64,000 bases of DNA from Cytophagales bacterium (GTDB taxonomy: Bacteria; Bacteroidota; Bacteroidia; Cytophagales; JAHDFW01). Under the pieces are notes generated by a model. The model was not told the origin of the DNA. It saw only the letters and a program-made list of their open reading frames with translations, and searched no databases. The position numbers and the translations under genes were made by a program. Shown here piece after piece: positions 1 to 64,000 of the stretch (its first letter is position 1; the number at the start of each line of letters is the position of its first letter). The stretch lies in NCBI GenBank assembly GCA_965277185.1, contig CBDICC010000026.1, positions 13,079-77,078 of the forward strand, in the 5' to 3' direction.

Positions 1-1147
1 TAATTTGGTTAGCCGCTATTTTCTCTCTATAACGTAATGTCACTATAATCGCTATAATTATTAATAGCAATACCGCAACCATTAGAGCAATTCCAATACC
101 ATTTTTCACACCCAATTCTGATTTTTGACCTAATATCTCCAGGTTTTGTTCCGCGATCTTTCGTTCATTTTGTTCCGTTCTATATTTGATTTCCAATTCG
201 GAAATATGGGCTTCAACTTCTTGACCAAAAAGAGAATCATCTAATTCGTAATAACGCTCTAACCAATTATAAGCGGCTTTATGGTCGTTTCTTTCTAAAA
301 ATAAATCAGATAAATATGCATAACATATCCGAACGTTAATTAGAGACTTAGATTGCCTAAATCTCCTTAATGCTTCAAGGAAGTGGTTCTCAGCTTCCTT
401 AAATAACTTGTGTCCTTGAGCAACCTCACCCAATCCTAGTAAACATTTCCCAACACCAACGTTGTTATTAATTTTGGCATAAATCTCATATGCTAATTGA
501 TAGTGCACACTGGAACTATCGAACTTATTCAATGTGTCAAGTTTAAAATAGCAACTTGCAATGTTGAAATGTGTAGCAGCCAGATTATTACTATCACTCA
601 TTTCGATGTAAACTTTTTCACTTTTCTGATAGCATTCAATAGCACGCAAATACTTGAGTTTTTGTGCATTTAATGAGCCTATATTCGTTAAAACCAATGC
701 TTGGTTATTTAAATCCTTAAGTCTTTGATAAAGAATATAAGACTGGTTGAAGTATTCCTCCGCATTTTCAAAATCTCCTTTTCTAAAGTAGACAGCTCCA
801 ATTCTATTATAATCCGAGGCAAGACCTCTTTCATTCTTATGGTTGAAATCTATCTGGATTGCTTTATGTAATATACCTATCGCCGTTGGAAACTTATTGA
901 TCGAGACATGATATTCTGCTTGATATCTCATCGCTTTAGAAATTAGCGATGAATCTTGTGAATTGGCAGCAAGACCGTATGCTAACTCGCAATATTTATA
1001 TGTACTATCCGGAGAATTTGATAAAAAAAGATGGGTTTGCTGAAGATAATAATTAAAACCATTTGTATCCAATGAGCCCTTCGATGTGAAGACAAAAAGT
1101 GTCATAGCGAAGCAAAAAAGACCTATTCGATGCATTGTACTTTTCAT
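1..1147 (-). CDS. TPR-repeat membrane sensor protein, probably the N-terminal part of a sensor kinase or regulator (runs off the left edge)
   Basis: Manual translation from ATG at 1147: MKSTMHRIGLFCFAMTLF (signal-like), TPR-like repeats (LASDYNRIGAVYFRKGDFENAEEYF; LVLTNIGSLN; LAATHFNIASCY), ISELEIKYRTEQNERKI, then a TM helix (IGIALMVAVLLLIIIAIIV). Open to the window edge, so absent from the ORF track. The output domain is not visible. Confidence 0.8.
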   Translation of the reverse strand, partial: MKSTMHRIGLFCFAMTLFVFTSKGSLDTNGFNYYLQQTHLFLSNSPDSTYKYCELAYGLAANSQDSSLISKAMRYQAEYHVSINKFPTAIGILHKAIQIDFNHKNERGLASDYNRIGAVYFRKGDFENAEEYFNQSYILYQRLKDLNNQALVLTNIGSLNAQKLKYLRAIECYQKSEKVYIEMSDSNNLAATHFNIASCYFKLDTLNKFDSSSVHYQLAYEIYAKINNNVGVGKCLLGLGEVAQGHKLFKEAENHFLEALRRFRQSKSLINVRICYAYLSDLFLERNDHKAAYNWLERYYELDDSLFGQEVEAHISELEIKYRTEQNERKIAEQNLEILGQKSELGVKNGIGIALMVAVLLLIIIAIIVTLRYREKIAANQI

Positions 1148-1198
1148 AGATACTCTAAATATACCACAAATTATCCTCAAGTGCTGAAAAAAAATACC

Positions 1199-1206
1199 TA
1201 ACTTTG
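1199..1206 (+). promoter_or_regulatory. Bacteroidota sigma70 -7 element (TAACTTTG)
   Basis: Exact TAnnTTTG match 35 nt upstream of the ATG at 1242. Confidence 0.6.
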
Positions 1207-1241
1207 CACTAGATTGTTTATCAAAGGTTTAAGATTGAATT

Positions 1242-1514
1242 ATGAAGAAAATATTAGTTTTAATAACAGGTTTGCTTTTAATCTTTCAAGTTAATGCTGG
1301 TCCTGGTGGGAACGGAATTAATCCAAAAAAAGGAACCATAATTGATGTAGAAGTTGGTACCGGTAAAATGAAAATTAAAGATAATACCACCGGTGAAGTT
1401 GTAAGTGCAAGGCATAAGCCAACATTTGTTGTTGGAGATGGAGTAACTTACATTCTAATTACAAGAAAAAGACCACCAGAACTTTTAGTTGTGATTCTTC
1501 CTGGAAAAGATTAA
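1242..1514 (+). CDS. small secreted hypothetical protein (90 aa, beta-rich, possibly OB-fold-like)
   Basis: Signal peptide MKKILVLITGLLLIFQVNA; A-rich upstream region and its own -7 element. Confidence 0.75.
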   Translation: MKKILVLITGLLLIFQVNAGPGGNGINPKKGTIIDVEVGTGKMKIKDNTTGEVVSARHKPTFVVGDGVTYILITRKRPPELLVVILPGKD

Positions 1515-1591
1515 ATTTTCAATAAGTTAAAGGTAGTACCAATTTAACAATTCAATTCGGATATAAAGTTGGCTGATTTCTAATTCATTTT

Positions 1592-2341
1592 TTATAAAAA
1601 CGAATTTAGAAACCACTGTGAAACATCTTCTAATTCCGTTTTACTGATCTGATGTTTTATTGGATACTCTTTGTACTCAGTAGGTATTCCAGCATATTCT
1701 AATATTGCTTTACATTTCCTACCGTCTGAAATAGGTAAGACATTGTCATTTGTACCATGTCCATAGAATGCCTTTAATCGCTTATAATCATCTTTTAATG
1801 CTGGGTTTGCTTGCATTCCTTTTTCCAAAGGCATTCCGGAAAAACATATAATACCATCCAAAATTTCAGGATGAATCATCGCTAATTTTAGGGATAGAAT
1901 AGCTCCTTGACTAAATCCACCTAATACAATCTTACCTGTATATGTTTTACGAATCGATTTGATGAATAAAACAATCTGATCTACACTTTCTAATCCTTGT
2001 TGGATATCTCTAGTTCGGGAACCGTCTCTATTAAATTTGATGTCATACCAAGTGTAACCACCATTTTTGTGTTCATTAGGAGCGCGTAAAGTGAAAAAAT
2101 TTGCCTCTGGAAAATTCGATTTCAACCCGGTTAAATCTTTTTCATTGCTTCGAAAACCGTGGATCAAAATAACATTTACACTTTCTTTACTTTTTATGGA
2201 TGAAAGGTAGTTTAAACCGGATTCCTCCTCTTTTTTTAATTCTAATGTTTCGGTTGTTTGCGATTGAACCGGTTCAGAGATACTAATTAAAAGCAGTAAT
2301 ACGAACAGTGTGGATAGAAAGTGAAAACTCTTATCGTACAT
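1592..2341 (-). CDS. alpha/beta hydrolase, phospholipase/carboxylesterase family
   Basis: IHGFRS, GGFSQGA nucleophile elbow, HGTNDNVLP, terminal HQI. Start moved to ATG 2341 (MYDKSF) to remove the overlap with the upstream gene. Confidence 0.85.
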   Translation of the reverse strand: MYDKSFHFLSTLFVLLLLISISEPVQSQTTETLELKKEEESGLNYLSSIKSKESVNVILIHGFRSNEKDLTGLKSNFPEANFFTLRAPNEHKNGGYTWYDIKFNRDGSRTRDIQQGLESVDQIVLFIKSIRKTYTGKIVLGGFSQGAILSLKLAMIHPEILDGIICFSGMPLEKGMQANPALKDDYKRLKAFYGHGTNDNVLPISDGRKCKAILEYAGIPTEYKEYPIKHQISKTELEDVSQWFLNSFL

Positions 2342-2348
2342 TTTAGTC

Positions 2349-3302
2349 TTAATTATTTCCAAATACATCATCATAAATTGTTTGTATCCATTTTCGTGCC
2401 TCTTTTGCATTCATGTATTTATGCAATACAATTGTTCGGTCAACAAATGAAGTTACTTTTCTATATTCATTGCGTCTACCTTTATGATCGACGTACGCAA
2501 AATCAGGTTCGTTCTCTTGCAAATGTTGGATTACAGCCTTTTCATCATATTCTGATATGTAATCTACAACATGGGAACCAATGTCTTTATATTTTTCGAT
2601 GTATACCGGAGGCATGGAGTAGACACTTTTTTTCACATAAGGTTTTAAATAATCCCAAGCAATTTTCCTCAAACCAGGACTACTTAATATGGTCGAGTAT
2701 ACATTCTTCCGCAACCAACCCTCCACTTCAGGTTCACCAAAACTATATATACTTCTCGCGACCAATAGTCCTTCCCCAGAGAACGTCTTACCGTATTGAG
2801 AAGGATAATCCGCATATACCAAACCAATTTTTCGGATCGATTCTAATCCAAATAAAAACAGGTTTTCCATTTTCCAACCTGAATATTTGAAATTGGAATA
2901 GGTTTCAAAAAAGTATCCCACATCTTTGGTTTTCAATCCTGACAAGTCCAAATCTAAGTCAGCTGGTACCTGATCTAATTTGAATTTCTTGTACTTAGGA
3001 ACCATTTTTTCTTCCAAATTGAAGGTAAGATGACCAAAGTGTGTTTTAGTTTCGACGTATGCAGCACCATTGAAAAAGTTGAAGGCTTTGGTGTACGTTG
3101 GTTTTACAAATACGCTATCTCCAAATTTATAGCCGTATTTTTCGACACCATCTACCTTAGATCTAAACGTATAAATCTTCGTATAATCACGCCTTGGATT
3201 TTGAGCATTAGTTGCCGGAGCAAGGAGAAGCAAGGTTGAAAAACCAACAATGAAAATGATTGAAAATCGAATTGGGTTTTTAGAAGAGATTTCGTTTTGC
3301 AT
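2349..3302 (-). CDS. secreted hypothetical protein with an N-terminal WG-like repeat
   Basis: Hydrophobic signal; KYGYKFGDSVFVKPTYTKAFNFFNGAAYV resembles a WG repeat. ATG 3302 chosen over GTG 3338. Confidence 0.6.
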   Translation of the reverse strand: MQNEISSKNPIRFSIIFIVGFSTLLLLAPATNAQNPRRDYTKIYTFRSKVDGVEKYGYKFGDSVFVKPTYTKAFNFFNGAAYVETKTHFGHLTFNLEEKMVPKYKKFKLDQVPADLDLDLSGLKTKDVGYFFETYSNFKYSGWKMENLFLFGLESIRKIGLVYADYPSQYGKTFSGEGLLVARSIYSFGEPEVEGWLRKNVYSTILSSPGLRKIAWDYLKPYVKKSVYSMPPVYIEKYKDIGSHVVDYISEYDEKAVIQHLQENEPDFAYVDHKGRRNEYRKVTSFVDRTIVLHKYMNAKEARKWIQTIYDDVFGNN

Positions 3303-3367
3303 ATTGAAACTTTTATTTGTTATATCTATTGTGTACAAAAGATAGGAAAATACGATTCACAATGTCT

Positions 3368-4042
3368 CTAATGTTCATCATGACCTCCTGAAAATGCCTT
3401 TACTCCAGCAAGAATCTCCACGTTTAATGAATTTTCTGAAGGTACAATAGGACAGGAGTATTTATGGTTGTAGGCACAATAAGGATTATAAGCCAAGTTA
3501 AAGTCCACAATAAGTGTGGAATCTGTAGGAATTTGAAGGTCCAGAAAGCGACCTCCACCATAACTTTCCTTGGCACAGCTTAAATCCTTAAAAGGAAGGA
3601 ACAAATGATCTTTGTATTTCTCCATTTCCCTTAATTTATGACTTTGATAAACCTGTAATGTACATGGCTTTGAATTTATTGTAAAGATTAAGGTTCCATA
3701 CCGCTCATACACTGGTTTTCGATCAGTAGTAGTTTTCATCTCAAACGGTTTTTCATTTTCAGCTTTAATAAATCGAGCCTTAACGCAATAATTAGAGTCA
3801 ATAGGATAGAAATCTAACTTCTTAAACTTTCTACGGTCAGGCTTAGTTAAGGGTGTTTCCTCCTTATCTTTAAATTCCTTATTTAATTGCTTCTGATGTG
3901 CTTTAATTTCATCTTGATACGAAGGCTCGACTTTATCGTTTTCATGCTGTCCATAAACGGATAATGTAGCAATGAGCATCATGATTAGAATAGAATAGAT
4001 ACGCACAGTGTAAGTTTTAAATAAATGTATAATGAAACTCAT
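3368..4042 (-). CDS. DUF1684 family protein
   Basis: LFLPFKD...ESYGGGRFLD, VDFNLAYNPYCAYNHKYSCP..P.EN.L. Confidence 0.9.
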   Translation of the reverse strand: MSFIIHLFKTYTVRIYSILIMMLIATLSVYGQHENDKVEPSYQDEIKAHQKQLNKEFKDKEETPLTKPDRRKFKKLDFYPIDSNYCVKARFIKAENEKPFEMKTTTDRKPVYERYGTLIFTINSKPCTLQVYQSHKLREMEKYKDHLFLPFKDLSCAKESYGGGRFLDLQIPTDSTLIVDFNLAYNPYCAYNHKYSCPIVPSENSLNVEILAGVKAFSGGHDEH

Positions 4043-4171
4043 ATAATGATTTACAAATAATGACTCGATTCGAAATAAGGAGAAAATAGTGCCAATTATT
4101 TCAATAGATAAGATTAAAGAACGAAACAGAGGAATAATGTTGATTGAATGGAATTGAAATATAGAATCTAC

Positions 4172-4726
4172 TTAATTTAATCCTGGGTCAATCGGGAAAT
4201 TTGCAAAGCGCGCATATTCTCCACCCATTTCAATTAAGATTTCTTTCCAAAGTTGTTCATGCTCAATTCGAAACAAGTTTTTTGAGTATCCGTTGAAAAC
4301 CGCCCAGGATTTTCTGTCGATTTCCTCCTGAAGTTGTCCTTCTGACCATCCGGAATAACCCAAGTAAAACCTAATATTGGTCGTCTCGACTTCATTATTT
4401 TCTACTCTTGCCTTCAGATTCTCAAAATCTCCTCCCCAATAGATGTGGTCTCTTACTTGTACTGAATTTTCCAGGGTATCGTAGCCATGAATAAAGTGGA
4501 TCGTATTGTTTTGTACTGGACCACCTTGAAACACCTTATCATCGTACAAATCATCTTCAAAGAGTTCGAAATCAGAAAGGTTAAAGCTCGATTTTTGGTT
4601 TAAAATCAAGCCAAAAGATCCATCATCATTATGCTCACATATTAAAATTACACTTCGCTCAAAGTTCGGATCTCCCAAAAAAGGCATCGAAACGAGCAAA
4701 CTTCCACTTTCTATTTTATCCATCAT
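4172..4726 (-). CDS. YqgE/AlgH family protein
   Basis: DPNFERSVILICEH, GLILN, GGPV, YLGYSGWSEGQLQEEI. Confidence 0.92.
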   Translation of the reverse strand: MMDKIESGSLLVSMPFLGDPNFERSVILICEHNDDGSFGLILNQKSSFNLSDFELFEDDLYDDKVFQGGPVQNNTIHFIHGYDTLENSVQVRDHIYWGGDFENLKARVENNEVETTNIRFYLGYSGWSEGQLQEEIDRKSWAVFNGYSKNLFRIEHEQLWKEILIEMGGEYARFANFPIDPGLN

Positions 4727-4791
4727 TCTTTAGGCAATATAGCCAATCTACAAAGTATTTAAAACAAATTAATCTGAATAATATTAAGTCT

Positions 4792-5376
4792 TTAATGCAA
4801 GGCAGGACGCAATTCGAGGTTATTTATTAATTCACCTTCCAGCTGATTTAACTCATCCAACCTTGTATACACCTCATTTTCAGGAAAATAATTCAAAACC
4901 AGATGTACAAAGAGCTCTCCATGTTTTGCTTCGGAAGCCCAAAGTCGGTGATAAAAGTTTTTTAATTCACCTGGCTCCAATGCGTGATAAACTAATTTAA
5001 AACGTTCAGCACCTCTATTTTCTACAACCGAACCTAATAATACGCGATCCATAAATCGTGCGTCTGGTGTATGCCGACAACCTTTCAGCAACTCAGCTAC
5101 ATAGGGATCTTTATCCATTTTATCTGGCATTCGAAGTCCACGCTGTTCAAGCAATTGATATACATCGCGAAAATGTTCCAATTCTTCAATTGCCGTTTCA
5201 ATTAACTGTGGTATTATCTTCGTTCTGTTTGGGTATTTTGCTATTAATCCCATCATCATTGCTGATGCTTTCCGTTCACAATCAGCATGATCAATCAAAA
5301 ATGCATTAAAGTCGTTCATGACCACATCAATCCAACCGGAAGGGCTAGGGCAGGTTAGAGGTAAACTAATTTTCAT
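4792..5376 (-). CDS. miaE: tRNA-(ms2io6A) hydroxylase MiaE family
   Basis: DHADCERKAS, EELEHF, DPYVAEL, DRVLLGSVVENRGAERF, SEAKH di-iron motifs. Confidence 0.88.
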   Translation of the reverse strand: MKISLPLTCPSPSGWIDVVMNDFNAFLIDHADCERKASAMMMGLIAKYPNRTKIIPQLIETAIEELEHFRDVYQLLEQRGLRMPDKMDKDPYVAELLKGCRHTPDARFMDRVLLGSVVENRGAERFKLVYHALEPGELKNFYHRLWASEAKHGELFVHLVLNYFPENEVYTRLDELNQLEGELINNLELRPALH

Positions 5377-5432
5377 ATCTTAATTGGACTTTGGTTTGTG
5401 ATAATTTTATAGAAAGGATAACAATCAAGGAT

Positions 5433-6404
5433 CTAATAATATTTATCCTGCATCAAATACTCCGCTACATATTCCTGAACTCCTTCTTCTAAAGAAGTAA
5501 AGGGGGTCGTATATCCTAAGTCAGTCAATCGCTTCATTTTCGCTTCTGTAAAATATTGATACGTATCCCGAATATCTTCCGGCGTGTCTATAAATCCAAT
5601 TTGAGGTTCCTTATTTAAGGCTTCAAACACAGCTTTCACCAAATCTAAAAAGGTTCTGGCTGTACCTGATCCCAAATTAAAAATACCGGATTCTTTGTTT
5701 TCTGCATTCTGAAATAAGAAATATAGCACGTTCACTACGTCTTTAACATAGACAAAATCCCGCATTTGCTCTCCATCTCTGAAATCTGAATTGTGTGATC
5801 GAAACAATTTCATTGCTTCTGTTTCCTTAATTTGCCTAAACGCATGTAAAATAACGGAGGCCATTCGTCCCTTATGGTATTCGTTTGGACCATACACATT
5901 AAAAAACTTCAATCCAGCGTAAAAAGGAGGGGTACGTTCTTGATTCAATAACCATTTATCAAATTCGTTTTTTGATTCCCCATAAGGATTCAACGGTTGT
6001 AATTGATTAATAAGCGTTGTATCATCATCATAACCAAATTCACCACTCCCATATGTTGCTGCAGAAGAAGCATAAACAAACGGAATATTGTTCTCCGTAC
6101 AGTACTGAAATAGCGTAATCGAATAGTTTAGGTTTAATTCATCAAAAATAGATTGATCAAACTCTGTTGTATCGGTTCTAGCTCCAAGATGGAACACAAA
6201 ATCAACTTTATTGGGGTTTTCATCCAAAAATGAAAACAACTCTGATCGATCAATTTTAGCCTTGAATTGCTTGTCTTTATAGTTAGCCATCTTTTTTTCG
6301 CTAGAAAAGTCGTCAACCAACCACAAATCCTGATGACCTTGTTGATTTAATTTTTCCACCAAACAACTTCCTATAAATCCAGCTGCACCCGTTACTACTA
6401 TCAT
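5433..6404 (-). CDS. hldD: ADP-L-glycero-D-manno-heptose 6-epimerase
   Basis: TGAAGFIGS, YASSAATYG, PLNPYGESK, FFNVYGPNEYHKGRMASV, YQYFTEA. Confidence 0.93.
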   Translation of the reverse strand: MIVVTGAAGFIGSCLVEKLNQQGHQDLWLVDDFSSEKKMANYKDKQFKAKIDRSELFSFLDENPNKVDFVFHLGARTDTTEFDQSIFDELNLNYSITLFQYCTENNIPFVYASSAATYGSGEFGYDDDTTLINQLQPLNPYGESKNEFDKWLLNQERTPPFYAGLKFFNVYGPNEYHKGRMASVILHAFRQIKETEAMKLFRSHNSDFRDGEQMRDFVYVKDVVNVLYFLFQNAENKESGIFNLGSGTARTFLDLVKAVFEALNKEPQIGFIDTPEDIRDTYQYFTEAKMKRLTDLGYTTPFTSLEEGVQEYVAEYLMQDKYY

Positions 6405-6413
6405 TGTTTTTAC

Positions 6414-6421
6414 TATTTTTG
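6414..6421 (+). promoter_or_regulatory. -7 element (TATTTTTG) for the BtuF-like gene
   Basis: Exact TAnnTTTG match; supports a start at TTG 6440 rather than 6404. Confidence 0.55.
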
Positions 6422-6439
6422 CACGAAATTACAAATCTT

Positions 6440-7396
6440 TTGAATCGCTACAGAAAAATAACCTACATATTCAATGCTTTTGCTTGTTTATTCTTGTTTT
6501 GGAATTGCTCCGGAACAGAATCGATGGTGAAAGACCAAGTAAATGAAGCGGAGAATATTCAATTTATAGATGATCAGGGATCCACCGTTCAAGTTTCATC
6601 GCAACGCAATCGATTTATTGGCTTAGCACCAAGCGTTACAGAAATGTTGGCCACAATTTGTCCTGATTCACAAATCATTGGTCGGACTCAAAACTGTGAC
6701 TATCCATCTTCTATTTTATCAAAAAAAATAGTTAATAATTATCCGATCGATTTTGAAGCCTTACTTCAATTGAATCCGGACGTTATTTTTGCATTAGACG
6801 GCATCAACAGTGCACCTGACATTCTTCGCTTAAGAGAACTCGGACTTACCGTATATGTATTAAAAACCACTTCTATAGATAGTGTGATCTTCGCAATGAA
6901 TAAAATAGGGGCAGTATCCGGCAATGTTGAAAAATCGAAGGAAGAAGTCATGAAACTTCAATTGGCAATTGATGGTTTTAAAAATTCGAATCCAACAACG
7001 AAAGAAGACAGTCGTTCATTTCTTGCATTGGCATCGGTTTCCCCCATATATGTATTTGGCCAAAACACGTTATTCTCGGAGAAATTACGCTTAATAGGAC
7101 ATCAAAACGCAGTAAAGGAGGTTCTATCTTCTCCGTATCCCGAACTTAACAGTGAATATATTCTCACACTTAATCCAGATGTATTATTGGGAGGTTCCTT
7201 TGAAATGATGGACAGTACCTTTTTTACCATTTATCCAATGTTAAAGAATATTAACGCATATAAAACGAAACAAGTTTATAAAGTATCAGATGATCTAATG
7301 AGTCGACCTAATCCTAGGATTCCTGAATCACTTGCGGAATTGCAGCGCATTGCAAAAATGGCTACTAAAGAAAATATAAGCGAAGTGAAGCTATAA
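6440..7396 (+). CDS. ABC transporter substrate-binding lipoprotein (BtuF / iron-siderophore-cobalamin class)
   Basis: DDQGSTV, IGLAPSVTEML, DFEALLQLNPDVI, EYILTLNPDVLL, SRPNPRI; lipobox-like FWNC. Start moved to TTG 6440. Confidence 0.85.
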   Translation: MNRYRKITYIFNAFACLFLFWNCSGTESMVKDQVNEAENIQFIDDQGSTVQVSSQRNRFIGLAPSVTEMLATICPDSQIIGRTQNCDYPSSILSKKIVNNYPIDFEALLQLNPDVIFALDGINSAPDILRLRELGLTVYVLKTTSIDSVIFAMNKIGAVSGNVEKSKEEVMKLQLAIDGFKNSNPTTKEDSRSFLALASVSPIYVFGQNTLFSEKLRLIGHQNAVKEVLSSPYPELNSEYILTLNPDVLLGGSFEMMDSTFFTIYPMLKNINAYKTKQVYKVSDDLMSRPNPRIPESLAELQRIAKMATKENISEVKL

Positions 7397-7415
7397 AACA
7401 CTACTTTCATTTAAT

Positions 7416-8423
7416 ATGATCCGAAAACTCCTTTTCATACTTTTATTCTTCATCCTGTTTCTGACCATTTTCACGGCGGGAATAAGCATGGGGTCTATGA
7501 AATCGAATTGGAAAGATTTATTTGACACAATTTTCGCTTATAACTCGGAGAACCTAACGCATAGTGTCATTTTGAATTTACGAATGCCTCGTGTATTGCT
7601 GACGTTTATAATAGGAGGTATGCTTGCATTGAGTGGGTATTTAATGCAATTAACGATTAACAATCCATTGGCAGAGCCTTATATATTAGGTACTTCTTCT
7701 GCCGCTTCTTTAGGGGCAAACTTAGTCTTTGCGGGCTTTTTTCCTTTGGTTTTATTCGGAATCTATATGCCAGCGTTGCTTGCTTTTGTTTTTGCATTAA
7801 TTGCAACCTTACTCGTTGTCAATATAGCTCGAAGAAATGGATTTGTATCTGGATCAAAAATGTTGTTGGGAGGAGTGGCAATGAGTTCACTTTTGACGGC
7901 TATAACGGCCTTTATTGCATTTCAAGTTCAAGACGCCACTAAATTGCGTACGATCGTTTTTTGGGTAATGGGAAGCTTTGAACAAGCTAAATGGCAACAC
8001 ATCCCTTGGACATTCGCCCTTTTGATCTTTATGACTGTATTATTTGGGCTACTTTCACGTCATATTAATACGTTGTTATTGGGACGTGATCGAGCACAAG
8101 ATATTGGGTTAAATGTAAAACTCTTTAATCGCCTAACATTATTCAGTTCTGTTCTATTAGCATCCGTTGCCGTAACATTGGTTGGGGCAATTGGTTTTGT
8201 AGGACTGATGATTCCACATGTAATTCGAGCTATAAATGGAGTCACAAACAAATGGAATATAATCGCTTGCGTAGCCACTGGCGGATTGTTTATTATGGCT
8301 TGTGATGTGATAAGCAAATGGGTACATCCTCCAGTCGGTTTACCGATTGGGATCATTACTTCCTTTTTTGGTGTACCTTTCTTTGTATATTTGCTTTTGA
8401 AGAACAATTATTCCTTTGAATAA
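7416..8423 (+). CDS. FecCD/BtuC family ABC permease
   Basis: RMPRVLL, NPLAEPYILGTSS, GAIGFVGLMIPH, LPIGIITSFFGVPFF. Confidence 0.93.
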   Translation: MIRKLLFILLFFILFLTIFTAGISMGSMKSNWKDLFDTIFAYNSENLTHSVILNLRMPRVLLTFIIGGMLALSGYLMQLTINNPLAEPYILGTSSAASLGANLVFAGFFPLVLFGIYMPALLAFVFALIATLLVVNIARRNGFVSGSKMLLGGVAMSSLLTAITAFIAFQVQDATKLRTIVFWVMGSFEQAKWQHIPWTFALLIFMTVLFGLLSRHINTLLLGRDRAQDIGLNVKLFNRLTLFSSVLLASVAVTLVGAIGFVGLMIPHVIRAINGVTNKWNIIACVATGGLFIMACDVISKWVHPPVGLPIGIITSFFGVPFFVYLLLKNNYSFE

Positions 8424-8475
8424 TGATCGACCAATACTTAATTTTGATTTAACTAATTCATACCTACCCACACAA

Positions 8476-8901
8476 ATGATATACGTGATTCGAAAGGAGC
8501 ATTTTAATGCAGCACATAAATTGTACAATAAAAATTGGTCAGAGGAGAAAAACAAAGAGGTTTTTGGATTATGTGCAAACGAGAACTGGCATGGACACAA
8601 TTATGAATTAGAAGTATGCGTTAGGGGAGAAGTTGACCCTGAAACAGGATTTTTGATTGATTTGAAGCAATTAAGTAAGTTGATTAAGGAGCGGATTACA
8701 GACAAAGTAGATCATAAAAATCTAAATATTGATGTAGAATTCATGAAAGGAAAAATGACTACTGCTGAAGTAATTGCAACCGAATTTTGGAAGCAAATAT
8801 GTGATGAAATTCCTGTGATTTCAGATAATAGAGGGCAACTTCATCGGATTACTCTTTATGAAACTCCTCGAAATTTCGTAGAGTATTATGGCGAAAAATA
8901 A
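8476..8901 (+). CDS. queD: 6-carboxytetrahydropterin / 6-pyruvoyl-tetrahydropterin synthase
   Basis: FNAAH, CANENWHGHNYELEV, VDHKNLN, TTAE, LYETPRNFVEY. Start moved to ATG 8476. Confidence 0.9.
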   Translation: MIYVIRKEHFNAAHKLYNKNWSEEKNKEVFGLCANENWHGHNYELEVCVRGEVDPETGFLIDLKQLSKLIKERITDKVDHKNLNIDVEFMKGKMTTAEVIATEFWKQICDEIPVISDNRGQLHRITLYETPRNFVEYYGEK

Positions 8902-9029
8902 AAAGAGGAACTAGTTAAGATTAATTAGACTAAATGTGAATTATCCGTTTGTTTTTGATTCAATAAAAGGTTTATAACCGCAGTATTGAATTTAATGCAG
9001 CACTAATTAAATATCATTTTAAAGAATAA

Positions 9030-10160
9030 ATGAAGTATTACCTTATAGCAGGAGAGCGCTCCGGAGATTTACATGGAGCTAACTTAATTAAGGAGTTAAA
9101 AGAACTCGATCAATCGGCGCAATTTCGATTTATGGGTGGAGATATGATGCAGGAAGAAGGAGGCCATGACAACCTCGCTCAGCATTATTCATCAATTTCT
9201 TTTATGGGATTCGTAGAAGTCCTTTTGCATTTACGCGTGGTGATTAAAACCATGGCTAAAATCAAACGTGATATTCTGGAAAACAAACCAGATGCAATAA
9301 TTTTAATCGATTTTGCAGGTTTCAATATGCGGATCGCAAAGTTTTGCAAAGAAAATGGAATCCAAGTACATTATTATATATCTCCTAAAATATGGGCATG
9401 GAATACAAAAAGAGTAGAAAAGGTGAAAAAGTACGTAAATCATATGTACTGTATATTGCCTTTTGAAAAGTCTTTTTACCAAAAGTATAATTACAAAATA
9501 GACTTTGTTGGAAATCCAGTTTTTGATGCGATACGGGCATTTAAATTGAATGAAAATTTTATTCATGAAAATAATTTAGAATCCAAGCCAATCATTGCAG
9601 TGTTGCCGGGAAGTAGGAAAGGAGAAATTGAAAAAATGTTGATATACATGCTTAGCTTATTGCCATCATTTCCAGAATATCAATTTGTGGTTGCAGCAGT
9701 ATCTAACCTACCTAAAGAATTCTATGAGCATTTCGAAAATCGTGCAAATGTAAAAATTGTCTATAACCAGACTTATGACCTATTAAGTTTAGCGGAATTG
9801 GCTATGGTTACATCAGGAACAGCTACGTTGGAAACTGCCATTTTCAATGTTCCTCAAGTGGTTTGTTATAAAACGAGCATCATTTCCTATTGGATTGGTA
9901 GAATGGTAATCAAAGTAAAACACATATCATTGGTTAATTTGATTGCTGAAAAACAGATCGTTACAGAATTAATTCAAGATCAGTACAATCCAAAAAGATT
10001 GAGACATGAACTAAACTTATTGTTGGATGAAAGTACAAAAACAAAAGTATTGAAGGGGTATGAAGAGATGCAAAAAAACTTGTTTAGTGAATTAGAAGCT
10101 TCTAAAAATACCGCACATCTTATCTATCGTTATCTTACTGATGACTCTACAAAAAACTAG
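9030..10160 (+). CDS. lpxB: lipid-A-disaccharide synthase
   Basis: IAGERSGDLHG, ILIDFAGFN, YISPKIWAW, LPGSRKGEI, VTSGTATLE. Confidence 0.97.
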   Translation: MKYYLIAGERSGDLHGANLIKELKELDQSAQFRFMGGDMMQEEGGHDNLAQHYSSISFMGFVEVLLHLRVVIKTMAKIKRDILENKPDAIILIDFAGFNMRIAKFCKENGIQVHYYISPKIWAWNTKRVEKVKKYVNHMYCILPFEKSFYQKYNYKIDFVGNPVFDAIRAFKLNENFIHENNLESKPIIAVLPGSRKGEIEKMLIYMLSLLPSFPEYQFVVAAVSNLPKEFYEHFENRANVKIVYNQTYDLLSLAELAMVTSGTATLETAIFNVPQVVCYKTSIISYWIGRMVIKVKHISLVNLIAEKQIVTELIQDQYNPKRLRHELNLLLDESTKTKVLKGYEEMQKNLFSELEASKNTAHLIYRYLTDDSTKN

Positions 10161-10288
10161 AAGGAGTTGTAACAAACCAAACTAAGCACCGATCAACTCA
10201 CTGGTGAATTATACGATACGATTTTTCTGGTAATGAGGTCAAAAATAGTTGGTGGTTTTAATCTAAATGGAGTATTGAGAGCTGAACT

Positions 10289-10888
10289 CTAAATTGTTTT
10301 GATTCGTACACTAAGGACCAAATAGTAATGTCCATTTTTCATTGGAGCAATGTGGTAATCAATTTTATTCTTGGTACGTTTTTTCATATCGACGAATCCA
10401 AGTCCAGCACCACCGCTATTATTCAATTTATTTTCCCGTAAAATGGTTTTATACAGTTGCTTTAATCCATCTTGGTCCAAGTCATTGATTTTATCCAACC
10501 ATGCTTTTAAGGGCTCCACGTTTTCGTACTGAATGGCGTTACCTGTCGTCACAACATAAAGTTCGTCATCCGAATCAATAACATGTCTACTTACAGACAT
10601 ATATCCTCGAATCCCAGATATTTCATCTTCCTTATACTTTGGACCAGCCGAATGACGTATGATATTCTGAAAGCATTCGACCATAATATGGTACACGCGA
10701 TTAGCCAGAAGATATTCCATACCTTCTTCATCCAACCTATCCTTTACCTGATTGGCAAAAAACTTAGTTACTTCCTGATCGACATACCCTTTATAGACAA
10801 AGAGTTGATCCCTTTTTTCGATCTCGTGGTCTAATCCAACCACATAATTTAAATATTCTTCCGAATCGTATTCCATATACTGCAACAA
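10289..10888 (-). CDS. SiaB-family protein kinase (DUF6272-like, GHKL fold)
   Basis: YKGYVDQ, VYHIMVECFQNIIRH, TTGNAI, GAGLGFVDMKKRT. Confidence 0.78.
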   Translation of the reverse strand: MLQYMEYDSEEYLNYVVGLDHEIEKRDQLFVYKGYVDQEVTKFFANQVKDRLDEEGMEYLLANRVYHIMVECFQNIIRHSAGPKYKEDEISGIRGYMSVSRHVIDSDDELYVVTTGNAIQYENVEPLKAWLDKINDLDQDGLKQLYKTILRENKLNNSGGAGLGFVDMKKRTKNKIDYHIAPMKNGHYYLVLSVRIKTI

Positions 10889-11170
10889 ACAGGGTATTGT
10901 TTAGTCCCTTTAAAGACGATAAATATAGTAAATAATATATAAGAGGAGGTTAATTTCCAATTAATTTGTTTTCTGAATTGAAACGTATTTCGAATGAGAA
11001 AATCCAATCAGTTCGTTCAGAGAATGTTAGCTTATATTCTCTAACCTAAATAAAAAACTTCCATTTCAGAATTTAAACTTCAATGATTCGTTTTCCTGGA
11101 ATCTCTAATCCAATGGAAGTTCACAGCAGTCTTTTTGAATAATTTAAAGATAATTTTTCTAAAAAAAGAC

Positions 11171-11207
11171 TATTTTCGCGCTTCTTCCTGAGTTGTAGCA
11201 GGAAGGC
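11171..11207 (+). promoter_or_regulatory. thrS promoter (-7-like TATTTTCG) followed by a leader hairpin with a tRNA-Thr anticodon-like loop
   Basis: CTTCCTG (11184-11190) pairs with CAGGAAG (11199-11205); loop AGTTGTAG contains T-TGT-A. Confidence 0.55.
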
Positions 11208-11222
11208 AAACAATAATACAAT

Positions 11223-13154
11223 ATGAAAATGATCAATATTACATTGCCAGACGGAACCGTTAAACCATATGAAAGCGGGGTTACTGGTATGGACATTGCC
11301 AACGGCATTAGTGAAGGATTGGGACGAGTAGCCCTGTCTATCAAAGTAGGAAACGAAGTTTGGGATCTTTCAAGACCTCTAACAGAGGATTCGGAAATAT
11401 CTATTCTTACGTGGAATGATACCGAAGGTAAAAACACATTCTGGCATTCATCTGCGCATTTATTAGCTGAAGCACTAGAAGCATTATATCCTGGAGCTAA
11501 ATTTGGAATTGGACCAGCGATTGATACCGGATTCTATTATGATGTAGATTTTGGGGATGTTGAATTTTCCTCAGATGACTTCCCAAAAGTGGAGGAAAAG
11601 ATGATGGAATTAGCTCGCCAAAAAAATGAATATGTTCGAACGGAAGTATCGAAAGCAGATGCCACTCGTTTTTTTACGGAAAAAGGAGATGAATATAAAT
11701 TGGATTTGATCAAAGATCTAGCCGATGGAACTATTACATTCTATCAACAAGGAGAATTTACAGATTTATGTCGTGGACCACATATCCCAAATACAGGCAC
11801 GATAAAAGCACTAAAATTAATGAATGTTGCTGGTGCGTATTGGAGAGGTGATACAGATCGTAAGCAATTAACCCGGATTTATGGGGTGTCATTCCCTAAA
11901 CAAAAGGAATTAAAGCACTATTTAGAAATTCTTGAAGAAGCTAAAAAGAGAGATCATCGTAAATTAGGTAAAGAGTTAGATCTTTTTGCCTTTTCCGAAA
12001 AAGTAGGAATGGGTCTTCCATTATGGCTTCCTAAAGGTACTATATTAAGAGAGCGTCTGGTTGACTTCATGAAAAAGGCGCAACTTAAAGCTGGATATGT
12101 TCCAGTTATCACGCCTCATATTGGAAGCAAAGAATTATATGAAACTTCAGGTCACTGGGCAAAATATGGTAAGGATTCGTTTCAACCTATTGGCACACCT
12201 AATGAAGGTGAAGAGTACATGCTCAAGCCAATGAACTGTCCACATCACTGTGAAATATATAAAGTTCGTCCAAAATCCTATAAAGATTTACCGCTTCGAT
12301 TAGCGGAATTTGGTACGGTTTATCGTTATGAGCAGAGTGGGGAATTACACGGTTTGACTCGAGTAAGAGGGTTTACTCAGGATGATTCTCACATCTTTTG
12401 TACGGATGATCAGGTGAAAGATGAGTTTATTAAAGTAATTGATCTTGTTCTATATGTGTTTACGGCGCTTGGATTTGAGAATTATGTAGCTCAAATCTCA
12501 CTTCGTGATCCTGAAGATAAAGATAAGTACATTGGGGATGACGAATCATGGGCAAAAGCAGAAAGTGCGATCATCGAATCATGTAAAGAAAAAGGACTTG
12601 ATACCGTAACTGTATTAGGAGAAGCTGCTTTCTATGGTCCTAAATTGGATTTCATGGTTAAGGATGCTTTAGGTAGAAACTGGCAATTGGGAACAATTCA
12701 GGTTGACTACAATCTTCCAAATCGCTTTGAATTGGAGTATGTTGGCGCCGATAATGCTAAGCATCGACCGGTAATGATTCACCGAGCTCCATTTGGTTCT
12801 TTGGAACGATTTATTGCCGTGTTAATTGAGCACTGTGCTGGAGATTTTCCGCTATGGTTGAGCCCGGAACAAGTGGCAGTTTTACCAGTTTCGGAAAAAT
12901 ATGAGGCTTATGCCAACGAAGTTTATGCTCAAATGGAAGATGCAGAAATTTACGGATTTGTGGACCATCGGAGCGAAAAAATGGGAAGAAAAATTCGGGA
13001 CGCAGAAGTTAAAAAAATCCCTTTCATGCTCATAGTGGGCGAAAAAGAGATGGCTGATGGTACTGTTTCAATTCGAAGACATGGCGAAGGAGACATCGGA
13101 ACCATGACAATAAAAGAGTATATTGAGCACTTTAAAGAAGTCTCTAAAGTATAA
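11223..13154 (+). CDS. thrS: threonine--tRNA ligase
   Basis: TGS domain, [48 protein letters not shown]. Confidence 0.99.
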
Positions 13155-13237
13155 TTTACCGTGTTTTTGTTGGTAGGTAGGGAAAAAAATCCCGATATTT
13201 GCAGAAATTTGATTTTTCACACTAAAACAAAGTAGTC

Positions 13238-13786
13238 ATAGCAAAAATTAGAAAAAAAAATCCTCGTAGGTACGCTCGTAAGGAAGAGCCTTATAAGGTT
13301 AATGGTAAAATCACCGTGCAGGAAGTTCGTGTAATCGGTGAAGGAGTTGATTCGGACATTGTTTCGATTCAGCAAGCGTTGCGTATGGCACAAGAGATGG
13401 AGTTGGATTTGGTGGAGATTTCTCCGAAAGCCGTTCCTCCCGTTTGTAAAATCATAGATTACTCAAAGTTTAAGTACGAACAGAAGAAAAAACAAAAGGA
13501 AATAAAAGCCAAATCTCAGAAGGTTGTAGTAAAAGAGATTCGGTTTGGTCCAAATACTGATGAACATGATTTCAATTTTAAATTGAAACATGCGCTCGGT
13601 TTTTTGGAGTCCGGAGCTAAGGTAAAAGCATGGGTTCAGTTTAGAGGACGAACCATTATGTTTAAAGAACGTGGCGAATTGTTGTTATTAAAATTCGCTC
13701 AAGCTTTGGAAGAACACGGAAAAATAGAACAACTTCCAAAATTGGAAGGTAGAAGAATGTCAATATTTGTTTCACCTAAAAAATAA
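13238..13786 (+). CDS. infC: translation initiation factor IF-3 (probable ATA start)
   Basis: [26 protein letters not shown]. The frame is open upstream to ATA GCA at 13238, adding [23 protein letters not shown] before the track's GTG. Confidence 0.95.
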
Positions 13787-13789
13787 ATT

Positions 13790-13987
13790 ATGCCAAAGGT
13801 AAAAACAAAAGGAAGTGCTAAAAAACGATTTAAATTAACCGGAACAGGTAAAATTAAACGTAAGCACGCTTTTAAAAGTCATATTTTGACTAAGAAAGAG
13901 ACTAAGCAAAAGAGAAATCTTACAAAAGCAACGTTGGTACACGAAAGTGATATGAACAACGTTAAACTAATGCTTAGACTTAAGTAA
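13790..13987 (+). CDS. rpmI: 50S ribosomal protein L35
   Basis: [24 protein letters not shown]; synteny with infC and rplT. Confidence 0.98.
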
Positions 13988-14063
13988 AAACAATTGTTTA
14001 ATGCGGTTTTTGGTACTAAGAACTTTGATTTGAAGTCGCCAAAATACCCTAAAGAAAAAGAAA

Positions 14064-14411
14064 ATGCCAAGATCAGTAAATTCAGTAGCAAAAAGAGCTA
14101 GGAGAAAAAAGGTTCTGAAACAAGCCAAAGGCTATTTCGGAAGAAGAAAAAATGTATGGACGGTAGCGAAGAACGCTGTTGAAAAAGGAATGGTGTATGC
14201 CTACCGTGACCGTAAACAAAAGAAAAGAGCGTTTAGAGCGTTATGGATTCAGCGTATTAACGCTGGTGTACGAGAGTATGATTTGTCTTACTCGAAATTC
14301 ATGCATGGTTTAAGTCAGAAGGGAATCGAAATCAATCGTAAAGTTCTTGCCGATTTGGCTATGAACAATCCTGAGACTTTTAAAGCAATCGTTGACCAGG
14401 TAAAAAAGTAA
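14064..14411 (+). CDS. rplT: 50S ribosomal protein L20
   Basis: [41 protein letters not shown]. Confidence 0.99.
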
Positions 14412-14462
14412 GCAAAACAGACAAAAGTAAACAAGAAACGAAACAAAATATTGACATTTAAG

Positions 14463-14492
14463 AAGCTCCGAAATTAATTCGGGGCTTTTTTT
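14463..14492 (+). terminator. rho-independent terminator of infC-rpmI-rplT
   Basis: AAGCTCCGAA / TTCGGGGCTT stem followed by a T-tract. Confidence 0.85.
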
Positions 14493-14687
14493 ATGCCCAA
14501 ATTTTAAATATTTGATACGTCATATTACGTATTTTTCGTATAAAAAGTGCTTAATTCGATTTAAGGCATTGATATTTTTAATCACATTGTTAATTTAGCT
14601 ACTTGTTGATTCAATTCGATTCAATTTGAATGAAAGACAGCTAGAAAAACTAAACTTTAATTTTTACTAAATCCAAAAGACTCGTTT

Positions 14688-16925
14688 ATGCAATTAAGAT
14701 TGATTTACTTTCTTCCCATCCTGGTATCATGTGTTTTTTTTAGCTTAACCCAAGATGTACACGCGCAAAGTTACAAGGAGGCCAAAAAAAAGGCGAAAAT
14801 TGCGATGAACAAACGTGATTATCCCGCTGCCATTCCTGCTCTTAAGGAACTACTAACTTTCAAACCGGACAATGGTAAGGCTCATGAGCAATTAGCTAAG
14901 GCTATTTCTAGCTCTTCGTCTGCGAATGAAAAAGAGATGATTGAATACTATAATAAGTTGAATGTTTCCAAAAGTAAAGCACTCATTCCAGCATCCGTAA
15001 AATATAAATCGGCTGGGAAAGTAAACTATTTGGTTACGATTTATGAAATGATTCAAAAGCTCGATCAAAAAGAAGCATCATCGTTGAAATATCTTAGTAA
15101 GTATTACGAAGAAGCTAAAAATGACGAAAAAACGCATTTATACTATAGCAGAGCTGGTAAATATTTGGACCTAAATAAAAACCTAAGTTATAACGCTGCC
15201 GGCTTAGCTGCTATGCGATTAGAACATTATAGTGATGGATTAGAAGCGTTTGAAAATGCATTGAAAAATACTTCCAAGAAATTGGAAGCGAAAAACCACC
15301 GTATCATCAGTTATAATATACAATGGGCTACGCGTGAAATTCGAGATGAACCTATGCGCGCAAAATTAATGGAGTCTCCACTGAAAGTAGAAATTGAGAA
15401 TATGGGGAAAAATGTAAACTCTGCAGGATCGGATTATTTTGGTGCAGTAACCGCAGATGAATCGATGTTCTTATTTACTTCGATTCGAGATGGAGGATTC
15501 AAAAATAAAAATGGGGACAACACAGAGGATTTTTGGTTTTGTTTGAAAGATTCCAGTGGAAATTGGACAAAAGCTAAAAACCTAGGTTCGTCTATTAACT
15601 CAGCCGGTCATGAAGGACTGCCTACGTTATCAGCAGATGGTCAAAGCATCTATTTTTATCAGAGTGGAGCGAAAGGAGATGGAAACTTGTATCAAAGCAA
15701 TATCGAAGGAGGAGATAAATGGAGTAAAGCGGAAAAATTACCTTTCTGTGAAGATATTTACTGGGAAACACAACCAACTATTTCTTCAGACGGAAATACA
15801 GTCTTTTTCATTTCCAGAAGAGATCCGAAAAACCCGGAAGATGCGGATATATTTTATTCTACGCGAAAACGAAGCGGGAAATGGAAAAAAGCCAAAAACT
15901 TGGGGAAACCTGTTAATACAGAATATGATGAAGGTTCTCCTTTTATTCATCCAGATGGAAAAACCCTCTATTTTTCTTCTCAAGGACATGCAGGTGTAGG
16001 TGATTATGATATTTTTAAGACGGTAAAAGATGAAAAAGGTAAATGGAGCGAACCTGTAAATGTAGGCTACCCAATTAACACCCGAGGAGCCGACAATGGC
16101 TTTTTTCTGAATGCATTAGGGACACGAGCCTATTATCACTCTGAAAAGGAAGGAGGACAAGGCGATTTTGACTTTTACGTGGTGCATCTAGTACCAAAGC
16201 CAAAACCTAAGCCTGAGCCAATAGTTGGAGATACTGCTAAGGTTGTTGCTATGGCAGTTGTTGTGGAGGAAGAAAAGGTAGCTGAAAGCGTTGCTGCATC
16301 AGCCGTTACCACGGTTATTGGTATTATCACCGATGAGGCTACAGGAGAACCAATAGGGACCACAGTAGAAATGCAGAATCTTACGCTCAATGAACGAATC
16401 CAAGATTTTAAAAGTAATTCAAAAACGGGTAAATATGTTGTGGTAATTCCTGCAGGTAATAACTATGCCATTGCGATTAGTAAGAAAGGATACCTATTTC
16501 ATTCTGAAAATTTTAATATTCCTAAAGACAATGCGTCTTCTATCATTACAAAAAATATTAAGCTAAAACGTATTGAAGTTGGTAAATCAATTGTATTAAA
16601 TAATATATTCTTTCAAACGGGTTCGGCTGACCTAAGCAACGAATCTACACTAGAATTGGAACGTATTGTGGATTTTATGGAAAAGGAAAAATCCATTAAA
16701 ATTGAAATTAGTGGTCATACGGATAATGTTGGATCCGATGCAAGTAACCAATCTCTTTCTGAAAGGCGCGCAAAGTCCGTTGTAGATTACTTAATAGGTA
16801 AAGGGATAGATAAGGTCCGTTTGGTAGGAAAAGGATATGGAGAAGCCTTGCCAATCGCAGACAATGAAACAGATGAAGGAAGGCAGGCCAATAGAAGAAC
16901 TGAATTTAAGGTTTTAGCTAAATAA
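14688..16925 (+). CDS. OmpA-family protein with TPR, PD40 beta-propeller and carboxypeptidase-regulatory-like domains (PorE-like)
   Basis: TPR-like N-terminus; repeated NLG..INS / P.IHPDGKTLYFSS / DIF; C-terminal LNNIFF, IEISGHTDNVGS, NQSLSERRA, GRQANRRTEF. Confidence 0.92.
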   Translation: MQLRLIYFLPILVSCVFFSLTQDVHAQSYKEAKKKAKIAMNKRDYPAAIPALKELLTFKPDNGKAHEQLAKAISSSSSANEKEMIEYYNKLNVSKSKALIPASVKYKSAGKVNYLVTIYEMIQKLDQKEASSLKYLSKYYEEAKNDEKTHLYYSRAGKYLDLNKNLSYNAAGLAAMRLEHYSDGLEAFENALKNTSKKLEAKNHRIISYNIQWATREIRDEPMRAKLMESPLKVEIENMGKNVNSAGSDYFGAVTADESMFLFTSIRDGGFKNKNGDNTEDFWFCLKDSSGNWTKAKNLGSSINSAGHEGLPTLSADGQSIYFYQSGAKGDGNLYQSNIEGGDKWSKAEKLPFCEDIYWETQPTISSDGNTVFFISRRDPKNPEDADIFYSTRKRSGKWKKAKNLGKPVNTEYDEGSPFIHPDGKTLYFSSQGHAGVGDYDIFKTVKDEKGKWSEPVNVGYPINTRGADNGFFLNALGTRAYYHSEKEGGQGDFDFYVVHLVPKPKPKPEPIVGDTAKVVAMAVVVEEEKVAESVAASAVTTVIGIITDEATGEPIGTTVEMQNLTLNERIQDFKSNSKTGKYVVVIPAGNNYAIAISKKGYLFHSENFNIPKDNASSIITKNIKLKRIEVGKSIVLNNIFFQTGSADLSNESTLELERIVDFMEKEKSIKIEISGHTDNVGSDASNQSLSERRAKSVVDYLIGKGIDKVRLVGKGYGEALPIADNETDEGRQANRRTEFKVLAK

Positions 16926-17033
16926 CTTAAGATTTGATTTCAATCAATTTGCCCGATTCATCCATGTCAATTATATAATGAAAAATAAATACAGCTTAAG
17001 TCAGTAACCTTACCACTTACTAACACAGGGGAT

Positions 17034-17092
17034 AAAGCCCGTGATTTAAATGGAATATTCGATTTTATTCTATTTTTCACGGGCTTTTCTTT
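17034..17092 (+). terminator. long hairpin, probable terminator after the OmpA gene
   Basis: AAAGCCCGTGA / TCACGGGCTTT followed by TCTTTT. Confidence 0.65.
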
Positions 17093-17405
17093 TAATTACC
17101 ATACTTCTTATCCAATTAGGATGCGTGTTCAAAAGCACTCCAATAGCTTTCCGTTGATTATTTTATAACATAATAATAGGTTCTACGATTCCGTATAAGG
17201 CTCAAAATAGTATTATACTTTTTCATTTATCTGTACCCTATATTATTCTATATCTAAGAATTCCATGTGTTTCTTAGATTAGGATTAGACAATTTACTAT
17301 TGACTATAGTGTATAAAATGGACTTAATTGTAAACTAAATGTGATATCATGTCAGTTTATTTCAAATAAATAGATAATAATCTATAATTATTGTAAATAA
17401 TATTT

Positions 17406-17413
17406 TACATTTG
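17406..17413 (+). promoter_or_regulatory. -7 element (TACATTTG)
   Basis: Exact TAnnTTTG match upstream of the ATG at 17450. Confidence 0.6.
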
Positions 17414-17449
17414 TATAAACAATTATGTATAATTAAACTTTAAAACATC

Positions 17450-17854
17450 ATGAAAGTAAATTTTATTTTAACTATTGCGTGCGTAGGATTATTTTTTGCC
17501 ACGTTTAATGCAAATGGTCAGCAGGTCATCCTAAATGATGGAGGTCAAATGACAGAGGTAACTGGGCTTCGAACTATTGGAAATCAAGGAAAAGCAAAGA
17601 TTTTTGAATTTGAAGAACCGGTTCAAATGCCCGTATCCAAAGGAAGATATTTTGGGCTTTCTCATAACAATAATAACGGTCTGGGTTTACTAGCAGTAGG
17701 TTGCTCAGGAAGTGAAGTACCAAAAGGATTTGTAATGGATTGTGGTCCAGCTTCGAGATCTACAAATAACCTTACCGGTTTTATCTTAATTGTATGCGCA
17801 AATGAAAACAATACACTTTGTGCTTTAAGTCGACCTGCACCTGCTACAAGATAG
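17450..17854 (+). CDS. small secreted hypothetical protein with 4 Cys in the mature part
   Basis: Signal peptide ending ANG-QQ; own promoter; A-rich start context. Confidence 0.75.
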   Translation: MKVNFILTIACVGLFFATFNANGQQVILNDGGQMTEVTGLRTIGNQGKAKIFEFEEPVQMPVSKGRYFGLSHNNNNGLGLLAVGCSGSEVPKGFVMDCGPASRSTNNLTGFILIVCANENNTLCALSRPAPATR

Positions 17855-18141
17855 GAGCTTGGTATACTTAAAATCAATGTAATCCGTCTTTATTCAAAAT
17901 AGCAAAAATCGTATTAAGATCTGTTGATGTAATTCCAATAGGAAATGGGAATTAAATGCATTCGATCATTCAATCCAACGCATTTTTATGCGATACAATG
18001 ATACAAATCGATACACCAACCGACTTAATGTCGAATCGAATTGCTACCTATTTATTTTGAACTAATGGTTTTAGGCAGATTCTTAGGATGATTGCTGCAT
18101 CAAAAAGTGATTGCAAAACTTTGAATAAATGGATCACAACT

Positions 18142-18171
18142 AAGCGGGAGCAGGGGAACTTGTTCTCGCTT
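18142..18171. terminator. GC-rich hairpin, possible terminator
   Basis: AAGCGGGAGCAGG-GGAA-CTTGTTCTCGCTT. Confidence 0.5.
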
Positions 18172-18297
18172 TAGTGTTGTGTCTGAAATTTTACGATTTA
18201 AATTAAGATGATTTTACACTTATCCGAAGACCAAAAGATAATATTATAAAGCTCCTTATATCCTCAATTAACTTCCATTCTATATTAATTACATTCC

Positions 18298-19899
18298 ATG
18301 CGAAAACAATTTCCCTTCTCCATTTTGAAGATAATTCCATATAAATTAATTCTACTCACTGGATTTATTACGTTGAATACGTGGACATTAGTTGCACAAG
18401 AAGGAGGGAAGGTCCAAGAATTGATTCCGCGCACTTTATCAGATTTCAAAATTCAAACTTTGCCTTCGGATACACTTGTGATCTTGGCGATAAATAGCAA
18501 AAGTTGCTTAAGAAGTCTTGAATTGTATTCTACTGCTTATAAGAGAAGTACTCAACTTGGATCCATCCCAATCTTTTTGATCGAAGGAATACGCAATAAA
18601 GAACGGTTTCAGTTTCTATCCGACGTACTTAAAATTCCAGCTAAGGGAAAAGACATTATTGTAAACGATGAATTGTATAATCTATTAAACCCGGAGTATG
18701 ATCATGTGGTATTAGTAGTTCATAAAAACAAACTGATTCGAAGGGAATCTTATTTTTCTTTTATCGAGCGTGCTGACCGCATCCTACATGACCATAAAAA
18801 CTTACTTCAACCTGAGTCGATGGATTCGGTATTGTTGGATGAATCGAATTACACTCTTCATAAAAATAGCAGTTTTGAAGTATTAAATGATTCCTCCTTA
18901 TTCGTTTTTGATAAACTCTATGGGAATTTATTGCTGTATAACACTATGAATGGTGTTTGTAAGGGCTTTTTCGAACTCAATTCAAATCAAATCCCCTCAT
19001 TGTATCGATCGTATTATGCCAAGCATCCTCAAACCATTGCTTTTGTTTTGAATCAACGTGATTCGATCCTGGCATTAAGGGAACCATTCGAATCGTTTGT
19101 TTTTGAATCTTATTCATTGACGTCTTCACATATTTATGTGGTGCTGAATTTGAAACATCCTTTCTTTATTTATAAAGAAGGTAGCTTTGAGCGGAAAAAC
19201 AATGCCTATGCTAAGTTTGTTCTGAAATTGGATTTTAATCTTAACCTTCAATCCATCAATCCAATATTTTCGAAACTTGACGTTAGCAATTGTAAAGATT
19301 GCTACTTGGATTTGCAAAATCATTTTGCCGTGCAAGATTCCAACTGTTTGATTTTTCGCTTTGCATGTGCTTCTTTCCCAGAACGTCTACCAATGCATGT
19401 TAAATATCGATTAAACGCACAACAAAATTGGGAGCAAGATTCAGTTTTCCCTATTCGTATGCCTACATTATTTACAGATAAGCTCTATAATTACGATTTT
19501 AGTACGTGTTACACATTTAGATGGAATCATCAATTCTATACAACCTTTGAAATTTTACCTTATTTCTATAATCTTTCTGGAAACGAAGATATTCCAATCC
19601 AATCTACGCAATTTGCTTCCGAAGATTTCTCAATGCGTGATTTAACTACCTTTTCAATAGGATATTCTCTTATGCGCAACGCACTCTGGACCAACCAAGC
19701 CAATGACCTTCGAATGGCCACTTTTGACCGCAATAACCTAATTACCATTCGAACTTTTCAACCTTCTTTACATTCACAAAACATCATCCATACCACATTT
19801 AAAAGACGTTGGGGACCATATCGCTTAAATCAAGATTATCTCTTCTTTCTGGAGCAAGATCAAAATGAAGCCATTTATTTTTATCGGTATCGGTATTAG
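18298..19899 (+). CDS. secreted hypothetical protein (possible degenerate thioredoxin-like N-terminus plus beta-propeller-like region)
   Basis: 533-aa ORF with a hydrophobic signal; the fold guess comes only from the residue pattern. Confidence 0.55.
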   Translation: MRKQFPFSILKIIPYKLILLTGFITLNTWTLVAQEGGKVQELIPRTLSDFKIQTLPSDTLVILAINSKSCLRSLELYSTAYKRSTQLGSIPIFLIEGIRNKERFQFLSDVLKIPAKGKDIIVNDELYNLLNPEYDHVVLVVHKNKLIRRESYFSFIERADRILHDHKNLLQPESMDSVLLDESNYTLHKNSSFEVLNDSSLFVFDKLYGNLLLYNTMNGVCKGFFELNSNQIPSLYRSYYAKHPQTIAFVLNQRDSILALREPFESFVFESYSLTSSHIYVVLNLKHPFFIYKEGSFERKNNAYAKFVLKLDFNLNLQSINPIFSKLDVSNCKDCYLDLQNHFAVQDSNCLIFRFACASFPERLPMHVKYRLNAQQNWEQDSVFPIRMPTLFTDKLYNYDFSTCYTFRWNHQFYTTFEILPYFYNLSGNEDIPIQSTQFASEDFSMRDLTTFSIGYSLMRNALWTNQANDLRMATFDRNNLITIRTFQPSLHSQNIIHTTFKRRWGPYRLNQDYLFFLEQDQNEAIYFYRYRY

Positions 19900-20192
19900 A
19901 AAAGAGGCTTGTGGTTGTAATCCATTTACATCCTGATTCTTTTCTACTAATTAGTTTAAATTAGCGTTCAGAAATGCATTTTAAATCTACGATAAGATGC
20001 TTTACTGGTATTTTAAAGAACTTCAATACTTAAAATCACGTTTCTCCGTTTTTATCAGGTTATAGTCTTCAATTTATGGCTGAAAATCGTCTAGTGTGTT
20101 GAGTCACGACAACTGGTACAATATTTGTCATTTTAAATCCATAAAGATTATATATTCAACTATATTAAGGGTAAATTCTAACGTTCAACACA

Positions 20193-21464
20193 ATGCATTT
20201 AAAACTTCGAAACTACAGTTTGTTAGCACTAGCTGCTTTAGGAACATCTATTGCAGAAGCTAAACTCCTATATACCGACATTGATCCAGATTCTTCTTTG
20301 ATGAACGATGGAGATGTATTTCAAATTGACTTAAACCAAGACGGAATATTTGATCATCGATTACATGTAAACCAATATTCAAGTATTTCAACCTCAACAA
20401 TTGTCAAAAATAGAATATTTTCAGCATTGGGGTTATCTGATAATGACATGCTCACTTCCTATATTCAAGTTTCTAACTCAAGTAATTCCTATTATTCGTT
20501 TAGTGCAGTACAAAAACTAGAGAAAGGTGATCTTATTAGTTCTTCTGGCTCATTTTCTAAATCAGCCTACTTTGGAGGATACGTATACTATAAAACCAAT
20601 AGTAACACCAGAATACAGCACATGGGTCCCTGGAAAGGAGTAAACATGAAGTATATGGGACTTCGAATCAAGATGGATTCGGTAACCTATGGTTATGGCT
20701 GGGCTAGAGCGTCCATCAATTCTAAGTATGATTCGATTCTAATACATGATTTTGCCTATCAAGATTGTCCAAATGTGCCTATTTTAGCTGGAGATTCGAT
20801 TGCCATTCTTGCGCCAGGAGCTTTATTGAATAGTCAATTTAATGCTTGCGCCTTTTTAGAAGACGTTGGAAACAACGGAAATGCCAGCGATTTTAGGGTT
20901 TCCATTGATTTTGCAGCTGGTGATAAGGATAGTACAATGTTCCACCGAGTAATTTTGATTGATCAAGCACATCTGGCTAATTTTACGATTGATTCGGCTA
21001 AACAAGTAAAAAGTTATGTAGAAATTGCTCCACAGGGAGGAGGAAGCACCTCATTTAACTTTGATTCTACCTTTTTAGACGCACATGGACAACCAGTTGT
21101 GGATGGAAAAGAATACGTTGCCAGTGTATTATCAATACCTAACGGACTTAAATCCAATATGGAACAATGGTGTAATGAAGGTGCATTGACCCCACTTCAA
21201 AATACAACCGCAATTGCTGAAACGCAACTGGAGATTCCTCAGCTTATTATTTCCAATCGAACCTTAAATTTGACACTAAAAAAGGGGAGAGGCACGGGTG
21301 AAATACAGGTATTTAATACTTCCGGACAATTATTGAGGAATGAAGGAATTGATGGAAATTCGCATGCTATGAGCCTGATAGATTTAAGCCCAGGTATTTA
21401 TGTAATACATGTCATTATGCAAGATTCAACTATGCGATTTAGTAAGAAGGTTGTCCTGAATTAA
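20193..21464 (+). CDS. T9SS type-A sorting domain protein
   Basis: Signal peptide; IDLNQDGIFD, YMGLRI, YGYGWARASI, HDFAY; C-terminal IQVFNTSGQLL...LSPGIYVIHV...KKVVLN. Confidence 0.82.
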   Translation: MHLKLRNYSLLALAALGTSIAEAKLLYTDIDPDSSLMNDGDVFQIDLNQDGIFDHRLHVNQYSSISTSTIVKNRIFSALGLSDNDMLTSYIQVSNSSNSYYSFSAVQKLEKGDLISSSGSFSKSAYFGGYVYYKTNSNTRIQHMGPWKGVNMKYMGLRIKMDSVTYGYGWARASINSKYDSILIHDFAYQDCPNVPILAGDSIAILAPGALLNSQFNACAFLEDVGNNGNASDFRVSIDFAAGDKDSTMFHRVILIDQAHLANFTIDSAKQVKSYVEIAPQGGGSTSFNFDSTFLDAHGQPVVDGKEYVASVLSIPNGLKSNMEQWCNEGALTPLQNTTAIAETQLEIPQLIISNRTLNLTLKKGRGTGEIQVFNTSGQLLRNEGIDGNSHAMSLIDLSPGIYVIHVIMQDSTMRFSKKVVLN

Positions 21465-21487
21465 ATTTAGGAATTATCCTATTTAAA

Positions 21488-21539
21488 GGACTTTCGGTCT
21501 GCTTCAGATTCATTAAATGATCTTGCAGACCGAAAATCC
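21488..21539. terminator. hairpin between convergent genes, probable bidirectional terminator
   Basis: TTTCGGTCTGC / GCAGACCGAAA with an inner AGAT.CAT / ATGATCT stem. Confidence 0.65.
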
Positions 21540-21631
21540 ATTAAGTTTAAATCGACATTTGATTTATTCAATTTGATTTGATCACCTTACTTCACGGTAA
21601 TCTACACATTAAAATAAACACTATTTTGTCA

Positions 21632-22543
21632 TTAGTTTTTTGCCAGTTTGTTGTCGCCGATTTTCTGAAGGCCTTCTTTTGGATAGAGTGTTTTGATATT
21701 AAATCCATCAAATTTGAACGATTTAACCGTTAATTTGTGGAGGTATTTCTTGGTATTCTTCTTTGGTCCAAAAGCATATATGTATTGAGTCATTGGGATT
21801 TGCACACCATTATATACTTTCAAATCAGCAAATTGAATGGTTCCATACATTTGACCAATCCCAGGCATTTTCATGTAAGGATCTCTAATTGTATAAGTGC
21901 AATAATCCATTAAACCGGTAGATTGATTAATGTATGCTAAATACTGATCAGCTTCCTTATGTGCTTTTAATTCCCCCCAAGTAATTAGTACCAAATCATA
22001 CGTTTGTCCATTAAATGATGTTTCTCCTGCATAGGCCTTTATTGGCGCTTTATATAGTCGATCCACCAATTCAAAGAAGTATTGAAATGCGGCTAATCCA
22101 AATTGAAAGTTTTTGTTTGCTTTGGGTTTGAATTCTAATGATTCTCCTTTAGGTTGCTCGTAATAACTCCAACTCTGCAATCCTGCCCGATTTCCATTCT
22201 TTTTACCATCCGTAAAGGTTACGTTGCTATCAAATGTACCGACTGCAAACTTCATATTAAGTTGTTGTTTGGCATTGGGCCATAATTTCGCCATTCGTCC
22301 CATCATTCCTTTCCATTTATCTGACAGGTCAGCTTCATATACGTTATTCTTTGAAAGTTGATCCATGCCTTGTTTTTGGCGGGCTGATTCCATAAGTTTT
22401 TCACCTTTTTCTAGATTCATTTTAGTAAGACCTTCCTTTTTGATTGTTCTAGTACGAATATCTACAGGACTGCAACTCCATAATAGGGTAGATAATATTG
22501 TGGCAAAAGCAATAAGTGTGGTGATTGATTTAAGTGTTTTCAT
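21632..22543 (-). CDS. hypothetical lipoprotein (LolA-like / DUF6503-like family guess)
   Basis: Lipobox LWSC; TFNGQTYDLVLITW, DQYLAYINQSTGLMDYCTYTIRD. Confidence 0.6.
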   Translation of the reverse strand: MKTLKSITTLIAFATILSTLLWSCSPVDIRTRTIKKEGLTKMNLEKGEKLMESARQKQGMDQLSKNNVYEADLSDKWKGMMGRMAKLWPNAKQQLNMKFAVGTFDSNVTFTDGKKNGNRAGLQSWSYYEQPKGESLEFKPKANKNFQFGLAAFQYFFELVDRLYKAPIKAYAGETSFNGQTYDLVLITWGELKAHKEADQYLAYINQSTGLMDYCTYTIRDPYMKMPGIGQMYGTIQFADLKVYNGVQIPMTQYIYAFGPKKNTKKYLHKLTVKSFKFDGFNIKTLYPKEGLQKIGDNKLAKN

Positions 22544-22628
22544 ATGTTCGTAATTATAGGTTCTTGGTTCTTATTTAGATTGATATAGTTTGTGGTTTTT
22601 GTGCGTATTCTCAATTAAGTATTTCAAG

Positions 22629-22644
22629 TAAACAAACTGGTCTA
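22629..22644. promoter_or_regulatory. NemR-type TetR operator upstream of the lipoprotein gene
   Basis: TAAACAAACTGGTCTA, 13/16 identical to the E. coli NemR site TAGACCGACTGGTCTA (site recalled, not looked up). Confidence 0.65.
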
Positions 22645-22689
22645 TTTCAATTATGATAAATTTTTTTATGCATTGGCCCAGCGGGCTAT

Positions 22690-23274
22690 TCAATTTGCTT
22701 CAATTAATTTAAAGGCTATATTAATGGATTCTTTTACTGGCCTTGTAGAACGTTCCATTTTAATTCGTCCAAAGGATCCATTCATGAGCGTATGTATGAA
22801 TTCAGCCAATTTTCGAGGGTCTAAATCTGTTCTAATTTCTCCTTGTTCTGCTGCTTGTTGTAAGCATAATTCAATAAGATCAATCCAGTTGTTGAAGTGT
22901 CTAAGCGATTCTGCGGCAATTTTATCACTATGTCCTGCAATTTCAAAGGAGAAGTTATACAGTAAACAACCCACTTTACAATCTTCCTTCACTGCATGCT
23001 CAATAATTGAATTATACAAGTTTTTAAGACGATTGATAGGAGAGTGTGTTGCATCCTGTAAATACCCATCAATGTAATGACTCATTCGAGAACCGTATAA
23101 ATTCACTACTTCTTGAGCAAAATCTTCTTTAGTATCAAAATAGTTATAAAAGGACCCCTTCGAAACATTTGCTTGTTTTAGGATCTGCTGAATCCCAGTT
23201 GCATTATACCCTTGCGCCCGGAACAATTTCTGTCCTGCTGCAATGATTGTCTCTTTGTCGTGTTTTAGGTTCAT
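22690..23274 (-). CDS. TetR/AcrR family regulator, NemR-like
   Basis: GYNATGIQQILKQANVSKGSFYNYFDTKE helix-turn-helix; GCLLYN motif. Confidence 0.92.
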   Translation of the reverse strand: MNLKHDKETIIAAGQKLFRAQGYNATGIQQILKQANVSKGSFYNYFDTKEDFAQEVVNLYGSRMSHYIDGYLQDATHSPINRLKNLYNSIIEHAVKEDCKVGCLLYNFSFEIAGHSDKIAAESLRHFNNWIDLIELCLQQAAEQGEIRTDLDPRKLAEFIHTLMNGSFGRIKMERSTRPVKESINIAFKLIEAN

Positions 23275-23282
23275 TTCTTATT

Positions 23283-23310
23283 TATACCAACCAGTCTACT
23301 TGCAAATGTA
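23283..23310 (-). promoter_or_regulatory. TetR promoter: -7 element TACATTTG (23310-23303) with an adjacent operator TATACCAACCAGTCTA (23283-23298)
   Basis: Exact -7 match on the minus strand; imperfect TAGACC-N4-GGTCTA palindrome between it and the ATG. Confidence 0.7.
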
Positions 23311-23468
23311 AACGAATATATTTAATTCACAAACTGCTTTCTTATAATTTACTTAAGAAGTGGGAGAGAAGCCTAACTGATCGCATAGGACTTGTTTATT
23401 TAAATTCATTCAAAGGCTATGAAAACTATTGTATTGTATTCGAATTTGAATATTGATATAAAAAAGAA

Positions 23469-23517
23469 GTCACCTCCAATATAAAAGAAATCGCATTGGA
23501 TTCTAACTGGAGGTGAC
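23469..23517 (-). terminator. probable terminator of the ECF sigma operon
   Basis: GTCACCTCCA / TGGAGGTGAC, followed by TTCTTTTT on the minus strand. Confidence 0.6.
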
Positions 23518-23697
23518 CCTATTTATTGATTAATGTGATGCCTACATAAAGAAAATGTAAGGTAATGCACTTCGACTAATTTAATACTTTAGTTAAATAA
23601 TCTGATTTTAATCAGTTGGACTTAAATTATTAAAATACCAGTATATAACTCTAATTCTTGTACCTACTACATTACTACTCTTTCTCCTTATTTTAAA

Positions 23698-24240
23698 CTA
23701 AGGCTCCTTCGTTTCAGCATCGGGCGTGGTATTCGCTTTTGTAGAAGTGCTACCATTCCCATCCTCTGTTTTTGTATTCGAATTTGCATCTGCTTCCATT
23801 TCTAATTCTTCAAAATCATCATTGGAATCAGGACCACATTTACCAAATCCTGAGCTTCGATCTTTATATTTCTGTTTAAACGCTTCTTTTTCCTCTTTGC
23901 TCATATTACCCCAACGCGCCTTCATTTTTTCACTCCAACCTTTACGGCCAGAATTACAACAACATGATTTTTTGTTGCCTTTTCCAAAACCTCCAAACAA
24001 GATTTTGCTAAGTACGAGTACTCCTCCAGCTTGTAAATAGGTTAGGGGTGGTAAATCAAATATAAAGGGCATCAACCAATTCCAAAGAAGCATCACCACA
24101 TAGGTAAATAAAAGGATACCGGCTATAACCAAAAGTGCGATGAAAAAGAACTTAACTGCCTTAGGAACCGAACTTTGGACTTTATTTTTTATTCTATCGT
24201 GTTTCATTTTAATTTCGTTTTTATGATCTATTCTAATCAA
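23698..24240 (-). CDS. small membrane protein downstream of the ECF sigma factor
   Basis: Two hydrophobic segments (LWNWLMPFIFDLPPLTYLQAGGVLVLSKILFGGFG), a CCC motif, MSKEEKEAFKQKY and an acidic tail; may start at ATG 24207. Confidence 0.75.
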   Translation of the reverse strand: MIRIDHKNEIKMKHDRIKNKVQSSVPKAVKFFFIALLVIAGILLFTYVVMLLWNWLMPFIFDLPPLTYLQAGGVLVLSKILFGGFGKGNKKSCCCNSGRKGWSEKMKARWGNMSKEEKEAFKQKYKDRSSGFGKCGPDSNDDFEELEMEADANSNTKTEDGNGSTSTKANTTPDAETKEP

Positions 24241-24417
24241 GTATAATCTTGTGTTATTTTATCAACGGTTCCTTCTTTCTCATTTGTCACTTGCTCTTAC
24301 CAATTTATCTATTGCCGCGGACAACAAATTATCGGAGAATGGCTTAAATGAAATAATCTATTCATCTTATTGCTAAGTTTTGTTTCATTAGATTAGATTG
24401 AATCGAAATAAATAGTG

Positions 24418-25044
24418 TTAATCGTTGATGAATTCCAAATAAATTGACTCCAGACGTTCTCTTAGGTAAAGTATTGCATATCGCTTTCTCGAGATCAGCG
24501 TGTTGACCGTCACCCCAGTGTTTTGCGCAATTTCCTTAAATGATTTCCCTTCAATTTCGTGCTCTAGAAACACATATCGTTGTTCTTCTGGAAGTTCTGA
24601 TAATGCATTTTCCAACTCTTCCATTACTGCATTTTGCATTAATTCTCCTTCTGGACTTGCATCAGGTGCTACAATCAAATCCAGTAAAGACAGGGATGTT
24701 TCATCGTCATCATCGTATCGTATTTTTGATTCGATTAATTCCGGTTTTTTCTTTCGAAACATATCCGTAATCTTATTTCTGGCAACTGTAAACAACCATG
24801 AACTTACTTTCTCCACCGGTTTCATGAAACGATATGTTTCTATCAATTGGAAGAACACGTCTTGCAGGATATCTTCTGCCTCGATTTCATTAGGTACGCG
24901 GGTCCGAATAAAGTTGCGAAGTCTGTTTCCTTCCTTTTGAAAGGTTTCTTCTATTTTACGATCTTGTTCGCTTTGTTCGGTCAATGTACCTTGTTTTCCC
25001 GGTGCAAGTTTAATGATTTGCGTTATGTCTATTGTCTGCTCCAT
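24418..25044 (-). CDS. ECF RNA polymerase sigma-70 factor
   Basis: AEDILQDVF, SWLFTVARNKITDMFRKK, LPEEQRYVF, SFKEIA, NTLISRKRYA. Confidence 0.95.
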   Translation of the reverse strand: MEQTIDITQIIKLAPGKQGTLTEQSEQDRKIEETFQKEGNRLRNFIRTRVPNEIEAEDILQDVFFQLIETYRFMKPVEKVSSWLFTVARNKITDMFRKKKPELIESKIRYDDDDETSLSLLDLIVAPDASPEGELMQNAVMEELENALSELPEEQRYVFLEHEIEGKSFKEIAQNTGVTVNTLISRKRYAILYLRERLESIYLEFIND

Positions 25045-25176
25045 TTGTCACTCTGTATTAGTAGACGGACAAGGGCTTTCAATATTTTAAAGATATTGGA
25101 AAATAATTAATATTTCGTTCTTTTCAAAGAGTCGTAATAGGGATTACTAAACCAACATTGAGGTGGAAAATGTAGA

Positions 25177-26196
25177 TTAACGTACAATAAAGGACTTTTG
25201 GTAACCTGATAATCGTAAATAATAAATTCCCGATGGTAATGAATTTAATTTCAACTTTACCAAACCGTTATTAGGAATAAGCATTGTGCTACTTTGAACA
25301 ACTCTTCCTTGGTTGTTGACTATTTGCAATGCTTTAGGTATTCCATTTTGATCATTGAACTGTGTTACTTCGATTGTAAGCACCTCGTTTGCCTTGAGGA
25401 TGCTTGGATATAGCATCAGCCTTTTATCTGTTCTAAAATCAGCTAATATACCGTCCGTGGTATTTATTGTATCCAACACATAGGAACATGAAACAGAATC
25501 CAAATATTGAAATGCTTCTGTTAAGATCTGATTACGGTTGGGGAAATCAATGGTATGTCCGACACCCGCCATTAATAAAGATTCTAGGCATGCATGATTC
25601 GCTTCTAATGCAAAAGTTAGGGGAGTAAATCGAATATTGGGTGAGTCACTACCTCCATGTACTACATAAAAACGATTCCCATTGGCATTCGTATCTATTT
25701 CTGCTATTTCAGATACGCTGACTGCAGCACCAATAGGCATGTATCCAGCAAATCGATTGGGACGTCTTAATCCATAGGTATATGTTGTCTTACCTCCCCA
25801 CGAAAACCCCATAACAAAAATCTTTTCATGGTCTATATTGTACCAGTTTTCAGCTGAATCTAGCAGGGCTGTTGTAAATGCTGTATCAATAGGATCGTCT
25901 ATTTTACCATCGGCGCCTCCATCAGGACAAAGGAGAATCAAGTTGTTAGAATCTGCAAAAGCGATTAATGTATCACACCAGGACTCCGCATTCCATCGGG
26001 TAACATTCAATGGATGCAAAGCGAGCATCATTTTGGAAGGAATCGTATCTGAATAATCAGAGGGGAGATATATGGAGTATTTCTTAGCTGGATCCGTTAG
26101 AAAAGCAAAAGAAGAATCAATGCGCATTTGGGCTTGCACATTGCAATACAACAACGAATAAAGAATGGCAATAATTAAGAAGGTGATCTTTTTCAT
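25177..26196 (-). CDS. secreted alpha/beta hydrolase (esterase) with a T9SS C-terminal domain
   Basis: GFSWGG nucleophile, VHGGSD, GVGH; C-terminal LYPSIL...NNQGRVV...LPSGIYYLRL. Confidence 0.82.
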   Translation of the reverse strand: MKKITFLIIAILYSLLYCNVQAQMRIDSSFAFLTDPAKKYSIYLPSDYSDTIPSKMMLALHPLNVTRWNAESWCDTLIAFADSNNLILLCPDGGADGKIDDPIDTAFTTALLDSAENWYNIDHEKIFVMGFSWGGKTTYTYGLRRPNRFAGYMPIGAAVSVSEIAEIDTNANGNRFYVVHGGSDSPNIRFTPLTFALEANHACLESLLMAGVGHTIDFPNRNQILTEAFQYLDSVSCSYVLDTINTTDGILADFRTDKRLMLYPSILKANEVLTIEVTQFNDQNGIPKALQIVNNQGRVVQSSTMLIPNNGLVKLKLNSLPSGIYYLRLSGYQKSFIVR

Positions 26197-26427
26197 ATGA
26201 GCGTAACATGTTCTTATTCAAATTAATTCACACAATCCTCTTAACTTCTACTTAATGACTTTATTTAGTTTGCTGTATTATGGGATCACCGTTCATAAGT
26301 GACTTACATCGAAACCGTTGTATTTCTTGATATAAATAAAAACTTATACTTAATTACTTGCATTATAAGGTATTTATTATTTACTTTAACATCAACACAT
26401 TCTTTTATTAACTATAATATAAAAATT

Positions 26428-27471
26428 ATGAGAACAAACAAACAAACAGTCAATTGGACTGGATTGAGAAGGTGCGCAAGCTTTTGTGCACTCTCACTTA
26501 TGGTTGCTATGACCACATATGGTCAAGGCAATGGAAACGGAAATGGCGGCGGCGGAAATGGCGGTGGCGGCAAAAAAGCAGACGTAGTCAACGTAACTAA
26601 TGATAATGGATTTGATGTCGGAATACTCGTTGATGGAAAAGTTAAAAAGAACTCTGATTCCAATGATGATGATTACATTTTTTCTGGAGGAACAACAACC
26701 GTTACCAACTATGATTTAGGCGCTAATAATGAAATCATTGCTTTTACCGAAGATCGACCTGTACAACTGATTACTACTATTCCTTGGACTTCTGATCGGG
26801 ACACGGTTACCGTAGATTTTGATGATGTAAATGTTATTGATCTAACGATATGGGTTGTTTTTGCCCCCAATGGTGATTTTGCAGCACAGGAAGCTAAAAT
26901 AATGAATGACGTATTGACTACGGCTAATTATTTTAAAGCAGAACGGCTTGGGGTTACATTTGGTAATGTAAATATTATTGATGCCACTGCTGACCCTGAT
27001 GCGCCTACCTATTATCCTTTTACTTGTGCATTACGCACAGGAATTCAAAATGACATCGGCCAAGTTGCAGGACAAATCAACATTTATTATACAGAAACCG
27101 TTGATGGTGGAACTGGACGGGGCCAGGCATGTCAAATTGGAAGTGATTTTGCTGCCATGGCATCGAATACCGGTAATGAGCTCTTGTCTCATGAATTAGG
27201 CCACGACTTTTACCTATTTCATATCAATAGCCTGACGCAAGACTTTAATCAAACGAATATCATGCACAGCGCAAGTAATACCCGTGAATGGTTGACCGAA
27301 GGTCAAACGTTTCGTGCGACGTTCCAAAGCAGTTCAGCACTTAACTTCTTGTATAATGTTCGACCAGGTATTCCCTTTAGATCATGTAGTAGTACTGGTA
27401 CCACCAGAACGGATCAATGCCCTGAGATTCAGCGAAGATTATGGTCTGATGGAACATATCAGCCTAATTAG
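26428..27471 (+). CDS. secreted zinc metalloprotease (metzincin-like)
   Basis: HELGHDFYLFH zinc motif and NIMH Met-turn; Gly/Asn linker after the signal peptide. Start moved to ATG 26428. Confidence 0.8.
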   Translation: MRTNKQTVNWTGLRRCASFCALSLMVAMTTYGQGNGNGNGGGGNGGGGKKADVVNVTNDNGFDVGILVDGKVKKNSDSNDDDYIFSGGTTTVTNYDLGANNEIIAFTEDRPVQLITTIPWTSDRDTVTVDFDDVNVIDLTIWVVFAPNGDFAAQEAKIMNDVLTTANYFKAERLGVTFGNVNIIDATADPDAPTYYPFTCALRTGIQNDIGQVAGQINIYYTETVDGGTGRGQACQIGSDFAAMASNTGNELLSHELGHDFYLFHINSLTQDFNQTNIMHSASNTREWLTEGQTFRATFQSSSALNFLYNVRPGIPFRSCSSTGTTRTDQCPEIQRRLWSDGTYQPN

Positions 27472-27539
27472 ACTAGTTGAAATGGTCGCAAACCAAGTAA
27501 GACATTAATATATTACACAAAACATTAAAATAGATACCA

Positions 27540-28238
27540 ATGAAAAAATTAACTATACTTTCATTTATTCTGGCTACCATATTGCTTGCCGGAAATGCAT
27601 GGGGTCAGGATGACCTTAATTTAAACGAGTGGTTAAATACCGACTGCGGTGCAGGTGAAGAACAATCCGCTGCGCAAAAAATGGCTTCACAAGCCCACAA
27701 TATTCAGTTAAGAGAAGATTTACAGTCTGCTTTGATGAATGGTCCGTCAGATTCTGAACGACAAAAAGTTCGAATACATGCTGGCAAAAATTATGATCGA
27801 AATCAAGCATTTATAGAAGAGGGGAATGCTACATTTTTTACAGCTCGTCAATTGGAAAGCTTAAAGTCCGTCTCTAAATCTGATTTTGTAGAGCAGGAAG
27901 AAACCAATTACATTAAACGGTACAAAGATCAGGCTCGTTTGGGACTTGAATTGATCGGTCAGTTAAATTCAAGTTATGGAGTAACCATGGAAACATCGCC
28001 AGTTCCTGCTGCCAGTAATGTAAACTTTAGTTTCATTATACCTGAGGATGCAAATTACAAAGTGATGCTTTATGATATATCTGGTAAGTTTATTGGGCAA
28101 ATTCAAGAGGGGAGTGCAAGGAAAAATCGAATGGTGAAATTTGATTACAATACTTCTACATTGTCTGAAGGCCTATACACTTACAAAGTCGTTACTGGAA
28201 ACAGGGTTTATGTAGAAAAGTTTCTTATTAGAAGATAA
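27540..28238 (+). CDS. T9SS type-A sorting domain protein with a small helical N-terminal domain
   Basis: Signal ending AWG-Q; C-terminal SPVP...LYDISGKFI...LSEGLYTYKV...EKFLIRR. Confidence 0.82.
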   Translation: MKKLTILSFILATILLAGNAWGQDDLNLNEWLNTDCGAGEEQSAAQKMASQAHNIQLREDLQSALMNGPSDSERQKVRIHAGKNYDRNQAFIEEGNATFFTARQLESLKSVSKSDFVEQEETNYIKRYKDQARLGLELIGQLNSSYGVTMETSPVPAASNVNFSFIIPEDANYKVMLYDISGKFIGQIQEGSARKNRMVKFDYNTSTLSEGLYTYKVVTGNRVYVEKFLIRR

Positions 28239-28398
28239 TTTAAAACAGCTTGAATCCAGCCTTTAGGTTTGATTGAAACATCTTTAAACATCTTTAATCA
28301 CTGCATTAGATTTTCGCTTTATTGCCTTAGAAAGCATGGCGAATCTAATGCGGTGATTTTTATTTTAAGTAGAGTAGAGCTATCTATTGTTTGTTTAT

Positions 28399-29733
28399 TT
28401 ATGGCTGCTTTATCTGTTGTACAAAAAGGGGGAGGTTCGCAGAAGCGATATTATTCTTCCCATCTCGCACATGCACAAATAATCGCATCGGACCTTCATA
28501 TTTCGGAGCTGTAAACGTAAGTTCAAGACCTAAATCACTACGTTGTGTTGTAAATGTTACATTTAAGGATGTAGGTTTTAATTCCTTATCTATTAAGTTT
28601 TTACGAATCCTTTTTTCTGGAATCCATTCAAATTCGTATCGCAATGAATCTGACTCAGGATCAGATACCTTAAGATCTACCGAGTAACTTGATTCCGTAT
28701 GAATTACTTCATTCGAATCGATGCCATTTAAGCTAAAAGAGTGAATTCTAGGGGCTAAATTATGAAATGGTTTTCCTTCCCAATAATCGTTTATGGCTTC
28801 AATCATTTGTGTTTTCTCTCCTTGTGGCCCGAGGAGGCTAAACCATGTATGCGTATATTCCTGCTTATTCCCAAAATAAAATGAATAGGAACCGAGCAAG
28901 GATTTGTCTTCTTTCATTTCTTTAAAAATGCTAATAAAACGCTGCGATTTAACGGAATCTGATGGTTCTACAGTCATATTCCACATTCGATCCAAATAAG
29001 GATCCCAATATCCATAATTTCCAAATTCAGAAATCAAATAAGGTCCATCGTATCCCCAGACCACATCTTTTCGCTTCTCTTGAATACTATTAATCTGGCC
29101 AAACTTATTAAAACTAATAAAGTCTAAATCAGAGCAGTATCGAGTAATTACAGGAATATGAAATCTTGGATAACCAGGTACGGCTGTAGTGGTAGGATGA
29201 TTTGGGTCCAACTCATGAATTCGGCGGGACACTTTATTTAAAAATTTATAAGCAGCAATATCAGGTTTTTGATTCCATTGAAATTCGTTTCCAATACACC
29301 AGGCTAATAAGGCAGGATGCTTTTTGTATCGATTTACTTGTAATTCAATTAGTTTGAATAATTGTTTACATACATTACTATCCGAATAATCGAAGTAATC
29401 CGTGTGATGGAGCCATAATGTCAAAGTCACACTCATTTCATACTTTTGAGCGGAATCTAAGGTCGTCAATGCATCATCCATTCCATACGTACGAATGGAA
29501 TTTGCCCCGATTCGATGCAACAAAGCTACATTTTTGGCAGAACAAGCACCTTTTACATAGTGTGGTTTTCCATTTCGTATAAATTGAAACGCTCCCTCTT
29601 TCACCTCTTTTATATAGGTAGCTCCCTCCAACGATTTATCAAACAAACTTTGTTCGTCTTTATTTGACTCGGAACAGCCTGCCAGACAGAGTAAAATGGT
29701 GCAGATAAGATATATACCTAGATTCGGTTTCAA
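28399..29733 (-). CDS. GH2-like TIM-barrel glycoside hydrolase lipoprotein
   Basis: GANSIRTY, HPALLAWCIGNE (acid/base), GPYLISEFG (nucleophile). TTG 29733 gives MKPNLGIYLICTILLCLAGC with a lipobox. Confidence 0.85.
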   Translation of the reverse strand: MKPNLGIYLICTILLCLAGCSESNKDEQSLFDKSLEGATYIKEVKEGAFQFIRNGKPHYVKGACSAKNVALLHRIGANSIRTYGMDDALTTLDSAQKYEMSVTLTLWLHHTDYFDYSDSNVCKQLFKLIELQVNRYKKHPALLAWCIGNEFQWNQKPDIAAYKFLNKVSRRIHELDPNHPTTTAVPGYPRFHIPVITRYCSDLDFISFNKFGQINSIQEKRKDVVWGYDGPYLISEFGNYGYWDPYLDRMWNMTVEPSDSVKSQRFISIFKEMKEDKSLLGSYSFYFGNKQEYTHTWFSLLGPQGEKTQMIEAINDYWEGKPFHNLAPRIHSFSLNGIDSNEVIHTESSYSVDLKVSDPESDSLRYEFEWIPEKRIRKNLIDKELKPTSLNVTFTTQRSDLGLELTFTAPKYEGPMRLFVHVRDGKNNIASANLPLFVQQIKQP

Positions 29734-29796
29734 TAATCCTAAAATGTTATACTTTTGTTTAGATCGTGTAAATATCCGAAACAATCTCTGCATTTC

Positions 29797-32700
29797 ATGG
29801 CCATAACCATTAAAAAGCCTACAAAAAAACAACATTTGTTTTTGCGTATTATGATCGCGATCGGGATGTTGGCTGCAATTACCTTTTGGATTTGGTATGG
29901 AACAACCATTCGAACTTATTCCACTATCTTATACTTATTTCTGACCTTATCCATTGCCTACAAGGTTTTAAGGGTACTTATTGAATGGTACTACTTATTT
30001 AATATAAACATACCAACAGACAAGCCCATAGATGGTAATTCTGCTTCGGTCGACATGTTGACTACATATTGCCCTGGAGAACCAAAGGAATTAGTAAAAC
30101 GCACTTTACTGGCAATGAAATCAGTTACCTATCCGCATGAGACCATCTTATGTTGTGAAGGTCCAGATGAAGATTTGGAATCTTTTTGCCAATCCAATGA
30201 AATTCAGTTTGTCTTTCGTACTGATCGTACAGATGCTAAAGCTGGTAACATAAACAATGCTTTATCTCAAACCTCAGGGGATTTATGTGTAATACTTGAT
30301 CCTGATCATATTCCATTTCCAGATTTTTTAGACGAAGTTGTACCTCATTTTGACGATCCGGAATTGGGGTTTGTTCAAGTTGTACAAGCGTACCATAATC
30401 ATGACGATAGTTTTGTGGCTGCTGGTGCAGCAGAACAAACGTATTTCTTCTATGGTCCAATGATGATGGGCATGAATGGGCAAGAGACGGTGCAAGCTAT
30501 TGGAGCGAATTGTACCTTTCGTAGAACGGCATTAGATTCAATTAATGGGCATGCTGCTGGCTTAACGGAAGATATGCATACTTCAATGTTGTTGCATGCT
30601 AAAGGATGGAAATCAAAGTATCTTCCAAAGATTGTGGCAAAAGGCCAAGTTCCTTCTTCGTTTTCAGCCTTTATTAAACAGCAAATAAAGTGGAGTCGAG
30701 GATCTTTTGACCTTCTTCGTAATGTCTATCCAACGATATTCTCAAGCATTTCTTTGAAGCAGAAAATCTACTACTTAACCATCTGTATGTACTTTTTGAT
30801 AGGCTTGATCACGTTTATTGACTTTTCCATACCGGTGGCATCACTTATTATGAGTGATTATCCGATAATAACCAATCTTCAACAATTCATTGTAGGAGTG
30901 GGGCCGATGGTTTTAATGACATTTTTGATTCGTGTTTATTCCAAGAAGTGGTTATTAGAAGATCATGAACGTCGATTATTTTGGAAAAGTGGTTTCTTAG
31001 TTATGGCTTCTTGGTATGGGTATTTGGCAGGATTTATATACACTATCTTCAATAAAAAGGTACCGTATATTCCGACAATCAAATCCTATGATCAAGATAA
31101 TGAGTTCAAAGTCCATTTACCAAATATTATTTGGATAGGAATATCATCAACGGCAGTATTTTATGGATTGATCAGAGATTTAACTCCCTTTTCGATTATG
31201 ATGAGCCTATTTGCCTTCTTCAATATTACCGTCTTAACTTGGGTAATTGTTTCTTCACAAGGAAAATGGATGTCCCATACCAAGAATGGATTATTTAATA
31301 GTCTAAGAAGCTTATTCACACTTTTTAATCAATTAATAGTGCGAGCTATTTCTCCACTTGCCCTCTTATTATCATTGTTCTGCTTGGGTTATTTGGGATA
31401 TCATTCCTTTATTCATTCCAACTATGATCCATATTCAAATGAACTTAATGAATATGATTTTCGATCTGCAACTCCAAAAACGAATCAATTTCTTACAGGA
31501 ATTTATCATTCGTACTCTGACACTGTAAACCGAACTCAATCAATTGAAAATGGCAATTTAGCACCATTTTATGTTGCTTGGGGCGATGCGGATAGTCTAT
31601 ATCCTAGACTACAATTGGAAAAAGCAGTTGAAGAGGGAATGATTCCAATGATTACTTGGGAACCTTGGGCGAGTACATTTGAGAAGTATGTGGATGATAC
31701 ACTGTTAAACGCGGAGCAAGGCATATTTGAAGCTATAATAGAAGGCCGATTTGATTTTTATTTAGATCATTTTTCTAATCGCCTTAATGAACTTAAAGGT
31801 CCTGTTTTTATTCGTTTTGCCCATGAAATGGGGAATCCTCAATATCCATGGAGCAAATCCTCAGACTCGGATTATATTTTAGCATGGCAATACGTTCATA
31901 CTTATTTGGCGAAGAAGAATCCAGATCAACTCATTTGGGTATGGAATCCCTGGAATGATCATTTAAGTCATTTTCCCGGAAAAGAATACGTGGATTGGGT
32001 AGGATATACTATGCTGAATTATGGTGATATAAAAGATGTTTCGGAGTCAAAAGAATTCATAGAAATGTATCAGCGCTATATTTATTTAAATCAAAAACTT
32101 AAAAAGCCTGTGATGTTGGCCGAGTTTGGATCAACCTCCTTTGGGGTGAATAAAACCAACTGGATTTCGAGCGCTTGTACTGATATAGCTACTTATTACC
32201 CTGAAATTGCAGCTGTGGTATTTTTCAATTCAAGTAACGATAAATATTGGCCAAAAGGAGTGGAGACCACTAAAACCATAGATTGGTCCATTTCTCAAAA
32301 AACCATAAAAGAACATCAGCTTCGTTTAAATCAGTCAAAAGAGCTACAGCCTGCAATTAGTGATATGATACGAACACAACACCCTGCCTTTAGCATGGAT
32401 TCCTCTAGTTCAGATTATTCTAGTATAGAATACAACGTAGATGACAACTGGCGCGTAGGTAACAGACCTTTAACCAGAAAACAGTTAGTTACTGATTTTC
32501 AACTATTAAAATCCCATGGGTACAATTCAATTTTTCGTAAGAAAGTGGATCTCTATTCCTACAACGTATATCAAATTGCTTCTGAAACGGATTTAGTAGT
32601 TGATCAAGGCTTTGATCTTAGCCCTTCTATTGATTATGCCAGTGATAATGTTAAAAAGGATTCTATTCGAAATGCGATTTTGTCTTTTGTTCAAGCTCAT

Positions 32701-33255
32701 AAAACAGATCAAGAAATCCGAAGTTGGGTAATGAATTTCAATACATATGGTAACTTAAAACATTATTTTGCCAAACCTTATTTGTACCAAGTACAATCCG
32801 CATATAACGTATTTATTTCCGAATTAAAAAAGGAAATATTGGAGATTGACTCAAATTTTAATATTCTACTATTCAATTACATATGTACATCAACCTATAG
32901 TGATTCTTTCAATGGGTATCAACAATCATTAGGGTATACTGATTATTACAATAATCGACGATTAAAAGAACAAAATAGCCCTTTGTTTAAAATACTAAAT
33001 TCTAATAATCCTTATTTGGAAGGAATGAATTATGAATTTACTGCACACTCTGTTTCTGAGGTACCAGAAAAGTCGTTTCAAAGGTTTGAATGGGTCCTGT
33101 ATGATGATGGAATCTTTGCTTTATACCGAAAAACGGGGCAAACCGTAAACATTTATATTCCAAAGGGAGTTCGAGGAAACTTGAAACTAAGATTAAACGT
33201 ATATACAGACGATCAAATGGTTTATACGGTGTTCAAAAGCTTAAATTTGGAGTAG
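29797..33255 (+). CDS. cellulose-synthase-like GT2 fused to a GH26 domain and a further C-terminal TIM-barrel-like domain
   Basis: KAGNIN, DPDH, TED, QQIKW plus TM helices; MITWEPW, IRFAHEMGNPQYPW, WVWNP, YVDWVG, KPVMLAEFG. Start moved to ATG 29797. Confidence 0.9.
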   Translation: MAITIKKPTKKQHLFLRIMIAIGMLAAITFWIWYGTTIRTYSTILYLFLTLSIAYKVLRVLIEWYYLFNINIPTDKPIDGNSASVDMLTTYCPGEPKELVKRTLLAMKSVTYPHETILCCEGPDEDLESFCQSNEIQFVFRTDRTDAKAGNINNALSQTSGDLCVILDPDHIPFPDFLDEVVPHFDDPELGFVQVVQAYHNHDDSFVAAGAAEQTYFFYGPMMMGMNGQETVQAIGANCTFRRTALDSINGHAAGLTEDMHTSMLLHAKGWKSKYLPKIVAKGQVPSSFSAFIKQQIKWSRGSFDLLRNVYPTIFSSISLKQKIYYLTICMYFLIGLITFIDFSIPVASLIMSDYPIITNLQQFIVGVGPMVLMTFLIRVYSKKWLLEDHERRLFWKSGFLVMASWYGYLAGFIYTIFNKKVPYIPTIKSYDQDNEFKVHLPNIIWIGISSTAVFYGLIRDLTPFSIMMSLFAFFNITVLTWVIVSSQGKWMSHTKNGLFNSLRSLFTLFNQLIVRAISPLALLLSLFCLGYLGYHSFIHSNYDPYSNELNEYDFRSATPKTNQFLTGIYHSYSDTVNRTQSIENGNLAPFYVAWGDADSLYPRLQLEKAVEEGMIPMITWEPWASTFEKYVDDTLLNAEQGIFEAIIEGRFDFYLDHFSNRLNELKGPVFIRFAHEMGNPQYPWSKSSDSDYILAWQYVHTYLAKKNPDQLIWVWNPWNDHLSHFPGKEYVDWVGYTMLNYGDIKDVSESKEFIEMYQRYIYLNQKLKKPVMLAEFGSTSFGVNKTNWISSACTDIATYYPEIAAVVFFNSSNDKYWPKGVETTKTIDWSISQKTIKEHQLRLNQSKELQPAISDMIRTQHPAFSMDSSSSDYSSIEYNVDDNWRVGNRPLTRKQLVTDFQLLKSHGYNSIFRKKVDLYSYNVYQIASETDLVVDQGFDLSPSIDYASDNVKKDSIRNAILSFVQAHKTDQEIRSWVMNFNTYGNLKHYFAKPYLYQVQSAYNVFISELKKEILEIDSNFNILLFNYICTSTYSDSFNGYQQSLGYTDYYNNRRLKEQNSPLFKILNSNNPYLEGMNYEFTAHSVSEVPEKSFQRFEWVLYDDGIFALYRKTGQTVNIYIPKGVRGNLKLRLNVYTDDQMVYTVFKSLNLE

Positions 33256-33319
33256 CATCTTAAATTGCTAATATTCAATCAGGTAGGTTTACGGGTAGAA
33301 TAGATCTAGATAATGTATC

Positions 33320-34081
33320 TTAAAAATCCATAGAGAAGCCGTCATAGGCTAAAAACACATTCGATGGTAGTTTGGCATCTATTTTAGCATGTTGACCTAA
33401 ATAATGACTTATATGAGTAAAATAAGTTTTCTTTGGTTTTAACTCCTTTACCAATTCTAGCGCTTCTTCTAAGTTGTAATGAGAAATATGTTTATCGATT
33501 CTAAGGGCATTAAGAATGAGCACGTCTAAATTTTGGAGTTTCTTCTTTTCCTCATCACTTATAAAATTGGCATCGGTTACATAGGCTAAGTCTTTAATTC
33601 TAAAGGCCGTAACCGGAAGTTTATGGTGCATCACTTCTATGGGATGAATTTTGTTTTTTCCAATTGAAAATGGCTCTAACGTTATTGGGTTGGCTACAAT
33701 TCGAGGGATTCCTGGGTAGGGGTTATCCGCGAAAATATAATGATATTCTGATTTTATTTGCTTCAGCACCCGTTCCGTTGCATAAATGGGCATATCCATT
33801 TCATACTTAAAATTGTATGCTCTCACATCATCTAAGCCCGCTATGTGGTCTTTATGTTCGTGTGTGAATAGAACGGCATCGACTTTTTGAATTTGATTAA
33901 CCAACATTTGTTGGCGAAAATCAGGACCAGTATCTATTACCAGCTTTAAATCTTCCAACTCGATGTATACGGACGAACGTAATCGTTTATCTCTAAAATC
34001 AAGGGATTTACACACATCGCAATCACATGCAATGACAGGTACTCCCTGTGACGTTCCTGTACCTAAAAAGGTTAACTTCAT
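33320..34081 (-). CDS. MBL-fold metallo-hydrolase (PhnP/YycJ-like)
   Basis: LGTGTSQGVP, IDTGPDFRQQ, THEHKDHIAGLDD, THISH, LAYDG. Confidence 0.93.
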   Translation of the reverse strand: MKLTFLGTGTSQGVPVIACDCDVCKSLDFRDKRLRSSVYIELEDLKLVIDTGPDFRQQMLVNQIQKVDAVLFTHEHKDHIAGLDDVRAYNFKYEMDMPIYATERVLKQIKSEYHYIFADNPYPGIPRIVANPITLEPFSIGKNKIHPIEVMHHKLPVTAFRIKDLAYVTDANFISDEEKKKLQNLDVLILNALRIDKHISHYNLEEALELVKELKPKKTYFTHISHYLGQHAKIDAKLPSNVFLAYDGFSMDF

Positions 34082-34109
34082 GTTATGTCAGATCTAATCT
34101 AATATCGAA

Positions 34110-34385
34110 CTAAAGCGATAATTTTGTTTGCTGAATTTGAGAAAAAATCTCTTGGCTCTTCTCAGTGAAATTGGTCGGATCAAGTTGAACCGTTTTAATT
34201 AAATCTACCAAACAGGTTATTTTACCTTCCGTAGTGAAATATTTATTTACAATAATGATCTTTTGATCCTTCAGTAGGCAAAATCCAGCTTTAAAATTCC
34301 CCTTTTCATAACGCAATACATAATCAGATTCGGCAAATATTGATTCCAGTTTGGTTAGAAACGATTTTGTATATTTTACGGACAT
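34110..34385 (-). CDS. conserved hypothetical protein
   Basis: LRYEKGNFKAGFCLL...IIVNKY; compact and co-oriented with its neighbours. Confidence 0.75.
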   Translation of the reverse strand: MSVKYTKSFLTKLESIFAESDYVLRYEKGNFKAGFCLLKDQKIIIVNKYFTTEGKITCLVDLIKTVQLDPTNFTEKSQEIFSQIQQTKLSL

Positions 34386-34635
34386 GACTTCAAATTACGG
34401 ATCAAATAGGAGCTAGATAAATATAAATATTCTTTTTTAAGGAAGTAGATTGCTCATTCAGAAAGTTGAATACCAAATAGTTAAACTAAAGAAGGAGTGA
34501 AGCTATGTTGATATAAATTCAGAAGCTACTTCCGGTATTAATTAAGTAGATATAAACAACAAATTTAGATCTGTTGAAACTATATAGGAAGGATTAATCT
34601 TTATTTGATATGGTTAGTTAATGGCTTAAAGAAAC

Positions 34636-35004
34636 CTAAACAGTCCATTTTTTAACGGTTTCAACTAACAAATCAAAATCAAGTGGTTTTTGTAAATAGG
34701 CATTAATTCCAACCTCTTCAAAATCCTTTTTAGAATAATTTTGGGCATTACCTGTAATTACAATAATTGGTGTGCTGGCTTTTGCAGAATCCGATAACGC
34801 TCTAATGTTACGTGTGCATTCCATCCCGTCCATTACAGGCATGTTAATATCCATTAAAATAGCATCATATGCATCGGAATCCAACATATCCAAGACAACC
34901 TGACCATTCTTAGCATTTGAAACTTCATAGTTCTGAAACTTCAATATTTTAGTCGTTAGGTTTTGAATTACTGAACTATCCTCCGCTATTAGTATTTTCT
35001 TCAT
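34636..35004 (-). CDS. single-domain response regulator (CheY-like)
   Basis: ILIAEDS, ILMDINMPVMDG, VITG, QKP. Confidence 0.95.
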   Translation of the reverse strand: MKKILIAEDSSVIQNLTTKILKFQNYEVSNAKNGQVVLDMLDSDAYDAILMDINMPVMDGMECTRNIRALSDSAKASTPIIVITGNAQNYSKKDFEEVGINAYLQKPLDFDLLVETVKKWTV

Positions 35005-35013
35005 TGTACTAAA

Positions 35014-38000
35014 TTAATAATTATTATTAATATAATCTCGATACTTGAGCTTAAAGTTAGCAAATTCCAATTGTATTTTTTTGATTTTTGATTTTAAATT
35101 TTGCGTAGAGTTTGTTTTTAACTCCTTTTCAAGTACTTGCGCCATTTCAGAGATTAACGTCAAACCAATTGTTCCTGCCGCTCCTTTAATTGTATGAAAA
35201 TGACTTGATAATATCTCGTATTTTTTTTCTTTCATTGCCGCTTCCGATTCCATCAACAATCGATCTGTTTCCACGTCAAATTCGGCATAAACGTCCAGAA
35301 TCATCTCTTTCCCTCCAATATCAATCAATTGTTGCACTACTTTCGAATTGAAACGGAGTGAATCATCTTGCGCTTCATCCTTAGAAATCACTTTTTCAGG
35401 AATGAAATTATGTTGATTTTTATCAAGTTGTTCTGGAATTTCGCTAAACCAATTCCGTAAACTTAATTCTATTTCACTAATGGTAATTGGTTTGGGTACG
35501 TATCCGTCAAATCCTTCATTTAAGAATCGATCTTTATCCCCCTTCATTGCGTAAGCAGTCATTGCAATGATCGGAATCTTGTTATATGATTTGCTTTTCC
35601 TAATTTTATTCATCGCGGTAACTCCATCCATCACAGGCATTTGAATATCCATAAAAATAATATCAAACGTATGAGTCTCCGTTTTCTCAATTGCACTTTT
35701 CCCATCCACTGCCATAATTACTTGACATCCAAAAGATTCTAGAATTTTTGTTCCCACTTTCAAATTGGTCGAATTATCATCGACAAGCAATACATTGATC
35801 CCCGTAAAATTTGCTTTCTCATGCATCGGAGAGAGGTAGGATAGGGTGTTCTGAGGACTCAATTTGGTGTCTTCTACATTCATTGTAAACCAGAATGTAC
35901 TTCCCATACCGACTTTAGATTCTACGCCAATCGTGCCTCCCATTAGTTCGCACAATTGTTTTGCTATAGCCAACCCAAGACCGGTTCCTTTATGCTTCTT
36001 GGTTCGAGTACTATCGAGTTGTGAGAATTGTTTAAACAGGTTTTCTTTATCCACCTCTCTAATTCCAACTCCGGTATCTATTACTTTTAGCCGAAGCTCT
36101 TTACGCTTATTTTTATTTTTTAATAATTCTAACTGAATTACGACCGAACCAATACTTGTAAATTTAATTGCGTTAGAGGCCAAATTAGACAATATCTGAA
36201 TTAGTCTGGTTTCATCATATAGAAGTGTACCGGGTAGTTTTTCTGGTAAATCCAGTACTAGTTTAATTTTCTTGTTCTTCGCCTGGGTATCAAATAGATT
36301 GTATATTTTATCTAATGTGATTTTAATATCATTGGCTTCTGGATAGATTTTAAATTTTCCACTTTCGATTTTTGATAAATCCAATATGTCATTAAGAATA
36401 TTCAACAAAACAAGGGAAGATTTTTTAATCGTATCGGCATAATCATGTTGATCTTGATTTAGTTGAGAATGCATCAGTAATTCACTGGTTCCAATGATTC
36501 CATTCATTGGCGTACGAAGTTCATGGCTCATATTTGCCAAAAATAATTCCTTTACTCTTAATGATTCCTCCGCTAAGTCTCTCGCTTGAATCAATTCTTG
36601 TTCTGCTTTCTTTCGATCCGTAATATCTTTGCTGTTCGATGCTAAACCGATTGGCACTCCATCTTCATCATATACTAACTGAACAGAAAGTAATGCATCA
36701 AAAATCTGACCTTTTTTCCGCTTCTGTTTCAATTCTCCAGACCATCCGCCTTTGGTCATAATGGCTTCCACGATTTCCTCTGTGTGCAAGGTCAGACGAC
36801 TGTTAAATACGTCCACATTCATTCCAATCAATTCGTTTCTACGGTAGCCGTACATCAAATTGGCAGATTCGTTTACAAATTGAATGTCACCTTGCATATC
36901 TGCAAACACAACTGCTTCCCAGTTGTTTTGAATGATATTTTCGAAGAGTTTAAGTCCTTTTTCGGATTCTTTTAATCGGGTAATATCCCTGATCATCCCT
37001 TCAATGGCAATGGCCTTTCCATGTTCGTCTCTCAATAAATGGGCATTCACATGGACGTGTATAATTGATTTATCTTTTCTCCAAAAGGTCGCGTCGAAGT
37101 TATCTACAGACTTATTTTCTGCAATTTGACGTTCAAATTCTCTTATGTCTTTTGAATCTACGTAAATGGATCTTGAATCCATCCCAACGATTTCCGATAC
37201 ATCATATCCTAAAACCTCTTTTACGGACGGACTGATCATCGTGACAACGCCTACTAAATCAATTCTAAAAAACAAATCATGCAATGATTCAAAAATAGAT
37301 CTGAATTCCTTCTCACTTTGTAACACTTTTAATTGTGCTTTTTTGATTTGAGTAATATCACGAATTACCCCTTCAGTACCGGTGATTACATGCTGATCAT
37401 TTTTAATGATTTTGGCATTGATTAATACGTCTAATACGTCTCCACTTTTATGTTTGACTCGTGTTTCAAAGTTTTCTACAAACGAATGATCCATCAACAA
37501 TGCTAGAAGTCCCTCTCGATCAGATGGGTTCGCATATAGTTCTTGCACCTTACCATGCTGAATTTCTTCAGTAGTGTATCCAAATATTTTATAACAAGAA
37601 GGGGATACTAAATTAATGTCACCACTTATGGATGTTTGATAATAAATGTCTTGAAAGGACTCAAAAATACTTCGAAATTTAGTTTCATTCGCTTGTAATT
37701 TAGCTTCTGTTTGTACTTTATTAATTGCTTGAGCTATTTGATTAGAAATAAATCTTAAAGTTTGTAAATCGGATTTCTTCAAGTTATGCGAAGATTGATA
37801 TTCCTGCAACGCAATTATTCCAATTACTTTATCATCGACAATCAGTGGAGCTCCCATCCAAACTTCAGGTATAATACCCACAATTTGAACTTGCTCCTTT
37901 GATGAAAAGGTCATGATTTTATCCTTCGTCAAATATGCCTCTTTTTTACTACTAATAATGTATTCTGTAAGACCACGATTGAACTTACGGTCCATTATTG

Positions 38001-41000
38001 TTACTATTTCCTCCTTATTTTCATCTCTATAGAAAGGAAAAGATATCTTCTTTCCATCGTCATTAATTAAAGCAATATAAAAATTATTTACAGGAAGGAT
38101 CTTCTTTAACTCCATATGGATTGCCTCATATAAGTCATCCAAGGTTTTTGCTCGTACGATGGCTCCTGAGATATTGTTGTAAACTTCTTTGGTAAGTTCC
38201 GCTTTTTTATCCTTCGTAACGTCCAAAAATATACTTCTGGTAGTTACAATCGTATCTAATTGATGGTTTGAATTAGAACTTCCTTTCAAGTAAACGACGT
38301 CTCCTTGCTTTGTCATAAATCTGGTCTGTAAATTGACTGATTTCCCTTTGCCGTCCCAAACCTCTTGCATCATTTTTTTACAATGATCTACTTCATCAGG
38401 ATGAATAACATCAAATACATTAAGTTCACGTATTTCTAGTTTGGAATAACCAAATGTATCCAACCATGCTTTGTTGACAAATATGAAATTCCCATCTGGA
38501 TCCACGCTTTGCATGATTTCATTGGCATTGTCAAACAGATCTTGTAATCGATTCTTACTTTCGATTAGTTCATTCAACACCAATTTCTTAGAAGTAATAT
38601 CTTCTCCAATGCTTGTAACACCTACAATTTTATTTTTGTTGTCATATACAAAGATGTTACTCCAATTAAACAATCGTACATCGCCATGTTTGGTTATTAC
38701 ACTTGTTTCTAGTTGAGTATCTAAGTTTTGAGACCGAAGGGCATTATCGTATTCTTTTACTCTTAGTTTTCGCTCGTCTTCTGGTAAAAAAAGGTCGAAG
38801 TAATTATGACCTATGATTTGGTTGGCCTCATAACCTGTTTTTCTAATAAAGTGATTGTTACAATAAACCATTTGACCTTCCGCATTGATTGAAATAGCAG
38901 AGAGACTTATATTATCAAGCGTTTTTCTAAACAGTAATTCCGATTCTTCTTTCGCTTTTGCCTCCTGAGCCATTTGTTCCGCTTTCTTACGCTGCGTAAT
39001 GTCCAAACTAGCGGTTATGTATCCTTTAAATTTATTGTTCTTGTAATCTAAATTTGGAATCCCTGTTTCCAATACCCAACCGAAAGTTCCATCTGGTCTT
39101 TGTAACCTATAGGATATTTCGTATTTGAGTTGTTTTTGAAGGGCATGATCAAACGTTTGTTCTACTAATTCAATATCCGCTTTGTGAATTTGAGACATCC
39201 ATTTTGTTCCAGATGAATTTTTAAAAGGTTTTCCAGTATAGTTGTACCATTGTTTACTGAAAAAATAACTTTTATTATTTGAATTCGTCATTCGAATCAA
39301 AACAGGGGAGTTATCCGCGATTGATTTGAACTTTGTTTCACTTTCTAAAATCGCATTTTCGGATTTTATACGTTCAGTAATATCTCGAACAATTGCTTGA
39401 ATGTAAATCTTCCCCCTCAGTTCGAAGGTATTTAAACTTACTTCCGCATCAAATGGGGTACCACGTTTTGTAATATGTTTCCAGTAAAAGAATTGTGGTT
39501 CTCCTTCCAAGGCAGCTCCAATCTTGTTCATTGCCTTTTCGTCTGACTTTTGTCTGTCAGGTTGATATTTTGGCGAAAACTCGTACGGAGGATGACCGAT
39601 TATATCTTCTCGCTTGCACTTAAACATTTCTAATGTTTTCTCGTTGCAATCAATAAACATATCCTGATCCATGATGAAAATAGCATCATTGGCTGTGTCG
39701 AAAAGCATTCTAAACTTTTCCTCATTTTCCATCAATCCTTGCTCATTCTTTTTTCGTTGAGAAATATCACGGCTAATCGCAATGATCACTTCTTGCCCAA
39801 AAAATTCTCCTTTTCGGAAACTAACTTCTTTTGGAAAGACCTCTCCATCTTTCTTCTGAGCCCACCATTCAAATGAAACGGAGTCACCTTTTTTAGCTCG
39901 TTTAAAGTTTTTCTTAAACAGCTTCATGTCATTTCGACCTGGTACTCCAAAAACGGCTGGCGTTTTACCCAAAATAAATTCCTTTGGGTATTTATATGTT
40001 TCTATTACCAATTGGTTTACATCAATGATTTTGCCTTCCATGTTCTGGATGTAAATCATTTCAGCACTCTTATTGAATAAATCCCTAAATGTTTTTTCAC
40101 TGTTAACCAGATTGGATTCTTGTTCAATTCGTTTGGTTATATCTCTAGAGACTCCAAACTGCAGTAAGAATTTTTTATCCTCAGAGAGTTTATTTTGAAA
40201 TCGATCTTGAAGCCATATGTACTCTTCAGATCCCTTCTTTTTCACCCGATACTCTCTAATTCCTTTCCCTTTTGGATCTAACAACTCACTTTGATTTCCC
40301 AATTTGACCATATCCTTAGGATGTAGGATACTTTGAAATAATTTTTGATCTTTTAATTCTTCAGGGGAATACCCGGTTATTTTCTCAATACTTTTACTGA
40401 TAAACAACGTTTCTCTTATTGCAGGGGCCTTTATATCATACTTTACTTTGTAAATAACTTCATTAATAGATTCCAGTATTTCTGTTTTCTCCGTTTCGCT
40501 TTTTTCCAATGCAGCTCTGATTCCATATTGATCTGTGAGTTCCAATAGATTGACAACCAATACTTCTTCGCCGAAATAATGCCCTATACGAAGTTTCATT
40601 AAGTAATAATGAATAGACTTATCCTCTTCGGTCGTGGTAATTTCAAAACTGATTGGAGTACGGTTAGTCCATAGCTGGGTAAGACGTTTATCTAAACTTT
40701 TGCGATCTAATGCCCCAGCAAAGTCAAATAGTTCACCTTTCCGACCGATAAAATTTGATTTTTCTATTCCAAATCGATCTAATACAGCTTGGTTCACATT
40801 TTTATAAACCCCTTTTTGATCAAAAATGAACATTAGATCCGAACCGCTATCAAAAAGTTCGTAATATGTTTGCTCAGATTGTTCTAATTTTTTAGTCGCA
40901 ATAAATTCCGCAGTCACGTCATTTGCAACCACTAAAGCATACTTTTTGGATACAAGATGGCTTCTATATTTCAGAAGTACCATTTGTGAAGATTTAGCTT

Positions 41001-41376
41001 GTTTTACTTTAAAGTATCCTTGTGAAAATCCTTCTTCCTTTAATTCTTTTAAATAATCGTTGTATTCTTCTTGTCTCTTTTCATCAAAAAAGTTACCTAA
41101 TTCTCCGGCGGTTTGATCCGCTCCATGTTTCTGGATTAAAAGCTGTGAAGCCTTATTTAGCGCTAGAATTTTTCCTTTTTCATCATGAATGCACATAAAG
41201 TCGGTTGAATACTCAATGATGGTATCCAATAAACCTGGTTCATCAATATATTCCAAAAAAGAATCTGTGTATGCTTTACTTAAGCCTTTTAAGCGGCTGT
41301 TCTCTTGCTTTACAGATGCTAGTTCCTTTAATAATTCTTCCTTTGTCTTATTTGAATCACTCATTAATACTCCCAA
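35014..41376 (-). CDS. cytoplasmic hybrid histidine kinase: about 11 PAS, GAF, HisKA, HATPase, REC and Hpt domains
   Basis: Repeated PAS/PAC motifs (RDITER, LDITQRK); [15 protein letters not shown]; GTGLGLAI; [11 protein letters not shown]; HTIKGAAG. Confidence 0.95.
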
Positions 41377-41493
41377 CTAACTATACCTATCTAAATACTA
41401 CTATAAGCAAATAAACAAACTCACTGTTAAAGCTGTTTTCTCCTTTATTTTGTAGTCCATCAATTGATGAAATCCTAGACTTAAAGGTATAAA

Positions 41494-42393
41494 TTAATTT
41501 TTGAATGGGATCAAACTGTATCTAAAAATCCCGTAAGGATTGTTCTGAGCCCCAAAACCTTTATAAAATCGAGCTAAAGAAGGGATTCTTGAGCCTTCAA
41601 AATCAAAAACATGGTCCGAACCGGCATATTGTTCAATCATATGATCGATTAAAAGGGTAGAGGCTGCCGTTTGTTTTGCTTCTTCATTTGAAGCCAGCAT
41701 TACCATGGAGAATCGGTTCGATGAATAAAAGAAAATTGCACCAGCAATCAATTGTCCTGATTTTAATACCGACAGACATCGAATCTTTCCTTGAGATGAT
41801 ACTGCTTGACAAATCAATTCAAAGCGATCATAATCCTTCCGTTTTACTTCTTCTACTTCTTTCCCTTTGGAATTTTTGAATAGTTCAATTACATCGTGTG
41901 ATAAAAGGTTATCGACCACAACCAAATCTGCTTTTTGGGCTTTTTTTAGATTACGTTTTGTCTGCGAATTATATTGTTTGCGGAGCTCATCAATTGAAGC
42001 ATTCAATGTGAGTTCAAAATTTGGAGCCGTATTCACTTCTGAATAGGTCGTAGAATAATGATTTAATTGAATGGAGATGTGCTTATATTGTTTTTTAAGA
42101 AATGGTATAGCCGCATTATAATAGGTTTTATAATTAGCCGCATTCGTACAAAACAAGCCTAATTGCTGTGTGAAAAACGGTTGATAGAGGTACGCAATTT
42201 TATATTTCCTTCGATGTGTCAACGGAAAAACAGCCTCGTAATCTCCAAACACCAATCCTTTCCAATTATCTGCTGAAACGTCCAGATACCAACTTAATCC
42301 ATAGATCAAATTACTCGAGCTGGTAACGCATTTGTTCCATTTTGAATCGTCAATTTCATGACGTTCTATTATGTTAAAGTTTACTTCCGGCAT
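41494..42393 (-). CDS. GNAT/FemAB-like acyltransferase-fold protein
   Basis: IYGLSWYLD, YQPFFTQQLG, FDFEGSRIPSLARFYKGFGA. Confidence 0.75.
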   Translation of the reverse strand: MPEVNFNIIERHEIDDSKWNKCVTSSSNLIYGLSWYLDVSADNWKGLVFGDYEAVFPLTHRRKYKIAYLYQPFFTQQLGLFCTNAANYKTYYNAAIPFLKKQYKHISIQLNHYSTTYSEVNTAPNFELTLNASIDELRKQYNSQTKRNLKKAQKADLVVVDNLLSHDVIELFKNSKGKEVEEVKRKDYDRFELICQAVSSQGKIRCLSVLKSGQLIAGAIFFYSSNRFSMVMLASNEEAKQTAASTLLIDHMIEQYAGSDHVFDFEGSRIPSLARFYKGFGAQNNPYGIFRYSLIPFKN

Positions 42394-43702
42394 GCTTAAT
42401 CAACTTTTCGTAAACACTTTTCCATCCAAAAAATTCATTTTCATTGGTCAACGAGCTATTGTGCCAAAGCAAGCTAAAAGTTCCGTTATAACGCGCTATT
42501 TGATCAATTAAATCAATAGCTAATGCCAATCCTTCCTTTGGTTTAAGTTTTAAATATTGGATTAAGGATACTTCCATTAAATTTAGCGGGATTAATCGAA
42601 GTGAGGAAGACTCATTTGTAGATAAATCGAAAAAACAATGAGGAGTGCAGGTTCCTGATCTAAAACCTGGTTGCTCTGCATAGCCAAGACTAAAATCTTT
42701 TTCAACTCCAGCTTCCATCAAATCTTGGTAGGTTTCAGGAAAGGTAAGTCGTAAATAATGTTGTCTACTTGTAGTAATCGGAGGTAATTGTGTCGGTAAA
42801 CAACTTTTTAAGGCTCTTATTTCTTGTTTTAGATTGTCATTTTTTAGGCTAAAATAGGAAGGATGAATTCCTATTTCGCCATATTGACTAATCTCAAAAA
42901 CTTTCTTTTTGAATAGTTTATTGAATGGATTAACATTCTTGTCATACTTAGTAGTTTGGAGAGACGAAAGGAAGAAATAGTATGCTTTTGCCCCTACACT
43001 TTGATGTTGTTTGTCTATATATTCAAATACGTCATAAGGATCTTTTATTATTCCACTAAGCACAAAAACCCGCTGATAGACTTCCATTACTCTAAAATAG
43101 AGTACATCTCTGAGATAGCCTCCCATAGAACGTAAAAAGCCTTTTCCACGATAACAATACATTTGATCAATATCGTAGGTCGGAATGAATTCAAAATTCC
43201 TTTCTCCAAAGACCAGTGTTTTATCTGCTTCAGTGAGTTGTTTTTTAAAATACTTCGCCCATTGATCAATTACAGGAGTAAGATTTAAATTTGCCTTAGA
43301 TAGGACACTATTAGATGCTTTATAACGACCATGATCATCCTTTTCATGAGAATTGTACTCTTCATAGCGACTAATCAAATAAAAGATAGCACTGAATAGA
43401 TCAAATTTGTGTTGATCGCTCGAATTCTGGGAATCAAGAAGTAGGATAGAAACGGAATCAGCATCGTCTTGTATCGTTGACCAAGAAGTTGAAACCTCTC
43501 GGATCTTTGTTTCTCCTAACAATCCAACATTAGGGATTTGAATGCTTTTGTGTGCTTTCGATTCTTTATTACCGTAGATAATATGTGCTTCATCAGGATT
43601 ATCTGTAAACGTGTAATTTATTTTCATTACATCATTAAACAGAAAATTCAATGTAAACTTTAGTCTGTTCGTATTTTTTATTTCAGAACAAATTCGAATC
43701 AA
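42374..43702 (-). CDS. polysaccharide deacetylase-like protein (DUF7033-type N-terminus)
   Basis: DLFSAIFYLISRYEEY, PTYDID, IGIHPSY, RQHYLR, GFRSGTCTP, LLWHN. Confidence 0.78.
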   Translation of the reverse strand: MIRICSEIKNTNRLKFTLNFLFNDVMKINYTFTDNPDEAHIIYGNKESKAHKSIQIPNVGLLGETKIREVSTSWSTIQDDADSVSILLLDSQNSSDQHKFDLFSAIFYLISRYEEYNSHEKDDHGRYKASNSVLSKANLNLTPVIDQWAKYFKKQLTEADKTLVFGERNFEFIPTYDIDQMYCYRGKGFLRSMGGYLRDVLYFRVMEVYQRVFVLSGIIKDPYDVFEYIDKQHQSVGAKAYYFFLSSLQTTKYDKNVNPFNKLFKKKVFEISQYGEIGIHPSYFSLKNDNLKQEIRALKSCLPTQLPPITTSRQHYLRLTFPETYQDLMEAGVEKDFSLGYAEQPGFRSGTCTPHCFFDLSTNESSSLRLIPLNLMEVSLIQYLKLKPKEGLALAIDLIDQIARYNGTFSLLWHNSSLTNENEFFGWKSVYEKLIKHAGSKL

Positions 43703-43730
43703 ATCAACGGGTAATACCTATTTTAGCAAC

Positions 43731-44639
43731 GTGAAAAAACTTTTAGTCATCGCAGGCCCAACGGCCGTTGGTAAAACAAATTTAGCAATTCAGGCGGCTC
43801 AGCAATTGAATTGCTCGATTATTTCATGCGATTCGAGGCAGTTTTATAAGGAAATGACCATTGGAACGGCTAAACCAGATGCAGATGAACTTGCTGCAGC
43901 TCCGCATTACTTTGTCAATTCACATCATATTGACGAACCTTTTAACGCAAACGACTTTGAAAAAGAAGCTCTAAAAACCATTAAAAAACTCCATTTAAAG
44001 GATGATAATGTAATTATGGTAGGAGGATCTGGATTATATGTGAAAGCAGTCTGTGAAGGATTTGATCCAATTCCGGCAATCGATCCTTCCATCCGAACGG
44101 TACTAAATTCTACCTATGAACAATCTGGTTTGAATGTTCTTTTGGATGAATTGAAAGCCAAAGATTTTCCATATTTTGAAATGGTTGATCAGCAAAATCC
44201 TCAACGGGTAATTCGTGCACTTGAAGTAATTAGAGGGACTGGCAATGCCTTCAGTTCGTATCGTGTAAATTCTGTGCAGAAACGTCCCTTTGAGATTGTA
44301 AAGATTGGTTTGGAAATGGAGCGAGCTCAATTATACGAACGAATCAATCTTCGAATGGATTTAATGCTTAAACAGGGTCTTATAGATGAAGCAAAAAGTC
44401 TTTATCCTCGTAAAGGTTTAAACGCTTTGCAAACCGTTGGATATCAGGAAATTTTTGAATTTATTGATGAGAAATATGATTTGGATGAATGCATTCGATT
44501 ATTAAAACGCAATAGTAGACGTTATTCTAAAAGGCAAATGACTTGGTTTAAAAGAGATCTGGCTTTTGAATGGATCAACCTTTCCGAAAAATCACAAGAA
44601 GAGGCGCTTAAAGAAATATTGAGGTTTGTCAATACCTAA
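43731..44639 (+). CDS. miaA: tRNA dimethylallyltransferase
   Basis: GPTAVGKT, DSRQFY, GGSGLY, NPQRVIRALEV, TVGYQE, YSKRQMTWF. Confidence 0.98.
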   Translation: MKKLLVIAGPTAVGKTNLAIQAAQQLNCSIISCDSRQFYKEMTIGTAKPDADELAAAPHYFVNSHHIDEPFNANDFEKEALKTIKKLHLKDDNVIMVGGSGLYVKAVCEGFDPIPAIDPSIRTVLNSTYEQSGLNVLLDELKAKDFPYFEMVDQQNPQRVIRALEVIRGTGNAFSSYRVNSVQKRPFEIVKIGLEMERAQLYERINLRMDLMLKQGLIDEAKSLYPRKGLNALQTVGYQEIFEFIDEKYDLDECIRLLKRNSRRYSKRQMTWFKRDLAFEWINLSEKSQEEALKEILRFVNT

Positions 44640-44669
44640 TTTACTCGTTAACAACAAGATTCTATCTAT

Positions 44670-45314
44670 ATGAAAACATCAAACGGCGGTCTCTATTTTG
44701 AATTTGCATTTTTATTTATCGTTATCCCGATTCTTCTGGCATTGGACATTATTCCAAATTTCATTAAACCAATACTGGTTGTAAGCGGATTTGTGTATTG
44801 TTTAATTGTAATGTATCGACAAGGATGGTTAAAAAAAGCCAACTTATTTTCAAAAGGGAATGGTTGGTCTTTAAAAACATTTGCCATTCGTTTTGGGGTT
44901 ATTATTATTTCCAGTTTGATCTTTGTCTGGTTTTATGATGCTTCTAAACTTTTTGCAGTGATGCTTAAAAAGCCATTCTTATGGCTGGGAATATTATTTG
45001 TTTATTCATTCCTTTCAGTATATCCTCAGGAATTAATGTATCGTGCATACTTCTTTAAACGATATGAAAAACTATTTGAACGATACGGGAGTACTTTTTT
45101 TATTATTCTAAATGCACTTTTGTTTTCACTAGCTCATTTAATGTTGAAAAATGAACTTGTTTTAGGTATCACTTTTATCGGAGGATTGTTGTTTGCTACT
45201 ACCTATAAAAAGAGTCGCTCTCTTTTTCTTGCATCAGTTGAACATGCAGTGTTCGGATGTTGGTTGTTTACGGTAGGAATAGGGGATATGCTTGCTTTCC
45301 CGTCTGCTGGCTGA
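44670..45314 (+). CDS. CPBP (CAAX/Abi) family intramembrane metalloprotease
   Basis: QELMYRAYFF, LFSLAH, EHAVFG and multiple TM segments. Confidence 0.85.
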   Translation: MKTSNGGLYFEFAFLFIVIPILLALDIIPNFIKPILVVSGFVYCLIVMYRQGWLKKANLFSKGNGWSLKTFAIRFGVIIISSLIFVWFYDASKLFAVMLKKPFLWLGILFVYSFLSVYPQELMYRAYFFKRYEKLFERYGSTFFIILNALLFSLAHLMLKNELVLGITFIGGLLFATTYKKSRSLFLASVEHAVFGCWLFTVGIGDMLAFPSAG

Positions 45315-45323
45315 TATAATTGT

Positions 45324-45547
45324 TTTTCGGTTTTTCGGTTTCTCAGTTCTTCAGTTTCTCGGTTCTTCAGTTCCTCAGTTTTTCGGTTTTTCGGTTCTTC
45401 GGTTCTTCGGTTCTTCGGTTTTTCGGTTTCTCAGTTTTTCGGTTTTTCGGTTCTTCAGTTTTTCAATTTCTCAGTTCCTCAGTTTTTCGGTTCTTCAGTT
45501 CTTCGGTTCTTCGGTTCTTCAGTTTTTCGGTTTCTCAGTTCCTCAGT
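45324..45547. repeat. tandem array of 28 degenerate 8-bp units (TYYTCRGT)
   Basis: Counted unit by unit; variants TTTTCGGT, TCTTCAGT, TTCTCAGT, TCTTCGGT, TCCTCAGT, and one TTTTCAAT. Confidence 0.97.
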
Positions 45548-45549
45548 TT

Positions 45550-45891
45550 CTAATTTTTCTTCCTTAACTAGCAACTGAATAACGGATCAACTGAATAACT
45601 TTTTCACACAATTCTTCAGTTCTTCCGTTTCTAATTTTTCTTCCTTAACTAGCAACTGAATAACGGATCAACTGAATAACTCTTTTTTACAATTCTTTGG
45701 TTTCTCAGTTTCTCAGTTTCTCGGTTCTTCAGTTCTTCAGTTTCTCAGTTTTTCGGTTTCTAATTATACTTTCTTAACTAGCAACTGAATAACGGATCAA
45801 CTGAATAACTTTTTCACACAATTCTTCAGTTCCTCAGTTTCTAATTTTTCTTCCTTAACTAGCAACTGAATAACGGATCAACTGAATAACT
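45550..45891. repeat. four 51-bp direct repeats separated by short octamer runs
   Basis: CTAATTTTTCTTCCTTAACTAGCAACTGAATAACGGATCAACTGAATAACT at 45550, 45631, 45760 (variant) and 45841; spacing 81/129/81. Confidence 0.95.
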
Positions 45892-46003
45892 ATTTTTTAC
45901 AATTCTTCGATTTCTCGGTTCTGTAGTTTAACATTACTTGATGAATTTTGTTTCACCTAATTTAATAAGGTAAGCCAAAGTCATTTTACTAAATCATAAA
46001 CTT

Positions 46004-46804
46004 TTATAAATCAACTGGAGGGGCTTCGGCTGGCATTTCTTTTAACACACTTCCCTTTTTTGTATTGAAATTTAAGTGTATTCCTATAACAAAGATCACG
46101 GGTCTTTGTCTAAAAGATATATCTCTTTCAGGATTTTGACCTAATGAAAGACCTCCCTGACCAAAAAACTTTACGTTTTTAGATCCGAGTCTCAAGGTAA
46201 AAGTTGGTTCATGAAAGATGTTATAAGGCTGCCCTTGAATGGCATTGTCAGCACCAAGATCCAATGCATAGACGTTCACAAATGAAACGCGGTAGGCAAA
46301 AAAGAAATCCACGTTTTTATGGGTTAATCCAATTGCTGGTTGACCGAAAATTCGAAAATAGTTGCCTTGTACGGTGCTGTTATAGGTGATATCTGGGTCA
46401 AATACATTTGCATAAGATACTAAACCAGACGATTTGCCTATACCAGCTCCACCATATCCTGTAAACATAAATGCTAGGTCTTTATCACTTTTCACATATC
46501 CTTTGTTCAGAATAACATTGGTTCCTGCACCAGCTTCCACAAAAGAATGCTTATGATAAGTGGTTGTATTGGAACTTTTTTCGTTGGCAAAACTCGTATT
46601 TACCATTAATCCAACTTTATCCGAAACGGCAAAGGCTCCTTGCAAATCATGTCCATTCGTACCGGCTGTATAAGACATATGGAGGTCTCCCTGTTTTTTC
46701 AACACAGGTACGTTGGTTGTATTTGGAATGTATAATGGTGGTGTACAGGAATATAGAAATCCTAAAAGAACCAAGGCGAAGAGAATGTTGAAAAAGCGAT
46801 TCAT
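46004..46804 (-). CDS. hypothetical outer-membrane lipoprotein (beta-strand rich)
   Basis: Lipobox LYSC then TPPLYIPNTTNVP; amphipathic strands. Start moved to ATG 46804. Confidence 0.72.
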   Translation of the reverse strand: MNRFFNILFALVLLGFLYSCTPPLYIPNTTNVPVLKKQGDLHMSYTAGTNGHDLQGAFAVSDKVGLMVNTSFANEKSSNTTTYHKHSFVEAGAGTNVILNKGYVKSDKDLAFMFTGYGGAGIGKSSGLVSYANVFDPDITYNSTVQGNYFRIFGQPAIGLTHKNVDFFFAYRVSFVNVYALDLGADNAIQGQPYNIFHEPTFTLRLGSKNVKFFGQGGLSLGQNPERDISFRQRPVIFVIGIHLNFNTKKGSVLKEMPAEAPPVDL

Positions 46805-46870
46805 ATTGATTAGTTTTATGCAAAAGTACAAAAAATCATTCGACAAACTCACAACTAATTCATTTCCAAC

Positions 46871-47728
46871 ATGCCTAACTTCATGAAAATAACAGAATGT
46901 CCACGCGATGCGATGCAAGGATTGCATGATTTTATCCCAACAGATACGAAAGCGGACTATTTAAATACATTATTACAAGTAGGTTTTGACACATTGGATT
47001 TTGGCAGTTTTGTCTCTCCTAAAGCGATTCCACAATTAAGGGATACTGCTGAGGTGCTGGGTAAGTTAAATTTGGATGAAACCAACACTAAGTTATTAGC
47101 CATTATTGCTAATTTGAGAGGTGCTCAAGACGCATGTAAATTTGATGAGATTCAATATTTAGGCTTTCCTCTTTCGGCTTCAGAGCAATTTCAACAACGA
47201 AACACCAACAAAAGCATTTCAGACGCGCTTGTTACGATCCAACAAATACAAGAATTGTGCATAGCGCATAACAAACAACTAGTAGTGTATATTTCGATGG
47301 GATTTGGAAATCCTTATAATGAGCCTTACAGTCCAGAGATAGTAGGGGAGCTGGTTCAAAAATTAGATACTATTCAGATTCCAATCATAGCTCTTTCAGA
47401 TACTATTGGCGTATCAACTCCTGAAAACATTTCTCCACTATTTTCTACGTTGATTCCAGCATTTCCTTCGATTGAATTTGGTGCTCATATGCATTCAAAC
47501 CCATTGTCTTGGCATGAAAAAATCAGTTCAGCTTACGATGCTGGTTGCCGAAGATTTGATGGTGCATTAAAAGGATTTGGTGGTTGCCCGCTTGCTGAGG
47601 ATAAATTGGTAGGAAATATCGCTACAGAAAACCTGATTGGGTATTGTCTTGAAAATAACATTGAATTAGAATTGGATCAGGAGCAGCAGGAATTGGCCAT
47701 GGCGAAGGCGATGGTTGTTTTTCCTTGA
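46871..47728 (+). CDS. hmgL: hydroxymethylglutaryl-CoA lyase
   Basis: ECPRDAMQG, SFVSPKAIPQ, SDTIG, HMH, GFGGCP, GNIATE; may start at ATG 46883. Confidence 0.9.
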   Translation: MPNFMKITECPRDAMQGLHDFIPTDTKADYLNTLLQVGFDTLDFGSFVSPKAIPQLRDTAEVLGKLNLDETNTKLLAIIANLRGAQDACKFDEIQYLGFPLSASEQFQQRNTNKSISDALVTIQQIQELCIAHNKQLVVYISMGFGNPYNEPYSPEIVGELVQKLDTIQIPIIALSDTIGVSTPENISPLFSTLIPAFPSIEFGAHMHSNPLSWHEKISSAYDAGCRRFDGALKGFGGCPLAEDKLVGNIATENLIGYCLENNIELELDQEQQELAMAKAMVVFP

Positions 47729-47788
47729 TAACGTTAGGGAATACCTTTTGAAATTGTTGGGTAACTATTGAATAAAAGGTTTTAATAA

Positions 47789-47815
47789 AAGTTCCCCGAA
47801 CAAGTCGGGGAACTT
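47789..47815. terminator. hairpin between convergent genes
   Basis: AAGTTCCCCGA-ACAAG-TCGGGGAACTT. Confidence 0.75.
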
Positions 47816-47848
47816 AGAATGTTTTATATCTGAAGGACTCCTTTTGGA

Positions 47849-49312
47849 TTAATTCCATTTATTTGTCTCTTCTTCCATCCAGTTTTGATCGTAAAGTTGC
47901 ATTCCCATTCGGAGGGCTTGCCAAACTTGATCTTTGGAACCATCTATATTTCTTCTTAACCAAAATCCGATTACATATGAATCGCTGATTGGTTCGTTAT
48001 TGTAGACGTAATTTTGTTCTTCATCTAGATCTATGAACGAGTTTTTATATTTTCCATAAATGTAGCTTGGTCCATTGAATAAATCCTCATTCTGAAATGC
48101 GCCTAAATAAGCCTGACTTTCTTTTTCGATGTCTAAATTGTTGGTTGTATAATAATATCCCCTTACCATCATTCTAAAAAAGTAGCTGTACACATTTGTA
48201 TAAATTGTTTGCATGCTGACACCTGCAATTTGGGATTCAGGATCAGGGATCATATTGTTTGCTGTCCAGTTTATGAAATCTGGATTAATATAATCCATTT
48301 CCCCATGAACTTTAGGGCGGTCTAATACGGGTGAAATAGATCCTAAATCAGTTAAAATAGCATATTTATCATCCCATACACGTCGTGTCCCAGATGCAAC
48401 TACCTCATCAATTCGTTTAAGTAATTCGTGATAATATAAAATGCCATTAATTCCTTCTGTCATCATGGTTAATTTCCGTTCGCCAACCATAATGCTGGAA
48501 TTAGCTTCTGAAGGTGTATATAAATCCATTCCCAAGACAAATTTTTCCATTATTGCTTGATTATTTCCTGTCGCGAATCTCTCCGGCGCCGGAATTAACA
48601 TGTTTTTCACGTCTTTGATAAAGACAGATTCTGTGAACGCCTCGTTTGCAATAATTCCATTTAATGCTTCTTCTCTCTTATTTTTATCCTTGATCGATAG
48701 AGCTCTTTTTGTCATAATGGAAACATTCAAATCTTCCTCTAAATCTGATAATTGTGTAGGTTGTACCCATCCTTCTTTAAACCATGTTTCTCCAGCTGGC
48801 TTTCCCTTGATTTTATACCAATCACTTTGACTTTCTAAAACCACCACAAAGTCCATTCGACTAAATTCATCCTCAGTTACTGTTAATAAATCTGGCCGTT
48901 TATACACTTTCGTATTGTTTTTAACCACGTATCGTTCTACATTTTGCTGCATTAGACTCGATTGTACCCATCCCTCAGTTCCATCACTTAACTTCACTTT
49001 CATGTACTCCCGTTTCTTTGAAGAAGCTTCATCTACCTTTGTTTCACCTAAATATTCAACGATTTCACCTAAATAAATGGCTGTCACGTATTTTCCTTTG
49101 TCTTCTGGAGATGCTTTCACACTTAATTCCTCCCAAATACATACGGCTGTTTCTTTGGCATTACTTGCTTCTGCTGAAGTTTCAGTTGAATTTTCTGACT
49201 CCACGTCATTCGAAGAAGTTTCTGAATCGCTGCTAGATTCAGACCCACAACTGGTCAAAAAGAAAACACCAACTATTACGATAGCCAGTTGAAGTATAAA
49301 GCTCTTTTTCAT
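47849..49312 (-). CDS. lipoprotein with two SH3b-like domains and an unknown C-terminal domain
   Basis: Lipobox LTSC, Ser/Glu linker, VKLSDGTEGWV, WYKIK...KEGWV. Start moved to ATG 49312. Confidence 0.75.
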   Translation of the reverse strand: MKKSFILQLAIVIVGVFFLTSCGSESSSDSETSSNDVESENSTETSAEASNAKETAVCIWEELSVKASPEDKGKYVTAIYLGEIVEYLGETKVDEASSKKREYMKVKLSDGTEGWVQSSLMQQNVERYVVKNNTKVYKRPDLLTVTEDEFSRMDFVVVLESQSDWYKIKGKPAGETWFKEGWVQPTQLSDLEEDLNVSIMTKRALSIKDKNKREEALNGIIANEAFTESVFIKDVKNMLIPAPERFATGNNQAIMEKFVLGMDLYTPSEANSSIMVGERKLTMMTEGINGILYYHELLKRIDEVVASGTRRVWDDKYAILTDLGSISPVLDRPKVHGEMDYINPDFINWTANNMIPDPESQIAGVSMQTIYTNVYSYFFRMMVRGYYYTTNNLDIEKESQAYLGAFQNEDLFNGPSYIYGKYKNSFIDLDEEQNYVYNNEPISDSYVIGFWLRRNIDGSKDQVWQALRMGMQLYDQNWMEEETNKWN

Positions 49313-49396
49313 AATTTTATGTTTAAGTAAGTTCATGTATTGTATTGTATATGTAATATTAGAACAATTTCAACTGAGAAATTATTCCATTAAAAT

Positions 49397-50080
49397 TTAT
49401 ATCGAAAAATGTACTGCAGCCACAATTCCTGCTGTTTCTGTTCGTAATCGACTACTTCCAAGGGTCACTGATTGAAACTTTTGTTGACTCGCTAGATTAA
49501 TTTCATCGACTGAAAAATCACCTTCCGGACCGATCAAAATACAAATATTTTGTTGTTCTTTAAATGCTTCAATCGAAACGGTATCGTCCCTTAAATGAGC
49601 GATTAGTTTATCTTCATTGTTGCATTCATTCACAAAACTGGCATAGGATTGCAGCTCATTAAGTTTCGGTAAAAATAATTTGCCTGACTGTTTCATCGCA
49701 CTCACCGCTTTTTTCAGAAGACGTTCCATTTTTAACACTTTGCGCTCTGAATGTTTACAAAGCAAAAATGAGATTTCATCTATTCCAATTTCAGTTGCTT
49801 TTTCAACAAACCATTCGATTCGATCTAAATTCTTCGTAGGAGCAATGGCAATGTGCACATACTGAGATGCTCGTTGTTCATCAATCGAACTGTTTAGAAT
49901 CTTAATTTCATTTTTCTTGGGATGATCATTGGTTATTTCACAAGTAAATGATCCTCCTTTTCCGTTAATAACTTGAATTTCGTCCCCGACTTTTTTTCGC
50001 AATACTTTGAAACAATGTTGTGCCTCCTCAAATGGTAGGGCGTTGGTTTCAGCTATGTCAGGAGCATAGAATAATTGCAT
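49397..50080 (-). CDS. rsmE: 16S rRNA m3U1498 methyltransferase
   Basis: HCFKVLR, EKATEIG, LIGPEGDFS, LGSSRLRTETAG. Confidence 0.96.
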   Translation of the reverse strand: MQLFYAPDIAETNALPFEEAQHCFKVLRKKVGDEIQVINGKGGSFTCEITNDHPKKNEIKILNSSIDEQRASQYVHIAIAPTKNLDRIEWFVEKATEIGIDEISFLLCKHSERKVLKMERLLKKAVSAMKQSGKLFLPKLNELQSYASFVNECNNEDKLIAHLRDDTVSIEAFKEQQNICILIGPEGDFSVDEINLASQQKFQSVTLGSSRLRTETAGIVAAVHFSI

Positions 50081-50128
50081 CGTTCTTAATTAATTAACTT
50101 GTAGGTTCATTCATTTTATTGAAACTTA

Positions 50129-52060
50129 TTACAAGATTCGAATTTCGATCCGGGTATTTTGCCTGCGTCCTTCTTTTGTGGAATTATCTGCGATTGGCAT
50201 TCGGTCTCCTTTTCCTCTTGCTTTGATTCTGGAAGTTCCAATGTTTTGTATTTTCAAATACCTTGAGATATTATTGACTCGCTTTTGAGAAAGTAACAAA
50301 TTTAATCCTGCTTTACCTGTATTGTCTGTATGACCTGTAATTTCAATCTGAATGGTTTCGTTGGCTTTCATCAATTCTACCAATCGATCTAATTCAAATT
50401 TCGCTGCCTTCGTAATTTCAATACCGTCTTTTTCAAAATGCACATTACGCAGAATGAGTTTAGCATCCTTTTTTACTTCCTGAAGTACTATTGTCGTATC
50501 TCGTTCATGATAACCTGTTGCTTCTCCAAATTGAATATTATCGGAATAAAATATATACAAGTTTTGTTCGATTATGATGCCGTAATTTGGTCCAGAGGGT
50601 AGGGTAGCCACAAATTCTCCCGTTTCACAATTTGATTTAAATTGATCAAAAATTGTGGAATCACTGTAATTCATCAAGGTAATATCTGCACATAAAGGAT
50701 TCCCTTTCGGATCTGTTACCTTGCCCTTATACAGTGTAAGATTTGCCAGTGATTTAGCCAATTCTAACTCATATATATCATTGTATCCTTTTCCTTTATT
50801 CCAATGCCGAGCATAATATCCTGTGGTGCCATTTGCAGCCAATACAAAATCCACTTCATCCGAAGCCGTATTTATAGGATATCCTAGATTCTCTGGTTTG
50901 CTCCAAGATCCATCTGATAATTTGACAGATCGAAATATATCATATCCGCCCATCGTTTGATGTCCTTGAGAACTAAAATAAAGGGTTTTGCCATCGGCAT
51001 GAATAAAAGGAGAGGCTTCATTCAACGTGGTATTTAGAAATTCAAGTGCTTTTGGTTTGGACCAAACTCCTTTTCGACTTCTTGTAGAAGTGTACATATC
51101 GTAGTTTCCTTCTTTTCCATGAATGTAATAAAGGGTTTTGCCATCCGGACTTAGCGACGCAGAAGATTCATGATAACTTGTATTTATATAATCTGGTAAA
51201 GGTTCTGGTATAGACCACTTTCCACGGTTATTTTTTGATATATAAAGGTCTCCTCCATTTTCACTTTTATATAGAAACAAATAGCGTCCGTTTCCTGAAA
51301 TTCCCGCCAACGTATTAAATCCTTCTGTATTAATAGGTGCTTGAAGTGGTTTTACATTTTTCCATTTGGTTCTTTTTGAAGCTGAATAGATCTGGATAAA
51401 AGGCAATCCATCTTCATGATTCTTTTTGCTTGCTTTATTCGGTCGCCTAGATGCAAAAAATAAGCGTGAGCCATCTGCATTAATTTTGGGAGAAGCGTCT
51501 GGGAATTCCGTATTTACATTTCCTTTGATCGGTCTAATTTTAACTTCGGTTCCATTATTGATCATCATTTTAGCTATACGGCATTCTTGCACGTATCGTC
51601 TGGCTGTAACGGCTTCTTTGCTTTTATTTCCCCACAACACATATTGCTCAATGGCTTTATCAAATTGATTATTGCGGTGCAATGCGCGTGCATAGGATAA
51701 ATAATGGGTTGCCTCAGGAGATTCATTCATTTCTACGGCTTTTCCGAGGAATTTTACCGCTTTATCATAATCTCCGGAGTATAAAAACGATTGTCCAAAA
51801 CGTACAATAAACTCGATATCATCCACATCATTGACTGATACTTTCTCGTAAAAACTTAACGCTTTGGGATAATTTTGCAACTCAAAGTACTGATTCCCTT
51901 TCTTAATTAATTTTTTATTGCTTTGAGAAAAGGTTGTTGTGCACAAGAAAAGGACCGCAAAGAGCGCTAGCACTGTTTTTAACAATGTCTGTAAATCCTT
52001 TAAATCGATAAAACAGAAACTATTAGATGCAATTCTTTTATTTATGGTGTTCCAACCCAT
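50129..52060 (-). CDS. second OmpA-family TPR/PD40 protein (PorE-like)
   Basis: FIHADGKTLYFSSQGH, ENLGYPINT, IEITGHTDNTG, LSQKRV, GRRQNTRIEI; exact start uncertain. Confidence 0.9.
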   Translation of the reverse strand: MGWNTINKRIASNSFCFIDLKDLQTLLKTVLALFAVLFLCTTTFSQSNKKLIKKGNQYFELQNYPKALSFYEKVSVNDVDDIEFIVRFGQSFLYSGDYDKAVKFLGKAVEMNESPEATHYLSYARALHRNNQFDKAIEQYVLWGNKSKEAVTARRYVQECRIAKMMINNGTEVKIRPIKGNVNTEFPDASPKINADGSRLFFASRRPNKASKKNHEDGLPFIQIYSASKRTKWKNVKPLQAPINTEGFNTLAGISGNGRYLFLYKSENGGDLYISKNNRGKWSIPEPLPDYINTSYHESSASLSPDGKTLYYIHGKEGNYDMYTSTRSRKGVWSKPKALEFLNTTLNEASPFIHADGKTLYFSSQGHQTMGGYDIFRSVKLSDGSWSKPENLGYPINTASDEVDFVLAANGTTGYYARHWNKGKGYNDIYELELAKSLANLTLYKGKVTDPKGNPLCADITLMNYSDSTIFDQFKSNCETGEFVATLPSGPNYGIIIEQNLYIFYSDNIQFGEATGYHERDTTIVLQEVKKDAKLILRNVHFEKDGIEITKAAKFELDRLVELMKANETIQIEITGHTDNTGKAGLNLLLSQKRVNNISRYLKIQNIGTSRIKARGKGDRMPIADNSTKEGRRQNTRIEIRIL

Positions 52061-52079
52061 TTTAAATTCAGAATTTAAG

Positions 52080-52087
52080 TAAATTTG
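52080..52087 (+). promoter_or_regulatory. -7 element (TAAATTTG) for the cyclophilin gene
   Basis: Exact TAnnTTTG match. Confidence 0.6.
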
Positions 52088-52135
52088 CCGCTCTTACATT
52101 AAAACAATACAAAACTATAAATAAATATTAATAAA

Positions 52136-52567
52136 ATGACAAAAGCTAAAATCAATACTTCTGTTGGAACAATGGAAGTAGAGTTATATGACAATGATGC
52201 GCCTAAAACGGTTGAAAACTTTGTGAAATTGGCAACTGAGGGATTTTATAATGGATTAAACTTTCACAGAGTGCTTCCTAATTTTGTAATTCAAGGTGGA
52301 TGTCCTGATGGTACCGGAGCTGGTGGCCCAGGTTACTCTATCGATTGTGAATTAGATGGTGAATTACAATATCATGATCGAGGAGTACTTTCTATGGCGC
52401 ATGCAGGACGAAATACTGGTGGATCTCAATTTTTCGTTTGTCACAGTAGAGATAATACATCTCATTTGGACGGAAACCATACTTGCTTTGGAAAAGTAGT
52501 AAATGGGGTTGAAGTGATTGACTTGGTAAAAGAAGGAACGGCTATTGAATCTATCGTGATTGACTAG
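52136..52567 (+). CDS. cyclophilin-type peptidyl-prolyl isomerase
   Basis: FYNGLNFHRV, FVIQGG, LSMAHAGRNTGGSQFF, HLDGNHTCFG. Confidence 0.96.
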   Translation: MTKAKINTSVGTMEVELYDNDAPKTVENFVKLATEGFYNGLNFHRVLPNFVIQGGCPDGTGAGGPGYSIDCELDGELQYHDRGVLSMAHAGRNTGGSQFFVCHSRDNTSHLDGNHTCFGKVVNGVEVIDLVKEGTAIESIVID

Positions 52568-52615
52568 TTTATCTGATTCTTTAAAAGATTATATTAATCT
52601 ATAATATAGCAAGAG

Positions 52616-52650
52616 AAAGCGAAGTTTCCGTAAGGAGATTTCGCTTTTTT
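52616..52650 (+). terminator. rho-independent terminator, probably bidirectional
   Basis: AAAGCGAAGTTTCC-GTAA-GGAGATTTCGCTTT plus a T-tract. Confidence 0.85.
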
Positions 52651-52679
52651 TGTACACCATAATTTGTTTTGACTACGCC

Positions 52680-53216
52680 TTATTTGACAAATTGTGTTCT
52701 TAATAGGGAGAAGATATGGCAATCAATCAATTCATCATCTTTTAGAATATAGTTGGGCAGGGTAGCGTCGTGGGAAAATCCGTTGTTAACCAGTGGATAT
52801 TGCGTTTCTTTTTCTCCTTCGTATGATTGCGCGATAATTCGATTTACTTTACTATAGTTTGAAAAAACATACTCCAAACCTTGGTGCAAAGCACTGGTTA
52901 CGGCGCCTGATTTCCAATATTGTTCTGAAACAAAATAGCCGATTTCTGCGTTGTTATGCCACGCACGTTGTTTAAATGAAATATTAAGACCTCCAATCAC
53001 TTCATTTTCATTGACGATTGCAAAGTATTTGGTTCCTTTTGATTTGGTTTTAATGCGATGAATCCAATCTTCCAGTCGATTTCGTTCTAACCGATTGGGT
53101 AAATAGTCATCACAGTTGGATAGATAAGATTGGCTTTGAAAAATTTCGGATAACCTATCAAGGTATCCAAAGCGCCAATTTTGAAGTTCGATGTTATTGC
53201 CTGATCCTCGTCCCAT
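52680..53216 (-). CDS. GNAT N-acetyltransferase, RimJ/RimL family
   Basis: AEIGYFVSEQYWKSGAVT, NGFSHDATL. Confidence 0.8.
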   Translation of the reverse strand: MGRGSGNNIELQNWRFGYLDRLSEIFQSQSYLSNCDDYLPNRLERNRLEDWIHRIKTKSKGTKYFAIVNENEVIGGLNISFKQRAWHNNAEIGYFVSEQYWKSGAVTSALHQGLEYVFSNYSKVNRIIAQSYEGEKETQYPLVNNGFSHDATLPNYILKDDELIDCHIFSLLRTQFVK

Positions 53217-53390
53217 ATAATATGGTGTACGGGAGGAGGGAGGACAAGGTTACTGTGTCTTGATTAGGCTCTAAACATTCTTGATTTTGTTATAAATACT
53301 TGGCTTATAGTTCAGTTCTAAGAAGTACTGTGTCTAGCTTACAATTCCTAGTTTAGTTTTGATGTGGTCGTTTTCGTTGATGTATTCAAG

Positions 53391-53870
53391 ATACTAAATT
53401 TCATCTTGACTACGGTTTAATATTTAACTTTCTATCTAAGCGGTACAATATTAAAAATATGTGATTTTTCTCGTTTGAAAGTGCCTTTTCGCTTCTGGGT
53501 TCTAAAACAAAGTATTTCTCCTATAGTCGAAATGACTTTCTAATTATGAGGGAATACTAAATTTTATCTTGACTACGGTTTAATATTTAACTTTCTATCT
53601 AAGCGGTACAATATTAAAAATATGTGATTTTTCACGTTAGAAATGCCTTTTGAGCTTCTGGTTCCTAAAACAAAGTATTTCTCCTGTAGTCGAAATGACT
53701 TTCTAATTATGATGGAATACTAAATTTTATCTTGACCAGGGTTTAATATTTAACTTTCTATCTAAGCGGTACAATATTAAAAATATGTGATTTTTCTCGT
53801 TTAGAAATGCCTTTTGAGTTTCTGATTCCTAAAACAAAGTATTTCTCCCATAGTCGAAATGACTTTCTAA
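53391..53870. repeat. three tandem 163-bp non-coding repeats
   Basis: Units start at 53391, 53554 and 53717 (ATACTAAATT...); near-identical, with substitutions and single-base indels. Confidence 0.97.
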
Positions 53871-53888
53871 ATGCAAGGGGGAGGAAAT

Positions 53889-54050
53889 TCAAACCCGAAT
53901 CCCGATCACGCAAAGATCATCTACTTGCTCTTCTTTGCTTTCTTCCATCCATTGATTGTTGGCGGATTCTAAATGGGATTTCTGTTCAGGCATCGCGCGA
54001 GAAGACTCTGATAGTTCGCCTAACAGATATTTTGTGATTTTAGCCTTCAT
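53889..54050 (-). pseudogene. isolated C-terminal fragment of a SpoIIE/PP2C (RsbU-like) phosphatase
   Basis: Manual translation MKAKITKYLLGELSESSRAMPEQKSHLESANNQWMEESKEEQVDDLCVIGIRV*; the M.EQK..L......W.....EQVDD..VIGIRV tail is typical of SpoIIE domains. Confidence 0.65.
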
Positions 54051-54061
54051 ATCTACGCAGG

Positions 54062-56563
54062 TTACTTCTTTAAGAATAATTGATTGTACATTTTCAAAAC
54101 ATCCTGCTCATTAAAATTTAATTTCAGATTCTTAATCCAGACGTTCTTGTCTCTTAAATTAAAGTTCATCAAATGTTGACGTGATCCAATTATTTCAGAG
54201 GAGACATCCACGCCATAACGGGTAATATGCCTTAAAGAAGAGGTCTTATTATTTTCTTCAATATCCCACGCTTTGATGGAACCTTTACTACTAAACTGGT
54301 TCGTAATCATACAACTATCACATGAATAAACGTTTTTTCCTTCCATATTATACAACGAACTCGTTATTCGTTCAGAAAACCAATTATTATCATAATATAC
54401 AAATTCATCCATGTCAAAATTGAATTCTGGACTCAACCAATCTGTCATGGGAGAACCATTAAACGAATACAACCTTTTGGTAAGCAGATCCTTATAAAAT
54501 TCCTCCCACCGAAAGAATTTTGCATAATATTTTGGAATTCGATAGGAGAGTACGCCAACATTAGTATTCCATTTATAGGTATAAACGTAAATAGAATCTT
54601 GCTTAGGCAATTCCAACACCAATGCGCCTTTACCGTCGTAAAATTTTATTTCGCTTGATTTATTATCTGATTCCATAAACCCTTCACTTAGCTCTGGAAA
54701 GCGCATCAGGCGCTTTTTCTGTCCCACATCTTTAATTATCTTCCCATTTGGATCCAAGATTTGCTTTGTAAATTGTCGATAACCAAATGCATTGGCAGGA
54801 CCAATAATCGTTGGACTCAGCGTTAGTTTTAACTCATATTGAAAGTTTAAATCTCTATCTACACAACCAAAACCATTGTCCTGATCGTACAACACAGCAT
54901 AGCCATTGGAAAACTCAGGGAGCCTACTACCTGAAATATCTACTAGTCCTTTTTTTGTGGAAGTTTTTACTTTATAATATTCTTTATAAGAAGGCGGAAC
55001 TTCTATTTCTCCTTGGGTATTGATGAGTCCATAGCGTTGCTGATCATAATGGATTTTACCTGATTTATCAATGATTTTAAAGGTGGCTACTCCTTCTTTA
55101 AAATCTCCAAATGCCAGCCTAAAATTAACCTCTTTAAATGTTAAGAGCACATTTCCAGAACCATCCAACACATCAAAAGAGCCTTTTCCATTGCTTAAAT
55201 ATGGCTTAGTAATCTGGACTTTTAATCCTTTACACTTTCCTTCGTAATCACTATTAACCCACAAAGGCCCTTTAAGAGAGTCTTCATTTATTTTCTTACC
55301 CAATAAATTTACTTTGGACTTACTAAAGGCGTAATATGGACGATTCTTAACGAATTTCTTGTAATTGGTCTGGGCTTTAATGTTGGCAATTTCTTCTTTC
55401 GTAAAATAAGCACCTCTCTTCCTATTTGGAATGCGTGCGGATTCATATTCTAGCAAATCTTGGTAAATGATCGCTACAAATTCTTGGGCAAAAACCTCTT
55501 CTTTTACACGCTGTAAATCAAAGCCATTCTTTGTTGAATCCACGGCAATTTCAAAGAATGCATTTCGTGTCCCATTTTTGTAGGTTACCAGAATATATGG
55601 GCTCTTTCGAACTATGGCTATATTTATTGAAACCAGCTGGTCTATAGATTTAAAGTTCTTTCGAACTGCCAGCATTGTATTAATCGTTTCATCCCTAGCT
55701 TTTAAATCAATATGCAAATAATAAAAAAATGAAGATGGATCATCGTCGTATTCTGAATACTTTCTTACGGTATATGGTCTTGATTTTAAATCAAAATAAG
55801 AACGCATTTCGTCCTTTTGATTCATTTTTAGCAAGTCTTGCACCAATGATTCTCCATACTTTTTTAAATCCGAAATTGTCCGAGCAGGCTTTTTAATACT
55901 TAAAGACTCATATTCCATAAATACTTTGAGCGGAATCATCTTTGAAAAAAGGGGGAATACCTGATCTGAATAGGTAATGACATTCCACTTTGACTCTTTT
56001 TTTCTTTTATAAAACAAAAATTGAATGGTTCCAGAGGAAGAATAGAAGTTACCTGATTCTTCTTTTTGATAATAACGTAATCCATGGAAAACAGATGGAT
56101 GTAATTCATCCGGATCAAATCCCATTACGGTACTCTCGTTATGGGCTCCATTTAGTTTTCTCACTAATTGGTAATCATTTTTATTTGAGGGCACTAAAAT
56201 TCGATCCTGTACTTTTACATATACTTTTACAAACGAATATTCCGAAATTGTCTTTGATTCATTAATTGAGTCTATTTCTTGTCCAAAATACTTAATTGTG
56301 CCAAGTCCTTTTCTTGATGTCAGTAACTTAAACTGTCCATCAACCATGTCTGGTTGTTTGGACGAAACATCTGCTAAAGTTTGTTTAAAGCTTGTTATAT
56401 TCCTGCTGTTTAACGCTTCGAAATATCCATTGATTTTTTCTTTAATAAATTCTTCTGTGGGTTCATTCCCTTTTCCATATGAATTTAAACAGCTGCATAA
56501 ACAAAAAAGAACGCACAATAAGAGCGTTCCTTTTCTAAATCGGTTAATTCTATAGTGTTGCAA
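54062..56563 (-). CDS. large secreted protein with C-terminal WG-like repeats
   Basis: Signal or lipobox-like LCSC; FKEGVA, YGLINTQGEI, FSNGYA, LSEGF. Start moved to TTG 56563 to avoid overlap with icmF (uncertain). Confidence 0.68.
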   Translation of the reverse strand: MQHYRINRFRKGTLLLCVLFCLCSCLNSYGKGNEPTEEFIKEKINGYFEALNSRNITSFKQTLADVSSKQPDMVDGQFKLLTSRKGLGTIKYFGQEIDSINESKTISEYSFVKVYVKVQDRILVPSNKNDYQLVRKLNGAHNESTVMGFDPDELHPSVFHGLRYYQKEESGNFYSSSGTIQFLFYKRKKESKWNVITYSDQVFPLFSKMIPLKVFMEYESLSIKKPARTISDLKKYGESLVQDLLKMNQKDEMRSYFDLKSRPYTVRKYSEYDDDPSSFFYYLHIDLKARDETINTMLAVRKNFKSIDQLVSINIAIVRKSPYILVTYKNGTRNAFFEIAVDSTKNGFDLQRVKEEVFAQEFVAIIYQDLLEYESARIPNRKRGAYFTKEEIANIKAQTNYKKFVKNRPYYAFSKSKVNLLGKKINEDSLKGPLWVNSDYEGKCKGLKVQITKPYLSNGKGSFDVLDGSGNVLLTFKEVNFRLAFGDFKEGVATFKIIDKSGKIHYDQQRYGLINTQGEIEVPPSYKEYYKVKTSTKKGLVDISGSRLPEFSNGYAVLYDQDNGFGCVDRDLNFQYELKLTLSPTIIGPANAFGYRQFTKQILDPNGKIIKDVGQKKRLMRFPELSEGFMESDNKSSEIKFYDGKGALVLELPKQDSIYVYTYKWNTNVGVLSYRIPKYYAKFFRWEEFYKDLLTKRLYSFNGSPMTDWLSPEFNFDMDEFVYYDNNWFSERITSSLYNMEGKNVYSCDSCMITNQFSSKGSIKAWDIEENNKTSSLRHITRYGVDVSSEIIGSRQHLMNFNLRDKNVWIKNLKLNFNEQDVLKMYNQLFLKK

Positions 56564-56603
56564 TAGATTGTATTTATTTAAGTCAAAGCTAATGAATATA
56601 ATC

Positions 56604-59600
56604 CTACATATTCCTTCTATACTGTCCACCAACTTCAAACAAGGCATTGGTAATCTGACCAAGTGAACAATGTTTTCCGGCTTCCATCAAGGCTTCAAAG
56701 ATGTTTCCATTAGTCACTGCAATCTTTTGAATTGCTTCTAATTGAACACTCGATAAATCCTCTTTACTGTCATGCAATGAATTCAACATTTCAATCTGAT
56801 ATTGCTTTTCTTCTTCGGTAGCACGGATTACCTCGTCTGGAACAATAGTAGGAGAGCCTTTAGAACTTAAAAACGTATTTACCCCGATTATAGGGTATTC
56901 TCCGTTGTGTTTTAAGGTTTCATAATACAAACTCTCTTCTTGAATTTTTGAACGTTGGTACATCGTTTCCATTGCACCTAATACTCCTCCACGTTCCGTA
57001 ATGCTTTCGAATTCCAAAAGAACCGCTTCCTCAACCAAATCGGTTAATTCTTCAATAATGAACGACCCCTGAAGTGGGTTTTCGTTTTTAGCCAATCCTA
57101 ACTCTCGGTTGATAATCAACTGAATGGCCATAGCTCGGCGTACAGACTCTTCTGTAGGCGTTGTAATGGCTTCGTCGTATGCATTAGTATGCAATGAATT
57201 ACAGTTGTCATAAATTGCGTATAGCGCCTGTAATGTAGTTCTAATGTCGTTAAAGTCAATTTCTTGTGCATGCAATGATCTACCAGATGTTTGAATATGG
57301 TATTTCAACATTTGAGCACGAGGATTTGCTCCGTACTTTTCTTTTAAGGCTTTAGACCAGATTCTACGTGCCACTCGTCCAATCACTGCATATTCCGGAT
57401 CAATTCCATTGGAGAAGAAGAATGATAGGTTTGGACCAAACTTATTGATGTCCATCCCTCTACTCAAGTAATACTCTACATAAGTAAATCCATTTGACAG
57501 TGTAAGAGCAAGTTGTGTAATTGGATTTGCACCCGCTTCAGCTATATGATAACCCGAAATCGACACGGAATAGAAGTTACGAACGTTCTTATCAATGAAA
57601 TATTCCTGCACATCTCCCATCAACCTTAACGCAAACTCTGTAGAGAAAATACATGTGTTTTGTGCCTGATCTTCTTTTAAGATATCGGCTTGTACCGTAC
57701 CTCTAACTTTCGCAATGGTTTCATACTTGATCATATTATAGGTCTCCAAATCAAGTACTTCGTCACCAGTTACACCCAGTAACATTAACCCTAAACCATC
57801 GTTTCCTTCTGGAATATCTCCTTGATAGTTTGGTCTTGCAATATTCTGATCTTCATATTTGGCCTTCTTTACTGCTTCAACCTTACTTTCAAGTTTGTTT
57901 TCTTTGATGAATTTTTCACATTCCTGATCAATGGCTGTGTTCATGAAGAAACTCAACAACATCGGTGCTGGACCGTTAATGGTCATGGAAACAGATGTTT
58001 TCGGATTGGTTAATTCAAATCCTGAATACAATTTTTTGGCATCATCCAAGCAACAAATTGATACACCTGCATTTCCAATTTTACCGTAAATATCAGGTCT
58101 ATGATTTGGATCATTTCCATATAAAGTCACAGAATCAAACGCAGTAGAAAGTCGTTTTGCAGGCATTCCTAGACTTACATAGTGAAAACGACGATTGGTT
58201 CGTTCCGGACCTCCTTCACCTGCAAACATTCTAGTTGGATCTTCTCCTTCTCGTTTGAAAGGGAATAATCCAGCAGTATATGGAAATTCTCCTGGTACAT
58301 TTTCTTGCAAGGTCCAATTCAATAAATCACCCCAGCTTCGGTATTTCGGAAGGGCAATTTTAGGGATTTGCTGATGCGAAAGCGATTCAGAATGGGTTTT
58401 GATACTCAATTCCTTATCTCTTACTTTAAATTTATATTCTGGAGCTTTGTAAAGGCTCTTTTTGTTTTCCCAATTCGTTATTATATCCCAATAATGTGGG
58501 TTTAAATCCTTATGAACATCGTTGAATTTAGTGATTAGCATTCGCAATTCATCCGAAGACTTTTCTTCACCAGCATTTGCGTCTGAAGTCAACATGTCAT
58601 CTCCTCCAAATAGTTTGATGGCTTGATTTAATCCATAAAGCTGATCCGCTATATCGGATTGTTTCTTTGCCATTTCATCGTAACCACGGTTATTATCTGC
58701 GATTTCAGAAAGGTAACGTACACGCTTAGGTGGAATTACAAAGATTTTCTCACTTTGCTCTGCACTTATTTCAAAGCTTGATTTCAATTCAGCGCCGGTT
58801 TTCTCCACCACTTTGTCCATAATGGCCTTATACAGCGTATTTGTGCCCGGATCATTGAATTGAGAGGCGATTGTTCCATACACTGGAATTTCATCGTCAT
58901 GCGCTTCCCAAAGGTTATGATTTCGTTTGTATTGCTTTTTCACATCTCGCAATGCGTCCAATGCTCCTCGCTTATCAAACTTGTTGATCGCCACTAAATC
59001 AGCGAAATCCAACATGTCGATTTTTTCTAATTGAGTTGCTGCTCCAAATTCAGGCGTCATAATGTACAACGAAGCATCTGAGTGATCTAGAATCTCCGTA
59101 TCTGACTGACCAATCCCAGAAGTTTCCAGAATAATCAAATCATAGTTAGCCGCTTTTAAAATATCTAAAGCCTCTTGAACGTGTTTGGATAAGGCCAAAT
59201 TTGATTGTCTGGTAGCCAATGAACGCATAAACACTCGAGGGTTGCGAATGGAGTTCATGCGAATTCGATCTCCAAGTAATGCTCCACCTGTCCTTTTTTT
59301 AGAAGGATCAACGGATACAATGGCCAACGTTTTTTCAGGAAAGTCAATTAAAAAACGACGAACCAACTCATCTACCATCGAAGATTTTCCAGCACCACCG
59401 GTACCTGTGATCCCTAAAATAGGAGTAGAGAACGCTTTTGAAAGTGCATGTACTTTTTCAAGTTCAGCTCGACTTTCTTCTGGATAGTTCTCTGCTGCTG
59501 AAATTAATTTCGCAATCGCCGGAGCAAATTTATCTTTCAAATGCTCTACTTCACCATTCAAGTTTTCACCCGTTGGAAAATCGCATTTCTCCATCATGTC

Positions 59601-60011
59601 GTTGATCATTCCTTGCAATCCCATTGCACGGCCATCATCCGGATGATAGATACGCGTAATACCATATGCTTGTAAATCTTCAATTTCAGAAGGTAGAATC
59701 GTTCCACCTCCTCCAGCAAAGATCTTGATTTGAGATGCTCCTTTTTCCTGAAGTAAATCATACATGTACTTCAAATACTCTGTATGTCCACCTTGATACG
59801 ACGTCATCGCAATGGCTTGCGCATCTTCTTGAATTGCACAATTAACCACTTCTTCGACACTTCTATCATGTCCCAAGTGAATTACTTCCGCACCAGTTGA
59901 CTGAATAATCCGACGCATAATATTAATCGCTGCGTCATGTCCGTCAAACAAAGATGCTGCGGTTACAATTCGTATTTTATTCTTGGGTTTATAAGGAGCT
60001 TCCTGAATCAT
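56604..60011 (-). CDS. icmF: fused acyl-CoA mutase / MeaB-like GTPase (IcmF family)
   Basis: B12-binding [10 protein letters not shown]; GTGGAGKSS; ETSGIGQS; mutase [26 protein letters not shown]. Start moved to ATG 60011. Confidence 0.93.
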
Positions 60012-60130
60012 AAAAACGTTCTTTTCAATTTTACGCGAAGATACAAAAAAGATCGCTTTTACATATGAAGAATTGACAGCCTTATTTGAAATCAAAAATT
60101 AGAATGCCAAATATCATTTCCATATCGTTT

Positions 60131-60850
60131 TCAATACTTTTTCATATTGCGCCAAACAAACAGAAACAGGGCTAAAACCAAGAGTCCAATTCCAATCAGA
60201 AAAATATACCAATCATAATCTGTTGGAATGTAATTAAGTGCTGCCAACAACGCAAATTTTCCTTTATGGGTAGACAAAGTCAATGCATCAGCGGTCGTAT
60301 AATTAGAGCTAAATAATAAATAGTCCAGCGTCCAGGATAAGATTACTACCGCGGATCCTAGAATAGACAGTGTCCATTCTTTCCAATTAAATAAACTATT
60401 AAAGTAAACAATGACAAAGGCATATACAATCATAAAACAGGAAATGATTACTGGCGCAATCACTGGACCAAACCATGGAACAGGTACTAAAAACAAGATA
60501 TCCCATGTAAATAGGGAAGAAGGCCAACCTAATATTACATAAAGAAAAACATAGTAGAATATATCCCAAATAGCAAAAGACAACAGAAAAAACGCAAAAC
60601 GCTGAGCAGCCGTCTTTCCAGTCGCAATTCCAATCCCCACTAACATTATAATGGTGGCAATTTCTCTCCAAAATTCAACTTTGGCAATCATTGAACTTAT
60701 AGGTCTTAGGGGAAAACCAAATCCATCAGGATAGTACATATCCCTTAAATACACCACTACAGCTGTTTCTAAAAAGGCCATGGCTATACTAAAAATGACA
60801 AGCCAAATGATTTTTTTATTTAATTCGGGGGTAAAAACGGTAGATTTCAT
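60131..60850 (-). CDS. integral membrane hypothetical protein
   Basis: AMAFLETAVVVYLR, REIATIIML, WDIFYYVFL, WDILFLVPVPWFGPV; multiple TM segments. Confidence 0.75.
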   Translation of the reverse strand: MKSTVFTPELNKKIIWLVIFSIAMAFLETAVVVYLRDMYYPDGFGFPLRPISSMIAKVEFWREIATIIMLVGIGIATGKTAAQRFAFFLLSFAIWDIFYYVFLYVILGWPSSLFTWDILFLVPVPWFGPVIAPVIISCFMIVYAFVIVYFNSLFNWKEWTLSILGSAVVILSWTLDYLLFSSNYTTADALTLSTHKGKFALLAALNYIPTDYDWYIFLIGIGLLVLALFLFVWRNMKKY

Positions 60851-60908
60851 AAGATTTTTATTGTGTTTGTTAGATTAGAATTGGCTAATGCTGTTAAATC
60901 GAGGACGA

Positions 60909-61469
60909 TTAGATTGCAGATAATTTCGAATTTGTGGAATCATTAGGTTCCATTTCAAGGGGCTGAATAGTCGCTTCGTCAGATAACTCCTGTAGTTTTC
61001 GAATTTTAGCATACACAAACCCTAATGGAATCAATCCAAATACCCCAAAGCTACAGTCTATTAAGATCCATTCAAGTGGGATTCCACGAATTGGACCTGC
61101 AATAAAGGCTAAGGGAAATACCAATACACAAGCAATCATGCCGGTTTTGATTGTCCAAATATTACGAACGGGGTCATTATAAACCCCTACAAAAAAGAGG
61201 GCAATTATGATATGTGCAAACGCAAGCCAATCCGTTCCGTAGGACATAAATGGAAAATGAATATTTAGTTGTTGAATGCCTTCATTGACACTCATTATCC
61301 AATCATAGAGTATTCCGTCAAAACGATTCTCTATAAGTCCTGTCAGAAAATTTAGCTCTGTTTCCAATGGAAAGGCCGTTATTCCGCTTAATAGGAGTAG
61401 AAGTATGAATACGCTTATTAATATTCTAATCTGTTTTAGAAGAAGCTGTGGGGTTTGTAGTTTGTTCAT
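60909..61469 (-). CDS. integral membrane hypothetical protein
   Basis: SGITAFPL, YGTDWLAFAH, IDCSFGVFG. Confidence 0.75.
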   Translation of the reverse strand: MNKLQTPQLLLKQIRILISVFILLLLLSGITAFPLETELNFLTGLIENRFDGILYDWIMSVNEGIQQLNIHFPFMSYGTDWLAFAHIIIALFFVGVYNDPVRNIWTIKTGMIACVLVFPLAFIAGPIRGIPLEWILIDCSFGVFGLIPLGFVYAKIRKLQELSDEATIQPLEMEPNDSTNSKLSAI

Positions 61470-61483
61470 GATTTACATTTTAT

Positions 61484-61606
61484 AAAGTACTTTGAAATAC
61501 AAAGTATATAGGCAAAAAATATATTTAGATTATTTAATTTCAGTTGTTATGTGCTTAATTAGGTTCATTCGTTAAGAAAACATTAAAAGTACTTTGTGTT
61601 ACAAAG
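61484..61606. promoter_or_regulatory. two copies of a palindromic operator-like site ACTTTG-N5-CAAAG
   Basis: AAAGTACTTTGaaaTACAAAGt at 61484 and AAAGTACTTTGtgtTACAAAGc at 61586. Confidence 0.55.
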
Positions 61607-61690
61607 CTAATGCATTATAATTAATTCTCAAATATATTTTCTCTTTTCTAAACTCCACAAAGACGCTTACACGAAAGGGGATTACAACAA

Positions 61691-61732
61691 AAAGCCCTTT
61701 AAAATCCTTACTACAGGATTTTAAAGGGCTTT
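61691..61732 (-). terminator. perfect 18-bp hairpin terminator after the 131-aa gene
   Basis: AAAGCCCTTTAAAATCCT-TACTAC-AGGATTTTAAAGGGCTTT. Confidence 0.85.
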
Positions 61733-61793
61733 AAGACTTTTCTTATTGATAGAAGAATTGGTTATTCCTGCATCAACAAAATAGTTCTCTTAC

Positions 61794-62189
61794 TTATTTT
61801 ACTCTTCGAACTTCGTATTCCACTCTTCCAAGTTGAACACAAACGATACCATTATTCGCACTTCTAAGAGTTACATCAATATTTACCAATTCTTGTCCAG
61901 CAGGAACGGTAAATACAACTGGTCCTTTAGAAAGGTTTCCAAAAATTGCGATATCAATAGAATTTGGAAAGGTGATTGTTACAAATGCATCATCACTTAT
62001 GCAAAGATTATTCACCGTTGGTGTGATCACATAATCAATTGTTTTATTAGGGTTTCCATGTGCAACAAAACTTGTGTTACTAGCATTTCCACAGTCACCA
62101 ACGCAACCTGATCCTACCACATTTTGAGCTGCTACTGTTCCAATGGTCATCATAGCTACTACGATGAATCCGACTAATTGTTTTTTCAT
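61794..62189 (-). CDS. small secreted hypothetical protein with 4 Cys
   Basis: Signal ending VAA-Q; CVGDC motif; -7 element TAATTTTG at 62275-62268. Confidence 0.78.
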   Translation of the reverse strand: MKKQLVGFIVVAMMTIGTVAAQNVVGSGCVGDCGNASNTSFVAHGNPNKTIDYVITPTVNNLCISDDAFVTITFPNSIDIAIFGNLSKGPVVFTVPAGQELVNIDVTLRSANNGIVCVQLGRVEYEVRRVK

Positions 62190-62541
62190 AATTTTAAATA
62201 GTTTTTAAGTTAATATACGTGTGTTTATTTATATCAATAGTCAATTAACATTAATAATTATACAGATCAAAATTATATTTATAAATATTCACATTTAACT
62301 ACAAAGGTGTTGTTCTTTTACTACGATATCTAACACAGTGTTTGAAAACGAACATTATACTATGCGGAATTTAATATACAATTATATTATACCTCGTTCT
62401 ATCACAATGAAATGACTTTGGATACCTTTTTGATAAAAACAATCTTGAAACTAGCTTATTCCTTTCTCTTGCATTTTGACTGATTTCTTTTAATTTTATT
62501 TATCTGTATTTAGTTATTCCATTTAGATCAATTACCGTACT

Positions 62542-63801
62542 ATGAAATACACTTTTCAAATTGTCGTATCCCTTTCATTCTATTTACTCTTGGTTTCTTG
62601 TGGTACAAGTAGTAGTAAACAAAAATGCACGAAGAAGGAACTTTATCAGACAACTGATCAAACAACTGATCTGAAAGGATTTAAAAATTACTGCAATGAC
62701 ATTATCATTCCTTGCAAATATGATAAGGTACAGGCATTTCGAAACGGGTTAGCTATAGTCGAACTAAATGGGAAAGAATTTTTCATTAATTCAAAAGGAG
62801 ATTCTGTTTCAAAACCCTATGATCGAATAAAAACTTTTTCTCCATTCGATATAGAGGCTTTTACCACTGCGACATCAGAGGGGTTAATTTATGTTTTAGA
62901 TACGCTTGGACATGAATTAAGTCCAGGTTTCCCCGTTGTGCGTATGTATGAAAAAAATGGATATGCTATATTAGAAGATACTAGTGACCTGGAACGAATT
63001 TTCAATTTGGAGACGAAGCAACTTGGTGATCCTTTTGATTATATATCGCAAATCTCACGAAACAATTATGTTGGAAGAGAAAATGGAGAAAAACGGGGGT
63101 ACATGGAATTTTTGTTAGATCAAAATGGTAAAAAGATAAGCAAAGGATACGAAAACATAGATTACGAAGCGCGTCTTGGAGCGGATTACGTAATGATCAA
63201 GTTGATTCATTCGGTCTCAGGTGGACAAAGAAGTGGATTAATGACTATTCAAGGTGAAACAATACTTGAGCCATTGTACAGTACTTTATCCATTCATAAA
63301 GGATTAATTTTCACTTCCAGACGTAGTAAAAAACAGCCAAAGCGATATGACATTTATAAGCTGGACAAAACAAGTTTATATAAAAATATGGATGAAATTG
63401 GTATTGGACAAAATGGTATGATTCGAATCGCAAAACCCTCTGCAGGCTCCTTTGCTTATTATAAAATTGATTCCGTTCAACAAGTACTAACAAAAGTAAC
63501 TAAGAATTACCCGTATTATAAATTCAGCTCAGGTGGACGAAATTCTATTTTTGGGAGAATAGGAGGAGGTTATAGTAATTTTTACGGATTTGACTTTAAT
63601 AGTGGTTTCGCCCGTTATAAAAATAAATCCGGCAAGGTCGGTTTTCTTGACACAACCGGCACACTCGTAATCCCCTGTAAATACGATGCTGCGTTTGATT
63701 TTGAAAAAGGAAAAGCCACTGTATTCCAGAACGAACGACAGTTTATTATTAATGAGAAGGGGGAAGTTTTAGAGGAGAAAGAACCTCTATCAGCTATTTG
63801 A
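62542..63801 (+). CDS. WG-repeat lipoprotein
   Basis: Lipobox LVSC; IIIPCKYDKVQAFRNGLAIV, GFLDTTGTLVIPCKYDAAFDFEKGKA, FIINEKGE. Confidence 0.85.
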   Translation: MKYTFQIVVSLSFYLLLVSCGTSSSKQKCTKKELYQTTDQTTDLKGFKNYCNDIIIPCKYDKVQAFRNGLAIVELNGKEFFINSKGDSVSKPYDRIKTFSPFDIEAFTTATSEGLIYVLDTLGHELSPGFPVVRMYEKNGYAILEDTSDLERIFNLETKQLGDPFDYISQISRNNYVGRENGEKRGYMEFLLDQNGKKISKGYENIDYEARLGADYVMIKLIHSVSGGQRSGLMTIQGETILEPLYSTLSIHKGLIFTSRRSKKQPKRYDIYKLDKTSLYKNMDEIGIGQNGMIRIAKPSAGSFAYYKIDSVQQVLTKVTKNYPYYKFSSGGRNSIFGRIGGGYSNFYGFDFNSGFARYKNKSGKVGFLDTTGTLVIPCKYDAAFDFEKGKATVFQNERQFIINEKGEVLEEKEPLSAI

Positions 63802-63836
63802 GTTTTGATTCCTAATACTTGAATTTTGGCTTCTGA

Positions 63837-64000
63837 TTATTGTTTGTTTCTAAAATCAGGTTTCAACCACAATCCAAACTGCAACCTATTATAATCTACT
63901 CCTGTGAAGTTGTATAAATACCCAATTTTGGCTGTTACCGCAGGGCTAAATTTAAATCCAATGGCATGAAAGAATCGATTTTGACTGAATGGACTGTCCG
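63837..64000 (-). CDS. C-terminal end of a probable DUF2490-like outer-membrane beta-barrel protein (runs off the right edge)
   Basis: Manual translation DSPFSQNRFFHAIGFKFSPAVTAKIGYLYNFTGVDYNRLQFGLWLKPDFRNKQ*. Confidence 0.6.
   Translation of the reverse strand, partial: DSPFSQNRFFHAIGFKFSPAVTAKIGYLYNFTGVDYNRLQFGLWLKPDFRNKQ

Follow-up and report, generated by a model that had tools for sequence, protein, structure and literature searches.

[quoted passage not shown] We propose that this hairpin is probably a cis-acting translational operator of thrS to which ThrRS binds. For the motif family as a whole, the operator reading deserves somewhat more confidence than for this single member. As we read the comparison, the significance of the hairpin rests on its conservation in relatives: in 70 of 188 distinct Bacteroidota thrS leaders, a stem of at least 5 bp closes a loop that contains U-N-G-U-A.

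Anatomy of the thrS leader

The thrS leader (window 11160-11225) reads ...taaaaaaagacTATTTTCGcgctTCTTCCTGagttgtagCAGGAAGgcaaacaataatacaatATG, and its parts are listed in Table 1. An earlier note on this DNA had described a 7-bp stem with U-UGU-A in its loop and had placed the G of the GU 28 nt upstream of the ATG. Both statements hold: the hairpin spans 11184-11205, and the distance from G11195 to the ATG at 11223 is 28 nt. An optional U11183.G11206 pair lengthens the stem from 7 to 8 bp. The loop has 8 nt, compared with 7 nt in a true anticodon loop. Within it, U11193-U11194-G11195-U11196-A11197 take the places of tRNA positions 33-37, with UGU as the anticodon. The genome's own tRNA-Thr(UGU) has the loop UUUGUAA.

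Table 1. Parts of the thrS leader and the gene that follows, in window coordinates
Feature	Position	Strand	Basis
-7 promoter box, Bacteroidota type, variant TATTTTCG of consensus TAnnTTTG	11171-11178	+	sequence, relatives
Hairpin 5' arm CTTCCTG (RNA CUUCCUG)	11184-11190	+	sequence, fold, stem columns of model R1
Hairpin loop, 8 nt, AGUUGUAG (DNA letters AGTTGTAG)	11191-11198	+	sequence
Hairpin 3' arm CAGGAAG	11199-11205	+	sequence, fold
A-rich spacer without Shine-Dalgarno sequence, GCAAACAAUAAUACAAU, translation initiation region	11206-11222	+	sequence
thrS, threonine--tRNA ligase, 643 aa	11223-13154	+	TIGR00418, E 2.3e-222

Five nucleotides separate the end of the -7 box from the hairpin, and 17 nt separate the 3' end of the hairpin from the thrS ATG. 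A second in-frame ATG at 11229 is the start in most relatives, most of which align from residue 3. The hairpin lies in the 5' leader of thrS, given a predicted transcription start site (TSS), and adjoins the initiation region. The spacer GCAAACAAUAAUACAAU has an A at -3, a feature of initiation regions in Bacteroidota (PMC6847099). It contains no Shine-Dalgarno (SD) sequence, and a ribosome site of the E. coli type, with an SD (domain 1) and a U-rich part of domain 3, is missing from it. Between 11080 and 11300 there is no second TNGTA hairpin, so that the window leader is a single-hairpin leader.

The gene upstream of thrS encodes a SiaB-family kinase (10289-10888). Because this gene is on the opposite strand, the thrS promoter must sit in the 334-nt gap between the two. 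Downstream of thrS follow infC (from 13316), rpmI and rplT. Over its full length the window ThrRS is homologous to that of E. coli, an enzyme whose structure has been solved together with tRNA-Thr (1QF6) and, in truncated form, together with its operator (1KOG). Relatives of the window ThrRS are found in Cytophagales and Sphingobacteriales, with 69-76% identity.

Stability and chance level of the single hairpin

In isolation the hairpin folds with -10.2 kcal/mol (z -3.15), and 2 of 200 shuffled sequences are equally stable. In its 111-nt context the structure is not unusual (z +0.41). In a pattern scan of the bacterium's own genome (7.27 Mb), 207 hairpins combine a stem of 6 bp or longer with a loop of 7-8 nt that contains TNGTA; this number is the chance level. 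In the same scan GT is not enriched over other dinucleotides at this place in the loop, and nothing points to a ThrRS regulon. Hence, the hairpin alone does not exceed what is expected by chance genome-wide. The genome scan also gives the probability that such a hairpin occurs on the sense strand of this leader of about 100 nt. This probability is about 0.0014, which is suggestive but not conclusive.

Leader samples and covariance model

We collected thrS leaders from 80 genomes, from 88 genomes across the phylum, from 29 same-order relatives and from 30 genomes of families not yet covered. The first three sets (80 + 88 + 29 genomes) yield the 188 distinct leaders; the 30 further genomes are counted separately. 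Only one other genome of the compared set (G401/L170) belongs to the same genus and family as the window bacterium.

Model R1 is a covariance model of 22 nt, made from 22 hairpins. These seeds were selected for pairing, and thus the covariation figures lean towards structure. Two tests are free of this seed bias. The blind-stem test looks, within the last 100 nt of each of the 188 leaders, at every hairpin whose stem has 6 bp or more and whose loop has 7-8 nt, and asks what this loop contains; the blind-loop test takes all TNGTA pentamers and asks whether a stem flanks them.

Comparative evidence for the motif

Hairpins with an anticodon-like loop are far more frequent in thrS leaders than in shuffled sequences. 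Of 76 leaders, 43 have T-N-GT-A in the loop of a hairpin with 5 bp or more, compared with a mean of 2.8 and a maximum of 8 in 200 shuffles. When GT at the place of positions 35-36 is replaced by any of the other 15 dinucleotides, the same 76 leaders give between 0 and 12 hits each.

The two blind tests agree with this result. TNGTA occurs in the loops of 54 of 111 leader hairpins but in only 28 of 1456 hairpins in the remainder of the same loci. Conversely, a stem of at least 5 bp flanks 89 of 152 TNGTA in leaders (59%), whereas in the background this is the case for 179 of 2410 (7.4%; odds ratio 17.6, p 6e-53).

The loop is conserved in a specific pattern. Among the 34 distinct hairpins with an 8-nt loop and with G5 and T6 given, T3 is found in 32 and A7 in 28. 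At position 4, the equivalent of N34, 25 of these hairpins have T, 7 have C and 2 have A, and the loops of relatives also include CGUA, AGUA and GGUA. [quoted passage not shown] That U33, G35, U36 and A37 are kept while N34 varies fits an enzyme that would read G35 and U36 but not N34. In identity studies of E. coli and T. thermophilus, G35 and U36 are reportedly the anticodon determinants of ThrRS. A review locates the ThrRS identity determinants in the anticodon and the acceptor stem.

The stems vary around this constant loop. When 42 distinct hairpins are aligned, 90.5% of the cells pair, compared with 45.8% when shuffled and at most 45% when slid. All seven stem pairs show double changes, and the stem sequences are unrelated. 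The motif is also specific to its place. At E up to 10, R1 has 43 matches in 443 kb searched on both strands, and 40 of the 43 lie in sense orientation at most 80 nt upstream of a thrS ATG. The earlier note had set conservation of the loop GU in relatives beforehand as one test that could refute its reading. The reading survived, with U-N-G-U-A on unrelated stems and specific to thrS. Its analogy with the E. coli thrS operator also gains support from the comparison, in which the wobble position is free and G35 and U36 are fixed.

The window hairpin is a typical member of the family. Its loop, AGUUGUAG, is the most frequent loop among relatives (17 of 89 hairpins), and its distances from the box and from the AUG are within the range of relatives. 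R1 matches it at 11184-11205 with 23.9 bits, the top match of the 64-kb window. In the own genome, where 150 of 1075 candidates were scored, the R1 search gave no match at E up to 10.

Distribution and forms in relatives

The motif is spread over many Cytophagales and Sphingobacteriales, some Chitinophagales and other families. The proximal hairpins of relatives end between -6 and +28 nt from the AUG. A single proximal hairpin 1-28 nt before the AUG is found in Cyclobacteriaceae, Roseivirga, Chryseolinea/Ohtaekwangia, Siphonobacter, Thermonemataceae and several further families.

Sphingobacteriaceae (Pedobacter, Mucilaginibacter, Sphingobacterium, Parapedobacter) have two hairpins, joined by an A/U-rich linker of about 30-35 nt. 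The distal hairpin, for example AUCAC-AUUGUAG-GUGAU, directly follows the -7 box and has a perfect 7-nt loop of the anticodon type. The proximal hairpin, AAUCAU-AGUUGUAG-AUGAUU, includes the start codon: its 3' arm consists of the AUG and the next codon. It is weak (-3.1 kcal/mol) and hence would hide the AUG only if stabilised by a ligand. One leader (L014) has a compensating extra A-U pair added to the proximal hairpin.

The congener of the window bacterium has a hairpin 5 nt after the same box, which can be drawn as CCAAU-AUUUUU-GUUGG or as CCAA-UAUUUUUG-UUGG. Its loop is degenerate and lacks G35 and A37.

About 60% of the sampled leaders lack the motif, which makes it a patchy and dispensable element. 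Among the sampled leaders it was not found in Fulvivirga, Reichenbachiella, Ekhidna, Hymenobacter, Dyadobacter and Chitinophaga, nor in two large Flavobacteriaceae-like families or in any family sampled from the remaining classes of the phylum. The leaders of Fulvivirga, Reichenbachiella, Ekhidna and others carry no hairpin, and in them thrS overlaps the stop of an upstream ORF of 356-377 aa, which holds a promoter-like box. The patchy spread within Bacteroidota favours repeated gain or loss. Patchy, dispensable occurrence is common among leader regulators.

Promoter and predicted transcription start

The hairpin is usually preceded by a promoter box. Of the 67 hairpin-bearing leaders, 52 have a -7 box ([TC]AnnTT[TC]G) whose end is 4-30 nt upstream of the first hairpin, compared with 3.2 expected, and only 5 have a box between the hairpin and the ATG. 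In Flavobacterium johnsoniae the G of the -7 box is at -5 (PMC6847099). Applied to TATTTTCG, this rule predicts the TSS at 11183, a U able to form the basal pair of the stem with G11206. The hairpin would then form the 5' end of the mRNA, as the earlier note had proposed from a -7-like element just upstream.

The window box is imperfect. TATTTTCG has a C where a T at -6 is nearly invariant in F. johnsoniae. The congener has an identical TAnnTTCGCG box at the same place, and TTCG variants of the box also precede thrS in at least eight further genomes (leaders L035, L068, L074, L109, L113, L175, L183 and L190).

Two further conserved sequences were considered. The conserved box GCATATTTG might instead be coding sequence, but it is part of a genuine upstream ORF only in Fulvivirga, Reichenbachiella, Ekhidna and similar genomes; in the others, the ORFs have 18-55 aa. 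Because the box is invariant at the DNA level, we read it as a promoter. The conserved TATATATTGTAT of Flavobacteriaceae-like leaders was rejected as an RNA element; it sits upstream of the -7 box, and we read it as a -33/UP element.

Alternative explanations

Several simpler roles for the leader can be set aside. There is no match to a tRNA at the site with aragorn or the Rfam tRNA models, and thus the hairpin is not read as a tRNA remnant. A terminator or attenuator is excluded because no U-run follows the hairpin on either strand. A leader peptide with Thr codons was also rejected: the only small intergenic ORF (10995-11045, MRKSNQFVQRMLAYIL) has no Thr codon.

A hairpin at the very 5' end of an mRNA, where the predicted TSS would place this one, may simply protect the transcript from 5'-end-dependent decay or be general structure, with a loop consensus that is due to a constraint other than ThrRS. 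The congener, which keeps a hairpin at the same place with a different loop, is in line with such a stabiliser. Yet a stabiliser needs no fixed loop, and across families U33, G35, U36 and A37 are kept as the stems change. Furthermore, the motif is specific to thrS leaders, and many relatives have their hairpin 10-30 nt after the box or overlapping the AUG, where it is not 5'-terminal. We consider this explanation unlikely as an alternative, and a stabilising role could coexist with operator function. It is still more doubtful that the loop is read by another factor with a preference for UUGUA or for anticodon loops of the U36-A37 type, such as a tRNA-modification enzyme or an RNA-binding protein, or that it forms a pseudoknot with the UACAA at 11216-11220. 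This UACAA, just before the ATG, is complementary to the loop UUGUA, and a spacer complement of at least 5 nt is found in 11 of 43 relatives, compared with 6.4 +/- 2.1 expected (30 of 1000 shuffles are as high). The excess is weak and the complement is missing in the other 32 leaders, so we rejected the pseudoknot as a general feature. A free N34 would also break the pairing, but it fits the rules of ThrRS, and the exclusive association with thrS points to ThrRS as the partner.

Finally, the window hairpin itself may be a product of chance or a decaying, functionless element, even if the motif works in other lineages. The comparable hairpins throughout the genome and the lack of GT enrichment are in line with this explanation, as are the congener without a GUA loop and the imperfect promoter box. 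We nevertheless hold it to be very improbable, since the low probability for this leader argues against it, as do a loop that is exactly the commonest variant of relatives, a stem of 7-8 bp with its calculated stability, and distances to box and AUG like those of relatives. The reading that we prefer for the window is a ThrRS-binding operator.

Proposed mechanism

Bacteroidota mRNAs have by nature no SD sequence; their translation initiation needs no SD pairing but a region, from about -20 to +20, that is unstructured and rich in A (PMC6847099). In the proposed mechanism, transcription from the -7 box would start at about 11183, with the hairpin at the 5' end of the mRNA. The 3' foot of the hairpin would then be 17 nt from the start codon, or 23 nt if translation starts at 11229. 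When ThrRS exceeds free tRNA-Thr, the C-terminal anticodon-binding domain of the enzyme would contact U33, G35, U36 and A37 of the loop. With the ThrRS dimer bound, the 30S subunit and bS1 would be kept from the initiation region, which is short, A-rich and SD-less. Competition by tRNA-Thr for the same site would relieve repression.

Such a block is plausible: a 150-kDa ThrRS dimer would sit at -39 to -18 in the window, or on the AUG itself in Sphingobacteriaceae. In the latter, ThrRS may serve as a clamp over the AUG and not as a competitor for an SD site. We infer the transcription start, the binding of ThrRS and its competition with ribosome and tRNA-Thr.

If the window and its relatives indeed hold a conserved counterpart of the E. 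coli operator, it would rank among the earliest proposals of an autoregulatory translational operator in a phylum whose ribosomes dispense with SD pairing. It would suggest that thrS is controlled by the ratio of ThrRS to tRNA-Thr in lineages without T-boxes. A swap of the anticodon-like triplet would provide a simple handle on how a protein blocks initiation that is independent of SD sequences and dependent on bS1 and A-rich regions. The 22-nt model may also serve as an annotation marker for thrS leaders of Cytophagales and Sphingobacteriales.

Comparison with known systems

No Rfam 15 family matches the hairpin, either at permissive thresholds on the leader or at the gathering score in 20 related loci. 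Full-text literature searches returned no report of a thrS operator in Bacteroidota, and neither these searches nor Rfam 15 gave a description of an E. coli-type thrS operator outside Proteobacteria.

The T-box leaders of thrS and thrZ in Firmicutes (RF00230) have the same target gene and respond to the same family of signals, the status of tRNA-Thr. The T-box ligand is the tRNA itself, bound through a specifier codon and an antiterminator. In contrast, the window leader has neither a specifier loop nor a terminator, and its mimic would bind a protein. RF00230 has no match in the leader at E up to 10 and none at the gathering score in the 20 related loci.

In yeast, AspRS, HisRS and other synthetases are thought to bind an anticodon-like stem-loop in their own mRNA (PMC6542539, PMC9976931). 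As proposed here for thrS, translation would be tuned to the tRNA supply by a stem-loop in the synthetase's own mRNA. The yeast mimics differ in being eukaryotic and cap-dependent; they concern other synthetases and are frequently found within the ORF.

The closest parallel is the thrS operator of E. coli, a textbook case of molecular mimicry in translational control. ThrRS bound to the operator hairpins prevents binding of the 30S subunit, and when the anticodon-like triplet is changed to that of Met, control passes to MetRS (PMC11088916, PMC9976931, PMC3858243). [quoted passage not shown] In the MG1655 leader, domain 4 is UUUAGC-AUUUGUUG-GCUAGA, with an 8-nt loop, and domain 2 is GUGAUCU-UUCGUGU-GGGUCAC. 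Domain 4 and the window hairpin have in common the 8-nt loop format A-N-U-U-G-U-N-G. The two hairpins of Sphingobacteriaceae with their A/U-rich linker parallel domains 4-3-2.

The differences are as marked. The window has no SD and no bipartite ribosome site of SD and U-rich part. It has one hairpin, where the mRNA is predicted to begin. Full control in E. coli takes two hairpins (domains 2 and 4), one per ThrRS subunit, with a single-stranded linker between them. A37 is conserved in the Bacteroidota motif, while E. coli has G or U there. The start codon of Sphingobacteriaceae lies in a stem, unlike that of the E. coli operator. R1 matches domain 4 of the E. coli leader at 14.5 bits and misses domain 2, and its 22 nt hold too little signal to tell homology from convergence. 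As no sequence homology can be demonstrated, we regard an independent origin of the proposed Bacteroidota operator as plausible and perhaps likely.

A wider claim goes further and is more tentative, with the balance slightly against it: autoregulation by ThrRS anticodon mimics may be recurrent and convergent across prokaryotes. The Bacteroidota form would then be a distinct one, adapted to SD-less initiation, either as a single 5'-terminal mimic or, in Sphingobacteriaceae, as a weak mimic with the AUG in its stem. The principle would be common to the Bacteroidota motif and the E. coli operator; what appears to be new is the SD-less context and the form, a single 5'-terminal hairpin or a stem that contains the AUG.

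Start codon and start region of thrS

The threonyl-tRNA synthetase gene of the window opens with two in-frame ATGs (11223-11231, MKM...). In most relatives the protein starts at the position that corresponds to the downstream ATG (11229, MINITLPDG), and therefore the true start may be 11229. The distance from the proposed anticodon-mimic hairpin to the start would then be 23 nt, versus 17 nt for a start at 11223. In the predicted fold of 11183-11250, GGCAA immediately 3' of the hairpin (11205-11210) pairs with UUGCC in thrS codons 7-9 (11243-11248). This pairing is present in both the minimum free energy and centroid structures, and it places the start region inside a large loop.

Other arrangements upstream of thrS

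In Fulvivirga, Reichenbachiella, Ekhidna and relatives, thrS follows a genuine upstream ORF of 356-377 aa, whose stop overlaps the thrS ATG. The ORF carries the peptide motif K[IV]AYL and a promoter-like box, GCATATTTG. The hairpin is absent from the thrS leaders of all seven loci listed for this box in the table. The sequences suggest an alternative route of thrS expression, either from a promoter contained within the upstream coding region or by translational coupling.

In the tabulated genomes from other classes of the phylum a tRNA gene precedes thrS (Val-GAC where readable). Many of these genomes also have a terminator-like hairpin with a U-run only ~20 nt upstream of the thrS ATG. With such a hairpin so near the ATG, thrS transcription would need either read-through or a promoter of very small size; this may be a different control.

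In the Flavobacteriaceae-like family f6, thrS leaders are only ~20-25 nt long. A conserved TATATATTGTAT lies ~20 nt upstream of the thrS -7 box (the Bacteroidota-type promoter element). The predicted start lies downstream of this sequence, which is therefore read as a probable -33/UP promoter element.

Features outside the thrS leader of the window
Feature	Locus or genome	Position or sequence
Box GCATATTTG inside upstream ORF	L001, L010, L012, L017, L033, L037, L072	~1390-1490 in each
tRNA gene before thrS, in many with a terminator-like hairpin, other classes	L153, L155, L158, L160, L163, L219, L227 and L149, L162, L226	
Conserved TATATATTGTAT	Family f6: L123, L124, L128, L129, L131-L133, L137, L138	
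Off-target hairpin-model match, at or just after thrS 3' end	L078	3475-3496
Off-target hairpin-model match, at or just after thrS 3' end	L054	3392-3413
Repeat hairpin type 1	Own genome	GTTCTGGA-TTTGTAA-TCCAGAAC
Repeat hairpin type 2	Own genome	TTTCGGA-TTTGTAA-TCCGAAA
UUUGUAA-loop hairpin locus	L201	C22 143300-145800
UUUGUAA-loop hairpin locus	L202	C48 63500-64800
UUUGUAA-loop hairpin locus	L203	C27 354700-355500

Similar hairpins elsewhere

Two of the three matches of the hairpin covariance model away from thrS leaders fall at the 3' end of the gene or just beyond it, ahead of infC.

Outside the window, the same genome holds two types of palindromic hairpin, together in at least 15 copies. Their 7-nt loop, UUUGUAA, is identical to the anticodon loop of the genome's own tRNA-Thr(UGU). 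They sit in tandem noncoding units of 286 nt and ~325 nt, and in each unit a second hairpin follows the first. Rfam returned no match to these repeats (L201-L203). They may be DNA hairpin repeats. Alternatively, they may be another look-alike of the anticodon arm.

Follow-up and report, generated by a model that had tools for sequence, protein, structure and literature searches.

A candidate gene pair for endogenous beta-glucan synthesis and processing in a Cytophagales bacterium: a GT2 synthase with a tethered GH26 domain and a head-to-head GH158 lipoprotein

Bacteroidota are known mainly for degrading beta-glucans, and no endogenous beta-glucan pathway has been described for the phylum in the literature that we searched. 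Two head-to-head genes in a 64,000-nucleotide stretch of DNA from a Cytophagales bacterium (GCA_965277185.1, CBDICC010000026.1:13079-77078; hereafter the window) raise the question of whether such a pathway exists, and of which polymer it would make. The original prediction for these genes was a minimal beta-glycan synthesis system, in which a synthase fused to hydrolase-like barrels is encoded opposite a lipoprotein hydrolase. Both reading frames were located, at the coordinates collected in Table 1.

The synthase frame opens further upstream, at TTG 29755, and the database gene call begins at M19 to give a protein of 1134 aa; we favour the 1152-aa start because the PTKK..F.LR N-terminus is conserved among homologues. 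For the lipoprotein, the start at TTG 29733, which gives a canonical lipobox, preserves the head-to-head gap of about 63 bp first proposed, and the start at ATG 29793 reduces it to 3 bp; the longest lipoprotein frame overlaps the synthase start. The intergenic sequence TACTTTTG (29750-29757) lies 39 nt ahead of the ATG of the synthase and fits TAnnTTTG, the -7 element of Bacteroidota promoters; it is a putative promoter element.

Table 1. Features of the two-gene locus; positions are counted from the first nucleotide of the window, and residues are those of P0001 unless P0002 is named.
Feature	Position	Strand	Basis
Synthase (P0001), 1152 aa, with GT2, GH26 and pseudo-GH158 domains	29797..33255	+	ATG 29797 to stop 33255
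N-terminal TM helix pair, aa 14-62	29836..29982	+	hydropathy; AF2 helices 10-37, 43-68
Cytoplasmic GT2 catalytic domain, aa ~80-310	30034..30726	+	Pfam GT2 families; BcsA by sequence and fold
GT2 motifs: D86, AKAGN 147-151, DPDH 168-171, TED 257-259, QQIKW 295-299	within 30034..30726	+	invariant in 81/81
BcsA-like channel region (IF2, TM 333-351, TM 364-382, IF3-like helix 396-417, TM 438-460, TM 464-486)	30661..31254	+	hydropathy, AF2, fold
Gating loop VPYIPTIK, aa 422-429	31060-31083	+	Y424, T427, K429 invariant in family alignment
Extra seventh TM helix, aa 513-539	31333..31413	+	hydropathy; long AF2 helix 499-542
GH26 domain, lichenase (CtLic26A) type, aa ~565-845	31489..32331	+	PF02156, sequence, fold
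GH26 acid/base E677 (HEM 676-678)	31825-31827	+	aligned with CtLic26A; Glu in 76/81
GH26 nucleophile E776 (AEF 775-777)	32122-32124	+	aligned with CtLic26A; Glu in 80/81
Third domain: truncated, catalytically dead GH158-like barrel, aa ~874-1070	32416..33006	+	MSA, fold of domain-only model
C-terminal Ig-like beta-sandwich, aa ~1075-1152 (FEWVL...LKLRLNVY)	33019..33252	+	AF2 beta strands; alignment
63-bp divergent intergenic region	29734..29796	.	sequence
GH158 lipoprotein, 444 aa from TTG 29733; 464 aa (P0002) from ATG 29793	28399..29733	-	full-length GH158 match
Lipoprotein signal peptide MKPNLGIYLICTILLCLAGC, lipobox LAGC, Cys then SESNKDE	29674..29733	-	sequence reading
GH158 acid/base E170 of P0002, in CIGNEF	29284..29286	-	aligns with GNE of GH158(Pro), BuGH158; Glu in 69/69 adjacent homologues
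GH158 nucleophile E256 of P0002, in LISEFG	29026..29028	-	aligns with TEFG/TEWG; Glu in 70/70 adjacent homologues

The N-terminal part of the synthase resembles BcsA, which matched it both in a PDB sequence search (2e-34) and in a fold search (1.3e-25) and aligns with it over about 510 columns in a fold comparison. As predicted, the D, DxD and TED motifs of the GT-A fold are present, and they are invariant in all 81 family sequences; the QxxRW motif of BcsA-type synthases is replaced by QQIKW, and the substitution of Lys for Arg is likewise found in 81/81. TIGR03030 matches the synthase at 1.7e-47, and the scores lie far under the family cut-offs of TIGR03030 and PRK11498 (161.9 versus 699.1 bits and 139.7 versus 992 bits). 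The Arg of QxxRW is reported to be fully conserved in BcsA, CrdS and BgsA (PMC6821405), and the QQxKW clade falls outside the tree of that study. The Lys counts against the reading favoured below.

Seven TM helices are predicted, with an IF3-like helix and a gating loop that resemble those of BcsA. Compared with the gating-loop pattern FxVTxK the synthase has YIPTIK, in which the T and K are invariant and the F and V have become Y and P. According to sequence and model, the seventh TM helix occupies the place of the PilZ domain of BcsA, and the loop before it has a family mean of 6.8 Lys plus Arg, versus 0.3-0.8 in the outward loops, a positive-inside pattern that holds family-wide. From the homology to BcsA, the one extra TM helix and this charge pattern, the GH26 domain, the third barrel and the Ig-like domain are predicted to be carried to the periplasmic side by the seventh helix, where the GH26 domain had been expected to lie.

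No PilZ domain was found in the synthase using Pfam, and BcsB, BcsC, PilZ and GGDEF are absent from the whole of the 96%-complete host genome, the PilZ, BcsB and BcsC searches having included positive controls. Neither the linked TPR/beta-barrel exporter nor the c-di-GMP receptor of Bcs-, Pga-, Pel- and Alg-type systems was found, in keeping with the original prediction that bcsB, bcsC and PilZ are missing. Because the genome has neither a diguanylate cyclase nor PilZ, the activity of the synthase would be independent of c-di-GMP, as had also been proposed.

The GH26 domain was missed by Pfam in the whole synthase and required a scan of the domain alone, which then scored 35.1 bits with PF02156 against a cut-off of 20.2; the PDB sequence search and the fold also recovered GH26. 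CtLic26A matches the domain at 1e-14 to 2e-16, with a fold TM of 0.75-0.80 and LHE and AEF aligned, and a beta-1,3-xylanase matches at 3.5e-9 in the PDB sequence search, whereas the mannanases come last among the GH26 matches (6hf2, 1e-4; BoMan26A, TM 0.55). With lichenase and beta-1,3-xylanase both outranking the mannanases, the beta-mannanase subgroup of GH26 is disfavoured for this domain. By sequence and model the domain is of the lichenase type and not of the mannanase type, and the alignment with CtLic26A bears out that both catalytic Glu are retained. According to the original papers, CtLic26A reportedly requires a beta-1,3 linkage at subsites -2/-1.

The third barrel, described at the outset as degenerate, is so in both the multiple alignment and the model. 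WVMNFNT (977-983; PLTRKQL lies at 891-897) stands where GH158 has WNIGNE, placing an Asn at the acid/base position, and about 110 aa are missing, the nucleophile strand included, so that neither the catalytic Glu pair nor the complete barrel of GH158 is present. The third domain of a homologue matches the GH158 lipoprotein at 1e-21, the synthase's own only at E 0.22, and the best folds for a model of the third domain alone are GH158(Pro) and BuGH158. This GH158 paralogue is degenerate in the present synthase, although roughly one homologue in four has it intact; as judged from sequence and model it is a GH158-derived pseudo-enzyme remnant. The Ig-like tail that follows is equivalent to the GH158 Ig domain and aligns with the FEW...YRLYL tail seen in homologues and in P0002.

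The lipoprotein had been labelled GH2-like. This label rests on a weak PF02836 match (7e-7) and is replaced here by GH158, a beta-1,3/1,4-glucanase family. The protein comprises a (beta/alpha)8 barrel and a C-terminal Ig-like domain, matches 9oro (GH158(Pro)) at 9e-56 over residues 65-458 and 6pal (BuGH158) at 2e-39, and nests in a stand-alone GH158 clade in the tree; the NE and SEFG motifs noticed earlier are intact, as GNE (E170) and SEFG (E256). The acidic residues after the lipobox Cys might direct surface exposure. The host genome also has a separate, closer GH158 paralogue, which adjoins a GH16-like gene. GH158(Pro) is a beta(1,3/1,4)-glucanase that strictly requires beta-1,3 between subsites -2 and -1, and it does not cleave cello-oligosaccharides (PMC13195107).

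A GH158-like gene adjoins the synthase in 70 of the 80 related loci. It is also adjacent in the closest relative and adjoins even a GT2-only synthase variant in Pontibacter. An adjacency found in 70/80 loci shows that the pairing is not chance, and the linkage of the two genes in other genomes, on which the original prediction depended, is thereby established. No other neighbour is conserved, and the 80 loci contain no conserved third gene, a linked outer-membrane exporter included. The gene after the Pontibacter GT2-only synthase was considered as a detached GH26 and rejected, as it encodes a low-complexity protein. Eight of the 80 loci also hold a membrane Sulfatase-fold transferase-like gene, which we take to resemble OpgB.

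The synthase family has over 1500 members from hundreds of species and is present in about 4% of sampled Bacteroidota genomes. Its domain variants constitute a natural series, comprising GT2 alone, GT2-GH26 (e.g. in Hymenobacter), GT2-GH26-GH158 with the third domain active or dead, and operons in which the genes are unfused and a TPR protein is present. Such operons occur in other phyla, where a separate QQxKW GT2 gene (42% identical) lies behind the TPR gene and immediately ahead of one for a stand-alone GH26 homologue, a Rosetta stone for the fusion; a search without a positive control found no homologue of the cross-phylum TPR partner in the host genome. Homologues carry the database name 'cellulose synthase', and some 'beta-mannanase'. 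Literature searches on GT2-GH26 or GT2-GH158 fusions, or on a Bacteroidota glucan synthase, gave nothing relevant, and the family is uncharacterised in the literature searched. Of sequencing runs for the Cytophagales bacterium, only DNA runs, and none of RNA, were found.

Collectively these data suggest that the two genes form a module that makes and processes an endogenous beta-glucan, composed of a GT2 synthase with a tethered GH26 domain and a GH158 lipoprotein, a reading to which we assign a probability of roughly 0.6. By homology to BcsA, the GT2 part would polymerise glucose from UDP-glucose in the cytoplasm, and the growing chain would be threaded through the synthase's own membrane channel. 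The tethered GH26 domain and the GH158 lipoprotein could then cut or transglycosylate the emerging chain and so determine how long it becomes or what shape it takes. Built-in cleavage of the chain as it forms is a reasonable expectation, in line with the chain-length control first proposed. The dead third domain would probably be a glucan-binding guide or docking module, although this is speculative.

Since characterised members of both hydrolase types need Glc-beta1,3-Glc at -2/-1, the likeliest product is a glucan with either beta-1,3 linkages or mixed beta-1,3/1,4 linkages, with the transfer of specificity being weak because identity to the characterised hydrolases is only 22-30%. The synthase would therefore probably yield a glucan that contains beta-1,3 linkages, and would do so without c-di-GMP as its switch, unlike the usual systems. 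Among the polymers first put forward, mixed-linkage glucan is kept, beside plain beta-1,3-glucan, and mannan and glucomannan are dropped, as the GH26 domain is lichenase-like and the GT2 is nearest to the UDP-Glc-using BcsA. GT2 sequence alone cannot tell the linkage type; for a related synthase, the authors state that their model would fit cellulose equally well (PMC10374906).

As to the fate of the glucan, it is possible, at odds well short of even, that it stays in the envelope as in NdvB/OPG-like systems, the retaining GH26 domain acting with GH158 mainly as a transglycosylase or releasing enzyme to yield beta-glucans in the periplasm that are short, branched or cyclic. Long chains are hard to reconcile with an endo-enzyme tethered 1:1 where the channel opens, neither an outer-membrane nor a TPR partner recurs across the 80 Bacteroidota loci or was detected in the host genome (for the TPR partner, in the search without a positive control), and the presumed likeness to OpgB of the transferase-like gene in eight loci fits this reading too. 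A like role has been proposed for the pseudomonad GH17-GT2 'Orphan'/NdvB protein, which follows the same logic and in which a periplasmic retaining clan GH-A domain is TM-fused to a PilZ-less BcsA-like GT2 (PMC10237404). However, the known activity of both GH26 and GH158 is hydrolysis, and this analysis came across no transglycosylase in either family; a module present in only about 4% of sampled Bacteroidota genomes would have no core envelope function, and the unfused relatives in other phyla stand behind a TPR plus beta-barrel-like protein, suggesting export. The missing porin gene is moreover weak evidence, as the rhizobial mixed-linkage glucan exits via TolC encoded elsewhere (PMC13438883). 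We advance only tentatively, and with more doubt, a fuller version, in which the locus would be the Bacteroidota counterpart of the osmoregulated/cyclic periplasmic glucan synthases, a GH26 transglycosylase releasing, branching or cyclising a beta-1,3(/1,4)-glucan while the dead GH158 domain holds the chain and the free GH158 sets its size.

It is also conceivable, but again short of probable, that a curdlan-like or mixed-linkage polymer is secreted by an unlinked outer-membrane route, and that GH26 and GH158 clear or release it as do BcsZ, PssZ and PslG. Synthase-dependent systems usually contain a periplasmic hydrolase, the module has a sporadic, accessory distribution, and the acidic residues past the lipobox Cys might place the GH158 protein at the surface. 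The cross-phylum operon order of TPR protein, GT2 and GH26 and the TolC precedent (PMC13438883) point in the same direction. Yet no export component is linked in any of the 80 loci, the host genome lacks BcsB, BcsC and (in the search without a positive control) the TPR partner, and a covalent hydrolase-synthase fusion is not seen in classical EPS systems. A minimal EPS system that exports its polymer is not upheld: the locus has no linked outer-membrane component, and a glucan that is cyclic or stays in the periplasm is a live alternative.

We consider it unlikely that the synthase makes cellulose (beta-1,4-glucan) with the GH26 domain as a BcsZ-like endoglucanase and a GH158 neighbour that serves something else. 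The best GT2 matches are indeed cellulose synthases and databases name homologues accordingly, but the scores are far under the CelA and BcsA family cut-offs (162 versus 699 bits and 140 versus 992 bits), the host genome has no BcsB, and GH158(Pro) leaves cello-oligosaccharides uncut (PMC13195107). Such a reading would also offer no explanation for the conserved partner GH158 or for a third domain derived from that family. A mannan or glucomannan synthase with a GH26 mannanase, the first reading of the locus, is very improbable: most characterised GH26 enzymes are mannanases and some database names say beta-mannanase, but mannanases match the domain far less well than the lichenase does, an archaeal mannosyltransferase match to the synthase is marginal (0.007), and the partner family GH158 acts on beta-1,3-glucans.

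The family unites a synthase with domains or partners from GH26 and GH158, both known only for degradation, and does so without c-di-GMP control, a defining trait of the proteobacterial systems. Identifying its product would establish a new bacterial pathway to commercially interesting polymers, the beta-1,3 or mixed-linkage glucans, would give a large uncharacterised GH158 cluster a physiological role, and would warn against scoring every metagenomic GH26 or GH158 gene as catabolic. If the periplasmic reading with a GH26 transglycosylase is true, no earlier pathway to periplasmic glucans would be known beyond Proteobacteria, and GH26 and GH158 would gain their first role in biosynthesis.

Among known systems, the 'Orphan'/NdvB cyclic beta-1,3-glucan synthase (PA1163 type; PMC10237404) likewise combines, in one polypeptide, a periplasmic retaining domain of clan GH-A and a PilZ-less BcsA-like GT2 that forms its own channel; it has been proposed to cleave or remodel the beta-glucan that it is making, and has no BcsB or BcsC. 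Its hydrolase, however, is GH17 and N-terminal, whereas a GH26 domain and a GH158-like remnant lie C-terminally here, no GH17 match being found in the synthase by Pfam, PDB sequence search or fold. A separate GH158 gene is the conserved partner here, and the phylum is Bacteroidota. The two are architectural analogues only. BcsA (PDB 4hg6, 4p00, 9b8v) shares the GT2 fold and D/DxD/TED, and the predicted TM channel and interface helices of the synthase resemble its own, as does the gating loop in its T and K, but the synthase differs from it in having QQxKW for QxxRW, an extra TM helix and periplasmic domains in place of PilZ, a host genome without BcsB, BcsC or c-di-GMP machinery, and scores that fall far short of those set by NCBIfam.

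The lichenase domain CtLic26A (GH26), part of CelH from Clostridium thermocellum (PDB 2bvd, 2vi0), has the same compact barrel, with ITWEPW, the HE acid/base and AEF aligned at about 23% identity; it is a secreted, cellulosomal, degradative enzyme, whereas the GH26 domain here is tethered to a synthase. With GH158(Pro) (9oro/9p25) and BuGH158 (6pal) the lipoprotein has in common the barrel and Ig domain, both catalytic Glu, and the W and E to which a part in translocation has been ascribed, at 26-30% identity. The tunnel salt-bridge Arg104 of GH158(Pro) aligns with Thr in the lipoprotein, for which reason we do not claim processivity by analogy, and the characterised GH158 enzymes are catabolic (from a PUL or a biomass-degrading community) while the present one is linked to a synthase gene. 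The unfused TPR-GT2(QQxKW)-GH26 operons of other phyla (e.g. GCA_016849975.1; a Chitinispirillaceae MAG), likewise uncharacterised, differ in having separate genes and a TPR plus beta-barrel-like protein and in lacking GH158. Their GT2, at 42% identity and with the motifs QQxKW and IPYIPTxK, nevertheless belongs to the subfamily of the synthase, and their GH26, at 32-38% identity, to that of its GH26 domain.

A full-length Pfam scan of the synthase found GT2 families only, and its best NCBIfam models were cellulose synthase equivalogs that scored far under their cut-off (162 vs 699 bits). BcsA was matched at 2e-34 across residues 20-490 in a PDB sequence search, and an AlphaFold2 model of the protein (pLDDT 83, pTM 0.73) matched BcsA structures at 1.3e-25. 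We then aligned the window synthase with 80 homologues from species genomes (n=81). D86 is an Asp in 78/78 sequences covering its column, and DPDH, the ED of TED, Q295, Q296, K298 and W299 are invariant, as are the gating-loop residues Y424, T427 and K429. In contrast to BcsA, CrdS and BgsA, in which the Arg of QxxRW is reported to be fully conserved (PMC6821405), this position is Lys throughout the synthase family. Assignment of the synthase as a PilZ-less BcsA-like enzyme is strongly supported. Searches for BcsB, BcsC, PilZ and GGDEF found none in the 96%-complete genome of origin, the positive controls in reference genomes having worked; with neither GGDEF nor PilZ domains, this 7.3-Mb Bacteroidota genome (G000) seems to be without c-di-GMP signalling altogether.

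Hydropathy and the AlphaFold2 model place a pair of TM helices at the N-terminus, ahead of the cytoplasmic GT domain. Two TM helices follow, then an amphipathic helix resembling IF3, the gating loop and two further TM helices. This last pair is the counterpart of BcsA TM7-8, whose C-terminus is cytoplasmic; in the synthase it is followed by a basic loop and one additional TM helix (513-539). Mean Lys+Arg per loop across the family is 2.6-6.8 for cytoplasm-assigned and 0.3-0.8 for periplasm-assigned loops. From this charge pattern and the TM order, the C-terminal 600 residues are predicted to be periplasmic.

Scanned in isolation, the GH26 domain clears the Pfam GH26 threshold. Its top solved relative is the lichenase domain CtLic26A (1e-14 to 2e-16; fold TM 0.75-0.80, rmsd 2.6-3.0 Å) and the second a beta-1,3-xylanase (3.5e-9), with mannanases ranking far lower (1e-4; TM 0.55). 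Both catalytic residues, the acid/base in HE677 and the nucleophile in AE776F, line up with their CtLic26A counterparts and are kept in 76/81 (E677) and 80/81 (E776) family members. There is strong support for an intact lichenase-type GH26 with a predicted periplasmic location.

The third domain is a catalytically dead paralogue of GH158, and a GH158-family Ig-like domain comes after it. In Cytophagia-type homologues the third domain aligns full-length with the window lipoprotein (1e-21) and retains WNIGNE and TEFG. The third domain of the window synthase has WVMNFNT in place of WNIGNE; ~110 residues are missing, the nucleophile strand among them, and its alignment with the lipoprotein reaches only E 0.22. 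The best folds for a domain-only model (pLDDT 80) are still the solved enzymes GH158(Pro) and BuGH158. The ‘degenerate barrel’ of the original prediction was aptly named. The acid/base Glu is retained in only 21/81 family members, and in a tree the third domains group as a clade of their own, apart from stand-alone GH158s. The window synthase is a divergent member (≤45% identity), and of the third domains compared its own is the most reduced.

The lipoprotein, at first called GH2-like, belongs instead to GH158: it matches GH158(Pro) (9e-56) and BuGH158 (2e-39) over the barrel and Ig domain, with its catalytic motifs GNE and SEFG aligned to both. GH158(Pro), a beta(1,3/1,4)-glucanase, shows no activity on cello-oligosaccharides and has a strict need for a beta-1,3 bond spanning subsites -2 and -1 (PMC13195107). 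The linkage proposed from the window also holds in other genomes. Among 80 related synthase loci, for which ORFs were called anew, a ~440-aa GH158-like gene adjoins the synthase in 70; in 55 of these it lies immediately upstream in the same orientation, and in 8 the two genes diverge as in the window; no other neighbour is conserved in the 80 loci. Both catalytic Glu are present in all the adjoining copies, giving strong support for a conserved GH158 partner with intact catalytic residues. In the closest relative, at 45% identity, the head-to-head pair and the downstream genes are as in the window. Shorter variants consist of GT2 alone (~600 aa) or GT2-GH26 (~800-850 aa), and a Pontibacter GT2-only gene retains its divergent GH158 neighbour.

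A search with the full-length protein yielded 1571 relatives, of which the named ones are all from Bacteroidota or Balneolaceae, and at least 557 species genomes contain one; the genome of origin has a single copy. An even sample of the phylum gave matches in 16/401 genomes and 15/179 genera, showing that the module is sporadic rather than core.

Locations of the genes and elements discussed
Feature	Location	Strand	Remark
Synthase	window, ATG 29797 to stop 33255	+	1152 aa
Lipoprotein ORF	window 28399-29835	minus	three possible starts
TACTTTTG	window 29750-29757		39 nt upstream of synthase ATG
Genes downstream of synthase	window 33320-41376	minus	four genes
Second GH158 gene (L084)	own genome, contig C31:88448-89653		directly 3' of GH16-like gene
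Sulfatase-fold genes	L002, L004, L055, L059, L060, L062, L069, L078		directly downstream of synthase
Unfused GT2 + GH26	L089 5358-8134; L090 5445-8110		overlapping stop and start

Both ORFs lie where originally predicted, and all the quoted motifs are present at positions verified on the window sequence. A database gene call (P0003) starts the synthase 18 codons later; we favour the longer form because its PTKK..F.LR N-terminus is conserved among homologues. Translation of the lipoprotein from TTG 29733 gives a textbook signal, MKPNLGIYLICTILLCLAGC, and the predicted 63-bp gap holds with this start. The element TACTTTTG fits the Bacteroidota -7 promoter consensus TAnnTTTG and is a candidate promoter; with the longer lipoprotein starts it would lie inside the coding sequence, a point in favour of the short TTG 29733 start.

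Downstream of the synthase, the opposite strand encodes a 253-aa MBL-fold hydrolase, the product of a 91-aa ORF, a response regulator with a single domain and a hybrid sensor kinase of 2120 aa that appears rich in PAS repeats, with domains judged by reading the sequence. Beside the closest homologue, which lies on a metagenome contig, the first three are found in the same order, and there the MBL gene additionally matches Apyc1 in Pfam; the shared order may be mere synteny or the sign of a regulatory connection. Elsewhere, 8/80 loci encode a multi-TM protein of ~800 aa that has a Sulfatase-fold (PF00884) domain, resembles a lipid-headgroup transferase and might decorate the glucan; the window has no such gene. 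Seven loci (L025, L033, L042, L059, L076, L078, L079) have an extra ~570-aa protein near the synthase with two GH26-like halves (…RWAHEM…, …ITEMG…), slightly below the Pfam GH26 threshold. Apart from the synthase-linked copy, the genome of origin has a second GH158 (32% identity to the lipoprotein, 39% to GH158(Pro)), which together with its GH16-like neighbour (…WSDEFDG…) probably makes up a catabolic laminarinase pair.

In other phyla, GH26 homologues encoded on their own (32-38% identity) directly follow unfused GT2s of 520-550 aa, one of which has 42% identity to the window GT2 and shares QQxKW and IPYIPTxK. Both genes belong to the GT2 (QQxKW) and GH26 subfamilies that are fused in the window. 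These adjacent genes support a functional GT2-GH26 pairing. In the two loci examined, a gene for a signal-peptide TPR protein closely precedes the pair, directly before the GT2 in L089 and with a 103-aa ORF between in L090; the L089 protein, the only TPR sequence read, has a C-terminal half resembling an outer-membrane beta-barrel.

CtLic26A reportedly recognises Glc-beta1,3-Glc at -2/-1. Given that the characterised GH26-lichenase and GH158 share this recognition, we infer that the donor is UDP-Glc and that the polymer contains beta-1,3 linkages. No exporter is linked to the synthase, which would suit an envelope glucan of the NdvB/‘Orphan’ kind, be it short, branched or cyclic, a reading we regard as possible but tentative. 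The missing exporter is still compatible with export, given the TPR partner of the unfused relatives and a rhizobial mixed-linkage glucan that is exported via an unlinked TolC (PMC13438883); a secreted polymer leaving by an unlinked route is an equally tentative proposal.

The literature searched describes no GT2-GH26 or GT2-GH158 fusion and no Bacteroidota beta-glucan synthase. Among described proteins, the nearest in architecture is pseudomonad NdvB/‘Orphan’, a GH17-GT2 protein and the proposed maker of a cyclic beta-1,3-glucan (PMC10237404), and we rate the window protein as one of a known kind, namely a synthase fused to a periplasmic glycosidase.

Follow-up and report, generated by a model that had tools for sequence, protein, structure and literature searches.

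A tandem 163-bp intergenic array in a Cytophagales genome and its probable origin from a palindromic, Ssn-type DNA repeat

Neisseria intergenic mosaic elements (NIMEs) are arrays of 50–150-bp repeat units that are bounded by dRS3 and built as mosaics of shared RS modules. The NTS of Neisseria, CGTCATTCCCGCGMAVGCGGGAATCYRG, also given as CGTCATTCCCGCG..GCGGGAATC, contains dRS3. SsnA, a single-domain GIY-YIG nuclease of 94 aa (cd10448), binds it solely as a single-stranded DNA (ssDNA) hairpin and cuts a few nucleotides upstream; for this binding in Neisseria, no base matters more than the final C (Chenal et al., Nat Commun 2025, PMC11893778). Homologues of SsnA across phyla are flanked by ‘Ssn-related motifs’ (SRMs) in an SRM-ssn-SRM architecture, and the published search motif for SRMs is HGTCWYN(0-2)YYVSBRHN(0-5)WNVSBRGN(0-2)RNCYNB (PMC11893778). 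A literature search with the exact half-site words described below returned the Ssn study as the only relevant paper.

Here we describe a tandem array within a 64,000-nucleotide stretch of a Cytophagales genome (hereafter, ‘the window’ designates this whole stretch). Our preferred reading, to which we give roughly two chances in three, is that the 163-bp unit of the array derives from a palindromic DNA repeat, of which it is a worn copy, and is not an RNA gene. The repeat would work like the Neisseria system and very probably belongs, as a divergent member, to the Ssn/SRM repeat–nuclease group, in a subclass overlooked by the published motif; at this locus it has been triplicated and has in part decayed.

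The 163-bp array and its predicted fold

Tandem Repeats Finder (TRF) places the array at positions 53391–53870 of the window, with a period of 163, 2.9 copies, 94% matches and a score of 844. The non-coding copies lie head-to-tail at 53391–53553, 53554–53716 and 53717–53870 and are 94–96% alike by TRF matches and alignment; the three-copy alignment has a mean column identity of 96% and contains two 1-nt indels that offset each other, so that every unit stays 163 nt long. Copy 3 diverges beyond GACTTTCTAA, so that the array ends 7–10 nt to the 5′ side of its final GTC anchor on the minus strand, the conserved first triplet of the half-site described below. The ORFs that overlap the array are just 51 aa (minus strand) and 76 aa (plus strand) long, and neither is supported as a gene; because a period of 163 cannot be divided by three and no longer ORFs overlap the array, a coding repeat is implausible. 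The first-pass annotation, which had described exact 163-bp non-coding tandem units with indels between copies, was correct in both respects. Two public sequencing runs on the source sample yielded Logan unitigs that cross the copy 1/2 and copy 2/3 junctions (53447–53595 and 53604–53769, respectively), and the k-mer depth of these unitigs is raised on the parts common to the copies. As independent unitigs span both internal junctions, the array is not an assembly artefact.

The array occupies the 3′ intergenic region of its upstream neighbour, a minus-strand gene (54062–56662, from the ORF list) for an 866-aa protein of unknown function with no significant Pfam family. The downstream neighbour, also on the minus strand, is a GNAT acetyltransferase gene (52680–53216; PF13302, E = 2.4e-10) that has no match in the same-genus genome G001, and a 53-aa minus-strand ORF at 53889–54050, regarded earlier as a broken gene fragment, has no Pfam match. 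The flanking genes had all been assigned to the minus strand; this holds for the nearest ones but not for a cyclophilin gene at 52136–52567 (ORF list and Pfam), which is on the plus strand. The surroundings are chromosomal housekeeping genes and not a prophage, with the GNAT gene, the gene of unknown function and a methylmalonyl-CoA mutase gene as neighbours.

The array had been read as a set of structured non-coding RNAs (ncRNAs) of about 125 nt, each with its own promoter. All the stems named in that proposal exist in the minimum free energy (MFE) fold of copy 2 (−30.2 kcal/mol, z −2.26), which holds UUGACUACGG/CUGUAGUCGA, UUUAAUAUU/AAUAUUAAA, AGAAAUGC/GUAUUUCU and GUGA/UCAC, and the stated preference for the plus strand is confirmed by the weaker fold of the minus strand (−24.7, z −1.56). 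The outer stem carries one mismatch in copy 1 and two in copy 3, and the small GUGA/UCAC arm is fully paired in copy 2 only, both as annotated. Copy 2 is, moreover, the sole copy with the full multibranch fold: the MFE structures of copies 1 and 3 (−26.2 and −20.9 kcal/mol, respectively) differ from it. Against shuffles of the copy-2 sequence (mean −22.7 ± 3.3), copy 2 folds better than its controls, whereas copies 1 and 3 fall within ~1 s.d. and are no better than shuffled sequence. Thirteen pairs of the copy-2 fold vary among the copies; 8 of them are broken in at least one copy and 1 is compensatory. The multibranch fold is not conserved among the three copies.

The signals expected around an RNA gene fare no better. 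The word TAAATTTY occurs once per unit just before the outer stem, where a −7 box had been noted, but it is off-consensus relative to the Bacteroidota −7 box TAnnTTTG, having no terminal G, and a search for an upstream (−33) TTG before these words found none. Scanning the array for sigma-70-like promoters or terminators returned nothing. Among sequencing runs, a search found two at contig level from the source sample, one Hi-C DNA run in which no reads fell on the locus, and none of RNA. Rfam 15 gave no match at gathering score across the window, and at a relaxed E-value the array and 13 loci of the repeat family described below gave only chance-level hairpin matches to miRNA and plastid models. 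When the genome (7.27 Mb, 64 contigs, 36.8% GC) was searched by BLAST with one unit, matches beyond the three copies were confined to unit positions 117–160, and the rest of the unit matched nothing.

Tandem ~150-nt non-coding units do occur in Bacteroidota, in UG27 reverse transcriptase (RT) systems, whose units have an adjacent RT and two accessory ORFs and carry AUCN7UANAG...UUYA motifs (bioRxiv 10.64898/2026.09.22.753630). We rejected the assignment of the array to this class: no RT or accessory genes are nearby, and AUCN7UANAG is absent from 53391–53870. The wider proposal of tandem plus-strand genes for a structured small RNA, each unit with its own promoter and a ~125-nt multibranch product, could draw on the UG27 precedent, on the z-score of copy 2 with its better-folding plus strand and on the TAAATTTY word directly ahead of each outer stem. 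We nevertheless consider it very unlikely, given that 8 of the 13 variable pairs break among three copies, copies 1 and 3 fold much like shuffled sequence, Rfam has no match, the −7 word lacks both its conserved G and a −33 TTG, and the unit has no homologues beyond what proves to be the arm of a palindromic DNA repeat.

The palindromic repeat family and its hairpin

The loci matched by unit positions 117–160 are ~77-nt palindromes of the form GTCATTTCGAC-N4-5-GGAGAAAT(C/A)TATTGT-loop-ACAATA..ATTTCTCC-N4-5-GTCGAAATGAC, with the half-site consensus GTC-ATTTC-GA-C-NNNN-G-GA-GAAAT-(C/A). Combined nhmmer and pattern censuses identified ~85 genuine half-sites at 27 loci, that is, oriented hairpins with a 5′ GTC(AT) anchor and a 3′ (A)TC (GTC-ATTTC...GAAAT-(C/A)); the base following the clamp is C in 61 sites and A in 20, and the window sites have A. 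Nearly all loci (26/27) are intergenic, and of 25 scorable ones (16 in tandem, 7 in convergent and 2 in divergent contexts), 23 lie downstream of at least one gene. More than one unit is present at 13 of the 27 loci, many of which are tandem arrays with periods of 163–735 bp, including C37:10040-11110 (six 204-bp units) and C44:676472-677243 (197 bp). T-runs follow some family members, for example at C44:676563.

Each unit of the window contains one intact half-site on the minus strand: GTCATTTCGACTATAGGAGAAAT at 53514–53536, GTCATTTCGACTACAGGAGAAAT at 53677–53699 and GTCATTTCGACTATGGGAGAAAT at 53841–53863 (C26:66592-66614, C26:66755-66777 and C26:66919-66941 in the genome census). These comprise a GTC anchor, a 5-bp clamp (ATTTC/GAAAT), tandem GA/GA, a closing C–G pair and a 4-nt loop. 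With its flanks, which for the first site are TTAGAAA on the 5′ side and ACTTTGT on the 3′ side, the minus-strand half-site of each unit reads TTAGAAA-GTCATTTCGAC-TA(T/C)(A/G)-GGAGAAAT-ACTTTGT, and variation among the three is confined to the variable loop. The right-hand stem halves of the annotated RNA, CUGUAGUCGA and GUAUUUCU, are the other-strand reading of this single intact half-site. The first-pass annotation had also offered, as its alternative to an RNA, a non-autonomous ssDNA mobile or recombination element, and this comes closer, since those two stem halves belong to a single intact hairpin of the Ssn-linked type.

A second arm is harder to recognize. In copy 2, MAFFT alignment against the left arm of the closest single-copy relative (C46:10368-10391), whose nhmmer alignment begins at the inner arm, locates a degenerate partner arm, GTGATTTTTCACGTTAGAAATGC, at 53624–53646 on the plus strand; it includes GUGA/UCAC and AGAAAUGC, and equivalent stretches lie ~163 bp to either side. 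The left half of the outer stem in the copy-2 fold, TTGACTACGG (53569–53578, plus strand), has its complement in the loop region of the half-site on the minus strand; BLAST of the unit found no relatives of it elsewhere in the genome, and it is probably left over from a further inverted arm. By the same search, the 5′ two-thirds of the unit, including an AT-rich plus-strand hairpin TTTAATATT...AATATTAAA (53579–53618), is sequence specific to this single locus, yet it is present in all three units. The minus strand of the unit keeps one intact putative recognition hairpin, 5'-TTAGAAA GTC ATTTC GA C NNNN G GA GAAAT A-3', while its plus-strand partner arm has decayed.

Comparison of half-sites points to a fold much smaller than the multibranch one. 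Among 81 distinct sites, 69 have complementary bases at both variable clamp positions, where chance predicts 6%; six clamp types occur (ATTCC, ATCTC, ATGTC, ATTTC, ATCCC and ATGCC), with covarying clamps such as ATTCC/GGAAT and ATGTC/GACAT across relatives. The two end bases of the interior complement each other in 70 of the 81. The stem is therefore maintained by covariation at both the clamp and the closing pair. In 17 palindromes whose two arms have differing clamps, each arm is self-complementary, and because such arms each stay so, the conserved fold is the small hairpin within an arm. From this pattern of substitution, the conserved fold is predicted to be a 5-bp clamp, an invariant 5′-GA opposite 5′-GA, one closing pair and a 3–5-nt loop. 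The GA/GA interior we take, from general knowledge of nucleic-acid structure, to form tandem sheared G·A pairs. Nearest-neighbour DNA parameters predict a weak ssDNA hairpin (−2.6 to −3.6 kcal/mol, z above −1.8), compared with −8.9 kcal/mol and z −4.25 for the NTS hairpin by the same prediction.

The half-site is widespread. The exact string GTCATTTCGAC-N3-6-GGAGAAAT occurs in at least 120 loci in many phyla; among the matches listed are Flavobacterium, Mucilaginibacter, Pontibacter and Ignavibacteria, Desulfobacterota, Nitrospirota, Chloroflexota and Verrucomicrobiota, and Gammaproteobacteria, Clostridia and one Bathyarchaeota MAG. A relaxed pattern, GTCATNNCGA-N4-8-GAGNNATMT, scanned in 251 genomes of the same order, is present in 59 of them, at 10–131 copies in 21, with reversed-pattern controls near 0; its distribution is very patchy, even inside one genus.

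These observations bear on two further explanations of the array. Hairpins that evolved locally in RNA, as transcript-end stabilizers or terminators between same-strand genes, and were duplicated by chance would suit the position of the array behind the 866-aa gene and the T-runs after some family members. No terminator-like site was found in the array, however, and covariation falls inside the half-sites and not over a long hairpin; local evolution fails as an explanation because an identical half-site of 19–25 nt spans phyla and both strands. We judge this origin to be highly improbable. Even less probable, and in our estimate close to negligible, is a miniature inverted-repeat element (MITE) derived from an insertion sequence with GTCATTTCGAC as its terminal inverted repeats. 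Such an element would indeed be short, palindromic, dispersed in the genome and patchy among related genomes, but no pair of copies in the census encloses a transposase gene, target-site duplications are not evident at the array edges, and the covariation of the internal clamp indicates a folded hairpin rather than a transposase-binding end. The palindromic repeat of Ssn type remains our reading of the family.

Small-peptide genes in array spacers, raised by an ORF seen by eye in the C24 array, were also considered; this idea was dropped because different arrays have unrelated spacers and no ORF in the window unit is plausible.

Single-domain GIY-YIG genes beside the repeat

The genome encodes three single-domain GIY-YIG proteins of ~100 aa, of the general SsnA type. 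One of them, the 101-aa product of G000:C2:44088-44393, matches PF01541 only (E = 1.6e-14); its sequence shows the GIY, YIG, Arg and Glu motifs, it has a weak match to the UPF0213 structure 1zg2, and source names go no further than ‘GIY-YIG nuclease family protein’. Six half-sites lie within 600 bp of this gene, on both sides. One is on the coding strand, 70 nt ahead of the start codon, and its flank, TTAGGAA-GTCATTTCGA, matches the TTAGAAA-GTCATTTCGA of the window. The other two GIY-YIG genes, at C34:207363-207653 and C44:352821-353141, each lie within a tandem array of a different, private hairpin repeat. By analogy with SsnA, the C2 product is likely to be the enzyme that acts on the window half-sites.

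The association extends to relatives. GTCAT..ATC hairpins are found within ~200 nt, mostly on both sides, of 8–9 of 20 homologous genes, and further repeat-adjacent GIY-YIG genes are present in G057, G151, G094 and G037. Across the 251 same-order genomes, a GIY-YIG homologue (E ≤ 1e-10) is encoded in 16 of the 21 repeat-rich genomes (10–131 copies) versus 61 of the 230 others (odds ratio 8.9, Fisher p 9e-6); five repeat-rich genomes have none at this threshold. The repeat thus shows both a flanked gene and co-occurrence at the level of genomes, as SRM repeats do. Of 120 repeat loci picked at random in other genomes, a single one has a GIY-YIG gene within 8 kb, which is the background level, and the repeats are therefore dispersed.

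Since five of the repeat-rich genomes have no Ssn-like gene, there is space for another enzyme, and a candidate would be a RAYT, the IS200/IS605-like Y1 transposase that mobilizes REP/BIME-type repeats, in place of a GIY-YIG nuclease. The repeats are, in keeping with this, extragenic palindromes mostly downstream of genes (the 16 tandem, 7 convergent and 2 divergent loci above), and the genome has three Y1_Tnp genes. Yet the repeat is near none of the three; the Y1 gene at C27:~277.5 kb has a palindrome of its own, ATATCGAGCGCGTT.., in 206-bp tandem units; the sites described here have no 5′ GTAG; and it is a GIY-YIG gene that the repeat flanks, both here and in relatives. A RAYT origin therefore has little probability in our assessment, and we continue to favour a repeat linked to an Ssn-type nuclease.

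Origin of the array and comparison with known systems

As the locus-only 5′ two-thirds of the unit is common to all three units, these arose by duplication in place and not by separate insertions, and since spacers are unrelated between arrays, each array of the family arose locally. Two-copy arrays have the form hairpin–spacer–hairpin, with 10–60 nt of shared flank on each side of the hairpin, and some family units have microhomology-mediated internal deletions, both of which fit slippage or unequal recombination. The three units would then probably have formed by slippage or unequal recombination between neighbouring hairpin copies, and a similar duplication seems to have occurred at 12 other family loci.

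How the hairpin itself might act can be proposed by analogy with SsnA and the NTS in Neisseria. Replication, DNA uptake or repair would expose the minus strand as ssDNA; the half-site would then fold into its 5-bp clamp, tandem G·A pair, C–G pair and tetraloop, and an Ssn-type single-domain GIY-YIG nuclease would bind it and cut a few nucleotides 5′ of the GTC anchor. In the family arrays, the edges do not fall at a fixed distance from the anchor, lying instead 10–60 nt from the hairpins, and these positions thus provide no link between the nuclease and the act of duplication. The end of the window array, 7–10 nt 5′ of its last anchor, is suggestive but a single case. The array probably serves no dedicated cellular function; at most, it would be a hot spot for recombination or nicking, or a hairpin that happens to lie at a transcript end between two genes on the same strand.

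Tandem amplification could conceivably also be a direct product of the nuclease, with an Ssn-type nick 5′ of GTC priming template switching or re-replication into head-to-tail copies; we consider this unlikely. If true, it would explain why 13 of the 27 loci are arrays, why the window array ends 7–10 nt from an anchor and why all three Ssn-like genes are inside arrays of their own cognate repeats, and bacterial tandem repeats, NIME-like arrays among them, would have a route of formation that is driven by an enzyme and has not been described before.

Our analysis eliminates what would have been a misleading candidate for a new class of ncRNA and points to a large Bacteroidota subclass of SRMs, present also in many other phyla, whose clamp is of A/T type and whose interior invariably sets GA opposite GA. 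The published SRM motif does not capture these repeats, and motif-based surveys would therefore miss genomes like the present one, with its ~85 sites. Three cognate gene–repeat pairs, together with a RAYT that has its own array, make this a convenient genome for testing nuclease specificity, and the same genome could reveal whether Ssn-type enzymes drive tandem amplification. For use as an ssDNA tool, the half-site is a candidate short, low-GC recognition hairpin with a non-Watson–Crick core.

Set beside known systems, the family resembles REP/BIME–RAYT repeats in being made of extragenic palindromes that are clustered or tandem, with an enzyme gene flanked by its own repeats, but the enzyme has a GIY-YIG and not an HUH/Y1 fold, GTAG is missing, and the Y1 genes of this genome are without the present repeat. 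With NIMEs it shares intergenic direct-repeat arrays whose units are punctuated by a hairpin of nuclease type; here, unlike NIMEs, the arrays are exact local tandem duplications with periods of 163–735 bp and locus-unique spacers.

The closest comparison is with NTS/SRM–Ssn. The SRM regular expression recognizes the NTS yet matches no window or canonical site here, and its 6 matches in the genome (G000) compare with 12 in a reversed control; the sites are missed because the hairpin interior is not fully Watson–Crick. In this the present hairpin differs from the NTS, combining an A/T-rich 5-bp clamp with GA opposite GA. Its half-sites are, in addition, usually inverted pairs that give the ~77-nt palindrome, and the window copies end in A and not in the binding-critical C, with low predicted stability. 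What it has in common with the NTS/SRM–Ssn systems is a short hairpin with a 5′ GTC(AT) anchor and a 3′ ATC frame; copy numbers that run from tens to above 100 per genome and are patchy across genomes; and a ~100-aa single-domain GIY-YIG gene with the repeat on both sides and significant co-occurrence at genome level.

Ssn-like genes and their repeats

The source genome (G000) contains three Ssn-like genes, each encoding a small single-domain GIY-YIG protein. The gene on contig C2 (44088-44393) is flanked by the hairpin family to which the 163-bp array of the window belongs. Outside the window, the genes on C34 (96 aa; array region 206900-207850) and C44 (106 aa; 352400-353600) are each embedded in a tandem array of a private hairpin repeat, with a unit of approximately 110 bp containing TCCCCGAacaggTCGGGGA in one array and approximately 230 bp containing TTTCGCGAGGAACGAAGCGATC in the other. 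These private repeats comprise 6 and 9 sites, each restricted to its own locus with the sole exception of one solo C34-type hairpin. With the C2 gene and its repeat included, this one genome seems to hold three cognate pairs of gene and repeat.

The solo hairpin, GTTCCCCGAACAAGTCGGGGAAC, is perfect and lies in the window at 47793-47811. Its core is identical to that of the repeat surrounding the C34 gene, and no other copy occurs beyond the C34 locus, although an ordinary terminator stem would explain it equally well. The window also holds a large GTTTTTCG-type octamer repeat (45322-45920; Tandem Repeats Finder), with higher-order units of 81 and 210 bp, which lies 7.5 kb from the 163-bp array and is unrelated to the hairpin family.

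Instability and conservation of the hairpin family

Single units of otherwise regular arrays at C37:10461-10500 and C44:676881-676900 have lost the hairpin interior, with deletion endpoints at short direct words (GAAAT, ATTTCG), providing direct evidence of hairpin instability in vivo. At C6:149400-151260, adjoining tRNA genes, four tandem 436-bp units each encode one 83-aa YhbQ-like GIY-YIG protein. In the fourth unit the gene is truncated exactly at the start of a GTCATTTCGA hairpin copy with its TTTAGGAA flank, which suggests insertion or recombination of the hairpin element there.

Among the listed matches in contigs of other genomes (loci L018-L137), the 25-nt half-site word GTCATTTCGACCGAAGGGAGAAATC is letter-identical in metagenome-assembled genomes of Desulfobacterota, Nitrospirota, Chloroflexota, Ignavibacteriota, Riflebacteria and Bathyarchaeota. 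This conservation is unusually strong for a non-coding repeat, and it implies that the word has either spread horizontally or been held under very tight constraint by an enzyme.

A RAYT-like gene preceded by palindromes

On contig C27, at approximately 276.4-277.9 kb (locus L182, 300-1800), at least four tandem 206-bp units precede a gene for a 181-aa RAYT-like Y1 transposase. Two palindromes occur in each unit, AGATATCGAGCGCGTT..AACGCGTTCGATATCT and GCGCGTTTTAGYGAAACG.., the first of them with 10 matches on the contig. This is a second pairing of an enzyme with tandem palindromes in the source genome, unrelated to that of the hairpins and GIY-YIG genes.
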